A stretch of DNA of 47,964 nucleotides from a virus (Duplodnaviria; Heunggongvirae; Uroviricota; Caudoviricetes). Where the stretch lies: IMG/VR virus record IMGVR_UViG_645951848_000002. One strand, given 5' to 3'. Position numbers and translations under genes: made by a program. Positions within the stretch are counted from its first letter, which is position 1. The number at the start of each line of letters is the position of its first letter. The notes under the pieces were generated by a model. The model made no database searches and was not told the origin of the DNA. It saw only the letters and a program-made list of their open reading frames with translations. Positions 1 through 47,964 of this stretch are shown piece by piece.

Positions 1-225
1 ATGTTTTGGGGACTTTCAGAGGATTTAATTAATAAAAACAATTATGATGAAGTTAATAAGTTATTAGATTTTATTTTTAATGATATTGAAATTGTTTCAA
101 CTAAAGATGGAAAAGAAATAAATTTATCAAAAATAGAAAAAGAAAAAGCTTTAAAAAGAATTGAAGAATTAGGTGAAATAAAAGTTGTTGAAAATTATAA
201 AGCTGGGAAATATTTTGAAATATAG
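1..225 (+). CDS. Hypothetical protein, probably the C-terminal part of a gene starting before the window
   Basis: ORF open from base 1; no motif recognised. Confidence 0.5.
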   Translation: MFWGLSEDLINKNNYDEVNKLLDFIFNDIEIVSTKDGKEINLSKIEKEKALKRIEELGEIKVVENYKAGKYFEI

Positions 226-272
226 CGATTGAGAAGAATTAGGAAAAACAAATAGCACAGTAATATTGATAA

Positions 273-539
273 CTAATTATCACTATAATGTCCTTTACAC
301 TGTAATATAACTATAAAATCATTTTCTATTTTATAGACTAATCTATCTTTGTCATTGATTCTCCTACTATATAATCCTGTTAAATTATTGGTTAGTTTTT
401 CAGGTTTACCTATTCCATTCAATGCTCCGTTTCTTTCAATATCTTTTATAAGTTCATTTATTTTCTTCAATGTTTTCTTATCTTGAGTTTGAAAATATAA
501 ATATTCTTCCCAGGCTTGGATAGAAAAACTAATTTTCAT
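273..539 (-). CDS. yoeB: Txe/YoeB family type II toxin (mRNA interferase)
   Basis: 88 aa; F...AWEEYLY, GIGKPEKL, YSRRIN..DRLVY pattern of YoeB. Confidence 0.9.
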   Translation of the reverse strand: MKISFSIQAWEEYLYFQTQDKKTLKKINELIKDIERNGALNGIGKPEKLTNNLTGLYSRRINDKDRLVYKIENDFIVILQCKGHYSDN

Positions 540-805
540 TATTCCATAGCCTCCAATTCTTCAATAGTTTTCATAATAACTTTACCATCTTTTACTTCAT
601 TAATTGAATTTTCTAAAGCTTTTATATTTTCATTTGAATAAAATGGATCTATTGAGACACTAAAAGGAATTCTTTTTTCTCTTGTTAATTTTTTTGCAAA
701 TATAGTAAATGCAGTTGTTATATTAATACCTAAATCATTACAAACAATTTCCATCTCTTTTTTCAAATCTTCATCCATTCTTATATTTACTAATTTCATT
801 GACAT
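539..805 (-). CDS. RelB/DinJ family antitoxin
   Basis: VNIRMDEDLKKE...LGINITTAF..F...REKRIPF ribbon-helix-helix pattern; overlaps the toxin start. Confidence 0.85.
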   Translation of the reverse strand: MSMKLVNIRMDEDLKKEMEIVCNDLGINITTAFTIFAKKLTREKRIPFSVSIDPFYSNENIKALENSINEVKDGKVIMKTIEELEAME

Positions 806-839
806 TTTTACAACCTCCTTTATTGTCTTTATATTGTAT

Positions 840-868
840 ATATTATATCTTTACATGTAAAAAGTCAA
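840..868 (-). promoter_or_regulatory. Sigma70-type promoter of the TA operon with a palindromic operator
   Basis: TTGACT-17 bp-TAATAT on the minus strand; spacer holds the palindrome TTTACATGTAAA (850-861). Confidence 0.65.
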
Positions 869-1036
869 GGATGAAATAAAGCCCTAATTTTACTTAGGAC
901 TTTTACTTTATATATTCTTTGTTATCTAACACTTCTTATCTTAATTTTAGATTTGTTATTTTATAGCTATTATTTATTGATGTCTAAAAATAAATAATTT
1001 TAATAAGTAACAAATAAATAACAAAAATCTACTTCC

Positions 1037-1095
1037 CCAACAAAAAAGCCCTCAACTTTTTGCAAGTTCGGGCTTTTTTGTAGAAATTAAACTAT
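1037..1095. repeat. Left att core of the prophage (59-bp direct repeat)
   Basis: Matches 42897-42955 except g1062/a42922; contains the inverted repeat ACAAAAAAGCCC...GGGCTTTTTTGT. Confidence 0.9.
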
Positions 1096-1169
1096 TTTTA
1101 AAATATAATTTCTAAAGTGTTCTAAATACCATTAATTCAAAATTTAAGTGTAGAATAAATTGACTTAGA

Positions 1170-1200
1170 TTAATTTTGATGGTATCAAAATGGAAACAAA
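1170..1200. repeat. Putative integrase arm-type sites (TGGTATCAAAA TGGAAACAAA)
   Basis: Near-identical tandem pair TGGTAACAAAA TGGAAACAAAA at about 42865-42886; both lie inside the prophage next to the cores. Confidence 0.65.
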
Positions 1201-1238
1201 GTAAAATTAAAATAACAAATGTTATATAACATAAAAAT

Positions 1239-1268
1239 AAAAAAAGAGGGTAGGATTTTTTCCTACCC
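1239..1268 (-). terminator. Intrinsic terminator after the lysis cassette
   Basis: GGGTAGGA/TCCTACCC stem with an A-tract on + (U-tract on -). Confidence 0.75.
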
Positions 1269-1269
1269 A

Positions 1270-1467
1270 TTATTTTATGAATTTTTTAATTTCTTCCATG
1301 TCTTTTTTTAATTCTGATTGATCCTTTTGCATTGCTTCTAACTGGTCCACTATCTTCTGCATAGTAGTCCTATAAATTTCAAATGTCTTGCTATCTTTCC
1401 ATAGAAAATATAGTAAAATAGCACCTACTACACCATATTCTAATAAAGTTTTTTCCATACACACCAC
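1270..1467 (-). CDS. Small holin-like membrane protein (BhlA/UviB-like)
   Basis: One N-terminal hydrophobic segment (YGVVGAILLYFLW) then a coiled coil; last gene of the lysis cassette. Confidence 0.55.
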   Translation of the reverse strand: MVCMEKTLLEYGVVGAILLYFLWKDSKTFEIYRTTMQKIVDQLEAMQKDQSELKKDMEEIKKFIK

Positions 1468-1926
1468 CTATATTCCTAATACTTTTCCCCAGTAATTATA
1501 ATATTCTCTAGCCTCTTTGGTCTTGTCTATAATAGCTTTATCCTTATATCCTTCATTCTGCAATTTAGATTTCCACGAAGTTTCTCCAAAACATCTTACA
1601 GCTGCATAGAATTTCCTTACAATTCTACTATCAACACCAGTTTCTTTCATAATATGTCTAAATATTTTATCTGCTAAGGTACGATTAATACCTGTATTGT
1701 TATAGCAACTATATAAATAATCGTGGATAACTGCTGCCTTGATGTATTTTCCAAATGGGTTATACAGCCATTGTAAACTCTTAGGGATAGAAGCTCCATC
1801 TGTTATAAAAGATTTGGGTACTCTTAACAAGTACCCACTTATATCATAAACATACTCTTCTAGCAAAATTGCCTTCCCATTTGAAATTGGTTCCAGGATT
1901 AATTTAGTTTTCTCCATCTTCCTCAT
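1468..1926 (-). CDS. DUF1353-like protein
   Basis: VPKSFITDGASIP, AAVIHDYLY, ADKIF, YAAVR.FG motifs. Confidence 0.75.
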   Translation of the reverse strand: MRKMEKTKLILEPISNGKAILLEEYVYDISGYLLRVPKSFITDGASIPKSLQWLYNPFGKYIKAAVIHDYLYSCYNNTGINRTLADKIFRHIMKETGVDSRIVRKFYAAVRCFGETSWKSKLQNEGYKDKAIIDKTKEAREYYNYWGKVLGI

Positions 1927-2287
1927 TTCCTTTTATATCTATCTTGTAACCATTAGCAAAGATATCAGAAAACTTTTGCAATGTCTTTTCTATAATGTCT
2001 ATCATTCTTTTTCTACTAATAAATTTTATAATTATAATTCTTGCTACCCAAGGTAAACTTGAAGTTCTAAATAGTATAAAATTTACTGCAGCTTCTAATT
2101 TTTTTCTATTTTCACCATGATTAAAACTTTCTTCTGCAAAAATAACTGATTGTCTAAATAGATTTACATACTGTTTTCTATTGTAAATAAGATAAACTAA
2201 AATTATTCCTGCTACTGCTAACCATAACCATTGTTCCATACTAAAACCTGCTAAATATCCTATTGCTTGATTAATAAAATCTTTCAT
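1904..2287 (-). CDS. Membrane protein, holin candidate
   Basis: Hydrophobic WLWLAVAGIILVYLIY segment; lysis context. Confidence 0.5.
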   Translation of the reverse strand: MKDFINQAIGYLAGFSMEQWLWLAVAGIILVYLIYNRKQYVNLFRQSVIFAEESFNHGENRKKLEAAVNFILFRTSSLPWVARIIIIKFISRKRMIDIIEKTLQKFSDIFANGYKIDIKGNEEDGEN

Positions 2288-2302
2288 AATTTAAACCCCC
2301 TG

Positions 2303-2500
2303 TTATTTGTTATAAAAATTAATTCTTTGTCTTAATACACTTAAATAGCCTTTCATAAATTTTAGCTGTTCTTTTAGATAAACTTGCTCTAATCCTTTTA
2401 ATTCTTTAAATTTTTCTCCATTAATAAAATTTTCTAACTTTGTTACTTTATCTTGTAATTCATTTTTCTCTACAATCATTCTTTCTATAAATGCTTCCAT
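2303..2500 (-). CDS. crAss001_48-related small coiled-coil protein
   Basis: FIERM..EKNEL..KVTKL..F...QL..MKGY..VL..RI pattern recalled for this family. Confidence 0.55.
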   Translation of the reverse strand: MEAFIERMIVEKNELQDKVTKLENFINGEKFKELKGLEQVYLKEQLKFMKGYLSVLRQRINFYNK

Positions 2501-2548
2501 TTCATACCTCCTAAAATTTATTTTTTTGTCTGGCCAGACAATTGTTAA

Positions 2549-2926
2549 TTAATCTTCAATTTGGAAATGTGGACCATCTTTAAATGTTTTCCAATCTCCA
2601 CCCCAAGTTATAATATAGCCTAATTTTCTTGCTACTTCTTTTACACAATCAGCAACTTCTTTATAATATTTAAAATCCCAAGTTACTTTCCCATTAATCC
2701 ATACAGCTATATCAACTGCTTTTCCTTTCAAATGATAGCTTTTTAAAGTCTTAGATTTTCCTTGTGCAACTAATTCTTTTTGCCTTTTTAGAGTTCTTAT
2801 TCCTTCTGTTATAGAAAAATCATAAGGACTTTCTTTAATAGCTACATTCATAAGATTTTGAAGTCTTATGTCTACTGTTGTAAGTTTTGCTTTGCTTCTT
2901 TCAGAAAACTTATACATTTTTCCCAT
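2549..2926 (-). CDS. Endolysin, M15 family peptidase (L-Ala-D-Glu type)
   Basis: ITEGIRT..RQ, SYHLKGKAVDI, WGGDWKTFKDGPHFQ zinc-peptidase motifs. Confidence 0.9.
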   Translation of the reverse strand: MGKMYKFSERSKAKLTTVDIRLQNLMNVAIKESPYDFSITEGIRTLKRQKELVAQGKSKTLKSYHLKGKAVDIAVWINGKVTWDFKYYKEVADCVKEVARKLGYIITWGGDWKTFKDGPHFQIED

Positions 2927-2989
2927 CTCCTTTATTTCTTTATATAAAAATTATTAAACTGACCTCGTAATTTGCCATTTAAAGCCATT

Positions 2990-3019
2990 AAAAAAAGGTA
3001 GCTATATAAAACTACCTTT
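2990..3019 (-). terminator. Intrinsic terminator between the fibre and lysis modules
   Basis: AAAGGTAG/CTACCTTT stem with an A-tract. Confidence 0.65.
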
Positions 3020-3039
3020 AATGATAGAAACTCTTTAAA

Positions 3040-3761
3040 TTAACCTTTTGCTAGTGTATTATGTATTTCTTTTCTCTTACTTTCAAATTCAGCTTTTGTA
3101 ACTTCTTTTGGGTTGACCTTAGTTTTGAAATAGTTTTCTGTGTCATAAACTGACTGAGTAAATGTTTTTCCATAACTAGCTAATATTAAAGATTGCTCTA
3201 AATCTAATTTTAATCCAAAATTATCTTCAAAATACCAAGTGATTGGTTTTTCTTTTCCATAAACAGTTTTTTCTGCTAACATAAAAGTTACATTTGAAGC
3301 CAATAGAGTTATATCTTTATCTCTACACTTTTGCCTATGAACCTCATTTCCAACTTTATAATCAAATCCATAAGCCAATGATTTAGCCTTTAAATCATCT
3401 ATAAGTGCCATATAGTCTGGTATTCTCTTTCATTATCTAATAGCCACAAACCTTTTTCTTTGTTCCAACTCAAATACTTTTGATTTCCACTTGGTTTTGG
3501 CACTGTTATAATTTTCTTATCTTTTATGATTTCTCCATCTTCCAATGTAACATCTATTCCAGCTCTTACCTTTTCTTCTCTTGTCATTTCTCTTAGTATG
3601 TCATCTTTATAGATGGGATATTGATAAGATACATCAGTGATTATCACATCTGTCGTATATGCTGGAAAATATGATAGAGGTGATTTTAAGACATCTTCCA
3701 AGCTTTCTGCATAAACAGAAAAGATTAATTTTTCTTTCTTGTAAAAGTTTATTGTTTTCAT
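3040..3761 (-). pseudogene. DUF4376-like tail fibre-associated protein split by a 1-nt frameshift (ORFs 3399-3761 and 3040-3411)
   Basis: TAC CAG ACT ATA TGG CAC TTA TAG; adding one base gives continuous YQDYMALIDDLK. Confidence 0.65.
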
Positions 3762-3929
3762 TTTTTTCTCCCTTCAATTTTGAATAGATTTTTAAATTTA
3801 TAAAGAATTTATAGTTTTATTTTGTAGCTTTGAGCATATTTTTATATTTTTTCTTAAATATAATTTCTAAGATTTTTATATTTAAGACACTCAAAACAGC
3901 ATTTTAAATTATAAAAAACTGAATAAATT

Positions 3930-4634
3930 TTAAGCATAAACATATTCTGACAAGAATATTCCAGTTATTCCTGTTATATCACCATACAAGAAAAAACCTG
4001 TTTCTTCTATAGATATAATTGCAGTTCTGGCATTAGTTCCATGTACAAGCATAGCTCTACTTATATTTTTTGGAAGTTGAGTTGAAATGTGCATATTATC
4101 ACTTCTTACTGTTACATAAACAATTTTTTTATCTTTGATTTTTGATGTATTTAAAACATTACTTGTATTAAAACCTAATCTAAAAGAAGTTACAGATGCT
4201 ATATCTCCATTTGGTTTTGTGTTTAGATTTTCCAATCTATCCAAAAGACTGTTGTTATCTAATGGGATAAAATTAGCCACGTTTGCAGATACATCTGAAT
4301 TTTGATTTAAACACTTATACATTTTTCTAGTATTTCTATCATAGTAGATGTAGTTTACATCTTTTACTCCTGCCTCTTGTATATCTCCACCATAGCCCAC
4401 ACATCCAAACATTCTGGCTAGCATCATACCTTCGAGAGCTTTTCCTTCAGTAGTTCCATATTGTACTATCCCTGCTTTTTCTCTTGTTGCTCCATTTTTA
4501 ATTTCTGTAACAGCATTATTTAATTTCTCTGTTTCTTTGTCTATTAATTCTGAGTTTTGATTAAAATCATCTATGTTATAATAATCATTTCCGCCTGGTT
4601 TTATTAATCTTAAATGTTTAGTATAATCTGCCAT
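3930..4634 (-). CDS. Tail fibre / receptor-binding protein
   Basis: MADYTKHLRLIKP..NDYYNIDDFNQN N-terminus and ATREKAGIVQ fibre motif; follows the baseplate genes. Confidence 0.75.
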   Translation of the reverse strand: MADYTKHLRLIKPGGNDYYNIDDFNQNSELIDKETEKLNNAVTEIKNGATREKAGIVQYGTTEGKALEGMMLARMFGCVGYGGDIQEAGVKDVNYIYYDRNTRKMYKCLNQNSDVSANVANFIPLDNNSLLDRLENLNTKPNGDIASVTSFRLGFNTSNVLNTSKIKDKKIVYVTVRSDNMHISTQLPKNISRAMLVHGTNARTAIISIEETGFFLYGDITGITGIFLSEYVYA

Positions 4635-4637
4635 TTT

Positions 4638-5288
4638 TTATCTCCTTTCATCATAAATACTTCTGTTTTTTATAGTTTTTAAAGATGTATGTTTCATAGA
4701 ACTTAACTCAATATGTTTATGATACTTTCCAATGACATCAGCATCATTATAAAGTCTAGTATCATATATCTGTTTGTGAGTTTTGCTTTTCAAAATATTA
4801 TGAACTAAATACGCCACTTGATTGTGTGTATTATATCTAAATTCAATACTGAAATTTAGATGAGCTGGTTTATTAATATGAATAAAGTTTTTAAAGTTAT
4901 CCAAATTAGATGGTATTCCAACTACTGAAGTAAATTTAATTATGAAAGAATAATCATTGTAATTTTCAATAACTTCAATTTCTCCATTTGTGAATATCTT
5001 AGCTTGTTCCTTTAAAACATGAGGTGTAAAAATATTTTTAGATAGTAAAGTATAGATAATTCTGTCTTTTCTATCCTGCAAGCTCCAACCATTTTTATAG
5101 TCTAATTCCATAAACCTTTCATAATTAGCCACTTGTTGCTCATTAAAAAAAGCTATAAATAATAGCTCCTTGTATTTTTGTATATCATTTTTAGCATATT
5201 TACAGATTAAATCTAGTGTTCTGATTAAATCTTCTTGTAAACTATTTCTAGCTATTTTTGAAACTTTCTTAATTAATCTATTGCTCAT
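4638..5288 (-). CDS. Baseplate wedge protein (DUF2313/YmfQ-like)
   Basis: Follows baseplate J; C-terminal KPAHL motif. Confidence 0.75.
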   Translation of the reverse strand: MSNRLIKKVSKIARNSLQEDLIRTLDLICKYAKNDIQKYKELLFIAFFNEQQVANYERFMELDYKNGWSLQDRKDRIIYTLLSKNIFTPHVLKEQAKIFTNGEIEVIENYNDYSFIIKFTSVVGIPSNLDNFKNFIHINKPAHLNFSIEFRYNTHNQVAYLVHNILKSKTHKQIYDTRLYNDADVIGKYHKHIELSSMKHTSLKTIKNRSIYDERR

Positions 5289-6345
5289 TTATAATCACTG
5301 TCCTAACTACTAATATCTCATCATCTGCAATTTCTATATTAGAATTAGAATTGTTTACTTTTACAAAGTTATCATTTACTCCGTCTATTTCTAAAATAGC
5401 TTTCTCTAAACGATTAATAGATAGTATTGTTTTATTAGCTTTCTCAAAAGTAACATTCCCAGTTTTTATAACAGCTTTCAAAAGAGATTCAATCTTTTCT
5501 TTTACATCTGATAGAGCATATCCAGATTTTAATATAGTATTAACTTCTATGTTTATAGTCTTAGCTCTAAAGCTTTCTATAGTTACATCAGCTCCGACAG
5601 GTCTACCGTCATCGCTTTGTATTCTTTCTCTAACTTTTTGAATTAGACTAGAATCAGCTATATCATTATTATAGTTAGCAATTAGAACTTTAACAGTTCC
5701 GTTTCCATTCCAAAGAGGTTTTACTAATACTTTTCCAACTCCATCAACTTGTTTTGCCCATTGTTCATAATCATAGATGTTTCCACTATGAGCGGGTCTT
5801 GTAGCTTTTTCTTTAGCTCTAGCTACAAGTACAGAATTAGGTTCTTTATCATATCCATTTATAATTTCTTTTTCGTTCGTAACACTGTAGATATTGCTAT
5901 TTTGAATTTCAAACGTTGTGATTTCTCCTATTGCAGCATTACCTATTTTTCCTTCTGATAAGCATTCTATTTCTATCTCCGCAACTCCAGCTGTGCTAAG
6001 ATATTCTTTTCTTAAAGATTTATATTTTATACCATCTCTATTTAGAAATATTGTATCTTCTTCTATGATAGAGTTTGCTTTTCCTGTTATTTTTAGAGTT
6101 CCTTTTGCCTTAGTTCCAACTCTTCTTTTTACTCCAAACATTAAAGCATGTTTATCAACATATTCATCTTCTGTAGCTGTATCTATGAATGTTTGTTTCT
6201 CCCAGAACTCTAATTCTTTATAAACTTCTTCTGCTGTTATTCCAAAAGTTGCAGCAATATCAAAGTTATAAGTCCCTTCCATTTTTGAAAGTGGGTTTTT
6301 AAGATTATCTAAGAAATTATTTCTTAATTCTATTTTATCTTTCAT
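5278..6345 (-). CDS. Baseplate J/gp47 family protein (XkdT-like)
   Basis: FIDTAT.EYVDKHA..FGVKRR, SGNIYDYEQWA, V.PLWNGNGTVKV, RPVGADV motifs. Confidence 0.9.
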   Translation of the reverse strand: MKDKIELRNNFLDNLKNPLSKMEGTYNFDIAATFGITAEEVYKELEFWEKQTFIDTATEDEYVDKHALMFGVKRRVGTKAKGTLKITGKANSIIEEDTIFLNRDGIKYKSLRKEYLSTAGVAEIEIECLSEGKIGNAAIGEITTFEIQNSNIYSVTNEKEIINGYDKEPNSVLVARAKEKATRPAHSGNIYDYEQWAKQVDGVGKVLVKPLWNGNGTVKVLIANYNNDIADSSLIQKVRERIQSDDGRPVGADVTIESFRAKTINIEVNTILKSGYALSDVKEKIESLLKAVIKTGNVTFEKANKTILSINRLEKAILEIDGVNDNFVKVNNSNSNIEIADDEILVVRTVIINEQ

Positions 6346-6771
6346 TTACACCTCCATCTCTAGTTCTCCATATATAGTTCGTACATTAAAGGTTATCTGC
6401 GGAACATATTCTTCTTCATTAGAAATTTCAAAATTATAACATTCTAAAATGTATGGGTTTACTAATAAAGTATCTCTTATTTGATTAATCATTAAAGCAT
6501 CTTTAACTGTTTTATGATAGATAGTTCCTATATTGGTCTCTAATTCACTTCCATATTCATCACTATGTACATCAGTATACCTAAATCTTTCAGTCTTTAA
6601 TGCTTTGAATATCCATACTTTTAAAGCTTCATTTTTTTCTAAAAGTTTTATATCATTTCCTTCTTTTATATATTCTCCAGTTTTAAAGTCTATGGCATAT
6701 TCTTTAAAAATAGGTATTTCTTCAGCTTCTATTTCTGTTTTTTCTAGAAAAATATTAAAATCTTTTTCCAC
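6346..6771 (-). CDS. Baseplate protein (DUF2634/XkdS-like)
   Basis: EYAIDF.TG, EALKVWI.KAL.TER, YGSEL, L.NPYI, TIYGE motifs. Confidence 0.8.
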   Translation of the reverse strand: MEKDFNIFLEKTEIEAEEIPIFKEYAIDFKTGEYIKEGNDIKLLEKNEALKVWIFKALKTERFRYTDVHSDEYGSELETNIGTIYHKTVKDALMINQIRDTLLVNPYILECYNFEISNEEEYVPQITFNVRTIYGELEMEV

Positions 6772-6772
6772 A

Positions 6773-7225
6773 TTACACCCCCTTTATTGCACCGCTTGGC
6801 ATTTTTACTATCTTTGTTACAACCACATAATGCACTCCCATGACTAAAACCAATACCTCATCACCTTTTTGAAGTGTATCCTCAAACCAGATGTCTTTAT
6901 GAGATTTGTATGTTCCATTTCCTTGATATTTTCCACTTCCATTTAATTTTGGTATACTATGCCCTGCTGTATCAGATGTAGTATTGTTATAATCATAATT
7001 GTTCACTTCTATATTTATCTCATCTATAACTCCATCTATCGTATAATCTCTATGATAGTGAGGCAATAAGTAATTGCTGCAGTAAATTTGCTCAGATGGA
7101 ATTACTTGCCCATCAAATTTAATTGTTAGATTTGGTGGTGGAGTTTCAACAGATGCTTTTATGATAGATGTCCCTTTTGTAGCTTGTCCTATCATTTCAC
7201 CTATTAAAGAACCTAATTCACTCAT
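6773..7225 (-). CDS. Baseplate spike-like protein (DUF2577/XkdR-like)
   Basis: PPPNLTIK, L.KGDEVLV, YVVV.KIV motifs; position. Confidence 0.7.
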   Translation of the reverse strand: MSELGSLIGEMIGQATKGTSIIKASVETPPPNLTIKFDGQVIPSEQIYCSNYLLPHYHRDYTIDGVIDEINIEVNNYDYNNTTSDTAGHSIPKLNGSGKYQGNGTYKSHKDIWFEDTLQKGDEVLVLVMGVHYVVVTKIVKMPSGAIKGV

Positions 7226-8262
7226 TTCTTATCCCACCCTTCTGGAAACAGTTGATCTAATTTATCTACTTTTTTATTTTTCTCTTTTTTAACTTTTTTA
7301 CTTTTTTTAACTTTTTCTTTATTTTCAAATTCTGCTTTATCCATTACATTTTCAAAAGCTAACTCAACATTACAAAAATGGGTTTCTCCTTCAAATACAT
7401 GAGTATCTGATTTAACTAAGAAATCTCCAACAAGTCCAGTATGTGGCTCTTGTATTCCTATATTGTATCCAGCTTGAATTAATACATTTCCTAAGCAATG
7501 TAATCTCGAACTTTTTTCAACACTTTTTAACATATCTTTTGCATTTGCTATATTATCTACATCTTTTTCATATTGCATAACTTGTTGAAATAATCCAAAT
7601 TTCTTTTTATCTTCTGCATTCTCTACTTTATTAAGTATTTGTTGCTTCTCATTTTCCACTTTATATATAACTATTTGATTTATCATATTTTCTATGCTTT
7701 CTTCATAAGATGATGTAGAAATGTTATCTGCACTAGTTAAAAGAATATCAGCATGTATTCCTTGCTCAACTATATCTATTGCTTTATCATTACTCACAAT
7801 AGAATAAATTTTTTTATTTTTTCTATGTTGAATAGTGTAAGCATTTAATATTATTTCATATCCGCTTCTATCAATAGCCGGATATGTACAAGTAACCTCA
7901 TCTTGTGGTATTTTACCTACTTTTAAATTAAGTTCTCCGCATATTTCTTTTATGATTTCAGAAGGCTTTTTTCTAAAGAAATTTTTAACAAAGTTATTTT
8001 TATTTAAGTAAATAGAATTGTCATAAGCATAGAATGTCTTAACATCAGTATCTCCTTTTCTTGAATGAAAAAATACTTTTCCAACAAATAATTTTTCATC
8101 ATCATAAGAAAATTCAATTTCATCTCCTATTTCAGTTATGATATCTCCTAAGTACTCGACTTCTAATTTTCTAGCCGTTCCATGTATTGCTCCACTCCAA
8201 ATAACCTGAATAAAAATATTTTTATATTCTTTTCCATTAACATATATTTTTACTTTTTCCAT
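7222..8262 (-). CDS. Baseplate hub protein (XkdQ/YqbQ-like)
   Basis: WSG......ARKLE, AYDNSIYLNKN, KKFGLFQQV, G.VLIQAGY motifs. Confidence 0.8.
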   Translation of the reverse strand: MEKVKIYVNGKEYKNIFIQVIWSGAIHGTARKLEVEYLGDIITEIGDEIEFSYDDEKLFVGKVFFHSRKGDTDVKTFYAYDNSIYLNKNNFVKNFFRKKPSEIIKEICGELNLKVGKIPQDEVTCTYPAIDRSGYEIILNAYTIQHRKNKKIYSIVSNDKAIDIVEQGIHADILLTSADNISTSSYEESIENMINQIVIYKVENEKQQILNKVENAEDKKKFGLFQQVMQYEKDVDNIANAKDMLKSVEKSSRLHCLGNVLIQAGYNIGIQEPHTGLVGDFLVKSDTHVFEGETHFCNVELAFENVMDKAEFENKEKVKKSKKVKKEKNKKVDKLDQLFPEGWDKK

Positions 8263-8266
8263 ATTA

Positions 8267-8713
8267 TCACCTTTGAAGTAAGCCTCTAGCTACATCTAGC
8301 AGTGTTTTATTTTTAGTAAACTCTATTAAGCTTATTTCTACATCAATATCTCCTGTTCTTTCAACTATAGAAAAATTTAAACTTTGTATATAGCATTTAA
8401 AAAATATGTTGAACTCAGGAACAATTAAAGTCAAAGGCTCTTTATCATTTTTTAATTTAGTTAATGTTTCTACACTTCCAGAAGGAGTTGCAGACAATAG
8501 ATAATTAAAAAAAGGTGATTTAAGATTAGGAAAAAATGTAGAAAAACTAATTCTTTCAGCTTTTCTATTTCCTATTAATGTCTTTTCTCCTACGTCAATT
8601 ATTTTAAAAATCTGTGTGTCTTGCTCACTTTCAATCTTTAAATCCAAAGGTGGAACCACAAAGAAAAAAGGAGTACTTGTAGAATTTTTCAATAAAATAA
8701 ATGTTGGTTTCAT
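8267..8713 (-). CDS. Tail tube initiator (XkdP-like, no LysM seen)
   Basis: Position after the tape measure; ISFSTFFP and GDIDVEISLIEF motifs. Confidence 0.65.
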   Translation of the reverse strand: MKPTFILLKNSTSTPFFFVVPPLDLKIESEQDTQIFKIIDVGEKTLIGNRKAERISFSTFFPNLKSPFFNYLLSATPSGSVETLTKLKNDKEPLTLIVPEFNIFFKCYIQSLNFSIVERTGDIDVEISLIEFTKNKTLLDVARGLLQR

Positions 8714-8725
8714 ACTATCCTCCTT

Positions 8726-10591
8726 CTAATTTGTTATTTGTACATAATTTTTTAATTCTGCCATTATTTTTTGTTTAGACATTTCTGCAGTTTTTTCTAA
8801 ATCCGCTTCATTTTTTATTATGACTCCACCCATATTAAGATTTACTTGAGGAGAAAAATTAGTAGTTGCTGCTATAGGTGCTTTGACACCTAAATCTGCA
8901 AAAGCTTTTTCATATTCAGATTTTGGCTTTTTAGGTATAGGAGAATTTAATGAATTTACACTTTTATTTTTTATTAAAGTTTCTTGTCGTTTTAGATCTT
9001 CAGGAGTTAATCCAAGAGCACTTAATCCTATTGTATTATTTTTAAGTCTATTTAATTGTGACTCGTCTAAAGATAAAACTATCTGATTTTTTTCGATTTC
9101 AATTTGTTTTTGATAATCTTCAGATTTCCAACCTCTCATTTTACTTTCTCTTTCAACGTCTAATCTAGCTTGTTTATCAGCTTCTTCTCTAGAATACCCT
9201 TGCTTCATATATTTATTAGTGTATTGTGAAATTTTAACTCCATCAGCAGCACTTTTTGATAATCCAGTCTTATTATCAATCCATCTTCCAAGTTTCCAAC
9301 CTCCAAATGCACCCACAACTGGTAATCCTGCACCAGCAAATATTGATTCTGCCATTGCTGCTACTTTTAGTGCAGCAAAACCTTGTATAGCTTCAGATAA
9401 AAAATTAAAAATTTTATTAAAATAAGCTTCAACATTTTCTGTATTAAAAGTTCCTTTAGAATTCAACTCAGCCATTTTAGAAGTAAACTTATTTATAAAG
9501 TCAACTGCTGTTGGAGCCAACCCTTCTCCTATTGATATTTTTAAATCTTCAACAGCACTTCTAAATTGAGCTAGTTTATCTTTTGTGTTATCACTCATTT
9601 CTTTTGCAAATCTATCTGTAGCACCTGTTGCATTTTTTATAGCATTTTCTGCTTTTTCTACCCCTTCTTTCGAAGTTCCTAATAAACTATTCATTACTTT
9701 TAAACCTTCAGAGCCTGCTATTGTAGTCAAAAATAAATTTCTTTGCTCATCACTCATCTGTGCTAGTTTAGGCTTTAATTCTTCTAAAATTTTTCTTAAT
9801 CCTTTAAACTTACCATTGTTATCATAAAGAGTTACTCCAAGCTTTTTTAAAGCAGCATCCATATCTGGAGTTGTTTTTGAAAGTCTTGCATAAATTGATG
9901 CTAAGTTTCTTCCTGCTATAGAACCTTTAAGCCCACTATCTGCTAATAATCCTAGAATAATATTTGTTTCTTCTAAACTTTCAAAATTTCTTGAAGTTGA
10001 TGCAACATACTTATAAGCTTCTCCTAGTTGTGCAATACTTGTATTTGTATTGTTTGCTGTTGCGGCCATAACATCCATAAATCTATCAGCATCTTGCAAT
10101 GTTAATCCAAAAGCACTTATATTATCAGTAAGAAGGTCTGATGTACTAGCTAAATCTTCTCCAGATGCAATAGAAAGTTTTAAAAGTTTAGGTGTCATTT
10201 CCAGTACTTCATTAGTTTTCATTCCAGCCATAGCTTGATACATTTGAGCTTGTGCTACTTCTTGTGCTGTAAATCTTGTACTTCTCCCAAGTTCTCTTGT
10301 TTGAGTCATTAGCATATTTTCTTCAGCAGCTGTTGCTCCCATAATAGCTTTGTTTCTTCTGACTTGATCCTCTAAATCTGCAAATGCTGTTAAAGAGCTT
10401 CCAGCTATAGCACCTAATCCAACTAATCCTCCTGCAGCAACAGCTCCAAATTTATTTAAACCACTATTAACCTTTTCCCAGTTCATAGATTTAGCTTTTT
10501 GATAAAGTCCAGCAAGCCCTTTTTCGGCTTTATTTATAACTGCAGTAAATTTATCTTTAAGTTCTAGTCTAGCACTTAGTACATGTTCCAA
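8726..10591 (-). CDS. Tail tape measure protein (TP901 family)
   Basis: TRFTAQEVAQAQMYQAMAG, GIKG-like GLKGSIAGRNL, Ala/Gly-rich helical sequence. Confidence 0.92.
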   Translation of the reverse strand: MEHVLSARLELKDKFTAVINKAEKGLAGLYQKAKSMNWEKVNSGLNKFGAVAAGGLVGLGAIAGSSLTAFADLEDQVRRNKAIMGATAAEENMLMTQTRELGRSTRFTAQEVAQAQMYQAMAGMKTNEVLEMTPKLLKLSIASGEDLASTSDLLTDNISAFGLTLQDADRFMDVMAATANNTNTSIAQLGEAYKYVASTSRNFESLEETNIILGLLADSGLKGSIAGRNLASIYARLSKTTPDMDAALKKLGVTLYDNNGKFKGLRKILEELKPKLAQMSDEQRNLFLTTIAGSEGLKVMNSLLGTSKEGVEKAENAIKNATGATDRFAKEMSDNTKDKLAQFRSAVEDLKISIGEGLAPTAVDFINKFTSKMAELNSKGTFNTENVEAYFNKIFNFLSEAIQGFAALKVAAMAESIFAGAGLPVVGAFGGWKLGRWIDNKTGLSKSAADGVKISQYTNKYMKQGYSREEADKQARLDVERESKMRGWKSEDYQKQIEIEKNQIVLSLDESQLNRLKNNTIGLSALGLTPEDLKRQETLIKNKSVNSLNSPIPKKPKSEYEKAFADLGVKAPIAATTNFSPQVNLNMGGVIIKNEADLEKTAEMSKQKIMAELKNYVQITN

Positions 10592-10607
10592 TTTTTCACC
10601 TCCAAAT

Positions 10608-10635
10608 AAAAAAGAGGAGCTTTTATACTCCTCTT
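10608..10635 (-). terminator. Intrinsic terminator closing the Rha moron
   Basis: AAGAGGAG/CTCCTCTT stem with an A-tract. Confidence 0.7.
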
Positions 10636-10643
10636 AGTGTTTA

Positions 10644-11501
10644 TTATTTCTTGTTCTTTCCTAAAATATTTCCATATTTCATACCATAAAATGGTGTTAG
10701 CATAGTATCTCTTTTAAGGTCATTTAATTTATCTATTCTGTTGTACAAAGGTAATAATTGTTCTTCATAGATTTTTTCTATTTGACTTTCAAATTGATAT
10801 GCCTTAACCATACATTCATACATCTCATTATAGTATTTATCATTGAATGGTTTATCAATAACTTTACATTCAATTCTGTTATCAGTTCTAAAATAATTTT
10901 CTATGAAATCTTTGTATTTTTCATATACTCCATATCTCTTACAAATCCAAATGACAACTTCCTTAAAAAGTAAACTTACAGAACTTGCTGAAGCATAATA
11001 ATTATTTGAGTTTTCTTCTTTATACTCTAAAAAATCTCTATGTCTTAAAGTTATCTTATCTTTTCTTAAATTAGTATGAATAAGACATCTATCAATACCT
11101 GTTAATTTTTCTAGTTCTGAAACTTCCATAACAGGAACACCTCTCCAAGTTGTAGGTTTTATTTCTGAGAAAGGTAGCTTTTCTTGCTTTCCTACTTTTA
11201 AGGCTTGTTCCATTCTGTTGAACTCATTTATGTAAGCCATCTTAAAATCATTGTACCCTTGAATATTAAACATATATAATGTGAAGCCATCTTTTGTTAG
11301 TAAATATTCTTTATAATTTCTTTTTTGACCTTTTACTTGATAATTGCTTGGTATTATTAGAGAACGGAAATCTCCTTTTTCTAAAATATTATTTAAGCTA
11401 TCCAAAACATCAGAATGATTTTTTCCTAATTCCTTAGCTACAACTCTACTACTTACAACATTAATACCATTTTTACTTTCAATCTTTACTACATAATTCA
11501 T
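10644..11501 (-). CDS. Rha family phage regulatory/antirepressor protein
   Basis: VVSSRVVAKELGKNHSDVL, EYLLTKDGFT, FKMAYINEFNRME; likely start is MNYVVK (11501) after AAGGAGG, not 11576. Confidence 0.85.
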   Translation of the reverse strand: MNYVVKIESKNGINVVSSRVVAKELGKNHSDVLDSLNNILEKGDFRSLIIPSNYQVKGQKRNYKEYLLTKDGFTLYMFNIQGYNDFKMAYINEFNRMEQALKVGKQEKLPFSEIKPTTWRGVPVMEVSELEKLTGIDRCLIHTNLRKDKITLRHRDFLEYKEENSNNYYASASSVSLLFKEVVIWICKRYGVYEKYKDFIENYFRTDNRIECKVIDKPFNDKYYNEMYECMVKAYQFESQIEKIYEEQLLPLYNRIDKLNDLKRDTMLTPFYGMKYGNILGKNKK

Positions 11502-11606
11502 TTTTATTCCTCCTTGAATTTTAAGGGGAAATGTAGTACAATTTACTTGCGAGGTAGTTGTACTACTTGTCCCCATATTTTGTCTATACGATAAGAGTGG
11601 GGACTT

Positions 11607-11783
11607 TTATTTTTTCTTTATTATTATTTCTTTTGTTTCTTGTTTATAAGTCAGTTCTATTTCGTTATTTTCCTTGGTTATACCCATATCATTAATCCAT
11701 TCATTATTAAGAATTATTCTAGCAGCATAACCTCCAGTACCTCCTTTATTAAAATTTACTTTTTTTATTATCTTTTCTTTCAT
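11607..11783 (-). CDS. Small AbrB/MazE-like DNA-binding protein (58 aa, not in the ORF track)
   Basis: My translation MKEKIIKKVNFNKGGTGGYAARIILNNEWINDMGITKENNEIELTYKQETKEIIIKKK; GAGGAG RBS; promoter upstream. Confidence 0.65.
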   Translation of the reverse strand: MKEKIIKKVNFNKGGTGGYAARIILNNEWINDMGITKENNEIELTYKQETKEIIIKKK

Positions 11784-11795
11784 CTCCTCACCTCT

Positions 11796-11842
11796 TTCGT
11801 ACGGATATTTTTATAATATCATATCGTACGAATGAAGTCAAG
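11796..11842 (-). promoter_or_regulatory. Promoter with paired CGTACG operator boxes
   Basis: TTGACT-17 bp-TATTAT on minus; inverted boxes TTCGTACG (11796-11803) and CGTACGAA (11825-11832). Confidence 0.65.
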
Positions 11843-11887
11843 AACAATTTTTAAATATGATATAATTTCTTTTGGGAGGTGATTATT

Positions 11888-12199
11888 ATGCATAAATTTC
11901 TTAAAGAATTTGAAAAATTAGAAAAAAGAACTAAAGATATGATAGAAAAAGAAAATGGTTCTCATGATATTTCAGATTTTCTAACTGATAACTTTATAAG
12001 GAAATATACTAAACTAAATTCTTTAGATGAGTTTTTAAATTTAGCTGGTATAGAAACTCAAAAAGACTTTGATACTAAAACATCTGAATTAGATGAAATC
12101 ACTAAAAAGTATTCTTCTTTTAGCTCTTTTCAAAAAATGCTAGATACTGCTGCTGAACAATATATGCAAAAAGTTCTGGATAAAGCTTGGAAATTATAA
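11888..12199 (+). CDS. Hypothetical moron protein, opposite strand to the late operon
   Basis: GGAGGTG RBS before the ATG at 11888; TGaTATAAT extended -10 upstream. Confidence 0.65.
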   Translation: MHKFLKEFEKLEKRTKDMIEKENGSHDISDFLTDNFIRKYTKLNSLDEFLNLAGIETQKDFDTKTSELDEITKKYSSFSSFQKMLDTAAEQYMQKVLDKAWKL

Positions 12200-12337
12200 T
12201 TTTACTTTTATTTCCATATTTTTTAATTCTTGCACTATTTCATCTTTTAAATTAGATAGATGAGATAGTGCTTTTTTATATAATTTTCTTTGATATCTTT
12301 TATTTTTTCTGCTTTTTTGCTTTGATTTTCTATTCAT
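12194..12337 (-). CDS. Small basic hypothetical protein (47 aa, not in the ORF track)
   Basis: MNRKSKQKSRKNKRYQRKLYKKALSHLSNLKDEIVQELKNMEIKVKL; AAGGAGG upstream. Confidence 0.45.
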   Translation of the reverse strand: MNRKSKQKSRKNKRYQRKLYKKALSHLSNLKDEIVQELKNMEIKVKL

Positions 12338-12421
12338 TTTTCATATGTCCTCCTTAAAAAGAAAAAGAGAGTTAAAAACTCTCTCTAATCTGTAAATTTA
12401 TTTTTAATGGTTAAAATTTTA

Positions 12422-12829
12422 CTAATCCCAATTATAATCCCAAGCATCTAACTTGCTTTTAGCATTATTGAAATTTAGATTTTTTATATTCATTTTTTCA
12501 ATAGTTTCACTCGTAGCATTAGTATTAGCAACTTTCATATTTTGGATAAAAAAGTTTATATCTACAACCCAATAATCTTTTGGAGAATATTTTTTCTTAA
12601 AATATGAAAATATTGTTTTTGTATCTTCTATAACGAATTTCCCAACTTGGTTAGACTCAGATGCTTTCACATTTAGTTTTAAAAAAATTATAACATTTTT
12701 CCCATCAACTTTTACCTCTACATTTGTGTAATCTGAATGTTTTAGTTTTATATTTCTCACTTCTTCTTCAGTAACTCCAAAACAAACAACAGAAACAAAA
12801 ATAAACAACATTAATAAAAACTTTTTCAT
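12422..12829 (-). CDS. Exported moron protein with a signal peptide
   Basis: MKKFLLMLFIFVSVVCFG N-terminus; own extended -10 (12865-12873) and hairpin terminator (about 12356-12384). Confidence 0.65.
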   Translation of the reverse strand: MKKFLLMLFIFVSVVCFGVTEEEVRNIKLKHSDYTNVEVKVDGKNVIIFLKLNVKASESNQVGKFVIEDTKTIFSYFKKKYSPKDYWVVDINFFIQNMKVANTNATSETIEKMNIKNLNFNNAKSKLDAWDYNWD

Positions 12830-12873
12830 AAATCTCTCCTCCTAAAATGAATTTAATATACTATATTATAGCA

Positions 12874-13361
12874 TTATTCTTTTAAAAGGTACATATAGAA
12901 TAAATCTTTTTCTGAGAGTTTTCTAAGTTGCTCTAAAGTATGTCCTCTATTCAAGTAATGAGCGACTGTACTTAATTTCCAGTCGCTCTCTATTAGTTTT
13001 TTGTTTCTTCAACAATACTAACTAAATCTTTTTCTCCATATCCAGAAGCTACTAAGATTAAATCTGCTAGTCTATAAATAGTGGGGTCTTTTAAGACTTT
13101 TTCAACAACTTGTGTTGGATTTGATTTACAACCTAGCTTTTCTATTAGCTTATCATCTCTAAAAATAGAACAAGAGTTATAAATTACTTCTAAATCCTTA
13201 TCTTTTTCTTTGGATAAGATTAAATCTAAGTAGTCTTCTTTGTTTAAAAGCTCACATTCTAAATCTCCATCTAATTCTTTTACATGAATTTTTATTTTTT
13301 CTCTTTTATCACTATTTATCTTTTTACTATTTTCAAGTAGCATTTCAGCTGTAACTAACAT
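12874..13361 (-). CDS. Tail assembly chaperone (XkdN-like, 12993-13361) with a -1 frameshift extension to 12874
   Basis: Position between tube and tape measure; A AAA AAC slippery site at 12996-13002, 9-bp stem-loop 7 nt downstream. Confidence 0.85.
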
Positions 13362-13370
13362 TTAAGCCTC

Positions 13371-13811
13371 CTATTTTATATCATTTTCATAAGCTAAATC
13401 TTCAGGAGTAAATCCAAATGGATACTCTTCTTCTATAACTTCTCCTCTAGCAATATTGATTAAATCTATTGAATTAAACCAAACATTGTCTAAAGATATT
13501 CTTTCTTCTTGCTTTCCAGGTGTATCAGGGTCTGCTAAGTTAGTAACTATCCTAACCCTTGGATCATGTCCTTTTATTAATTTATTAGCTATTTTTTTAC
13601 CTCTTGAATATACTTTTTCAAGAGTAATACTTCCTTCTCCCTTTAAAGCTACGATTTTACTATCCACAGATAGCCCTAACTGTACATCTTTTCTGTCTGG
13701 AGTAACTTTAGCATTAACTTTAGAAAATTCAGCTATTTTTTCATTATCTATCCAAAGAGTACCGTGAGCACCAGCAATAGTATGATAACCTCTTATACTT
13801 CTATCTGCCAT
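13371..13811 (-). CDS. Tail tube protein (XkdM-like)
   Basis: IAGAHGTLWID, GEGSITLEKVYSR, L.DPD, EEEYPFGF motifs. Confidence 0.88.
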   Translation of the reverse strand: MADRSIRGYHTIAGAHGTLWIDNEKIAEFSKVNAKVTPDRKDVQLGLSVDSKIVALKGEGSITLEKVYSRGKKIANKLIKGHDPRVRIVTNLADPDTPGKQEERISLDNVWFNSIDLINIARGEVIEEEYPFGFTPEDLAYENDIK

Positions 13812-13823
13812 TATAACCTCCTA

Positions 13824-14903
13824 TTACATCTTTATAACCAAGCTAAGATTTGCCATAGTATCTGCAAATCTAACATCTCCAGTTAAAAATACATCATCAC
13901 CAGATGGATATTTTAAGATTTCCATTTCTGTCATTTCTTCTGGGTCTTTTCCATCTAAAACAATCAATCTCTTTTGTGCTTCTAAGTCTATTTCAATCTT
14001 ATTGTCATAGTCTCCTGATAACACATTTGGAGCCATTTCTTTAAAGTAAACTTTTGTAACATTAGAGCAGAAATTCATTTTGTTATTGTAGTCATTTATG
14101 TAAATTCCTAACCAATAATTTTTAAATGTATCTCTTATGTCATCAGTTATAAAGCACATCCCTTCAACGATTTTGATTTTTCTTGTATCTTTCTTCCAAG
14201 TGCTATCGAAAGTAGTTTTTGAGTTAACACCATAATTAACTCTAACTTTTTCATCATCATTGTATAGAGAGAATTTACCAAGTTTTGGCTCAAAGTAATC
14301 TACTTCTTTTAAATCACTCATCACAAAGTTATCAGCAGAACGATTAAGAGGCATTCCAGCTATAAGTCCTGCTATTGCTGCAGTGTATTCTTGTGCTGTA
14401 AAATCTCCATAAATAGACTTATAAGTTCCTGTATTTCCAAGCTCTACTATTGCAACATGATCTGTATTATTAGCAAAGCTAGATACATATTTGACAGTCT
14501 TTCCTATTGCCCCATCATTTCCAAATACTTGTTTTGTCCAAGTTACAAGTTTTTGGTCATCTGCTTCTTCTGCTCCAGGATATGCTAACCAATGCATTTT
14601 TCTTTCTTTAAATTCACCTAGAACATCATCTAAGTTCTCTCCAGTTTGCAACACTCTTATTAATATTTTCTTAGCTCCATAGTGCATTGCTAATTTAATG
14701 TATTTAACATTTTTAGCTTCCCATTCATCATCTTTTAAATCAGCTATTGTTTTTAGAATATTCCATTTTATAGTTTTCTTAGTATCTTTTAATATTAAGC
14801 AAACTATACCTCTCTCACTTCTTTGAATAGCAGTTGTTGCAAGAGTTTTAAACTCTATATTAATGTTTGGACTAGCTTTTATTTGTCCTACTTCATTTCC
14901 CAT
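13824..14903 (-). CDS. Tail sheath protein (XkdK-like)
   Basis: AIQRSERGIVCLIL, RVNYGVNSKTT, KIKIVEGMCFI.DDI, Y.NDYNNK motifs. Confidence 0.88.
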   Translation of the reverse strand: MGNEVGQIKASPNINIEFKTLATTAIQRSERGIVCLILKDTKKTIKWNILKTIADLKDDEWEAKNVKYIKLAMHYGAKKILIRVLQTGENLDDVLGEFKERKMHWLAYPGAEEADDQKLVTWTKQVFGNDGAIGKTVKYVSSFANNTDHVAIVELGNTGTYKSIYGDFTAQEYTAAIAGLIAGMPLNRSADNFVMSDLKEVDYFEPKLGKFSLYNDDEKVRVNYGVNSKTTFDSTWKKDTRKIKIVEGMCFITDDIRDTFKNYWLGIYINDYNNKMNFCSNVTKVYFKEMAPNVLSGDYDNKIEIDLEAQKRLIVLDGKDPEEMTEMEILKYPSGDDVFLTGDVRFADTMANLSLVIKM

Positions 14904-15352
14904 TAATTGCTACCTCCTTCTTTAAATCTTAATTCTAAATCATTCATTAATTCATAATCATAAGGTTTTCCATATAAATCATATAAACTTAGTGTAAATA
15001 CATAATGACCAACTCTATCTACAATTTTTATATCTGTATTTCTTAAAGTTAGAAATCTATCTAGTACATGTAAAACCTTTTTACCTTCTATTTCCAAAGC
15101 ATTATCTAAGTTTTCTAAATTCTCTAATATCTCAGCATTAGTTAGCTTTCCATTAGTTTTTGGATAGTAGATAATATCAACATCTATTGTTTTTAGCTCT
15201 CTATATTCAGAGTTAAACTCTTTTTTATAGCTAACTAAGTCAATATAAAAGCAAGGCTTTTTGACATTATCTATATCCTCACTGTATGGGTTTACTTTTA
15301 GTTTTTCAGAAATAATCTCATTTAATGCATTCCTTATATCTGCCCATTTCAT
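14903..15352 (-). CDS. Tail terminator-like protein
   Basis: Position; KKPCFYIDLV, IDVDIIYYP motifs. Confidence 0.65.
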   Translation of the reverse strand: MKWADIRNALNEIISEKLKVNPYSEDIDNVKKPCFYIDLVSYKKEFNSEYRELKTIDVDIIYYPKTNGKLTNAEILENLENLDNALEIEGKKVLHVLDRFLTLRNTDIKIVDRVGHYVFTLSLYDLYGKPYDYELMNDLELRFKEGGSN

Positions 15353-15729
15353 TTTTTTATCAATCCTCCATAAAAATTTTTTAAATCTTTATAGAATTTA
15401 ATTTGTCTCATAGATACAGCTGTTCTAAGCATAAATCTACCTTTAACAAATTTTGTTTTGCTTCTTCCAACTCTATGACCATACTCAACATGATGAGCAT
15501 AATTAGTCATGTTAAATACAATTTGAGAGAATGTATTTCCAGTTAATCTCTTTCCGTTTTCTCTTTGCCAAGCATTTTTTAAAGTTCCAGTGTCGACAGG
15601 TGTTAGATTCTTAACATCTTTTTTTAAATCTTCAGCTTGTAACATTAAAAATTTTTCAGTAGCTTGTGGAGCCTTTGTTTTTATTTCATCAAGAATTTTA
15701 TCGAATTCCTTAAATCCTTTAAGTTCCAT
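15349..15729 (-). CDS. HK97 gp10-like tail completion protein
   Basis: TPVDTGTLKNAW, YAHHVEYGHR, VKGRFML motifs. Confidence 0.88.
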   Translation of the reverse strand: MELKGFKEFDKILDEIKTKAPQATEKFLMLQAEDLKKDVKNLTPVDTGTLKNAWQRENGKRLTGNTFSQIVFNMTNYAHHVEYGHRVGRSKTKFVKGRFMLRTAVSMRQIKFYKDLKNFYGGLIKK

Positions 15730-16084
15730 AATTTACCTCGTTTTCAGAAATTTCTATTAAAGCTATTTCTTTGTGTTTTATGATGTTATAAGCTAAAGGT
15801 TTTGATGCCTTGAACATATAAACAGCTCCATCGGCTTTTCTTATAACTTTAAGTAAATCATTTTGTTTTATATCGACATCTAAACCTACAAAGAGTTTAT
15901 ATTCTTGACCACTACTATTAATCATTCCTGGAGTTACACTTTTCAACCATTTTTGTGAAAGTCTACAAGGGATATCTTTTAATATTTCTCTTAGTTCTTC
16001 AAAAGCACCTCCATACTCATCTATAACAGTAACAGACCTAACAACAGTAACTCTATCAGTATGTAACTTATCTAAAATACTCAT
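15719..16084 (-). CDS. Head closure / head-tail adaptor protein
   Basis: Position; IPCRLSQK, YKLFVGLDVDIKQND motifs. Confidence 0.65.
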   Translation of the reverse strand: MSILDKLHTDRVTVVRSVTVIDEYGGAFEELREILKDIPCRLSQKWLKSVTPGMINSSGQEYKLFVGLDVDIKQNDLLKVIRKADGAVYMFKASKPLAYNIIKHKEIALIEISENEVNYGT

Positions 16085-16410
16085 ACTGTACCAACCTTTC
16101 TAAACCTAAATAATTGGCTTTTTAAAGATAGAAACATTTCATCAGTTGTATTATTAGATGTGCTATATTCTATCGTGGTATCTCCTTCTGTTACCTTAGA
16201 AATATTGCCTTTTATTTCAGTTTCTTCAATAATTTTTAATGCCAAATGCTCTGCAACAGGATCTATTAATTCTTTTGGAAAATCATCTCTATTCATAAAG
16301 TTTAAAGCTTTTCTAACTAAAATGGTTACTTGAATTTTCAATCTAGCCTCATTGCTAATATTTGTTAATTCTTTCACTTTTTCAATTATTTTGTTGTAAA
16401 TTTCTTCCAT
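16081..16410 (-). CDS. Head-tail connector protein (gp6-like)
   Basis: NFMNRDDFP.EL, ISKVTEGDTTIEY motifs. Confidence 0.75.
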   Translation of the reverse strand: MEEIYNKIIEKVKELTNISNEARLKIQVTILVRKALNFMNRDDFPKELIDPVAEHLALKIIEETEIKGNISKVTEGDTTIEYSTSNNTTDEMFLSLKSQLFRFRKVGTV

Positions 16411-16444
16411 GTTTAACCTCCTAATATGAAAAAAGCAGGAGTTT

Positions 16445-16669
16445 TTATTCTCCTGCCTCTCTCACAAGGTTATTATTTCTCAATAATTCTATTTCATTTT
16501 CATCAGATGTTGAGTAAACTCCATTTTTGAATTGAATAGAAGTTCCGGCTATAATTAAGTTTTTATAACTAGAAAGAAAAGTTGTTTCTTCTTTTTCTTC
16601 TACTATATCATTTACTTCATTTAATTCTTCAATCACTTCTTCATTTTGCTTTTTGTTATCTTTTGCCAT
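16445..16669 (-). CDS. Small acidic hypothetical protein after the capsid gene
   Basis: ORF with GGAGG RBS. Confidence 0.6.
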   Translation of the reverse strand: MAKDNKKQNEEVIEELNEVNDIVEEKEETTFLSSYKNLIIAGTSIQFKNGVYSTSDENEIELLRNNNLVREAGE

Positions 16670-16678
16670 TACAACCTC

Positions 16679-17818
16679 CTATGATATTTTTACATTTTTA
16701 ACATGTACTTGGAATGGTAAATTCTTTATTTGATGTGCATATTCCCCATGTAAGAAGTAATTATCTGCTAGAGCAGTTTTAGCTCCTTCTTCTTCTTTTA
16801 TTGGATATAATTGTCTTAAACTAACATCATTTAAGTGAATTAATAAAAATTCGTTTGGTGCTAGAGATGTAGCAGGAAATACAGATACGGTCCCTGATGT
16901 TGTGACTATTTGTTCTATTGTAGTTCCTGTTACTTTATCAGTTATATTTGATCTAACATTATCTTTATTTAATTTATTAATAGTTCTTAAAATTAAATAA
17001 GGAACACATAAAAAATATTTATTTGCTTTTAAATTAGCAGAACCAGGATTTCCTTTGTCCACTATTGCTTTTACAGCATTATCTAATAAATCTAATGTGA
17101 AAGGTTGATTATTAGCATCTAAAACTATTCCATGTTCTTTAATTAAAGATTTAATACCTCCAGACATTCTTAATTTACCATTTACATACTTAACTCCATT
17201 TAAAAGTTTATTTTCCATAATTCCTAGCATCTCATCTTTTTTCTTTTGAGATTCAACTTCTCTTACAGAAAGACCACTTTGTCCATGTGGATTTATATGT
17301 TTAGCAGTTTCAGTTACTTCATATTCTTCATATATGATTCCTGTGTTATTTGTTATGTGAACAGGTAATCTAACAGAAGACTTTTTAAGTTCTCCACCTT
17401 CTTCCATTTCAATTCCTAAACTTTGAACTATTGTATTTGCTACTATATTTCCAGCAGTAGAAGTTGTTCCAGCATAACCTCTTGTAACATCTGCCTTGTT
17501 ATCTGTTTTTACTTTTGTTATTTTTACAATTTCATCTCCAATTGATAACAGAGCATCTTGAACTAAAATATCTTCATCTACTACTTGAATTTCAGTTGCT
17601 CCCGCACTTAAAGCAACTTTTAAACTAGATGTTGTTTTTCTTTCATAGTGATCTATCCATTCTATTGTTGTAGATGTTGTTTCACTTACTCTTCCACCTC
17701 TTAAAACATGAGATATGATAGGTGAATTATTAGGATTTACTAATTGTAATTCATCTAAAATATCATTTGATATCGCTTGATTTGTTGAGTTTAATTGTTT
17801 ATCTATTTTTCCTGCCAT
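16679..17818 (-). CDS. Major capsid protein (SU10/DUF5309-like)
   Basis: Follows scaffold; TIEWIDH, VTRGYAGTT, NNTGIIYEE.EVT.TA, RMSGGI, GEY motifs. Confidence 0.82.
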   Translation of the reverse strand: MAGKIDKQLNSTNQAISNDILDELQLVNPNNSPIISHVLRGGRVSETTSTTIEWIDHYERKTTSSLKVALSAGATEIQVVDEDILVQDALLSIGDEIVKITKVKTDNKADVTRGYAGTTSTAGNIVANTIVQSLGIEMEEGGELKKSSVRLPVHITNNTGIIYEEYEVTETAKHINPHGQSGLSVREVESQKKKDEMLGIMENKLLNGVKYVNGKLRMSGGIKSLIKEHGIVLDANNQPFTLDLLDNAVKAIVDKGNPGSANLKANKYFLCVPYLILRTINKLNKDNVRSNITDKVTGTTIEQIVTTSGTVSVFPATSLAPNEFLLIHLNDVSLRQLYPIKEEEGAKTALADNYFLHGEYAHQIKNLPFQVHVKNVKIS

Positions 17819-18411
17819 TATTCATTACCTCCTGAGTTTTCTAATTCTTGTTTTGCTCTTGTATAGTTAGCTCTATCTATTTCTGAGCCACTTTCATAAG
17901 CTTTTTGTCTTAATTCTTCTAATTTAGCCTTTTTATCGATACCGCTACTACCACCATTCATAGCTCCTGGTACTCCACTAGCACCAAGAGATTTTACATA
18001 TTCTCCCATTGTTTCTACAAAACCCTTAACAGATGCCTCTATTTCTTCTTCGTTAGCTCCAGAAATTCTATCTAAAAATTTATCTGGCATTTTATACTTT
18101 GCTAATGTAGTTCTTTTGATTTCATCTGTCTTTATTTTTGAAAGTTCAGCATTCTTTGCATCTAAGTCTTTTTGAATCTTTTCAAGTTCTTTTTTATGCT
18201 TTTCTTCTGCAGTAAGATTAGCATTTTTAATTCTTTCTTCATAATCTTCAATAGTTTCATCATGCTTTCTTTCAAGTTCTTTTTTAGCCTTTTCAAACTT
18301 TTCATTTTCTCTTTTAAGTCTAGTTTCAATCATTTTGTCAACTTCTTCTTGAGTAAATGTTTTTGGTTCTCCTTCAGCAAATTGTTGAATATTAAGTTTA
18401 AATCTTTTCAT
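17818..18411 (-). CDS. Capsid scaffolding protein (DUF4355-like)
   Basis: KLNIQQFAEG, KTFTQEEVD.MI..RL.RE motifs; coiled coil. Confidence 0.85.
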   Translation of the reverse strand: MKRFKLNIQQFAEGEPKTFTQEEVDKMIETRLKRENEKFEKAKKELERKHDETIEDYEERIKNANLTAEEKHKKELEKIQKDLDAKNAELSKIKTDEIKRTTLAKYKMPDKFLDRISGANEEEIEASVKGFVETMGEYVKSLGASGVPGAMNGGSSGIDKKAKLEELRQKAYESGSEIDRANYTRAKQELENSGGNE

Positions 18412-18557
18412 TTTATCCTCCTGTTTAAAGTCCTGTTTGACTATATTTTATCCAGGTGTTTTATGTCCTCCAGTACGACAATATTTATCTCTATACCTCC
18501 TTTCTTTGCAATAAAAAAAAGCACCCAGTTTTTAGCTAAGTGCTCTTGGTTCTTATT

Positions 18558-18728
18558 CTAATTATTAAAATAACCTTCACTTTCCATAGTTTCTTTAAAA
18601 TCTTTAAAAAATTTATCCAATTCATCCAAAACCCATTGAGGTGGAGTATCTACTATTATTTCAAGTCTGCCGTTAATATAACCTTTCTCTTTTGCTTCAA
18701 TTATTTTTTTAGGTAAATCTACAAACAT
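18558..18728 (-). CDS. Small acidic protein (56 aa, not in the ORF track); candidate immunity protein
   Basis: MFVDLPKKIIEAKEKGYINGRLEIIVDTPPQWVLDELDKFFKDFKETMESEGYFNN, starting 2 nt after the MuF stop. Confidence 0.6.
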   Translation of the reverse strand: MFVDLPKKIIEAKEKGYINGRLEIIVDTPPQWVLDELDKFFKDFKETMESEGYFNN

Positions 18729-18730
18729 AT

Positions 18731-20536
18731 CTACTCACTTCCCTTTTTATAAATATTATATTCTCTTTCTATTAGTTTACCCACTCTTTGAGATAATTCT
18801 CTTGGGTTAGGATTATTGCAGTATTCGCTCCATCCTTCAGCTATAGTTTCTTTTATATTAATTTCATCTAAATTATTAAAAATAGAATATTCTGATAAAA
18901 ATTTTCCTTTTTCTTTTTTATTTTCCTCTAATATTTCTATCATTTCTTTTTTATTTCTTATTCCTAAAAAACTATCCAACTGATGACCAAATTCATGATC
19001 AAAAACAGCTTTTACAGTATCACAACTAACAGGATGCCATTTTACATTAACTTGTATTTTAAGAGATTCTGCTACTTCTTCATAATTTTTAAAGTGCAAA
19101 CTATTCATAGTTATTCCTTGATATTTTGCCCTTATCATATTTATAGGATCTTTATTATCTTTATCTATGAATAATGAAACTGCCATTGCATTTTTGTTTA
19201 TAATAATCTTATACTCTCTTTTTACATATTCTAAAGAATCTATAATAGCTTCTTTTGAAAATCCTGCTTTTCTTAAATCATTTTCAATTTCTTGAAGAAT
19301 TAATTTATTTCTAATTTGAGTAGAACCTACAAATTTTATATTTTCAACTACTTCAGGGAATTTTTCTTTCATATCATACAAACCTTTATTCCATTCATTA
19401 GCACATCTTATATCTATCCCTGTATAGTCAGCTCTTAGTCCTAGCTTTTCAGCAAATTCATTAGCTTCTTTTATTGAACTTGCTTCTTTAAATTCATTTA
19501 TACTCCTATTTTCATTATTTGTCAATACATCATTACTATTAGAATCATCTAAAGTATAATTATTCTTTTCTATTTCTTCTCTACCTTGTTTAACTAAGCT
19601 TTCATAATCAATAATTGGGATAGTCGTGCTTCTGCATCTTGGGTGCATAGGTGGATAATTTAATCCAACAGCTATATTTTTTATTTCAAATATATTACCA
19701 TGTAATTCAGAGCAAATTTGACTTGTTCTACTATCTAAAGTAGCACTGAACTCATATTTTTCTATTCCAGCTTCTTTATATCCATCAAGTGTAGCTTGAT
19801 TCAAAACATAATTAACTTCAGTTCTTAGAAGTCTTTCAACATCATTTTTTTTAGCTGTTTCAAATCTTTCAGAAACTCTTTTAGTCATAGTTTTAAGATT
19901 AATCCCTTGTATCATACCATTAACTATTTCTTGCTTAACTGTTTCTGCTAGTTTATCTGTATTGCTCCAAAGCCTCTGAGAAAAATTGGCACCACTCCAA
20001 GGTTTATCCAGGACTGTTTTTATTTTATCTCTACTGACAACAGGATTAATACCTAAGTCCTTTGTTACTTCTATGAAAGTATCTCTATAAACTGATGTTA
20101 AAGTATTCTTAGCATTATCATCAACTCCAAATATCAACTTAGTAAGCTCCATATCAATTTGAGTTTTAAGACTATCTAATCTACTTATACGACTTTTAGC
20201 AGATAACGTTTCAATTTCTAAATATAATTTTTGTGCTTGTAAAGGTGCATTCTTTAAAAGTTTGTTATATTCTTTCATATAATCATGTAAATCTTTTTTC
20301 CAAACTTTGTAATCATCACCTTTTAAATGTTTCAAAGCTTCATTATAATTTAGAATATTATCATTCATATAAGTTGTAGTTATTCTGCTAATTTCTTTAA
20401 TTATATCCTGTTTAGCTTTTGAAAGTGCTATTTGATACTCTTTTTCAATATCCTGTATTGTAGTAAATGCCTTAGCTTCTCTTTTAATTTGTCTTTCTTC
20501 CCAATAATCTCTATTCTTTTGAGCCATTAGCACCAA
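18731..20536 (-). CDS. Minor capsid protein (SPP1 gp7/MuF) fused to a C-terminal zinc metallopeptidase-like domain
   Basis: PWSGANFSQRLW, RLLRTE, ATLDSRTS.IC, NYPPMHPRCRST; C-terminal HEFGH and ETIAEGW. Confidence 0.85.
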   Translation of the reverse strand: MVLMAQKNRDYWEERQIKREAKAFTTIQDIEKEYQIALSKAKQDIIKEISRITTTYMNDNILNYNEALKHLKGDDYKVWKKDLHDYMKEYNKLLKNAPLQAQKLYLEIETLSAKSRISRLDSLKTQIDMELTKLIFGVDDNAKNTLTSVYRDTFIEVTKDLGINPVVSRDKIKTVLDKPWSGANFSQRLWSNTDKLAETVKQEIVNGMIQGINLKTMTKRVSERFETAKKNDVERLLRTEVNYVLNQATLDGYKEAGIEKYEFSATLDSRTSQICSELHGNIFEIKNIAVGLNYPPMHPRCRSTTIPIIDYESLVKQGREEIEKNNYTLDDSNSNDVLTNNENRSINEFKEASSIKEANEFAEKLGLRADYTGIDIRCANEWNKGLYDMKEKFPEVVENIKFVGSTQIRNKLILQEIENDLRKAGFSKEAIIDSLEYVKREYKIIINKNAMAVSLFIDKDNKDPINMIRAKYQGITMNSLHFKNYEEVAESLKIQVNVKWHPVSCDTVKAVFDHEFGHQLDSFLGIRNKKEMIEILEENKKEKGKFLSEYSIFNNLDEINIKETIAEGWSEYCNNPNPRELSQRVGKLIEREYNIYKKGSE

Positions 20537-21827
20537 CTCCTAATGGAGTGTTCATATCTTTCATTATATTAATATCTTCTTCAGCTTTTATTTTTTCTAA
20601 CTCTCCTTTTGCATCTTCTACGAAAGGCAATGTAGATAAAATAGTTTCATGAGATACTATTCCTTGTAATTTTTGAGCGGTATCTGCTGCTTCAACCAAA
20701 TTCTTTGGAACATTTCTAGTAAAGACTTTTTGAATATCAGTAGATTTTATTTTTAAGTTATGAAAATCTATCATAAGTTCTAATCTTTGATTAATAGCCC
20801 TTTTAAAATACATTTCCTTTTGTGCTGCTAATTGTTCCAAAGCTAATAACTTATATCCAAGTGCAACTCCTGAGCTATTTCCACTAAACTCTTTGTCTTG
20901 CATGTCTGGTATCATAGAAAATTTATGAATATCCTGATTTAATCTATTTTTATTGTTTTGAGCATAGTTATCATTAACTTGTTTAACAAGCCATTTAGCA
21001 TCACCTTGCTCATTAATAAGCATAACTTTATTTTTATTCATTCTTTCTAGTTCTTCATCAGTAGTTCCACCCATATTAACCAAAACTAAGTATGCATCTG
21101 TAAAATCTTTCATATCATCAATAGCAGTTGAAGTAGCTTCGTTATAACCATCTATCAAAGAAATTACATTTTTAAAATCTCCGTTAGCCCTTTTATTGTT
21201 TAAGAACTCAACAATTGGGACTTGGTTAAATCCGTGTAGTTTAGTTTCTCTTATTACAGTTGGAACTTCTTTTTTATCAGTGTCAGTTATATATTCATAA
21301 GTCGTAATGTTTTTATTATCATAAACTTCTAATTTATAAACCCATTTATTTTCTTTATTTTTAGTTTTATCCCATCTAACAGCTGCAATTATTTCTTTTT
21401 TTACTGTATTATCTCTTAATATAAAACAATCACGAGGATCTACAACTACATTTCCAATAGTATTATCCACATTTTTATACCATAACTCATAAGATTTACC
21501 AAAAATACTACAATTTTGAGAATGCTCAAAATTTTCTTGTTGCTCTTCTTCTGTTGCTAAATATTCAGATAACTTTTCAAAATCTTTTTTTAACTTATCG
21601 TCTTGTAAAGCATAAGAAATAGGTTTTCCTAAGAAATAGGCTGTTGCAATAGTTGCAATGTATTCTGGATAATTATTAATCAACTTAGTATCTTTTTTCT
21701 TATTGCTTCTATCTTTCTTATTCAAAATATTATGTTTTCCACTATAATAATCTTCCATCTTTTGAAGTTCTGGTAATTCATTTTTTATAAATGCCTCCAG
21801 TGCTTCTTTTAAATCTTCTACAGTCAT
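20511..21827 (-). CDS. Portal protein (SPP1 gp6-like)
   Basis: YY.GKHNIL, YFLGKPI, NRANGDF-like segment, FSGNSSGVAL.YKL, SHETILS.LPFV motifs. Confidence 0.92.
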   Translation of the reverse strand: MTVEDLKEALEAFIKNELPELQKMEDYYSGKHNILNKKDRSNKKKDTKLINNYPEYIATIATAYFLGKPISYALQDDKLKKDFEKLSEYLATEEEQQENFEHSQNCSIFGKSYELWYKNVDNTIGNVVVDPRDCFILRDNTVKKEIIAAVRWDKTKNKENKWVYKLEVYDNKNITTYEYITDTDKKEVPTVIRETKLHGFNQVPIVEFLNNKRANGDFKNVISLIDGYNEATSTAIDDMKDFTDAYLVLVNMGGTTDEELERMNKNKVMLINEQGDAKWLVKQVNDNYAQNNKNRLNQDIHKFSMIPDMQDKEFSGNSSGVALGYKLLALEQLAAQKEMYFKRAINQRLELMIDFHNLKIKSTDIQKVFTRNVPKNLVEAADTAQKLQGIVSHETILSTLPFVEDAKGELEKIKAEEDINIMKDMNTPLGVGANGSKE

Positions 21828-21840
21828 TAATCCTCCTCTC

Positions 21841-23256
21841 TTATCTTATTCCTAAAACATTTCTATCTATTGTTCTCATTTCATTTCTATTTATTGTCTT
21901 TTCAGCAACACCAGTTAAAGCATCAGGTCCATCATCGTGTTTGTTTTTTCCTTCCTTCTGATAAGAAATAATATCTTTTGCAAATTCACTCCATTTATTT
22001 TTCCAATCAACAGGCATATAGATATTATTATTTACCCAAGCACTATTTGATAATATTCTTGCTATTTTATTTCCAGATTGATGGAACCATTTAACAACTG
22101 TTTTATAATTTCCTTTATCTCTTGTAATTCTTTCAATGTTTCTTGCGAATGCTCTACCACCATTGTTGCTTTCTATATCTGCAATATTTACATTAAACTT
22201 TTTATATGCTTCTGCAACCATAGGTTCTGTTATTTCCATAGCTTCTTTGGTATAGATAACATCTAGTATATAAGCACTATCTTTGCAATCTGCATAAATG
22301 ATATTACATAAAAAATCATCTCCAGTATCAGCTGTATCACAATAGGCAGATATTTTAACAATCTTTTCTTTTGGTAAATCTACATAAGTTTTAAATTCAT
22401 TGTATAATCTACCTTTTATATCTATTGGCTCTTGCTGGTAGTTGGCATATACAATTTCTTTTGCCATATTCTTAGTTTTAAACTCAAAGTCCTCTAATGA
22501 TAATGTTCCTTCATCAAGTGGAGTTCCATCATCATTGATAGCTTTATAATTTATATGAACCACATCATCATAATTAGATAAAATAAAACCAGCTAGGTCA
22601 TTACTTGCCCACCTGGTCATTATGATTATTAATTTAAAACCTTTTTCTGTTCTTGATAACATAGTATTAGTAAACCAATCAATATGCTTTTCAAGTACAT
22701 TAGAGTTATATGCTTCCTTAGAGTTTTTTATTAAGTCATCTATAACTATTAAATCTGCTCCAAATCCTGTTGCAGTTCCTGTTGGAGATGTAGCCAAATA
22801 ATTTGCAACTTGACTTCCTTCCAAAGCCCACTTGTTCATTGAGGCTTCTCCATACTTTATTTTAGTATCAGGAAATATATCTCTATAAACTGTTACTCCT
22901 TGAGTCTGTTCTGTTGCTATCATATCTCTTACTTGCTTAGCAAATATAGAAGAAAGAGTTTCATTATATGATCCTGTCATAATTTTTAATTTGTTATTTC
23001 TTCCTAGTAGCCATTGAACAAATAAGGTTGCTGTGTAAGATTTACCAAATCAGAGTCGAGGGGGCATATTAATAACTAATATCTTTTTATTAGAATCAAT
23101 AAAACTTTGCAACTGATTACATAAATCTTTTAAATATTCTTTTCTATCATTGTAAAAATCTTTCTTTCCTAGTAATTTACAATAATACCAAAAATCTCTC
23201 CTAGCTAATTCTTTCTTAGCTTCTAATTTTATTAATTCTTTATCATACACCCCCAC
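21841..23256 (-). CDS. terL: Terminase large subunit with an in-frame TGA at 23050-23052 (ORF track splits it into 23050-23256 and 21841-22980)
   Basis: One continuous frame: MPPRL*FGKSY (Walker A), LIVIDD (Walker B), DTADTGDD and HDDGPDAL (nuclease). Confidence 0.9.
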
Positions 23257-23266
23257 AACACCTCCT

Positions 23267-23659
23267 TTAATCTTTTATTATTTCTTTTAATTCATCTGTA
23301 GTAAGTCCATTAAATGGATTGGAGTTTATATTTCCATTTACCTCAACCTTTTGAGTATACTCTCCATCCATTTTGTTTAATATATCTAGTGCTTTTAATC
23401 TATCTGTATCTTTAACAGCTCCATCTTTTATCATACTTGTTAAAAATTCTCTTCTCTCTATTGCTGTCATAATTCTATTGCCTTTTGCTTTTTCTTGTAG
23501 TTCTTCAATATACCCACTTATACCCACACTTTTCATAAGAGTATGTATTCTATTTTTTGCATAATACTCACTATATCCAGCCTTGGTTGCAGCTTCAGTA
23601 GCATTTCCAGATGCCACATAAAACTCACAGAAAGATTTTTGTCTTGCATTTAATTTCAA
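23267..23659 (-). CDS. terS: Terminase small subunit
   Basis: LNARQKSFCEFYVASGNATEAATKAGYS, DRLKALDILNKM; TTG start after GGAGGTG. Confidence 0.9.
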   Translation of the reverse strand: MKLNARQKSFCEFYVASGNATEAATKAGYSEYYAKNRIHTLMKSVGISGYIEELQEKAKGNRIMTAIERREFLTSMIKDGAVKDTDRLKALDILNKMDGEYTQKVEVNGNINSNPFNGLTTDELKEIIKD

Positions 23660-23695
23660 TGCTACTTCACCTCCAATTTTATTTAATATTATGTT

Positions 23696-23781
23696 TGGCG
23701 GAGAGTACAGGACTCGAACCTATAAGTCCATCAGGACAACAGTTTAGCAGACTGCTCATTTACCAATTAATGTAACTCTCC
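23696..23781 (-). tRNA. tRNA-Ser(GCT)
   Basis: GGAGAGT/ACTCTCC acceptor, anticodon loop CTGCTAA, long variable arm GTCC-TGAT-GGAC, TTCGAGT T-loop, encoded GCCA. Confidence 0.9.
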
Positions 23782-23932
23782 AGTCGAAGGTAGCAATAAC
23801 TACCTTTGTGCACTTTGACTCGCATTTTTGTTTATAGCCGATATAACGCTGAAAGTGGGCTAATCAATAAAAAAAACTCTCGTAGAGGACGTATCCTATT
23901 CATTTAAAAATCACGAGAGTATTGATATTTAA

Positions 23933-24004
23933 TGGCGTGCATATTGGATTCTCACCAATGATAGACTAACTCTTCTACCTATCCAACCTATTAGGTCGAT
24001 GCAC
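23933..24004 (-). ncRNA. tRNA-like (pseudo-tRNA) element
   Basis: GTGCAT/ATGCAC acceptor plus GCCA; ATTGG-TGAGAAT-CCAAT T-like arm; D and anticodon arms not canonical. Confidence 0.5.
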
Positions 24005-24109
24005 CATATTTGGCTGAGGCTTTTTTAGAGTAGAGCCTCAATAACTACTAACGATACACTAAAAATTAAGGAAGATTCTATGAATCCGTTAATCTCAATT
24101 TCTTCATGC

Positions 24110-24182
24110 TACCATACTAACACATTTTTTTTAGCTTTAAAATAGACACTTTTTAGCGCCTTTTTAGTGGGTTTTTAGCGTT
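24110..24182 (-). promoter_or_regulatory. Candidate activator-dependent late promoter
   Basis: Three 11-bp tandem repeats (TTTTTAGyG, 24150-24182) upstream of an extended -10 TGtTAGTAT, just downstream of the activator gene. Confidence 0.6.
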
Positions 24183-24184
24183 TT

Positions 24185-24625
24185 CTAAAATTCTATTAAT
24201 CTTTGTGCCTTAAAATGGACTTTTAAAGCTCCTAGTATTCTATTTCTCATTTTGTATGTGCTAGTCACGTGTACTTCTAGTTTCTCTGCTATTTCTTCAT
24301 ATGTCAACCCCTGAAAGTATTTTAGCTCAATGAAATTATAGTCTTTATTATCTTTCACCATATTCAAGCACTCATCTATTCTGAATAACATTTCTCTATA
24401 ACGACTTATGTTATTCGATATTCTTTGCTTCAACTCCTCTATTTGTTCATACTCACTTTTTATTTCATACCCATTTCCCCCTTGCCCTCCAACACCACAG
24501 CATTTTTTTAGTTGTGGATTAGCTAGATGCTCAGTTTCTTCTTTAATCCTGTTTTTATACTTGGGATAACTGTATAAAACATCTTCAATTTCTTTTAATA
24601 TTATTCTTTGTTCCTGCGTTGCCAA
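24185..24625 (-). CDS. Late transcriptional activator (RinA/ArpU-like)
   Basis: IELKYFQGLTYEEIAEKL..HVTSTYKMRNRIL helix-turn-helix; position just before the packaging genes. Confidence 0.75.
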   Translation of the reverse strand: MATQEQRIILKEIEDVLYSYPKYKNRIKEETEHLANPQLKKCCGVGGQGGNGYEIKSEYEQIEELKQRISNNISRYREMLFRIDECLNMVKDNKDYNFIELKYFQGLTYEEIAEKLEVHVTSTYKMRNRILGALKVHFKAQRLIEF

Positions 24626-24639
24626 TCTGTATCCCTCCT

Positions 24640-25314
24640 TTATTTTAATTTTAAAAGTCCACTTACTCCAAAACCAGCATATTTGTTAACTAAATCAATA
24701 GTTTTTTCTAACAATTCAAAATCATTTTCAAACTTCTTTCTAACTTTTATAAAATTATCTATAATTTTATCTTGTCTTTCTATAAGCGGTATAGTTATTG
24801 GAATATGCTCAAAATCTAATCTAGATAGTCTCTTGACTTTTTCTCCAACCACTTTATCGTACACGTATTGTCTTACTATATCTTTATAGTTAAGATAAAA
24901 TGTTATGTATTTCAGATTTACTGCATCTTCAAATTTTTCTTTTAGTGTTAGAATAGCTACATTCCCATTTATTGCAGCAGGGATATCATTTTCATAGAAG
25001 ATACATCTTCCAATATCTTCATAGTCAAAATCTTCTAAATTTACTAATATTTGTCCTTTGTTAATTTTGTCAGCTCTGTTGTAAGCTTCACTATTAATTT
25101 TTGTTATTTCTTCTACAAAACAATCATATTTTCTAGATATATCCACATAAAATATAGCAGGTTCTCCATTTTCGACGATATCTCTTTTTGTAAAAATATC
25201 TTTTTTAGACATATATTTTATATTAAAAATATCTGAAATTACTATCTCTGTGCATCCGAAAACAAAGTTAGCAATTTTGATTGTTTCTCTAATAAAGTCA
25301 TCTCGTTCTTGCAT
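24640..25314 (-). CDS. Type I RM specificity subunit-like protein (HsdS half, single TRD)
   Basis: KGQILV, IG, AING.VAIL, YI.FYLN, LSRLDFEHIPITIPLIERQDKII conserved-region pattern. Confidence 0.7.
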   Translation of the reverse strand: MQERDDFIRETIKIANFVFGCTEIVISDIFNIKYMSKKDIFTKRDIVENGEPAIFYVDISRKYDCFVEEITKINSEAYNRADKINKGQILVNLEDFDYEDIGRCIFYENDIPAAINGNVAILTLKEKFEDAVNLKYITFYLNYKDIVRQYVYDKVVGEKVKRLSRLDFEHIPITIPLIERQDKIIDNFIKVRKKFENDFELLEKTIDLVNKYAGFGVSGLLKLK

Positions 25315-26231
25315 CTTTTCTTGCTCCTCATTCTATTTTCAAATTTTTCTATAATAGCTTTTAGCCTTCTAATATTTCCAATAAAGTCTATATTTGCATT
25401 GCATTCTTTAATTAAGAATAAATCTAACTCTAAATTTTTTTCTACTCTACCTATCCATAAGTCTGTTATTTGCCTATTTAGTGCATTTATGTCAACTTCT
25501 TCTACTTCTTTTTCTTCTCTTATTTGCTCCCAACGATACTCACTCGCATCTAGCTTCCAGCCATCTGAAATTATAATTTTATCTATCTTACAATCGTATA
25601 ATTCCCTATAAACTGCTTCAGTTGTCTTGTTTTTGTCGACAACTAAGAATAAAACATCTATAGAAGTATCCGTAAATGCATTACTTATAACATTTAGTTC
25701 AGCTAGTCTATTTCCAATTAATTCTCTAAACTTTTCTTCTGTTTTTCTATAACCAACCCCTGGAAAAAGTATATAGAAGGCATATCTCTTCGTATATTCA
25801 AGAGATTTTAAAACAAATATATCGTCTACTACCCCCGACTTTTTCCAGCTAAATTGTTTTTGTATGTTCTTTTGTTCCTGTTCTGACAAGTCTTTGAATT
25901 TTAGAGAAAATGGTGGATTCATTATTACACAATCTACTTCAAAATTTTCTCTTTCATATTCAAAAAAACTTTTAACTTCTAATTCTGTGTTTTGAAAGTT
26001 TTGTCTAGCTGAATTAATCGAACTTTCTTGAACATCTACCCCGTATAAGATAGAAGGATTAACAAACTGTTCTAACTGTCCACTTCCAACAGCCCCATCG
26101 AAAACGGTTGGATTTTCTAAGTCGACATATTGTTTAACCTTCTTAGCTACATATTTTCTTAGTTCAGTCCCTGTTATGTACTCTGCCAGTTTCTTAGAGA
26201 CTTCTCTATTGTTATGCTCTTTAAAGCTCAT
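25242..26231 (-). CDS. N6-adenine DNA methyltransferase
   Basis: Motif I DGAVGSG, motif IV MNPPF. Confidence 0.88.
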   Translation of the reverse strand: MSFKEHNNREVSKKLAEYITGTELRKYVAKKVKQYVDLENPTVFDGAVGSGQLEQFVNPSILYGVDVQESSINSARQNFQNTELEVKSFFEYERENFEVDCVIMNPPFSLKFKDLSEQEQKNIQKQFSWKKSGVVDDIFVLKSLEYTKRYAFYILFPGVGYRKTEEKFRELIGNRLAELNVISNAFTDTSIDVLFLVVDKNKTTEAVYRELYDCKIDKIIISDGWKLDASEYRWEQIREEKEVEEVDINALNRQITDLWIGRVEKNLELDLFLIKECNANIDFIGNIRRLKAIIEKFENRMRSKKRCKNEMTLLEKQSKLLTLFSDAQR

Positions 26232-26247
26232 ATACTAACTCACCTCT

Positions 26248-26484
26248 TTAGCTATTTTTAGGGACTAACTCAAATTTTTGAATACCCCATTCCAAAACTT
26301 CTAAATCTATTCCTTTTTCTTTGTATATTGCTTTTGTGCTTCTTATAAACTCTAACTGTGCTTCTTCTAGTTCAGCATCTGTTAGTTCCTTTTTTCTAAA
26401 AATAGATTTTTTAATTGTTTTTTCTGTATTTCCTTCTTTAACTCTCAAATCTATTTGATATCTGTACATCATGTTTAATCCCAC
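26248..26484 (-). CDS. Hypothetical phage protein
   Basis: Tightly packed ORF in the operon. Confidence 0.6.
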   Translation of the reverse strand: MGLNMMYRYQIDLRVKEGNTEKTIKKSIFRKKELTDAELEEAQLEFIRSTKAIYKEKGIDLEVLEWGIQKFELVPKNS

Positions 26485-26684
26485 TCCTTTCCAAGCTCAA
26501 TGGTGTCATCTATTATAAAATCATCATCACTTTCTACTGCTATTAACCTTTTTACCCATTCTAAAGCTTCTATCTGTCCTTTTGCTTTATAGTATTCTTG
26601 TATACTTTTAGTAATACTATTATCGTAGTCTATTTCAAATTGTTTACTTTCAATTTTTTCAAATAATTCTGTTTCATCTATCAT
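26475..26684 (-). CDS. Hypothetical phage protein
   Basis: Tightly packed ORF with GGAG RBS. Confidence 0.6.
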   Translation of the reverse strand: MIDETELFEKIESKQFEIDYDNSITKSIQEYYKAKGQIEALEWVKRLIAVESDDDFIIDDTIELGKEWD

Positions 26685-26698
26685 ACTAATTCCACTCC

Positions 26699-26986
26699 TT
26701 ATTTCTTATATTTCCCATTCTTATATGATTCTAATTTTGCAATATGTTTATTAAAATCATCATCTGTTACTCCAGTTACTAACAAGAGATTTACAGTAGC
26801 AGTTATGAGATCCAAAGCTTCAGCTTTAAAATTATCTCTATTCTTAACAAAACTATAACTCAAGCTTTTCACTTCTACTTCATTTAATAGTTCATTAAAC
26901 TCTTCTTTTACTTTCTCAAGCTGTGCTACTTCGTTTGTATAAGCTATTGATTTATAATTCATTAGTTTATTTAAATCAATTTTCAT
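26699..26986 (-). CDS. MazG-like nucleotide pyrophosphohydrolase (putative)
   Basis: QLEKVKEEFNELLNE ... EALDL acidic helical motif. Confidence 0.5.
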   Translation of the reverse strand: MKIDLNKLMNYKSIAYTNEVAQLEKVKEEFNELLNEVEVKSLSYSFVKNRDNFKAEALDLITATVNLLLVTGVTDDDFNKHIAKLESYKNGKYKK

Positions 26987-27185
26987 CTTCTCCCTCCCAA
27001 GTTGCTATATCTTCTATATTTTTACCTTTGTTTTTACACTCTATACATTCAACATAATTTTCTTTAAGTATTTCTAAAGTAGCAGAGTACGTTTCTACAA
27101 CTTCAACACTATCGAACTCAGCTTCTATTTTTCCACTAAAAAATAAATTAAAATGAGTGCTATTACATTTTTTACACTTCCACAT
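26976..27185 (-). CDS. Small zinc-ribbon protein
   Basis: CKKC and CIEC pairs. Confidence 0.6.
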   Translation of the reverse strand: MWKCKKCNSTHFNLFFSGKIEAEFDSVEVVETYSATLEILKENYVECIECKNKGKNIEDIATWEGEDEN

Positions 27186-27202
27186 ACTACTCTCCTATTT
27201 TG

Positions 27203-27349
27203 CTATTTTTTTATAATTGAAGAAGCCAGTACTTTGTGACAATCTTTACATACTAAATAAACTCTATCTTCATTCAAAAAATTAAAAGTTAATTTTTCTC
27301 TTATCCACTTAGTATTTTTGTGACTACAATTTATTTGTTTTATTTTCAT
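27203..27349 (-). CDS. Small CxH/CxxC protein (48 aa, not in the ORF track)
   Basis: MKIKQINCSHK...VCKDCHKV; ATGA overlap with the upstream stop. Confidence 0.5.
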   Translation of the reverse strand: MKIKQINCSHKNTKWIREKLTFNFLNEDRVYLVCKDCHKVLASSIIKK

Positions 27350-27786
27350 TTTATTTTCCACAATCCTTTTTCAATCATATACCTTCTTGGGTCATCATCT
27401 AATACTACCCCACAATCAGCACATATAACTTTAAGTTCATCTTCTTTTTTTGAAGTAAACGGATAAATTGTTCCTGCCAAAGTGAATTTTTTATGTCTAC
27501 AGCCATTTTTTGAACTTTTATTATTTTCAATTTTATTCTCTCTCACTTTACCCCAAAAATCTTTATACTCCTTAGATTCTAAAACTTCCTTAGCTTCATC
27601 AGAGAATAAAAAATAATTCCCTAAATCATATCTCTCATTATCTAAATCATTTCCATAGTCCTGAGTTTTTTCAACTCTAGAATTATTGATATAAAAATAT
27701 ATTCCTTTAAATTTTCTCATAGGATCCCTCCTTGAAATAATTGCTAAAACTAAAGCATCAAACAATTCTTTATCATCAGCATGCAC
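27346..27786 (-). CDS. Hypothetical protein with a C-terminal CxH/CxxC motif (start may be MRKFKG)
   Basis: GCRHKK...ICADCG. Confidence 0.55.
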   Translation of the reverse strand: MHADDKELFDALVLAIISRRDPMRKFKGIYFYINNSRVEKTQDYGNDLDNERYDLGNYFLFSDEAKEVLESKEYKDFWGKVRENKIENNKSSKNGCRHKKFTLAGTIYPFTSKKEDELKVICADCGVVLDDDPRRYMIEKGLWKIK

Positions 27787-28249
27787 CAGTTTCCTCCAAT
27801 CTCACGACACTATCATCAACTTCTTTTAACCACATAACTTTAAAATCTTCAAAAGCCTTAACTGCATCAGTTATCATAGATTTCAGAACTACTCCTATCA
27901 TGTTTCTTTTATGTGAATTAATGGTTCCAAACATCATTATCACTAGAAACATAGTCCTAAGAAGTTTTAAACTGTTTCCAGTTTCTTTATGCTCACAAGC
28001 AGTAAATACTTCATCTAAGATCTTGATAACATCTTTTTCAACATGATAATTAATCTGACTTTTAAATCTATCTACAATCTTATCAGAAGCTTTTATAGTT
28101 CTTGTCAAAATAGCTTTATAATATCTATTTAGAACCATATTTTCCTGGTCCCATAGTTCTCTATTAATTTTCAAGTATTTATTAATTAAGTACATCAATG
28201 TAATTCCTTGCATATCTCCGTCTTTGTGAGTAACTCTTATTTTTTGCAT
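27776..28249 (-). CDS. Hypothetical phage protein
   Basis: Tightly packed ORF. Confidence 0.6.
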   Translation of the reverse strand: MQKIRVTHKDGDMQGITLMYLINKYLKINRELWDQENMVLNRYYKAILTRTIKASDKIVDRFKSQINYHVEKDVIKILDEVFTACEHKETGNSLKLLRTMFLVIMMFGTINSHKRNMIGVVLKSMITDAVKAFEDFKVMWLKEVDDSVVRLEETGAC

Positions 28250-28659
28250 AGCTCCTCCAACAAATATCCTAGATATTCGTAAGCTTTCTTATAATCTTCA
28301 ATTCCATTTTTCTTTCTAGCTCTCATTACATATTTTAAAATGTTTCCAACACAAACAGCTTCAGAACCTTTCATGTCTTTTACAACTTCAAAAATAACAT
28401 CTTTTACTTCAATCCCTAAATCACCAAGCATATAATGTTTTGGAGATTTAACATTATCTGTTTCAGCATTTTCAACAGTTTCTTGAGGTTCACTTTCAAT
28501 AATTTTTAATATTCTATTTTTAAGTCTTTCACTAGCTTCAACTTTTCCAGATTCTAAATGTGATAAATAAGGTTGTGTCACATCAATTTTCTCAGCAAAT
28601 TCCTTTTGATCTATATTATTATTTACTCTATATTCTTTTACTCTTTTTCCTAAACTCAT
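28237..28659 (-). CDS. XRE-type HTH fused to a DUF3310-like domain
   Basis: QKEFAEKIDVTQPYLSHLESG; DNVKSPKHY, GNILKYVMRARKKNGIEDYKKA. Confidence 0.78.
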   Translation of the reverse strand: MSLGKRVKEYRVNNNIDQKEFAEKIDVTQPYLSHLESGKVEASERLKNRILKIIESEPQETVENAETDNVKSPKHYMLGDLGIEVKDVIFEVVKDMKGSEAVCVGNILKYVMRARKKNGIEDYKKAYEYLGYLLEELCKK

Positions 28660-28662
28660 TTT

Positions 28663-29436
28663 TTATCCTCCCAAACATGCTTTTAACATCATATAAGCAT
28701 CTGCGACATCATCACTATCTGCTATTTTTCCTGTAAACTCACTAAATTTATTCATCATAAATTCTTTTTGTTCTTTTCTCTCAAGTGGTAAATTATTAAA
28801 TTTATTTTTCCAAAACACTGCTGGGACTAATAATAAACCTATATTTAATTTTTTTAGATTATATGTAAGCATTCCTCTTATCTCAGATAAAATAGATAAT
28901 ATACTAGAATTTAAGCCTAAATATACATCCTCAATAACAACTAAATCTATTGCTGCACCTTTTATCTTTTTTGAAGTTTCTAATACATTTACTATTTCAT
29001 TAACAATCAAATATCCTCTTTCTCTAAAATCTTCTAGATCAGCTTTTATAGTTTTCCATCTCACTATTTTCCCTTTACAAGAATAAGCAATACCAACTGA
29101 TCTAGTAGCTAAATCGATACTCAAAACATTTATATTTTTGATATTAGAAGGGATAGAAACTTGATTTTTAGGTTGCTTCACTAACCTGTTTCTTTCTTTT
29201 AACCTTAACTCTTCTTGAATTCTTTTCATTTTCTTTCTTTGAACTATATCAATGCAAGTTCCTTTTCTGATTTGATTGAGAGTAGCCATTTGAATATTTT
29301 TAGTTTCAATGAACTCAATATCATAGCAGTAATTATTTTTTTCTTTAAATAGATACTTAATAACATAAAATTCTTCATCATTTTTATTTTTAAATCTCTT
29401 ATTTACTATCTCATTGACATCTATCTTCTTCCCCAT
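28663..29436 (-). CDS. RuvC-like Holliday junction resolvase with an N-terminal extension
   Basis: LSIDLATRSVG, VVIEDVY, SDDVADA catalytic motifs. Confidence 0.75.
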   Translation of the reverse strand: MGKKIDVNEIVNKRFKNKNDEEFYVIKYLFKEKNNYCYDIEFIETKNIQMATLNQIRKGTCIDIVQRKKMKRIQEELRLKERNRLVKQPKNQVSIPSNIKNINVLSIDLATRSVGIAYSCKGKIVRWKTIKADLEDFRERGYLIVNEIVNVLETSKKIKGAAIDLVVIEDVYLGLNSSILSILSEIRGMLTYNLKKLNIGLLLVPAVFWKNKFNNLPLERKEQKEFMMNKFSEFTGKIADSDDVADAYMMLKACLGG

Positions 29437-29451
29437 ATTTTTACTCCGTTT

Positions 29452-29625
29452 TTATTTATATAATGCTTCTTCATTTTTTCTATAAATCTTATATAAATTC
29501 CTTAAATACTCCTGTGCTTGTGGTTTTAAGTGTTCAAAGTGCCATTTATGTTTTTTTACTAAATCTAGTAATTCTTGAGAAGAATTTGCAGATAAACACA
29601 TATACCAAAACTCTATTATTTGCAT
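29452..29625 (-). CDS. Small hypothetical protein (57 aa, not in the ORF track)
   Basis: MQIIEFWYMCLSANSSQELL...; AAGGA RBS. Confidence 0.55.
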   Translation of the reverse strand: MQIIEFWYMCLSANSSQELLDLVKKHKWHFEHLKPQAQEYLRNLYKIYRKNEEALYK

Positions 29626-29697
29626 AATTTTCCTTTCTATACCAATATTTTATTTAATATATACTATATTAGTATAATTTCTTTATATTTGAATTTA

Positions 29698-30021
29698 GGT
29701 TACCGTTCTAATTACCATAAATAGTGTTATAGAACTACTTTTTTAATAAAGTTACTGTTAGGTTACCGTTTTGGTTACCGTTCAACCTCACATTTTATGG
29801 GAAAGGTTACCGAGTTACCCTATTTTTTGATTTTTTCTATATTATTTTAGGTATATAGTTAAATTTAATATATATACCTAAATATTTATCTGTCCTATGT
29901 TGATTTTTGCGGTAACTCGGTAACACCCTCCATTTTATCGTATGTTCAGAGGTAACCTTTACAGTAACCAACAGTAACCTTTTTTATTTTGTATTGGTAT
30001 CATTAAATAAAAACAGTAACC
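29698..30021. other. Putative replication origin with mirror-arranged GTTAC/GTAAC iterons
   Basis: Six GTTAC then six GTAAC around a central palindrome TAGGTATATA/TATATACCTA; just downstream of the primase-helicase. Confidence 0.65.
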
Positions 30022-30025
30022 TTAT

Positions 30026-32311
30026 CTATTTTATTATTTTAAATTTAGCTATTTTATATGTTTTTGCTTCTCCTGTAAAATTGTCTTTAATCTTCTTAAC
30101 TTCACTATTTGAAACTATAAATTCTTCTTCTACAAGTTGCTTTCTTAAAGTTTTCATATCTAATAACTCAAGAGTAGAATTAGTTTTTCTTTTTTGCTCA
30201 TCAATAGCTGTATAAAGAAGTTGAAATCTAGCCCAATGTTCATTAGGAGTTGATACATAAAAACTTTCTAAGTTTTCTATTCCAGCATCTTCCACTAATT
30301 TTAAAAGCTCAATAAAATTATCAGTAGTTGTATACTCTTTTGAGAAATTTGTATTTAAGAAACTTACAAAATTATTTATAATATTCATATCTATCTTTAA
30401 AACTCTTGAGAGAGCTTTTAAACCTTTTAGCAAACAGTTTAGGTTATACAGTTGCCTTTCATCTTTTACTTTGTTTAAAATAGTGTTGTCAGTAACTATA
30501 ACACCATTTTCAAGTCTATCTATCAAAGCAGCTTTACCAAGTTTTTCTAAAACATCAGTATTTTTAAGTTTTTTATAAATTTCAAAATCCCCTTTGTTCT
30601 TCTTCGTAAGACTTGTACTTATCATTCTATTTTGAATACTTACATCACTTAATTTTGTTTCTCCTGATATAATAAGTGGAGTACACAAATGAAATTCAGC
30701 TAATTTATTTGTTGTATTTCCTTGATTTATAATTTTATTATCATAAACAGATCTAATAGTTGAATATAAATCATTCATTTTTTCAAGTTGAAATTTGCCG
30801 GTTATCTTAACTTCATCTATAGCCCAAGGTGTGATATTTGAGCAACTGCTAAAGCTTCTTATTTGATGATTAGATAGAGTGGATAAACTTTTTATATTTT
30901 CCCTTCCACCAAATAAAATTCTTGAAATAAACTCAACATATTCAGTTTTTCCTATGCTCGTTGTCCCAGAAACTTCTAAGATAGGATAAGTTCCTTGAGT
31001 GTGAAATCTACCTAATGCCCAGCAGATTCCTAACAAAGATTGATTTATATCACTTCTCATATAAATCAAATTCTTTTCAAGCCATTCTTTATCTTCTGTT
31101 GTTAGAGCTCCTATTTCAGAAATTTTTGTAATTTTTAAATCTCTTTTATCACATACAACATCTGAATCTTCATCATAGTATTTATTATTTCTTATTCCAT
31201 AATACTCTATTTCCTCAATGTACTTTTCCTGGTTCTCTTCTTTTAGCCAATCAATGAACTTTGGAATTGTTGAAGGACTAGCTAAATACACTCCCATAGC
31301 TTCAGCAATTCCTTTTATAGATAAAAGATCAGATATTCTAGCTTTGAATTTTCTTTCTCTTCCATTGTTTATAGCTTTACCTATTAAGAAATTTTCAGAA
31401 AAGGCTTCTACCTCAACTAAGAAATTACTAACTCTAACAGTTTCTTCTCCACCATAATAGTTGTATCCACCATCATCAATTTTGAAATTTCTAAATCCTG
31501 TTTTTATTTGACTACATGATTCTAATAGATATTTATATACCTTATCTTTTCCATTTTTCACTAGAACTTCATTTACATCTTTTTTCTTGTAGAAATAAGT
31601 CTTATAAAGTGGAATTAATAAATCTCTTAATTCATGAACTATTCTTTTTCTTGCTTCTACTCCAGCTTCGTCATCATCTGTTGCAATGATGATTTTTTGA
31701 AATTTACTAAGCCAATTTTTTTGTGTTTTGATACATTTAATATTTGTAGCTCCAGAAGGCAATGAAACAGTATTTTCTACTCCAGCTTCTAAAGCACTAA
31801 GTAAATCTATTTCACCTTCAACAATGACTAAATAATCAAAATCTGTTATATTTTGCCAATTTAAAAGATAGTCTAAGCAACTACCTTTCTCACTCCATAG
31901 CTTTTTATCTAAACTTCTGTATTTAATCCCAACAACTGTCTCTCCATTAGTAACAGGTATCATCATACTTTCATGAGTACCCATTCTATAAAGTTTATTG
32001 ATATTATTTTCGTTTTCTATACCTCTACTTTTTAGATATTCAAGCCATTTTTTATTTAATTTTTTTGAGTTATTTATTAAAGAAGAAAAATCATAAATTC
32101 TCTTTTCTTCTGTTTTTTCTTCTATTCCACTAATATTTAACTCTTTTTGTATCTCTGGAAATTCACTTATATGTCCACTTTTTCCAGATGAGTGGCACAT
32201 ATACTTTCCACTATTTACATTTACAGAAAAACAAGGATTATCTTTTTTAACTTTTTGGCAGACTGGACAGTAATCCAGTCTTGCCTCATCTCCATAATGC
32301 TTTATTTTCAT
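30026..32311 (-). CDS. Primase-helicase fusion (zinc finger, TOPRIM, P-loop NTPase)
   Basis: CPVC..CH zinc site, VEGEID and TDDDEAG TOPRIM motifs, GTTSIGKT Walker A, AIDE Walker B. Confidence 0.82.
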   Translation of the reverse strand: MKIKHYGDEARLDYCPVCQKVKKDNPCFSVNVNSGKYMCHSSGKSGHISEFPEIQKELNISGIEEKTEEKRIYDFSSLINNSKKLNKKWLEYLKSRGIENENNINKLYRMGTHESMMIPVTNGETVVGIKYRSLDKKLWSEKGSCLDYLLNWQNITDFDYLVIVEGEIDLLSALEAGVENTVSLPSGATNIKCIKTQKNWLSKFQKIIIATDDDEAGVEARKRIVHELRDLLIPLYKTYFYKKKDVNEVLVKNGKDKVYKYLLESCSQIKTGFRNFKIDDGGYNYYGGEETVRVSNFLVEVEAFSENFLIGKAINNGRERKFKARISDLLSIKGIAEAMGVYLASPSTIPKFIDWLKEENQEKYIEEIEYYGIRNNKYYDEDSDVVCDKRDLKITKISEIGALTTEDKEWLEKNLIYMRSDINQSLLGICWALGRFHTQGTYPILEVSGTTSIGKTEYVEFISRILFGGRENIKSLSTLSNHQIRSFSSCSNITPWAIDEVKITGKFQLEKMNDLYSTIRSVYDNKIINQGNTTNKLAEFHLCTPLIISGETKLSDVSIQNRMISTSLTKKNKGDFEIYKKLKNTDVLEKLGKAALIDRLENGVIVTDNTILNKVKDERQLYNLNCLLKGLKALSRVLKIDMNIINNFVSFLNTNFSKEYTTTDNFIELLKLVEDAGIENLESFYVSTPNEHWARFQLLYTAIDEQKRKTNSTLELLDMKTLRKQLVEEEFIVSNSEVKKIKDNFTGEAKTYKIAKFKIIK

Positions 32312-32326
32312 TTTGATTCCCCTCCA

Positions 32327-32914
32327 TTAAAACGGGAATTCTTCAGGTAATTCCTCATTCTTTTCTTCTGTTTTTTCTTCAGTATGATTATTGCTTGGTT
32401 TCTCAATAGGAGCTGCACTTTCAAATTTCTTTCTAAATCTTTCATAAATTTCAGGATTCTTTTTATTTTGAATTTCATCAGCAGTTTTCTTACTTTTAAT
32501 ATCATAATATCCTATGATGTTATATCTTAAAAACTCTCCATTTAAACTAACTTCTACTATCACACCAATTTTTTTATCTGCAAGAGCTGGAATAAAAACT
32601 TTGTTTGGACTTTCTACTGGGACCAGGTCCTTATTTTTTAACTTACATAAATAAGTTAATTTATTTAATTTCTTTCTAGCATATTCATTTTCAGTTCCAT
32701 CAGCTTTTATAAAAAACTCTACTGGATAAAAATATTGTTCTTCATCAGTTTTTAAAACTAATTTAAGTCCTTTAGATTGAGAACCATTTTTACCACTTAT
32801 TATTAATGCTTCCTCAATAGTACAGTTGTACACTCCACTTTTATCAACTACTCCACTCTTTTCTTTAGTTTCTTCTTTTAAATCTTCCTCATTTTCTGTC
32901 CATAAATTCATCAT
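32327..32914 (-). CDS. Single-stranded DNA-binding-like protein (DUF669-like)
   Basis: Follows the Sak4-like ATPase; GVYNCTIEEA start; acidic tail EELPEEFPF. Confidence 0.6.
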   Translation of the reverse strand: MMNLWTENEEDLKEETKEKSGVVDKSGVYNCTIEEALIISGKNGSQSKGLKLVLKTDEEQYFYPVEFFIKADGTENEYARKKLNKLTYLCKLKNKDLVPVESPNKVFIPALADKKIGVIVEVSLNGEFLRYNIIGYYDIKSKKTADEIQNKKNPEIYERFRKKFESAAPIEKPSNNHTEEKTEEKNEELPEEFPF

Positions 32915-32932
32915 ATTTATTTCCTCCTATTA

Positions 32933-33595
32933 TTAATTAAAATATTCGTTTGATTTTTGTATTACATAATTTAAGTCGTTTGGAATTTTTAATTCATCAA
33001 ACATCCCTTTCGGACTTTTACAAGTATCATTACCATTGTTTTGGGTTCTAAAATAATAAACACCATCTTCAATTTCTGTCGCTAAAACTATAGTGAATCT
33101 ACCTTCCAAACCTACTTTATCATCAATCAATTTACCTATAGTTTTTGCTTTTTTTCTTCCGTCATCTGTAACTTCTATATGTTGTAAAAAGATTACATTT
33201 ATGTCTTCTCTCATAGAGTTAGCTTTATCAACTAAGTTATAGAAGTTTTGTCCTATCTCGGTAAATTTTTCATAACCTTTTTCTTTTGCTCTTCTCATAA
33301 ATTCATTTGCCATGATATATTGAGAATCATCTATGATAATATTTTTAATTTCTTTTTCTTTATCTAAAGTACTTAAGATTTTCATAATTATTTCAGGTCT
33401 ATCACTTATAAATCTATTACCTTTCGGATTTTCTTTGCTTCTTAAAGAATATCTTTTTTTAAAACTTTTGAATGGTAAAGGTTTATCAACAGCTTGAATA
33501 ATAAAAGTTTCCTTTTCATTTAAATTCTCAATGCTTGTAGATTTTCCTGTTCCACTTTCCCCAAGAATCATTATCATGTTTGCCATATTTATCAC
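32933..33595 (-). CDS. AAA/RecA-fold ATPase (Sak4-like annealing protein)
   Basis: GESGTGKSTS Walker A, IIIDDSQY, GKLID..VGLEG.FTIVL motifs. Confidence 0.82.
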   Translation of the reverse strand: MINMANMIMILGESGTGKSTSIENLNEKETFIIQAVDKPLPFKSFKKRYSLRSKENPKGNRFISDRPEIIMKILSTLDKEKEIKNIIIDDSQYIMANEFMRRAKEKGYEKFTEIGQNFYNLVDKANSMREDINVIFLQHIEVTDDGRKKAKTIGKLIDDKVGLEGRFTIVLATEIEDGVYYFRTQNNGNDTCKSPKGMFDELKIPNDLNYVIQKSNEYFN

Positions 33596-34167
33596 TTCCT
33601 AATTAATGAAATTAATTTTCCAATAAGCTTCTTTGTTGCTTCTATGTTTTCTAAACTATCATGAGCTTTTAACTCAATTCCAAAATGTTTACACCAAGTT
33701 TCAAGTTTATTATTTTCTAAAACTGGTAAAATCTCAGCTATCTGTAATAATCTAATCGAGTACAAAGGATCTAACATAGAAGAATCTAAATAACTAAATA
33801 AGAAATTATTTCCGTGTCTTTGAAAAAATGCTTTCAATATGTCAACATCAAACCTTACGTTATATCCAGCAACAATAAATTTATCTGTTCTATCATACTT
33901 ATCTATATATTTGTCAAGAAGATTTATAAATTGTTTATAAACTTCTTTTTCTTCAACATATTTATCTGTTTTTAGTTCCTCTAATGTTCTTCCTTGAACT
34001 TCCAAAGCTTTTTCATTTACTTCTGAATTTTTAAAAGGTTTTATGTAAAAATTAAATTTTTCTACATCTTTTTTATCAATTCTTATTATTCCTGAAAGTT
34101 GTATTAGTGTAGCTTTTTCTGGATTAACTCCACCTGTTTCTGTATCTATAAAAATTATCTTATTCAT
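33592..34167 (-). CDS. DEDDh 3'-5' exonuclease (DnaQ-like)
   Basis: DTETGG, GYNVRFD, AHDSLENI motifs. Confidence 0.88.
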   Translation of the reverse strand: MNKIIFIDTETGGVNPEKATLIQLSGIIRIDKKDVEKFNFYIKPFKNSEVNEKALEVQGRTLEELKTDKYVEEKEVYKQFINLLDKYIDKYDRTDKFIVAGYNVRFDVDILKAFFQRHGNNFLFSYLDSSMLDPLYSIRLLQIAEILPVLENNKLETWCKHFGIELKAHDSLENIEATKKLIGKLISLIRK

Positions 34168-34176
34168 TTATCCTCC

Positions 34177-34686
34177 TTACTTTATATTTAAACTATTCTT
34201 TTCTACTATATTTGCACCTTGCACATTTTCTCCAGCTTCAATAGCTTTCTTAATTTCAGTTTTTGAGATTTTTTCTTTTGTTTCTATCTCAATAAATTTC
34301 TTATCTATTAAGCTTTCATCATAGATATTTACTGATTTTGATTTTCTTAAACTTAGGTTTCCAAGTTCTGTTTCTATTTTAGTAATTCCCATCATTTCCA
34401 TATTTCTAACTATGTATTCTTTTCTACTATTTATTTGATTAGAAATAGATTTTTTTAAAGCTTGAAGTCTTTTTATTTCTTCATCAACTCCATTTAACAT
34501 TGCTTCAGAGTTTTTAAAAGATTTGATTATTCCTGCTCCTTTTGTTTGCAATTGCAATTTTAATTCTTGTTCTAAAATATCAATCACACCATCATCTTTA
34601 ACTTCTCCAGTTTCTTCATCTATGCAGCTTAAAAACAATTCATCTAAAGCTCTCATTTCACTTGTTATTTCATATAATTTCATTAT
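34177..34686 (-). CDS. Siphovirus Gp157-like protein
   Basis: MKLYEIT start, EEIKRL..LKK, ISKTEIKKAIEAGENVQGA. Confidence 0.85.
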   Translation of the reverse strand: MMKLYEITSEMRALDELFLSCIDEETGEVKDDGVIDILEQELKLQLQTKGAGIIKSFKNSEAMLNGVDEEIKRLQALKKSISNQINSRKEYIVRNMEMMGITKIETELGNLSLRKSKSVNIYDESLIDKKFIEIETKEKISKTEIKKAIEAGENVQGANIVEKNSLNIK

Positions 34687-34868
34687 TCTTCCTCCCATTC
34701 TAAATCATCATAAGCATATCTAATTGCTCTATCTATTATTTCTTGTCTTGATAAGCCACTTTCTTCAACCATTTCATCAATATACTCAAGAGTTGAATAT
34801 CTAACTCTTACTACCTCAGTAAGTCTTCCAGCAACTCTCTTTTCTCTTTTCTTTGGTAATGTAAACAT
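34683..34868 (-). CDS. Ribbon-helix-helix (CopG-like) DNA-binding protein
   Basis: VVRVRYSTLEYIDEMVEESGLSRQEII. Confidence 0.65.
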   Translation of the reverse strand: MFTLPKKREKRVAGRLTEVVRVRYSTLEYIDEMVEESGLSRQEIIDRAIRYAYDDLEWEEE

Positions 34869-34884
34869 ACTCTAGCTCCTCTCT

Positions 34885-35619
34885 TTATTCAATCACCGTT
34901 AAAGGCATAACGATATAGTCAACCTTATCTTTGCTAAACTTAACAGCACATTTATTATTTTTTCCTAATGCAAGTTCAAACTTACTATTTTTAGTCCATT
35001 TGAACCACAAATCTAAGTATTTACAGTCTAAATCAGTTACTAAACTAGTTCTATCTTTCTCTAGCTCTAATATCTCTAAAACTAACTTAGAGTTTTCGTT
35101 TGGATAAGCTTCAACTATTACTTTTCCATTTTCAAACTTAAAGTATTTTTTGTAACGCTCTTGTCCAGCTGGAGTTTTTAACATCTTCCAAACTACGTTT
35201 TCGGCAAAATTTACTGAAGGAAATGCTTCAGTATAAGTTTCATAATCTAATCCTTCTCTAACTGTAGCAATGTTTGGTACTCTTATATCTTTCATCGGCT
35301 CATATTCAGTTACTTCAATACCTACTTGAATTGCAAGTTTTCCATCTTTAAGTACTGCTAAAGATTTAGCTTTTTTCAACACATCTAGCACATCATATAT
35401 ATATACAGTATTTGTTCCAGATAACTCCTCATGGGTGTCTTTAACTGTTGCAAGTCTATAAGTATCAGTAAATCCAACATACTTTCCAGCAACTATCAGC
35501 CCTTTTAATTCGCCACTTTTAGCAATACTTGTAAAATGATTTAAAACTTTTATATCGTCTTTTCCCAAAACTAGAACTTGCTTCCCCATGTTTTTAGAAT
35601 TGTATTCAGTTATATTCAT
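34885..35619 (-). CDS. Truncated DNA polymerase III beta-clamp homologue (about domains II+III)
   Basis: FTDTYRLA, RVPNIATV, LDCKYL and C-terminal YIVMPL fit DnaN ATDGHRLA, RFPDYRRV, FNVSYV, YVVMPM; alignment by eye. Confidence 0.65.
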   Translation of the reverse strand: MNITEYNSKNMGKQVLVLGKDDIKVLNHFTSIAKSGELKGLIVAGKYVGFTDTYRLATVKDTHEELSGTNTVYIYDVLDVLKKAKSLAVLKDGKLAIQVGIEVTEYEPMKDIRVPNIATVREGLDYETYTEAFPSVNFAENVVWKMLKTPAGQERYKKYFKFENGKVIVEAYPNENSKLVLEILELEKDRTSLVTDLDCKYLDLWFKWTKNSKFELALGKNNKCAVKFSKDKVDYIVMPLTVIE

Positions 35620-36206
35620 TTTTTCTCCTTCCTTAATTCTGCCAACTTAATTCTTATTTTTGCTATATTCAAACCTGTTTTTGTGAGCTCTGGAACAGAG
35701 CTAATTAATCTACATTTATTCAGAACCTTCAACTCTTCTCTTGTTACGCAAATTAAATTTTCTATACTTAAATTGCTTTTATTACCATCAGCGAAGATAA
35801 TTACAGAGCCTCTTGGAATCTTCTTTTTATGATGTTGTTCCCATACAATTCTATGTTTTAAAGCCCATTCTCTTGGATCTGCTATTTTTATAAGGGTATA
35901 ACCATCTATATCAATTCTTTCACTTCCAATTGGTTTCCAATTCTTTGGCTTATTACCTTTTTTGAAAGAAGTTTTGTTAGCTCCCATATACCCCTTCTTT
36001 CCCTTATTCCACGGGATAGATCCTTTTTTATAAAGGCAACCTCTTGTTCCAGTGTGGATTTTCATTCTACTAAGAAGGCTTTTTATTATTTCTGTAGTTA
36101 CATCTAAATTAAATTTTTTATTGAAAAGCTCCGTTATTTCTTTATATGTTTTCTGTGGAGTAACTTCTCTCAAAAATTCAATCATTTCATCAGTGTATTT
36201 TTTCAT
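35616..36206 (-). CDS. HNH endonuclease family protein
   Basis: PIGSERI..DGY, KHRIVWE, IIFADGNKSNLSIENL. Confidence 0.85.
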   Translation of the reverse strand: MKKYTDEMIEFLREVTPQKTYKEITELFNKKFNLDVTTEIIKSLLSRMKIHTGTRGCLYKKGSIPWNKGKKGYMGANKTSFKKGNKPKNWKPIGSERIDIDGYTLIKIADPREWALKHRIVWEQHHKKKIPRGSVIIFADGNKSNLSIENLICVTREELKVLNKCRLISSVPELTKTGLNIAKIRIKLAELRKEKK

Positions 36207-36217
36207 ATACGTCTCAC

Positions 36218-36820
36218 TTAATCCTTCTTTTTACTCTTTAATTTCCAAGCAGTATGTTTTAACTTAACAATACCTATCCCCACTTTCGTTAAGTCTGCAT
36301 CATCTTTTTTTAATTTATAACGATTTAATTGTCTTAATTCATTTTTTGATATACAGATTAAATTATCTATATCGAAATTAGATTTATTTCCATCTGCAAA
36401 GATGATCACATGATTAGATGGGATTTCTCCATGAATTTCTTTCCAAATAACTCTTTGCTTGTACTCCCAAGTGTTTGGAACTTTTGTTTTCACGAGAGTA
36501 TATCCTTTTTTTTCAACTCTCTCACTTCCGATTGGCTTTTCTAACCAAATAACATCTCCATTTTTATCATATCTTCTAGGCTTTACGCCTGTTTTAACCC
36601 CTTTGTTCCATGCGGAAAAACCTCTTTTAAAACAACCTGCATTATATTTTTCATATTTGTAATCTACGTTTAATTTTCTTAGGCATTTCCTGAAGTAGTT
36701 AATGCTTATAGTCTCAACTCCATATTTTTCTTTTAAAAGAGTAGCTAATTCTTTTAAAGTTTTTTCACCTTTAAAATTTTTAAGAAACTCTATTTGCTCT
36801 TCACTAAACTTCATAATCAC
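36218..36820 (-). CDS. HNH endonuclease family protein (paralogue)
   Basis: PIGSERV..KGY, QRVIWKE, IIFADGNKSNFDIDNL. Confidence 0.82.
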   Translation of the reverse strand: MIMKFSEEQIEFLKNFKGEKTLKELATLLKEKYGVETISINYFRKCLRKLNVDYKYEKYNAGCFKRGFSAWNKGVKTGVKPRRYDKNGDVIWLEKPIGSERVEKKGYTLVKTKVPNTWEYKQRVIWKEIHGEIPSNHVIIFADGNKSNFDIDNLICISKNELRQLNRYKLKKDDADLTKVGIGIVKLKHTAWKLKSKKKD

Positions 36821-37047
36821 CCCTCCAGCATTTCAGGAAGTTTAACATCTGCCCCTTGCATACTGTCTTTTGCCTTTATAGCTTGCAATGCAAGATGAGC
36901 ATTTCCTACTATTGCCGATGCTACACTTACCATTGCTTTTGTCCTTTTCATTTCATTTTCTAAGTTTTCTCCTTTTAATTCCTCTTCGTTTAATCTTTCC
37001 ATTTGAGCGAAAAGATAATTATTTAAGTCTGTTAGTGTATTTTTCAT
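36817..37047 (-). CDS. Conserved phage hypothetical protein usually found next to this HNH type
   Basis: MKNTLTDLNNYLFAQMERL...E..RTKAM pattern. Confidence 0.7.
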   Translation of the reverse strand: MKNTLTDLNNYLFAQMERLNEEELKGENLENEMKRTKAMVSVASAIVGNAHLALQAIKAKDSMQGADVKLPEMLEG

Positions 37048-37059
37048 AATATCCTCCTA

Positions 37060-38049
37060 TCAAAATACTTTGTTATAAGCAGCTTTCGTTAATCCTTCTG
37101 TTTCATCTAAATAAATTTGTGTTGTATCTAATTTCTTATGCCCCAAAAGATTTTTTATATCTATTATTGACATCCCTTTTTTCCAAGCAGTAGTAGCGAA
37201 AGTCCTTCTAAATCTATGAGGGTGGACATTGTTGACCCCTGCTTCTTTACCAGCTTGTCTAATCATTATTTCAACTCCACTAATTTGTAATTTTTTATAT
37301 GGTTTTAAAAGAGAAACGAAAATATGCTTCTCTTTTGTATCTAAATGCTGTCTTTCTTCTAAATATTCTTTAAGATAAAACTCAGCTTCTTCATTGAAAT
37401 AAACAGTTCTATATTTTCTTCCTTTCTCAAAGACTGTTAGAGTTTTATCAGAGAAGTTTATATCATCAAATTTAAGTCCACAAAGTCCTCCTACCCTTAT
37501 TCCACTATGCAGTAGCAGTTCAAATATTGCTCTATCTCTTTTATTAGTAAAAACTTTTCTTATCTTTGCTAATTCTGTTGCAGAAAAAGCTTTTTTCTTT
37601 TCTCTTACTTCATTTATCTTTTTTACCCGAGCCATTGGATTTTTTAAAATAAAGTCAAATTCTTGTAAAAAAGTAAAGAATGAACTTAAATTTCTTCTAA
37701 GATTATTTGCTGTAGTTGATGTAACCTTATCTTTGTACATTTTTGAGCCTAAAAAGCTTATAACATCATTAGAGGTAACAGTTTGAAAAGGTTTATTTCT
37801 TAAAAAAGAGTTGAACAATTCAAGAGTTAAAACATAATATTTTATAGTTCTGTCACTTAAATTTTGCACTTTCTTCTGTATTACAAACTGTTTAATTAAT
37901 TCTAAATTTCCTTGCCCATCACTTACGACTAAAGCATTTTGATTCTTATAAAGAATGCTCCTTAAAATACTTTCTATTTTAAAAGCTTCATCATCAGAAA
38001 AGCTCTTTAATAATTCATATTTAAATTCTGTTATTAAATTTTCTTCCAT
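37060..38049 (-). CDS. Tyrosine recombinase (XerD-like, not next to an att site)
   Basis: RDRAIFELLLHSGIRVG, HPHRFRR, LLGH, TTQIY catalytic motifs. Confidence 0.9.
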   Translation of the reverse strand: MEENLITEFKYELLKSFSDDEAFKIESILRSILYKNQNALVVSDGQGNLELIKQFVIQKKVQNLSDRTIKYYVLTLELFNSFLRNKPFQTVTSNDVISFLGSKMYKDKVTSTTANNLRRNLSSFFTFLQEFDFILKNPMARVKKINEVREKKKAFSATELAKIRKVFTNKRDRAIFELLLHSGIRVGGLCGLKFDDINFSDKTLTVFEKGRKYRTVYFNEEAEFYLKEYLEERQHLDTKEKHIFVSLLKPYKKLQISGVEIMIRQAGKEAGVNNVHPHRFRRTFATTAWKKGMSIIDIKNLLGHKKLDTTQIYLDETEGLTKAAYNKVF

Positions 38050-38061
38050 ATCTATTCCTTT

Positions 38062-38745
38062 CTAAAAAAGCAGAGTTCCTGAAGTAAACCAGCTACCAAA
38101 TGTCTCCCCTGTTAGTGCATTTTTATTCTCACATTTTGCAGCAACCCCTGTAAGCGATAATTGGATATAAGCCATTTGAATAGCATTCTCATCTAAGTCA
38201 CTGCAAACTATCATTATATTCTTTTGATAGTTAATTCCTTTTTCTTTCAAAACTGCTAACAGTCCTAACAGTAAGCAACCTGATCCGCATGCTGAGTCAG
38301 TTATTTTTATTCTGCCTTCTTCTAATTTCTTTATTACATCAGAAACTTGAGTCTCTGCCATCATTTTAGCTAAGTGAAAAGGCGTAAAGAATTGCCCTTT
38401 CATTTTGTTATGCACTTCTAGTTGATGATGTATTTTCCCCAAATAATCATCAATTCCTTTTTCTTCAAATAACATTACTAGCTCAGCATGACATTCGTAA
38501 AACATTTGCATAGTTTTCTCTCCATGCTTCTCTTCTAACCTTTTAAATTTATCTTCTCTATCTTCATAGCCTTCTGTATTGCAAGTATTGCAATACGCAT
38601 AGAACATAGATTTTATCCAGTCAAAGAAGATTTCATCATAGTTGTACTTTTGATCCGTACTTTGAATCTTCTTTACTATATTGTCTATGGATATATTCAT
38701 TTTTTCCTTTTCTTCTTTATATAACTCAGATTCATTTTTAGTCAT
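38062..38745 (-). CDS. N-6 DNA methylase-like protein lacking an obvious motif IV
   Basis: GQFFTP, DSACGSG motif I, D.DENAIQM; start reassigned to 38745 (ATGACTAA overlap with the upstream stop). Confidence 0.7.
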   Translation of the reverse strand: MTKNESELYKEEKEKMNISIDNIVKKIQSTDQKYNYDEIFFDWIKSMFYAYCNTCNTEGYEDREDKFKRLEEKHGEKTMQMFYECHAELVMLFEEKGIDDYLGKIHHQLEVHNKMKGQFFTPFHLAKMMAETQVSDVIKKLEEGRIKITDSACGSGCLLLGLLAVLKEKGINYQKNIMIVCSDLDENAIQMAYIQLSLTGVAAKCENKNALTGETFGSWFTSGTLLF

Positions 38746-39040
38746 CTTTTCTTTCCTTCCAGTCCATTTCTTCAGCTTCTTTCTTTTCTTTGTAGAGTTT
38801 GATAGCCATTCCTTTTGCGCTATAATTTCTAAGCCCAAGGACTTTTTCACGACTTCTTTTTTTGTACGCTGCATTCTGTTTAGATTTTTCTCTCCAGTAT
38901 TGCTTCTCACATACAGCTGAACAATACTTAACTCTTTTATCTTTCACATCATTTACATATACATGTATTCCACAATATGCACAAACAAACTCACGAGGGC
39001 AGTCTACATTGTCATAAAATTGATTAACTTTTATTCCCAT
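38738..39040 (-). CDS. Zinc-finger hypothetical protein
   Basis: CAYC and YCSAVC motifs. Confidence 0.65.
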   Translation of the reverse strand: MGIKVNQFYDNVDCPREFVCAYCGIHVYVNDVKDKRVKYCSAVCEKQYWREKSKQNAAYKKRSREKVLGLRNYSAKGMAIKLYKEKKEAEEMDWKERKDD

Positions 39041-39111
39041 TTATCCACATCCTTGCTATTTTCAAAAGATTAGTGTATAATTTAGGTGAAATATTACCTA
39101 AATATTTTCTC

Positions 39112-39207
39112 TTAAACATCTGTGTTAGTTTGGTCGCTTACTACAGATGTTTTTCTTTTGTTATATGCAGCTAATATGCTAGCTATTACCAATGCTAGTT
39201 TCTTCAT
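39112..39207 (-). CDS. Small peptide (31 aa, not in the ORF track)
   Basis: MKKLALVIASILAAYNKRKTSVVSDQTNTDV; ATGA overlap with the upstream stop. Confidence 0.4.
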   Translation of the reverse strand: MKKLALVIASILAAYNKRKTSVVSDQTNTDV

Positions 39208-39452
39208 AACTCTTCTCCCTTGTGCTTCTCAAACCAAGATGTTTTTTCTTTTTTATAACTTTTTCCAGCTAAGAAATTTAGCCAATGAGCTTTTATAATT
39301 AAGTAAGCTCCTCTCTCATTTTCTTCATTTTTCTTTTTGTAGATACAGCCAGGAACTTCATTAGCTCTAATTAAACTATAAACATCATCTTTGTTTAATT
39401 CGCCATCTGATAGAGCTACAGCTTCATCTACTGTTATTTTGTAATTTGGCAT
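39204..39452 (-). CDS. Excisionase-like DNA-binding protein
   Basis: Winged-helix-like; similar to 44187-44378, which sits next to the second integrase. Confidence 0.5.
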   Translation of the reverse strand: MPNYKITVDEAVALSDGELNKDDVYSLIRANEVPGCIYKKKNEENERGAYLIIKAHWLNFLAGKSYKKEKTSWFEKHKGEEL

Positions 39453-39466
39453 TTTACACCTCCTTT

Positions 39467-39787
39467 TTAATTGTTTAATTTAATTAATTGATCGATTATG
39501 TTCAAGCATTCGTTTTCAACAAAGACTACATTATTACAAGGCTCACTATCGAAATGGTTTGTATCAAACCCAATATAATAAGCACCATCCCTAAATCTGT
39601 AACCACTATAAGTTAGTCCCCCGTGGCACTCAATATCGTTGATATCGTCATAGTGTTGCTCGAAATAAATATGATTTTTTGGGACTTCTACATATCCACA
39701 GTACCAGTTATAACGTCCATCATCTATGTGAGTGATAACATAACTAGAACCTTTAAAAATCCCGACTGTAATAACTTCAAAACTCAT
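39467..39787 (-). CDS. Conserved phage hypothetical protein
   Basis: WYCGYV.VP, IECHGGLTY, IGFD.NH motifs. Confidence 0.65.
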   Translation of the reverse strand: MSFEVITVGIFKGSSYVITHIDDGRYNWYCGYVEVPKNHIYFEQHYDDINDIECHGGLTYSGYRFRDGAYYIGFDTNHFDSEPCNNVVFVENECLNIIDQLIKLNN

Positions 39788-39922
39788 TTTTTTTATCCTC
39801 CCTTTTAAAATAAATCTCCAAAATCATACAACTCTACATATTTGCAGTAGAACTTCCAGATTAAATTGATTAACCATTTTACTTTGTATTTAATTATGTC
39901 TTTTTTTGATGCTTCCATGTAT

Positions 39923-40042
39923 TCAATCATTCAATCCCTCCCATATTTCTAAAAGCTCTATTATTTTTAGAGCTCTTTTTAAACTCAATCCTTTAAGTTC
40001 AGGCTTTGACCAGTATTTATCTAAAATCTTGTTGCTTAGCAT
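39923..40042 (-). CDS. Small hypothetical protein (39 aa, not in the ORF track)
   Basis: MLSNKILDKYWSKPELKGLSLKRALKIIELLEIWEGLND; AGGAG RBS. Confidence 0.45.
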   Translation of the reverse strand: MLSNKILDKYWSKPELKGLSLKRALKIIELLEIWEGLND

Positions 40043-40051
40043 AATTCTCTC

Positions 40052-40144
40052 CTATTTTTTTATAATTATTTTTCCATCTTTTAACAATATATTTTTTAGC
40101 GATATCCCTTTTATAGAAGTATTGTTTATTTTTGTTATTTTCAT
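40052..40144 (-). CDS. Small basic peptide (30 aa, not in the ORF track)
   Basis: MKITKINNTSIKGISLKNILLKDGKIIIKK; GGGGTGGG upstream. Confidence 0.35.
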   Translation of the reverse strand: MKITKINNTSIKGISLKNILLKDGKIIIKK

Positions 40145-40158
40145 TTTTCCCACCCCTT

Positions 40159-40392
40159 TTAATGTTTCATTCCTTTATAAAGTTTTTCTAAATTTTCTAA
40201 TGCTACATCTTTCATTTCATGTTTACTAACTGCTAAAACATCTTTGATATTCGAGTACCAAATTTCAGCTATTTTCTTATCAGAATAGTGACTGTAGTCA
40301 ATTCCTAAAAAGTCCATTTGTGGTTTACCTCCCAGTACAACCAATCCAAATATTATCTTTGCTTCATGACTCTTAAAATATAAATCTTCCAT
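40159..40392 (-). CDS. Hypothetical phage protein
   Basis: AAGGAG RBS before MEDLYF. Confidence 0.6.
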   Translation of the reverse strand: MEDLYFKSHEAKIIFGLVVLGGKPQMDFLGIDYSHYSDKKIAEIWYSNIKDVLAVSKHEMKDVALENLEKLYKGMKH

Positions 40393-40411
40393 TAAATTAT
40401 CTCCTTTCTTT

Positions 40412-40738
40412 TTCACTTAAAGTGAAATTTTTATTTAAAAAAATATTTCATCTACTGTTTTTTTATAATAGTTGGCTATTTTTTTCTTTGTTTCATCATT
40501 TGGAATTCTATAATTGTTCTCATAGTTAGAGTAAGCTGAAGGTAAAATTCCTAGATCTTTTGCTATTTCTGTTTGTCTTTTATTACCTCTAAGTTTTTTT
40601 AATTTCTCACCTATAGTCATAAAATCACCTCCTTTTTTTATTTCACTTTTTGTGAACAAATTAATGTTATCATATCTTAAAATTTTTGTCAACACTTTTC
40701 GTGAAAAAATTTTCTTGATTTTTTCCACGAATGGTGTA
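40412..40738. promoter_or_regulatory. Lysis-lysogeny switch: divergent promoters with TTCAC-N5-GTGAA operators
   Basis: Boxes at 40412-26, 40642-56, 40691-705 and degenerate 40724-38; TTGACA-17-TAACAT on minus, TTGATT-16-TATAAT on plus. Confidence 0.7.
40435..40620 (-). CDS. Cro-like XRE repressor
   Basis: MTIGEKLKKLRG..RQTEIAKDLGI..SAYSNYENNYRIP; GGAGGTG RBS supports the start at 40620. Confidence 0.85.
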   Translation of the reverse strand: MTIGEKLKKLRGNKRQTEIAKDLGILPSAYSNYENNYRIPNDETKKKIANYYKKTVDEIFF

Positions 40739-40753
40739 TAATTGTTTTAAGAG

Positions 40754-41194
40754 GTGATATTAATGGCTGAAATTAAAGATAGAATTTTAGATCTTAGAAT
40801 AGAAAATTCTTTAACACAAAGTCAAATGGCTAAAATTTTTGATGTTGGAATAAGTACTATTAGTATGTGGGAACAAGGTCAAAGAATTCCTAGACCAAAT
40901 ACTTTACAAGAAATATGTGATTATTTTAATGTCGATATGGACTATTTAATGGGAAGAAGTGATATTAGAAATAGATACCAAGCTGGTTTAAAATATGATT
41001 GGGAAAATAAAAAAGAAGAAAAAGAAAATAATATTTTTTCTAAATTAACAGATGAAGAATTAGCAAAATTAGAAAAATTTAAAAATATGTCTACTGTTAT
41101 GTTTATGAATGAAGGGAACGATATTTCTGATGAAGATAAAGAAACATTAGCAACAGCTTATGCAGAAGTATTAATTTCACAAAGGAAGAAGTGA
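40754..41194 (+). CDS. CI/ImmR-like XRE repressor
   Basis: TQSQMAKIFDVGISTISMWEQGQRIP, YFNVDMDYLMGRSD. Confidence 0.88.
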   Translation: MILMAEIKDRILDLRIENSLTQSQMAKIFDVGISTISMWEQGQRIPRPNTLQEICDYFNVDMDYLMGRSDIRNRYQAGLKYDWENKKEEKENNIFSKLTDEELAKLEKFKNMSTVMFMNEGNDISDEDKETLATAYAEVLISQRKK

Positions 41195-41200
41195 TGCGTA

Positions 41201-41599
41201 ATGACTACAAAGTCTATAATAAGTGCTGCTCTAAAACTTCGTAGAGAATATGGAAATATATATAATTTAATAAGAGATAAAGGAATTATATTAAAATATG
41301 TAGATTTAGATAGCAGCATTAGGGGTTTATCAGTTGATAATGTTATTTTTATCAATTCAAGTATTTCAAGTTTTGAGAAAGAATTTGTTATAGCTCATGA
41401 AGTTGGGCATTATGAATTTCATGATGATTCTATAAGACAGTTTAGCAAAATAGAAGCATTTAAAGGCTCAAGAGAAGAAACACAAGCAAATTTATTTGCT
41501 ACTATATTTTTACAAGCTAAATATAAAGATTGTGATAATAATGATGAGATTCAAAAGATTATAAATTATGTTTGGTGCAATTACTTAAATTTTAAATAA
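41201..41599 (+). CDS. ImmA/IrrE family metallopeptidase (anti-repressor)
   Basis: FVIAHEVGH, E.QANLFA motifs; follows the repressor. Confidence 0.88.
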   Translation: MTTKSIISAALKLRREYGNIYNLIRDKGIILKYVDLDSSIRGLSVDNVIFINSSISSFEKEFVIAHEVGHYEFHDDSIRQFSKIEAFKGSREETQANLFATIFLQAKYKDCDNNDEIQKIINYVWCNYLNFK

Positions 41600-41732
41600 A
41601 AAAATACCCCAGCAGTGATACTGCGAATATCACTATAGGGGCTAAAAAGAGTGGTTATATCTTTTTGGTTCGTAACTAGATTATAACACACTCTATTTAA
41701 GTACGTCAAATTAAAAGGAGTGTGATTTTTTT

Positions 41733-42815
41733 ATGAGAGCAGCAAATGGAATGGGAACTGTTTCAAAATTATCTGGAAAAAGAAGAAAGCCATGGCTTTT
41801 AAGAGACAATAAACGATTTAATGAAGAAACAGGAAAATTTGAAAGGTTGGTCCTGGGTGTATTTGAAACTAAGAAAGAAGCCGAGACATACCGAATAGCA
41901 TATTTTACAAATAACCTTGATATGCTTGAAAAGACTGATATAAAAATACATAAAAAGAAAGAAAAAGGTATTACATTTGAACAAGTCTATAATTTATGGC
42001 TAAAAAATAAAGATGTGAATGATGGAACTTTAACCAACTATGAAACACAATTTAAAAGAAGTAAAAAGTTGCATAAAATGGAAATAAATAAAATAAATGG
42101 TATTTTACTTCAAGATATTTTTTATAGTTTAAATCTGACTAACAGCACTTTAAGAGTTTTAAAAAGTTTCTGGAGTATGATATTTGATTTTGCAATATTA
42201 AATGATATGTGTAGCAAGAATTATGCTAAGTATTTAAAGACTAAGACTGTTGAAAAAGGTAAAAAGACAAGCGATAGAGAAAGAGTTATTACTCAAGAAG
42301 AATTACAAGTTTTATGGGATAATATAAGCAATAATGAAACTAACAAACATGGAATAATAGATATGGTCCTAATCCTGTGTTATACAGGACTTAGAATAAG
42401 TGAGTTATTAAGAGTAAAAAGAAAAGATGTATATTTGAATGAATATTATTTTGAAGTAGAAAAATCTAAGAGTAAAGCTGGAGTCAGAAAAGTTCCTATC
42501 GCAGATAAAATTTTAGATTTATTTAGAGCCAGATATTTCAGTAAAGATAAATATTTATGGCAAAGATTAGATGGGCTTGAATATGATTACGATTCTTTTG
42601 ATAATCATTTCAGGATATTGTTTAGGGATCTAGGATTGTCTTATCATAGTTTACATGATACTAGGCATACATTTGCGAGCCTATTATCTGATAATGTAGC
42701 TGACAAAGATGCTATTATTAAAATCATTGGTCACTCAAACTATAAGACTACATCAGATGTTTATATTCACAAAGAAATTAAGAGATTAAAGAAGGTAGTT
42801 GATGAAATAAAATAA
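41733..42815 (+). CDS. int: Prophage tyrosine integrase
   Basis: YTGLRISE, HDTRHTFA, IIGHSNY.TT..VY; next to the right att core. Confidence 0.93.
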   Translation: MRAANGMGTVSKLSGKRRKPWLLRDNKRFNEETGKFERLVLGVFETKKEAETYRIAYFTNNLDMLEKTDIKIHKKKEKGITFEQVYNLWLKNKDVNDGTLTNYETQFKRSKKLHKMEINKINGILLQDIFYSLNLTNSTLRVLKSFWSMIFDFAILNDMCSKNYAKYLKTKTVEKGKKTSDRERVITQEELQVLWDNISNNETNKHGIIDMVLILCYTGLRISELLRVKRKDVYLNEYYFEVEKSKSKAGVRKVPIADKILDLFRARYFSKDKYLWQRLDGLEYDYDSFDNHFRILFRDLGLSYHSLHDTRHTFASLLSDNVADKDAIIKIIGHSNYKTTSDVYIHKEIKRLKKVVDEIK

Positions 42816-42896
42816 CACCTAAAAACCGTTAAAATCGACTTAGCTAAAATTAGATTAAATTTAATGGTAACAAAATGGAAACAAAAATACCCTTCA

Positions 42897-42955
42897 CCAA
42901 CAAAAAAGCCCTCAACTTTTTACAAGTTCGGGCTTTTTTGTAGAAATTAAACTAT
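42897..42955. repeat. Right att core of the prophage
   Basis: 59-bp direct repeat of 1037-1095. Confidence 0.9.
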
Positions 42956-43070
42956 AATTTCAGCACTTTTAAATAAGAGCATAGATATTGCACTTATCTA
43001 ATAATATTAATATGTAGATATAGAATTATTATAACATATTATTAAATAATTAGCAACAAATTAGCAACAA

Positions 43071-44159
43071 TCATATTTTATCAATTGCATTTCTATAATC
43101 TTCAAGTACTTTATGTATGTATTTTTCAGATGTTATTTTATAGCTACTGTGTCCTGTAAGTTTTATAATTATTTCTTTATCTATTTCTGCGTTTGACAAT
43201 AATGTAGCAAATGTGTGTCTACAATCATGTGTTGTATGGTAATCTATTTCTAAATCAATCATTACTTCTCTGAACTGATAATCATATGTATCATATAATA
43301 ATTTAGCTCCATCATATCTAGTAAAAAGAAATTCTTTTTCATTATCATATCTTTTTTTTATAAGTTCAAAGATTTTACTTGGTATAGGAAGCCTTCTTAT
43401 CCCAGATTTAGTTTTTGATTTTGTAATATCAATATATTTTTCTTTAAGATTTACATTTTCAATCTTAATATTTAATAGTTCATTAGGCCTCAATCCTGTA
43501 TAACAATGAACTAAAATAACATCTATGATTTTAAATCTATCTTTTTCATCATTATAAAGATTGTTCCATAATTTTTGTAAATCTTCTGTAGTGAATATTC
43601 TATTTCTATCACTTGTTTTTTTACCCTTTTCTTCTGTTGGCAGTTTTAAAAAAGTAACATAATCTTTTTGACAAAAATCATTTAAGATTGCAAAATCAAA
43701 AATTTGTTTCCAAAAAGATTTTAGATTTCTAAGAGTTCCTTTACTTAAATTAGCATCATTTAAAATATTTTGTAATATTATTCCGTTTATAGTTTTTATA
43801 TCTAATTTATGTAGTTTTTTGCTATTATTAAAATGTGTAGTTAAATTTCTTAATGTTAATTTGCTAGGTTTTTTATTTTTTAACCAAATATCATATAAAT
43901 TTTCAAATAATATTTTTTCTTTTTTATCTTTTTTGTTTTCTGCAATTAAAGGTTTTTCAACTTCTTTATCAACTGAATCTTTATTTTTATTAAAATATGC
44001 AATTCTAAATATTTCAGCTTCTTTTTTAGTTTCAAAACTACCAAGTAATGGCTGAAAATATCCTTTTTCTGTTAATACAGCTGGTCCTCTAACTATATAA
44101 GGTTTTCTTCTTTTTCCTTTTAATTTAAAGATTGTACCCATACCATTACTAGCTTTCAT
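43071..44159 (-). CDS. int: Tyrosine integrase of the second element
   Basis: YTGLRPNE, HDCRHTFA, LTGHSSY.IT..KY; same architecture as 41733-42815. Confidence 0.92.
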   Translation of the reverse strand: MKASNGMGTIFKLKGKRRKPYIVRGPAVLTEKGYFQPLLGSFETKKEAEIFRIAYFNKNKDSVDKEVEKPLIAENKKDKKEKILFENLYDIWLKNKKPSKLTLRNLTTHFNNSKKLHKLDIKTINGIILQNILNDANLSKGTLRNLKSFWKQIFDFAILNDFCQKDYVTFLKLPTEEKGKKTSDRNRIFTTEDLQKLWNNLYNDEKDRFKIIDVILVHCYTGLRPNELLNIKIENVNLKEKYIDITKSKTKSGIRRLPIPSKIFELIKKRYDNEKEFLFTRYDGAKLLYDTYDYQFREVMIDLEIDYHTTHDCRHTFATLLSNAEIDKEIIIKLTGHSSYKITSEKYIHKVLEDYRNAIDKI

Positions 44160-44186
44160 TTTTATTCGTTCCTCCTTTTTTATTTT

Positions 44187-44378
44187 TTAATTTTCTATTT
44201 GAAAAAATTTACAAAGTTCATTTTCATCTATTAAATAATCTCCTCTTGCCTTAAATTCTTTTCTTTTATAATAACATTTAGGTATTTTGTTATTTTGAAT
44301 ATACCAACATAAGCTACCTTTACTTACACCTATATTTTTTACTAATTCAAATGCTTTTGGTAATTTTATTATAGCCAT
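44187..44378 (-). CDS. Excisionase-like protein
   Basis: Small basic ORF directly upstream of the integrase. Confidence 0.55.
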   Translation of the reverse strand: MAIIKLPKAFELVKNIGVSKGSLCWYIQNNKIPKCYYKRKEFKARGDYLIDENELCKFFQIEN

Positions 44379-44401
44379 TTTTTCTCCTTTATGTATCCTA
44401 A

Positions 44402-45061
44402 TTAAATTGCTCTTTTATACAATCTTTTATAAACTCTTACATTTGTGCCAGTTGTTTCTATGTAATATAAATAAATGTATTCAAAGATTCCATTTATCCA
44501 AGTAGAAGAAATAGCACTACCATTTAGTAATTCAAAATCATCTATTTTACCAGTTCTATCAGCTAAGAAACTATATAATAACTGTCCTTTATCATTATTG
44601 TTAGGAAGAAATGATAAATCATAGTTTTTTTCTTCTAACATTCTTAAATTAAATTCTTTATTTTTATCAAAATCATTTCCAAATACAGTCCACAATATTT
44701 TTCTATTTCTTAATAGATTTATATTAAATTTAATATTAGTATTGTTTTCAATTTTAAAATGTTCTAATATATCTTTTGTTGAAAATCCTTTTTTTATAGA
44801 ATCTCTTATATTAAAATTAATTATTTTTTCTCCAAATTCTTTTAGTTTAAGATAATCTTTATCTGGTTCTGGATCTTTTAATATAACTTCTATTTTTTGA
44901 ACTTGTTCTATAATTTCTTCAGTTGCATGATTTCTTTTTCTTTTAAAAGGATTAATTTTTCCTATTACTTTACCTATTGGATTACCTTTAAATTTAATTT
45001 TATCAGTTAAAAAAGATTTTTTAAATTGGTAATCATTTAAAACTAAATCATAAATTTTCAT
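44402..45061 (-). CDS. Hypothetical protein
   Basis: Coupled ORF, no motif recognised. Confidence 0.6.
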   Translation of the reverse strand: MKIYDLVLNDYQFKKSFLTDKIKFKGNPIGKVIGKINPFKRKRNHATEEIIEQVQKIEVILKDPEPDKDYLKLKEFGEKIINFNIRDSIKKGFSTKDILEHFKIENNTNIKFNINLLRNRKILWTVFGNDFDKNKEFNLRMLEEKNYDLSFLPNNNDKGQLLYSFLADRTGKIDDFELLNGSAISSTWINGIFEYIYLYYIETTGTNVRVYKRLYKRAI

Positions 45062-45467
45062 AATTTACCTCTATTAATGAATATTTTTCTTTTATAATTT
45101 CTTGTTTTGCATTTAGTTTATTTATTAATAATTTATGGAATCTAAATGCTATATTGTTTTCGATATAACACCAAAGATAGATTTTTTTATAAAATTTTAA
45201 TTGTTTTTTTAGAATTTTCATAACTTCAAATAACGCATTTTCTTTTAAATGAATATTATTAGGGGATAAATTTATTACCCCCATATAACATTCATTATCA
45301 TAAATTGTAAAATCTATATAATATATTTTATTCGCTAAAAAACATTTATCCGGAAAGTTCTTTTCTTCATTTTCAGAAAAATAAAAATTATAGTATTCAT
45401 TATTTTTTAATTTATTTATTTTCTTTTCTATTTCTATTATTTCTTGTTTATTTAATTCTTTTATCAT
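45048..45467 (-). CDS. GNAT-like acetyltransferase (tentative)
   Basis: IYLWCYIENNIAFRFHKLL resembles GNAT motif B. Confidence 0.4.
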   Translation of the reverse strand: MIKELNKQEIIEIEKKINKLKNNEYYNFYFSENEEKNFPDKCFLANKIYYIDFTIYDNECYMGVINLSPNNIHLKENALFEVMKILKKQLKFYKKIYLWCYIENNIAFRFHKLLINKLNAKQEIIKEKYSLIEVNYENL

Positions 45468-45469
45468 AA

Positions 45470-46093
45470 TTAATCCAGATCAGCTACTTTAATTGTTTGT
45501 AAATGTTCCATTTTTTCATTAAAGAAATTTAATTCTTTATCATCTATCAAATATTTTTTTACAAATTCATTTTCTTTATATTTTTCTTTATATTCTGGAA
45601 CAATAAATGTTACAATTTCTAATTGTTTATTTTTAATTATTTCTTCTAATTGTTTATTTTCATTTAATATATCATTTAGTTCAATTGTGTTATCACATAT
45701 TGGTGTAAAAATCAATAATTTATTTCCATTATTTAAAATTTTTTGAATTAAGTATGCTAAAGTTTTTTTGTTTATAATAGAAAAGTCTGGTATTAAAGAA
45801 ATTTCTATTTCATATTGTTTACACATATCTAATATTTCTTTATCTATATCTTCAACATCTTCTAAACTTAAAAATATTCTTCTAGTATTTTTACCTGTAT
45901 TTTTATTATTGTAAAATCCACCTAAATATAATTTTGTAGCATCAAAAAATTTAGATAATAATTCATTATTAATCTCTTCATCTATACATAAAGCTACATT
46001 TCCTATATCATCATATTCTTTATAATATTTTCTAAAACTTTCAATTATATCTTCTTTATTATTTTTATTAATATGTATTTCTATTAGTTTCAA
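45470..46093 (-). CDS. Hypothetical protein with an alternating beta/alpha pattern
   Basis: Coupled ORF; repeated short hydrophobic strands and amphipathic helices. Confidence 0.55.
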   Translation of the reverse strand: MKLIEIHINKNNKEDIIESFRKYYKEYDDIGNVALCIDEEINNELLSKFFDATKLYLGGFYNNKNTGKNTRRIFLSLEDVEDIDKEILDMCKQYEIEISLIPDFSIINKKTLAYLIQKILNNGNKLLIFTPICDNTIELNDILNENKQLEEIIKNKQLEIVTFIVPEYKEKYKENEFVKKYLIDDKELNFFNEKMEHLQTIKVADLD

Positions 46094-46643
46094 AGCAATT
46101 TTCCTCCAATCCTATTAATTTTAATGTTTTTTTTATTTTTTCTTTATCTGTATAATCTGGTGATTCTACAATAAATATTTTATCAAAATTTATATTATAT
46201 AAATTTAATTTATATGGATTATATTGGTTATAATAATTAAAGAAAAATTTAAATCCGTATTTTAAAATATCTTTATGTAAACTAGAATTATTATTTAAAA
46301 AGCAATAATATTCTTTTAATAATTTTTTTTTATACAAATAATAAACCCAACAACTTTCTAAAAATTCATTACTAATTTTTTCATTCATTAATATACATTT
46401 TTTTATTTCATTTTTAATTTCATTTTCATAAAAGACATCATGATGATGATCAAAGTTATATATATAAACTGGTTCTTTTATATAATTAACTATTTCTCCA
46501 TGAGTTTTCAAAAAAACAATATCTTTATTTTTTATTAAATTATTAATTATATTAAATTTTAATGGTTCAATAATTTCGAAATCATTTTCTTTTTTTGATA
46601 AATTTTCTGTTAAAAAATCTAAATCAATACTTAAAACGTTCAT
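46068..46643 (-). CDS. UPF0489 / arginase-deacetylase fold metallohydrolase (putative)
   Basis: VLSIDLDF, H, NFDHHHD and SPDY metal-binding motifs. Confidence 0.65.
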   Translation of the reverse strand: MNVLSIDLDFLTENLSKKENDFEIIEPLKFNIINNLIKNKDIVFLKTHGEIVNYIKEPVYIYNFDHHHDVFYENEIKNEIKKCILMNEKISNEFLESCWVYYLYKKKLLKEYYCFLNNNSSLHKDILKYGFKFFFNYYNQYNPYKLNLYNINFDKIFIVESPDYTDKEKIKKTLKLIGLEENCFETNRNTY

Positions 46644-46683
46644 TTTTCTCCTCTCTTTTATCCTACGCCAGCGAAATTTATAT

Positions 46684-46755
46684 TTAATCTCTATTAGTTA
46701 CCATATCTGAAAATTCATCTTCAGACATATATTCTAAAATATCGTATTCGTTCAT
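46684..46755 (-). CDS. 23-aa acidic peptide heading the operon (not in the ORF track)
   Basis: MNEYDILEYMSEDEFSDMVTNRD; AGAGGTG RBS. Confidence 0.4.
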   Translation of the reverse strand: MNEYDILEYMSEDEFSDMVTNRD

Positions 46756-46842
46756 TTTACACCTCTTTTTGCAACAATTTGCTTTTATTTTTTTTGTATG
46801 ATAATGTTTTTTTGCAAACATAATTACGGAGGTACAATATGA

Positions 46843-47514
46843 ATGTCTATTGAAAATATAATTGAAAAATTTGATGGATTAGCAACTGTTACTGTTGGAG
46901 TTCTTGTTACTAAAATGTTAATTGAATATTTCAAGAAAAAACTTAATCATGAAGCTGATAAAGAAGACAATATAAATGCTATTCTTACTAAACAATTAGA
47001 AACTCTAGTTGAAAATTCTGTAAATTATAAAAATGATATAAATGATTTAAAAAGATTAATTTTGAACAAATCCAATATGTCAATCCCAGATTTTTCTATT
47101 TATTTAAAAAATTTAAATGAATATATTTTTTATAAGTTAACTTTTGAATTTTATGATATTATTGAAAAAAACAATATCGTTGAAAATAACTTAGAAGTTA
47201 CAATTCAAAAAGTAAATAATATAATAGAAAAAGTTTTTTCATCAGCTTCTTATGAAATGTATTCTTTAAGTTTTGATAGAACTGTAATAGAAGATTTAAT
47301 TAAAATTCTTAGAGGTGAACAAAGAGCTTTAAAAGAAAAAATAGAAACTATAATAACAAAATATGTACAGAACAAAAATAACAATTTGACTCATGAAGAA
47401 ATCTCTAATGACGCTAAAAAAAATATTAAAGAATTACTTACTTTTACTTCGATTGATTTATCCACTAATATATATAATGTATTAAATGGATTAAATATTT
47501 ATGAAGCTAGATAA
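46843..47514 (+). CDS. Hypothetical protein with an N-terminal hydrophobic anchor
   Basis: GGAGG RBS; LATVTVGVLVTKMLI segment then helical sequence. Confidence 0.6.
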   Translation: MSIENIIEKFDGLATVTVGVLVTKMLIEYFKKKLNHEADKEDNINAILTKQLETLVENSVNYKNDINDLKRLILNKSNMSIPDFSIYLKNLNEYIFYKLTFEFYDIIEKNNIVENNLEVTIQKVNNIIEKVFSSASYEMYSLSFDRTVIEDLIKILRGEQRALKEKIETIITKYVQNKNNNLTHEEISNDAKKNIKELLTFTSIDLSTNIYNVLNGLNIYEAR

Positions 47515-47964
47515 TTCTTTCAGAACATCATCTTTTATTTGAGATGGTGTTTTTTGATTTGTATTTATTATATGTATTTTGTTATTTATTTCTGGTTGCT
47601 TTACCATTAAATATTCTAATGATAAATGTTTATCTTTAGGCACTTTAATTTCTTTATTTCTATTTTTATATCTTCTTTCTCTTTCTATTTCACTTAATTG
47701 TAAATAAACTACTCTAATATCCATATCTTTTCTTTTATTCAATTTAATAAAAGCATCTATATCTATTACAAAAAGATTTATTTTGTCTTTATCAAATAAA
47801 GTTTTATCTACCCAAGAGCAATATCCTTTTTGTTCATTTATATATTCAACTAATATTTCTTCTTTTGTTTCATTTCTAAATTTTTCAGAAACAAACGTGT
47901 GAGTTTTTATATCTTCTGGATCATTTTTTCTAACTTCTCTTGTTGTATAACTTTTAATAAAATG
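47491..47964 (-). CDS. Guanylate kinase-like protein, 5' part outside the window
   Basis: Frame open to the window end: SYTTREVRKND...THTFVS resembles the Gmk SxTTRxPR...xYxFVS motif. Confidence 0.65.
   Translation of the reverse strand, partial: HFIKSYTTREVRKNDPEDIKTHTFVSEKFRNETKEEILVEYINEQKGYCSWVDKTLFDKDKINLFVIDIDAFIKLNKRKDMDIRVVYLQLSEIERERRYKNRNKEIKVPKDKHLSLEYLMVKQPEINNKIHIINTNQKTPSQIKDDVLKELSSFINI

Follow-up and report, generated by a model that had tools for sequence, protein, structure and literature searches.

Packaging module and structure of the terL gene

The window analysed here, a 47,964-nt stretch of DNA with a G+C content of about 28% (IMG/VR record IMGVR_UViG_645951848_000002, Caudoviricetes), carries a myovirus-like Fusobacterium prophage of a common type, in whose packaging module the large terminase gene terL is located between terS and the portal gene according to PHROG assignments. 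All head, sheath, tape-measure and integrase genes tested match PHROGs and stay open. The positions reported for the terL site in a preliminary description of this DNA are correct, with the addition that the gene lies on the minus strand. The features of the region are as follows:

23267..23659, minus strand: terS, small terminase subunit (PHROG 51, E = 3.8e-25)
21841..23256, minus strand: terL, large terminase subunit of 471 codons, one of them an internal TGA (translation, Pfam, identity to phiPaco TerL)
23050..23256, minus strand: upstream open frame, 68 codons ending in ...NMPPRL, then TGA; the product if termination occurs
23065..23067, 23062..23064 and 23059..23061, minus strand: codons ATG, CCC and CCT of the terL site
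23053..23064, minus strand: rare-codon run CCC CCT CGA CTC (host and prophage codon usage)
23056..23058, minus strand: CGA, invariant; candidate alternative take-off codon (tRNA-Arg moving to UGA 6 nt downstream)
23053..23055, minus strand: CTC, candidate take-off codon from stop-hop geometry (P site occupied by peptidyl-tRNA-Leu, A site by UGA)
23050..23052, minus strand: in-frame TGA within the Walker A loop; all 36 interrupted loci have it
23047..23049, minus strand: TTT, candidate landing codon, or else the first to be decoded if landing occurs on UGA
23038..23046, minus strand: GGT AAA TCT, encoding G-K-S of Walker A; decoding must be back in frame here
21841..23049, minus strand: downstream coding part from FGKS to TAA, with Walker B, the nuclease domain and no further lesion
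20511..21827, minus strand: portal gene (PHROG 64, E = 8e-129), followed by intact head, sheath and tape-measure genes

The terL frame extends from GTG at 23256 to TAA at 21843–21841; the real start may be the GTG at 23250. Inspection of the codons and translation confirmed that the TGA is the sole internal stop in an otherwise intact frame. The site (minus strand, 23067..23038) reads ATG CCC CCT CGA CTC TGA TTT GGT AAA TCT, i.e., M-P-P-R-L-stop-F-G-K-S. A contiguous Walker A loop, PP-x-x-GK[ST], is thus absent at the DNA level, where CTC TGA intervenes, and would be contiguous only after a +6 hop, the product of which would be 469 aa long. Residues G71, K72 and S73 of TerL are invariant in the alignment.

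Pfam searches identified an ATPase domain at residues 71–247 (PF03237, Terminase_6N; 27.3 bits against a cut-off of 22) and a C-terminal RNaseH-like nuclease domain (PF22530; 27.7 bits against a cut-off of 27), while PF17289 scored 20 bits, under its cut-off. The best phage matches were phiPaco and FNU_1P, and the identity to the TerL of Fusobacterium phage phiPaco is 76.6%. A single-sequence search yielded no relatives among solved structures, and a profile search of the same structures returned weak matches at the level of the P-loop, to polyphosphate kinase 2 and to one terminase (E = 0.58).

Since both pieces of the gene are conserved and open, one could imagine that the 68-aa peptide and a separately initiated C-terminal protein together form an active terminase. 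This is very improbable, considering that the break lies inside the P-loop itself, that no in-frame ATG, GTG or TTG occurs between the TGA and Met-93, and that a start at Met-93 would delete GKS.

Distribution of interrupted and uninterrupted alleles

The core CGA CTC TGA TTY was found at 36 loci, 32 of which were long enough for comparison and provided 27 distinct sequences over a span of 804 nt. It is present in F. vincentii ATCC 49256 (G049), which represents a second species of the genus. Eight IMG/VR contigs carry it too, of which six come from isolate genomes, and it was also seen in 22 metagenome contigs, oral metagenomes included; the interrupted set includes, besides ATCC 49256, five more IMG/VR contigs derived from isolates and over 20 contigs from oral metagenomes. 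The N-terminal fragment of 66–68 aa is itself on record in four sequence variants, with listed contig counts that sum to 48. The allele is found in differing prophage backgrounds, such as those of loci L018 and L019, in which a Kiwa defence pair lies upstream of terS.

The recurrence of the same core in 36 independent loci rules out a chance or sequencing event; the stop is neither unique to one isolate nor an error of reading. A sequencing or assembly artefact, or a code in which TGA is read as sense, has nothing in its favour beyond the single in-frame TGA, and the probability that we assign to it is negligible. These explanations are already refuted by the comparative sequence data: the identical core occurs in 36 independent assemblies from different sources, and TGA terminates 9 of the 47 other prophage open reading frames (ORFs) and 128 host ORFs. 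All these 47 ORFs, like those of the host, are open under bacterial code 11, and genetic code 4 (TGA = Trp) was rejected on these grounds.

About 20 uninterrupted relatives stand beside the 36 interrupted loci. Among the 120 best protein matches, which originate from F. polymorphum, F. animalis, F. nucleatum and metagenomes, 119 have an uninterrupted PPRFGKS in a protein of 467–469 aa that is 94–98% identical to that of the window. The nearest uninterrupted allele (L026) reads CCT CCA AGA TTT GGT where the window reads CCC CCT CGA CTC TGA TTT GGT, so that the two differ by a 15-nt patch comprising six extra bases (CTC TGA) and three synonymous changes to rare codons. A repeat or mobile-element origin of this patch was considered and rejected, since the 10- to 15-nt patch occurs once in the 2.6-Mb genome. 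At the candidate landing position, TTC is present in 22 interrupted loci and TTT in 13; TTT dominates the uninterrupted relatives.

Maintenance of the reading frame and recombination between alleles

Both halves of terL are open in every interrupted locus save for cuts at contig ends, with at least 66 codons upstream and 393–401 downstream of the stop. The sole real second lesion among the interrupted loci is a single nucleotide inserted behind an A6 run of L093, a contig with 3.6x coverage; a partly automated and imperfect scan noted lesions elsewhere in terL in three of the fetched loci only (L004, L093 and L169). Pairwise comparison of the downstream part of ten distinct interrupted alleles gave dS of 0.16–0.48, dN of 0.01–0.04 and omega of 0.03–0.13, the last range leaving out the mosaic L028, pairs with which reach 0.45. 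Both halves bear the marks of purifying selection, and the downstream half is not decaying. It had been proposed that plain PPRHGKS loops in close homologues, together with relaxed selection on the downstream half, would speak for a simple pseudogene: the close homologues do have plain loops, of the sequence PPRFGKS rather than PPRHGKS, but selection on the downstream half is not relaxed.

Conservation of the core amid synonymous variation of its neighbours, suggested earlier as a check, was observed. Polymorphism affects 58% of degenerate codons across the 27 distinct sequences, while CCT CGA CTC TGA is invariant and the following codon varies between TTT and TTC. Locus L082, whose protein is 76% identical to that of the window, keeps CCT CGA CTC TGA TTT exactly, and the codons beside the core differ (CCA for CCC; GGG AAG AGT for GGT AAA TCT).

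These alleles recombine. On a tree of the downstream 1161 nt, the two allele classes are intermixed, and well-supported branches force at least nine changes of state; in the same clade of 48 sequences, 32 are interrupted and 16 are not. The patch therefore behaves as a polymorphism in a recombining population. Because exchange with functional alleles might make the flanks appear to be under selection, dN/dS is not decisive on expression, and its use as a proof of function was downgraded.

The same data bear on the possibility that the patch is a null mutation of terL, carried by vertically inherited prophages that do not package DNA, with recombination keeping the rest of the gene healthy-looking. 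The commonness of PPRFGKS, both among the best protein matches and within the clade, and the frequent exchange between allele classes agree with this, as does the phage collection, in which no phage isolated on Fusobacterium has the insert and phiPaco and FNU_1P are uninterrupted. On the other hand, it would be extraordinary for a lethal allele to reach 32 of the 48 sequences of a clade, in several species and prophage backgrounds, with a single second lesion, in a contig of 3.6x, and with all structural genes tested against PHROGs matching and open. Moreover, the patch is a specific 15-nt block of rare codons and no simple indel. We consider a defective allele unlikely, though the least improbable of the alternatives.

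Spacing of the Walker A loop

The spacing of the loop was examined in a family panel of 150 representatives at the 50% identity level, in 106 of which the motif was readable. In all 106 homologues PP and GK are separated by exactly two residues, and the second position is occupied by H, F, M, T, V, S, Y or L. The sequence PPRLGKS occurs naturally in a Holdemania prophage, where it is encoded by CGA CTC GGT. Readthrough of the UGA would place four residues between PP and GK and, given the invariant spacing, would give an abnormal loop. A +6 hop gives PPRLGKS, with the canonical spacing, and, as L, F and H are all found at the variable position, restores a normal loop as readthrough does not; both consequences had been anticipated in the preliminary description. 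The geometry of a stop-hop is present at the site in two forms, CUC UGA UUY and CGA ... UGA, both of which restore the canonical spacing. In neither are the take-off and landing codons identical, and each option needs one first-position G.U pair.

Readthrough by a near-cognate tRNA (Trp or Cys), yielding PPRL-X-FGKS with a P-loop that works in spite of being two residues longer, would by itself produce a full-length protein, since the insert is in frame, and one JGI gene call translated an interrupted copy in this way, as PPRLWFGKS (P0097). However, none of the 106 readable homologues departs from the two-residue spacing, and the conserved rare codons CGA and CTC would be left unexplained. The genome was also found to have neither a suppressor tRNA nor tRNA-Sec, and the site no downstream hairpin. 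Readthrough is thus improbable, more so than a defective allele.

Codon usage, tRNAs and possible stimulatory elements

Codon usage calculated from 1406 long host ORFs shows that the codons at the site are among the rarest in the host, in agreement with the earlier expectation for so AT-rich a genome. Per 1000 codons, CGG (0.05) is the rarest and CGA (0.15) the third rarest, and CCC (0.55) and CTC (0.62) belong to the eight rarest, while AGA accounts for 89% of Arg codons. The 47 other prophage ORFs, comprising 10,641 codons, use CGA three, CTC eight and CCC six times. Within terL, CGA, CTC and CCC occur nowhere but at the site, and uninterrupted alleles have AGA. Such a run of rare codons fits a pause.

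ARAGORN identified tRNA-Leu with anticodons CAA, UAA and UAG and tRNA-Arg with anticodons ACG, UCG, CCU and UCU in the draft host genome. The tRNA-Leu(GAG) initially proposed as the hopping tRNA was not found there, and the reader of CUN codons that was detected is tRNA-Leu(UAG). The precedent invoked for it nevertheless holds in this very host, whose prfB has the classical +1 site AGGAGG TCT CTT TGA C, implying that the CUN-reading tRNA-Leu already re-pairs on UUU with UGA in the A site. Neither a suppressor tRNA with a UCA anticodon nor tRNA-Sec is among the 45 tRNAs of the draft genome and the one of the window; selenocysteine or suppressor-tRNA decoding of the UGA was rejected in view of the lack of such a tRNA and of a hairpin. 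The only prophage tRNA is tRNA-Ser(GCU), and the uninterrupted phiPaco carries one too.

No stimulatory RNA structure was detected, as the minimum free energy of a 141-nt region around the site equals that of shuffled sequences (z = -0.03), and a take-off stem-loop enclosing the stop, of the type known from T4 gene 60, is absent from this region. Inspection by eye of the 60 nt upstream revealed no Shine–Dalgarno-like element. Nor would a UGA with U as the next base be expected to terminate weakly.

A proposed in-frame hop

Taken together, these data suggest that the six-base insert is a conserved coding gap in an otherwise functional terL, most likely decoded by a short bypass that keeps the frame. 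The best reading of the site, which we hold to be rather probable, is an obligatory +6 ribosomal hop that would restore PPRLGKS or PPRFGKS. Ribosomes would translate ...N-M-P-P-R-L across very rare codons until UGA enters the A site. In the classical geometry, peptidyl-tRNA-Leu(UAG) would then quit CUC and move by 6 nt to pair with UUY through a G.U at the first position, like that of the CUU to UUU shift in the host prfB, and decoding would resume at GGU to give PPRLGKS. Alternatively, peptidyl-tRNA-Arg could quit CGA while the rare CUC is awaited and re-pair on UGA, giving PPRFGKS, which is identical to the loop of the uninterrupted relatives; this option would fit equally well. Ribosomes that fail to hop would release a 68-aa N-terminal peptide, so that only a fraction of initiations would yield the packaging ATPase. 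We infer the hop itself, the tRNA involved, the efficiency and any regulatory use from the sequence, and a regulatory 'packaging switch' is speculation.

Other interruptions at the same P-loop

In related terminases the same loop is broken in four other ways, by +1, +7 and +8 nt and by TAG CTT. Prophages of F. necrophorum (ATCC 25286 and five others, with four distinct IMG/VR or genome loci besides ATCC 25286 and two different downstream protein variants) have CCT CGG TTT C GGG, a +1 insert; the isolated phage phiPaco is an uninterrupted relative. Judging from the codons, tRNA-Phe can slip here from UUU to UUC before CGG, the rarest codon in the host of the window. Clostridium tetani phage phiCT9441A has CGA TAATCGC CAC (+7), in which CGA can, by its sequence, re-pair on CGC, and L286, one of its 80 closest IMG/VR relatives, has CGA TAGACTGC CAT (+8). 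In both, CGA directly precedes the insert.

The fourth type occurs in Tuc2009 and about 16 other isolated dairy phages, among them lactococcal phages 98101–98104, 98202–98204, 49801 and the D series and the S. thermophilus phages 9874 and CHPC926. Their terL reads CCT CCG TAG CTT AGA CAT GGN, with an in-frame stop and one codon between PP and RHGKS, and GenBank labels the N-terminal piece 'small terminase subunit'. TP901-1, 9871–9873 and others are uninterrupted. The stop is TAA instead of TAG in D4840, which suggests that it is kept as a stop, and the next codon is CTA instead of CTT in 9874; the records of both phages give dairy whey as the source. Phages of this group are isolated and propagated, so that a terminase can evidently work with an insert of this kind, this evidence of viability coming from a different insert in different phages.

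The Tuc2009-type insert resembles that of the window in affecting the same P-loop of the same TerL family, in being a 6-nt, in-frame and stop-containing insert, and in having uninterrupted sisters (TP901-1, 9871). It differs in lying one codon earlier, between PP and R, with TAG or TAA as the stop and CCG as the would-be take-off codon, and in being carried by phages that are isolated and propagated.

The interruptions in other lineages are independent, and each can, by its sequence, be resolved by re-pairing of the P-site tRNA. The existence of four other insert types at this loop, one of them in viable phages, is a further argument against a defective allele, and the +1, +7 and +8 inserts could not be rescued by readthrough. 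With about an even chance of being right, the terL Walker A loop could be a recurrent natural site of obligatory short-range hopping, with inserts of 1 to 10 nt, containing a stop or breaking the frame, fixed independently in the unrelated phage lineages of Fusobacterium, Clostridium, Lactococcus/Streptococcus and, by published proposal, Streptomyces, which would be decoded by P-site tRNA re-pairing.

Comparison with known recoding systems

Synthetic 'stop-hops' were reportedly obtained in E. coli by Weiss, Dunn, Atkins and Gesteland in 1987; in E. coli reporters they have roughly percent-level efficiency. In these constructs, as would be the case at the terL site, nine nucleotides specify one amino acid: with a stop codon occupying the A site, the P-site peptidyl-tRNA lets go of its codon and re-pairs on a similar one just beyond the stop, in frame. 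They differ in being reporter constructs with matched codons, while the terL site is natural, conserved and located in an essential gene, with codons that are near-matched by a G.U pair. A 2016 recoding review, which describes the synthetic stop-hops, states of natural in-frame cases that 'no occurences are known' (Atkins et al.; PMC5009743).

The closest published case is the translational bypass proposed for the large terminase of Streptomyces phage Hau3 and related prophages (Smith et al. 2013; PMC10732093). There, too, short non-coding inserts interrupt terL, the flanks abut in relatives, and a slow A-site codon is the proposed trigger. As we read the printed peptides (...KGWG / KDPLL), the GxxGK loop is also where the first Hau3 insert lies (PMC10732093). 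The differences are that the Hau3 inserts are 10 nt long, shift the frame, are led by the rare UUA and have a stem-loop and Shine–Dalgarno sequence as proposed stimulators, and that another terminase family and host are involved, whereas the insert here is 6 nt long, in frame and stop-containing, with no structure detected.

T4 gene 60 shares with the candidate terL site a take-off codon beside a stop, a retained peptidyl-tRNA, a cognate or near-cognate landing codon and location in an essential phage gene, but its documented features are a gap of 50 nt, a hairpin at take-off, a signal in the nascent peptide and an efficiency near 50%. In prfB (RF2), peptidyl-tRNA-Leu on a CUN codon faces UGA and re-pairs on UUU, as proposed for terL, through a +1 shift onto an overlapping codon with a Shine–Dalgarno stimulator. 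A +1 move from the terL CUC would meet UCU, with which it does not pair, so that a non-overlapping move of +6 would be needed.

In the literature found, only the Hau3 work and the recoding review link a terminase to bypassing, PMC5601072 contains nothing on an interrupted terL, and no paper on the Fusobacterium or Tuc2009-type terL sites was found, in a search whose incomplete coverage makes this no proof of absence.

Possible origin and significance of the inserts

Two homologues (P0153 and P0206) have intein-like inserts of about 320 aa directly after the GK of the P-loop, and in phages 98101 and 49801 the Tuc2009-type insert has HNH genes immediately upstream. In the window, a PHROG search revealed no homing endonuclease among the four genes upstream of terL (terS, a regulator, one of unknown function and a methyltransferase). 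Small inserts that spoil a homing target and can yet be hopped over would explain the clustering at this loop. Protection against a homing endonuclease is likewise a possible origin of the T4 gene 60 gap, a similar idea having been proposed for it (PMC5009743). If the loop is a recurrent site of hopping, the inserts may persist because an intein or homing-endonuclease target is thereby destroyed, or because the supply of packaging ATPase comes to depend on how much release factor and rare tRNA is available.

If this interpretation is correct, the Fusobacterium CTC TGA would be a naturally occurring in-frame stop-hop, a phenomenon hitherto demonstrated with synthetic constructs alone. It would also offer a tractable system of short-range bypassing, Tuc2009 being genetically accessible in Lactococcus lactis. 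The question would then be why the P-loop attracts inserts, immunity to inteins or homing endonucleases and throttling of packaging being possible answers. Many phage terL genes now listed as split genes, pseudogenes or a 'small terminase subunit' would be intact. It would also bear on the practice of calling prophages of Fusobacterium, an oral and tumour-associated bacterium, 'defective' on account of a broken terminase.

Interruptions of the terL P-loop in other phages

The sequence CCG TAG (or TAA) CTT (or CTA) AGA was found within the terL P-loop of Lactococcus phage Tuc2009 and lactococcal phages 98101-98104, 98202-98204, 49801 and the D series, as well as in S. thermophilus phages 9874 and CHPC926, while TP901-1 and 9871 have a P-loop without interruption. 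Inserts of 7 nt and 8 nt, each opened by a stop codon immediately 3' of CGA, were detected in the terL P-loop of two Clostridium-type prophages, with a single occurrence of each among about 80 relatives. A +1 break, CCT CGG TTT C GGG, is conserved in F. necrophorum prophages in the same terL P-loop as the window site; beyond it, the zero frame runs into stops after 8 or 18 codons. This break looks like a UUU-to-UUC slip site ahead of a rare CGG codon. The compared loci are as follows:

L130:1060-1130, terL P-loop insert, Tuc2009
L129:171-241, terL P-loop insert, CHPC926
L132, L133, L294-L297, terL P-loop insert, further loci of the same dairy-phage set
L003:1135-1165 (phiCT9441A) and L286:560-610, terL P-loop inserts of 7 nt and 8 nt, respectively
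L007:1496-1520, L035-L038 and L135 (F. necrophorum ATCC 25286), +1 break at the terL P-loop

The host prfB gene carries AGGAGG TCT CTT TGA C, a textbook programmed +1 frameshift site:

L298:2500-2585, (-) strand, draft host genome G000, contig C31, near 708.6 kb

Genes upstream of terL

The following features were located upstream of the packaging genes:

Window 23696-23781, (-), prophage-borne tRNA-Ser(GCU), flanked on one side by a late regulator-like gene (24185-24625) and on the other by terS
Window 24640-25314, (-), 224-aa ORF, function not assigned, upstream of the packaging module and overlapped by the next gene
Window 25242-26231, (-), DNA methyltransferase-like gene, upstream of the packaging module
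L018:1042-2524 and L019:1042-2524, Kiwa defence pair (KwaB, KwaA), directly upstream of terS

A tRNA-Ser occupies the corresponding position in phage phiPaco. For the window's tRNA-Ser(GCU), no obvious link to the terL recoding site was seen. The Kiwa pair is a moron in some prophages with the interrupted terL allele.

Split terL in databases and inserts in TerL homologues

In GenBank, the 64-aa N-terminal TerL piece of the insert-bearing dairy phages is annotated as 'small terminase subunit'. In the protein collection, a 68-aa TerL N-fragment was grouped with an unrelated 130-aa TerS (cluster of P0126), and one JGI gene call (P0097) renders the terL TGA as W; both the clustering and the W translation are database artefacts masking a split gene.

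Two homologues from the representative search, P0153 and P0206, contain intein-like inserts of about 320 aa immediately C-terminal of the P-loop GK, and other TerL homologues, 600-890 aa long, have apparent inserts around query residues 168 and 195. Because the former adjoin GK, and given the apparent inserts in the longer proteins, the terL P-loop is a predicted homing site in this TerL family.
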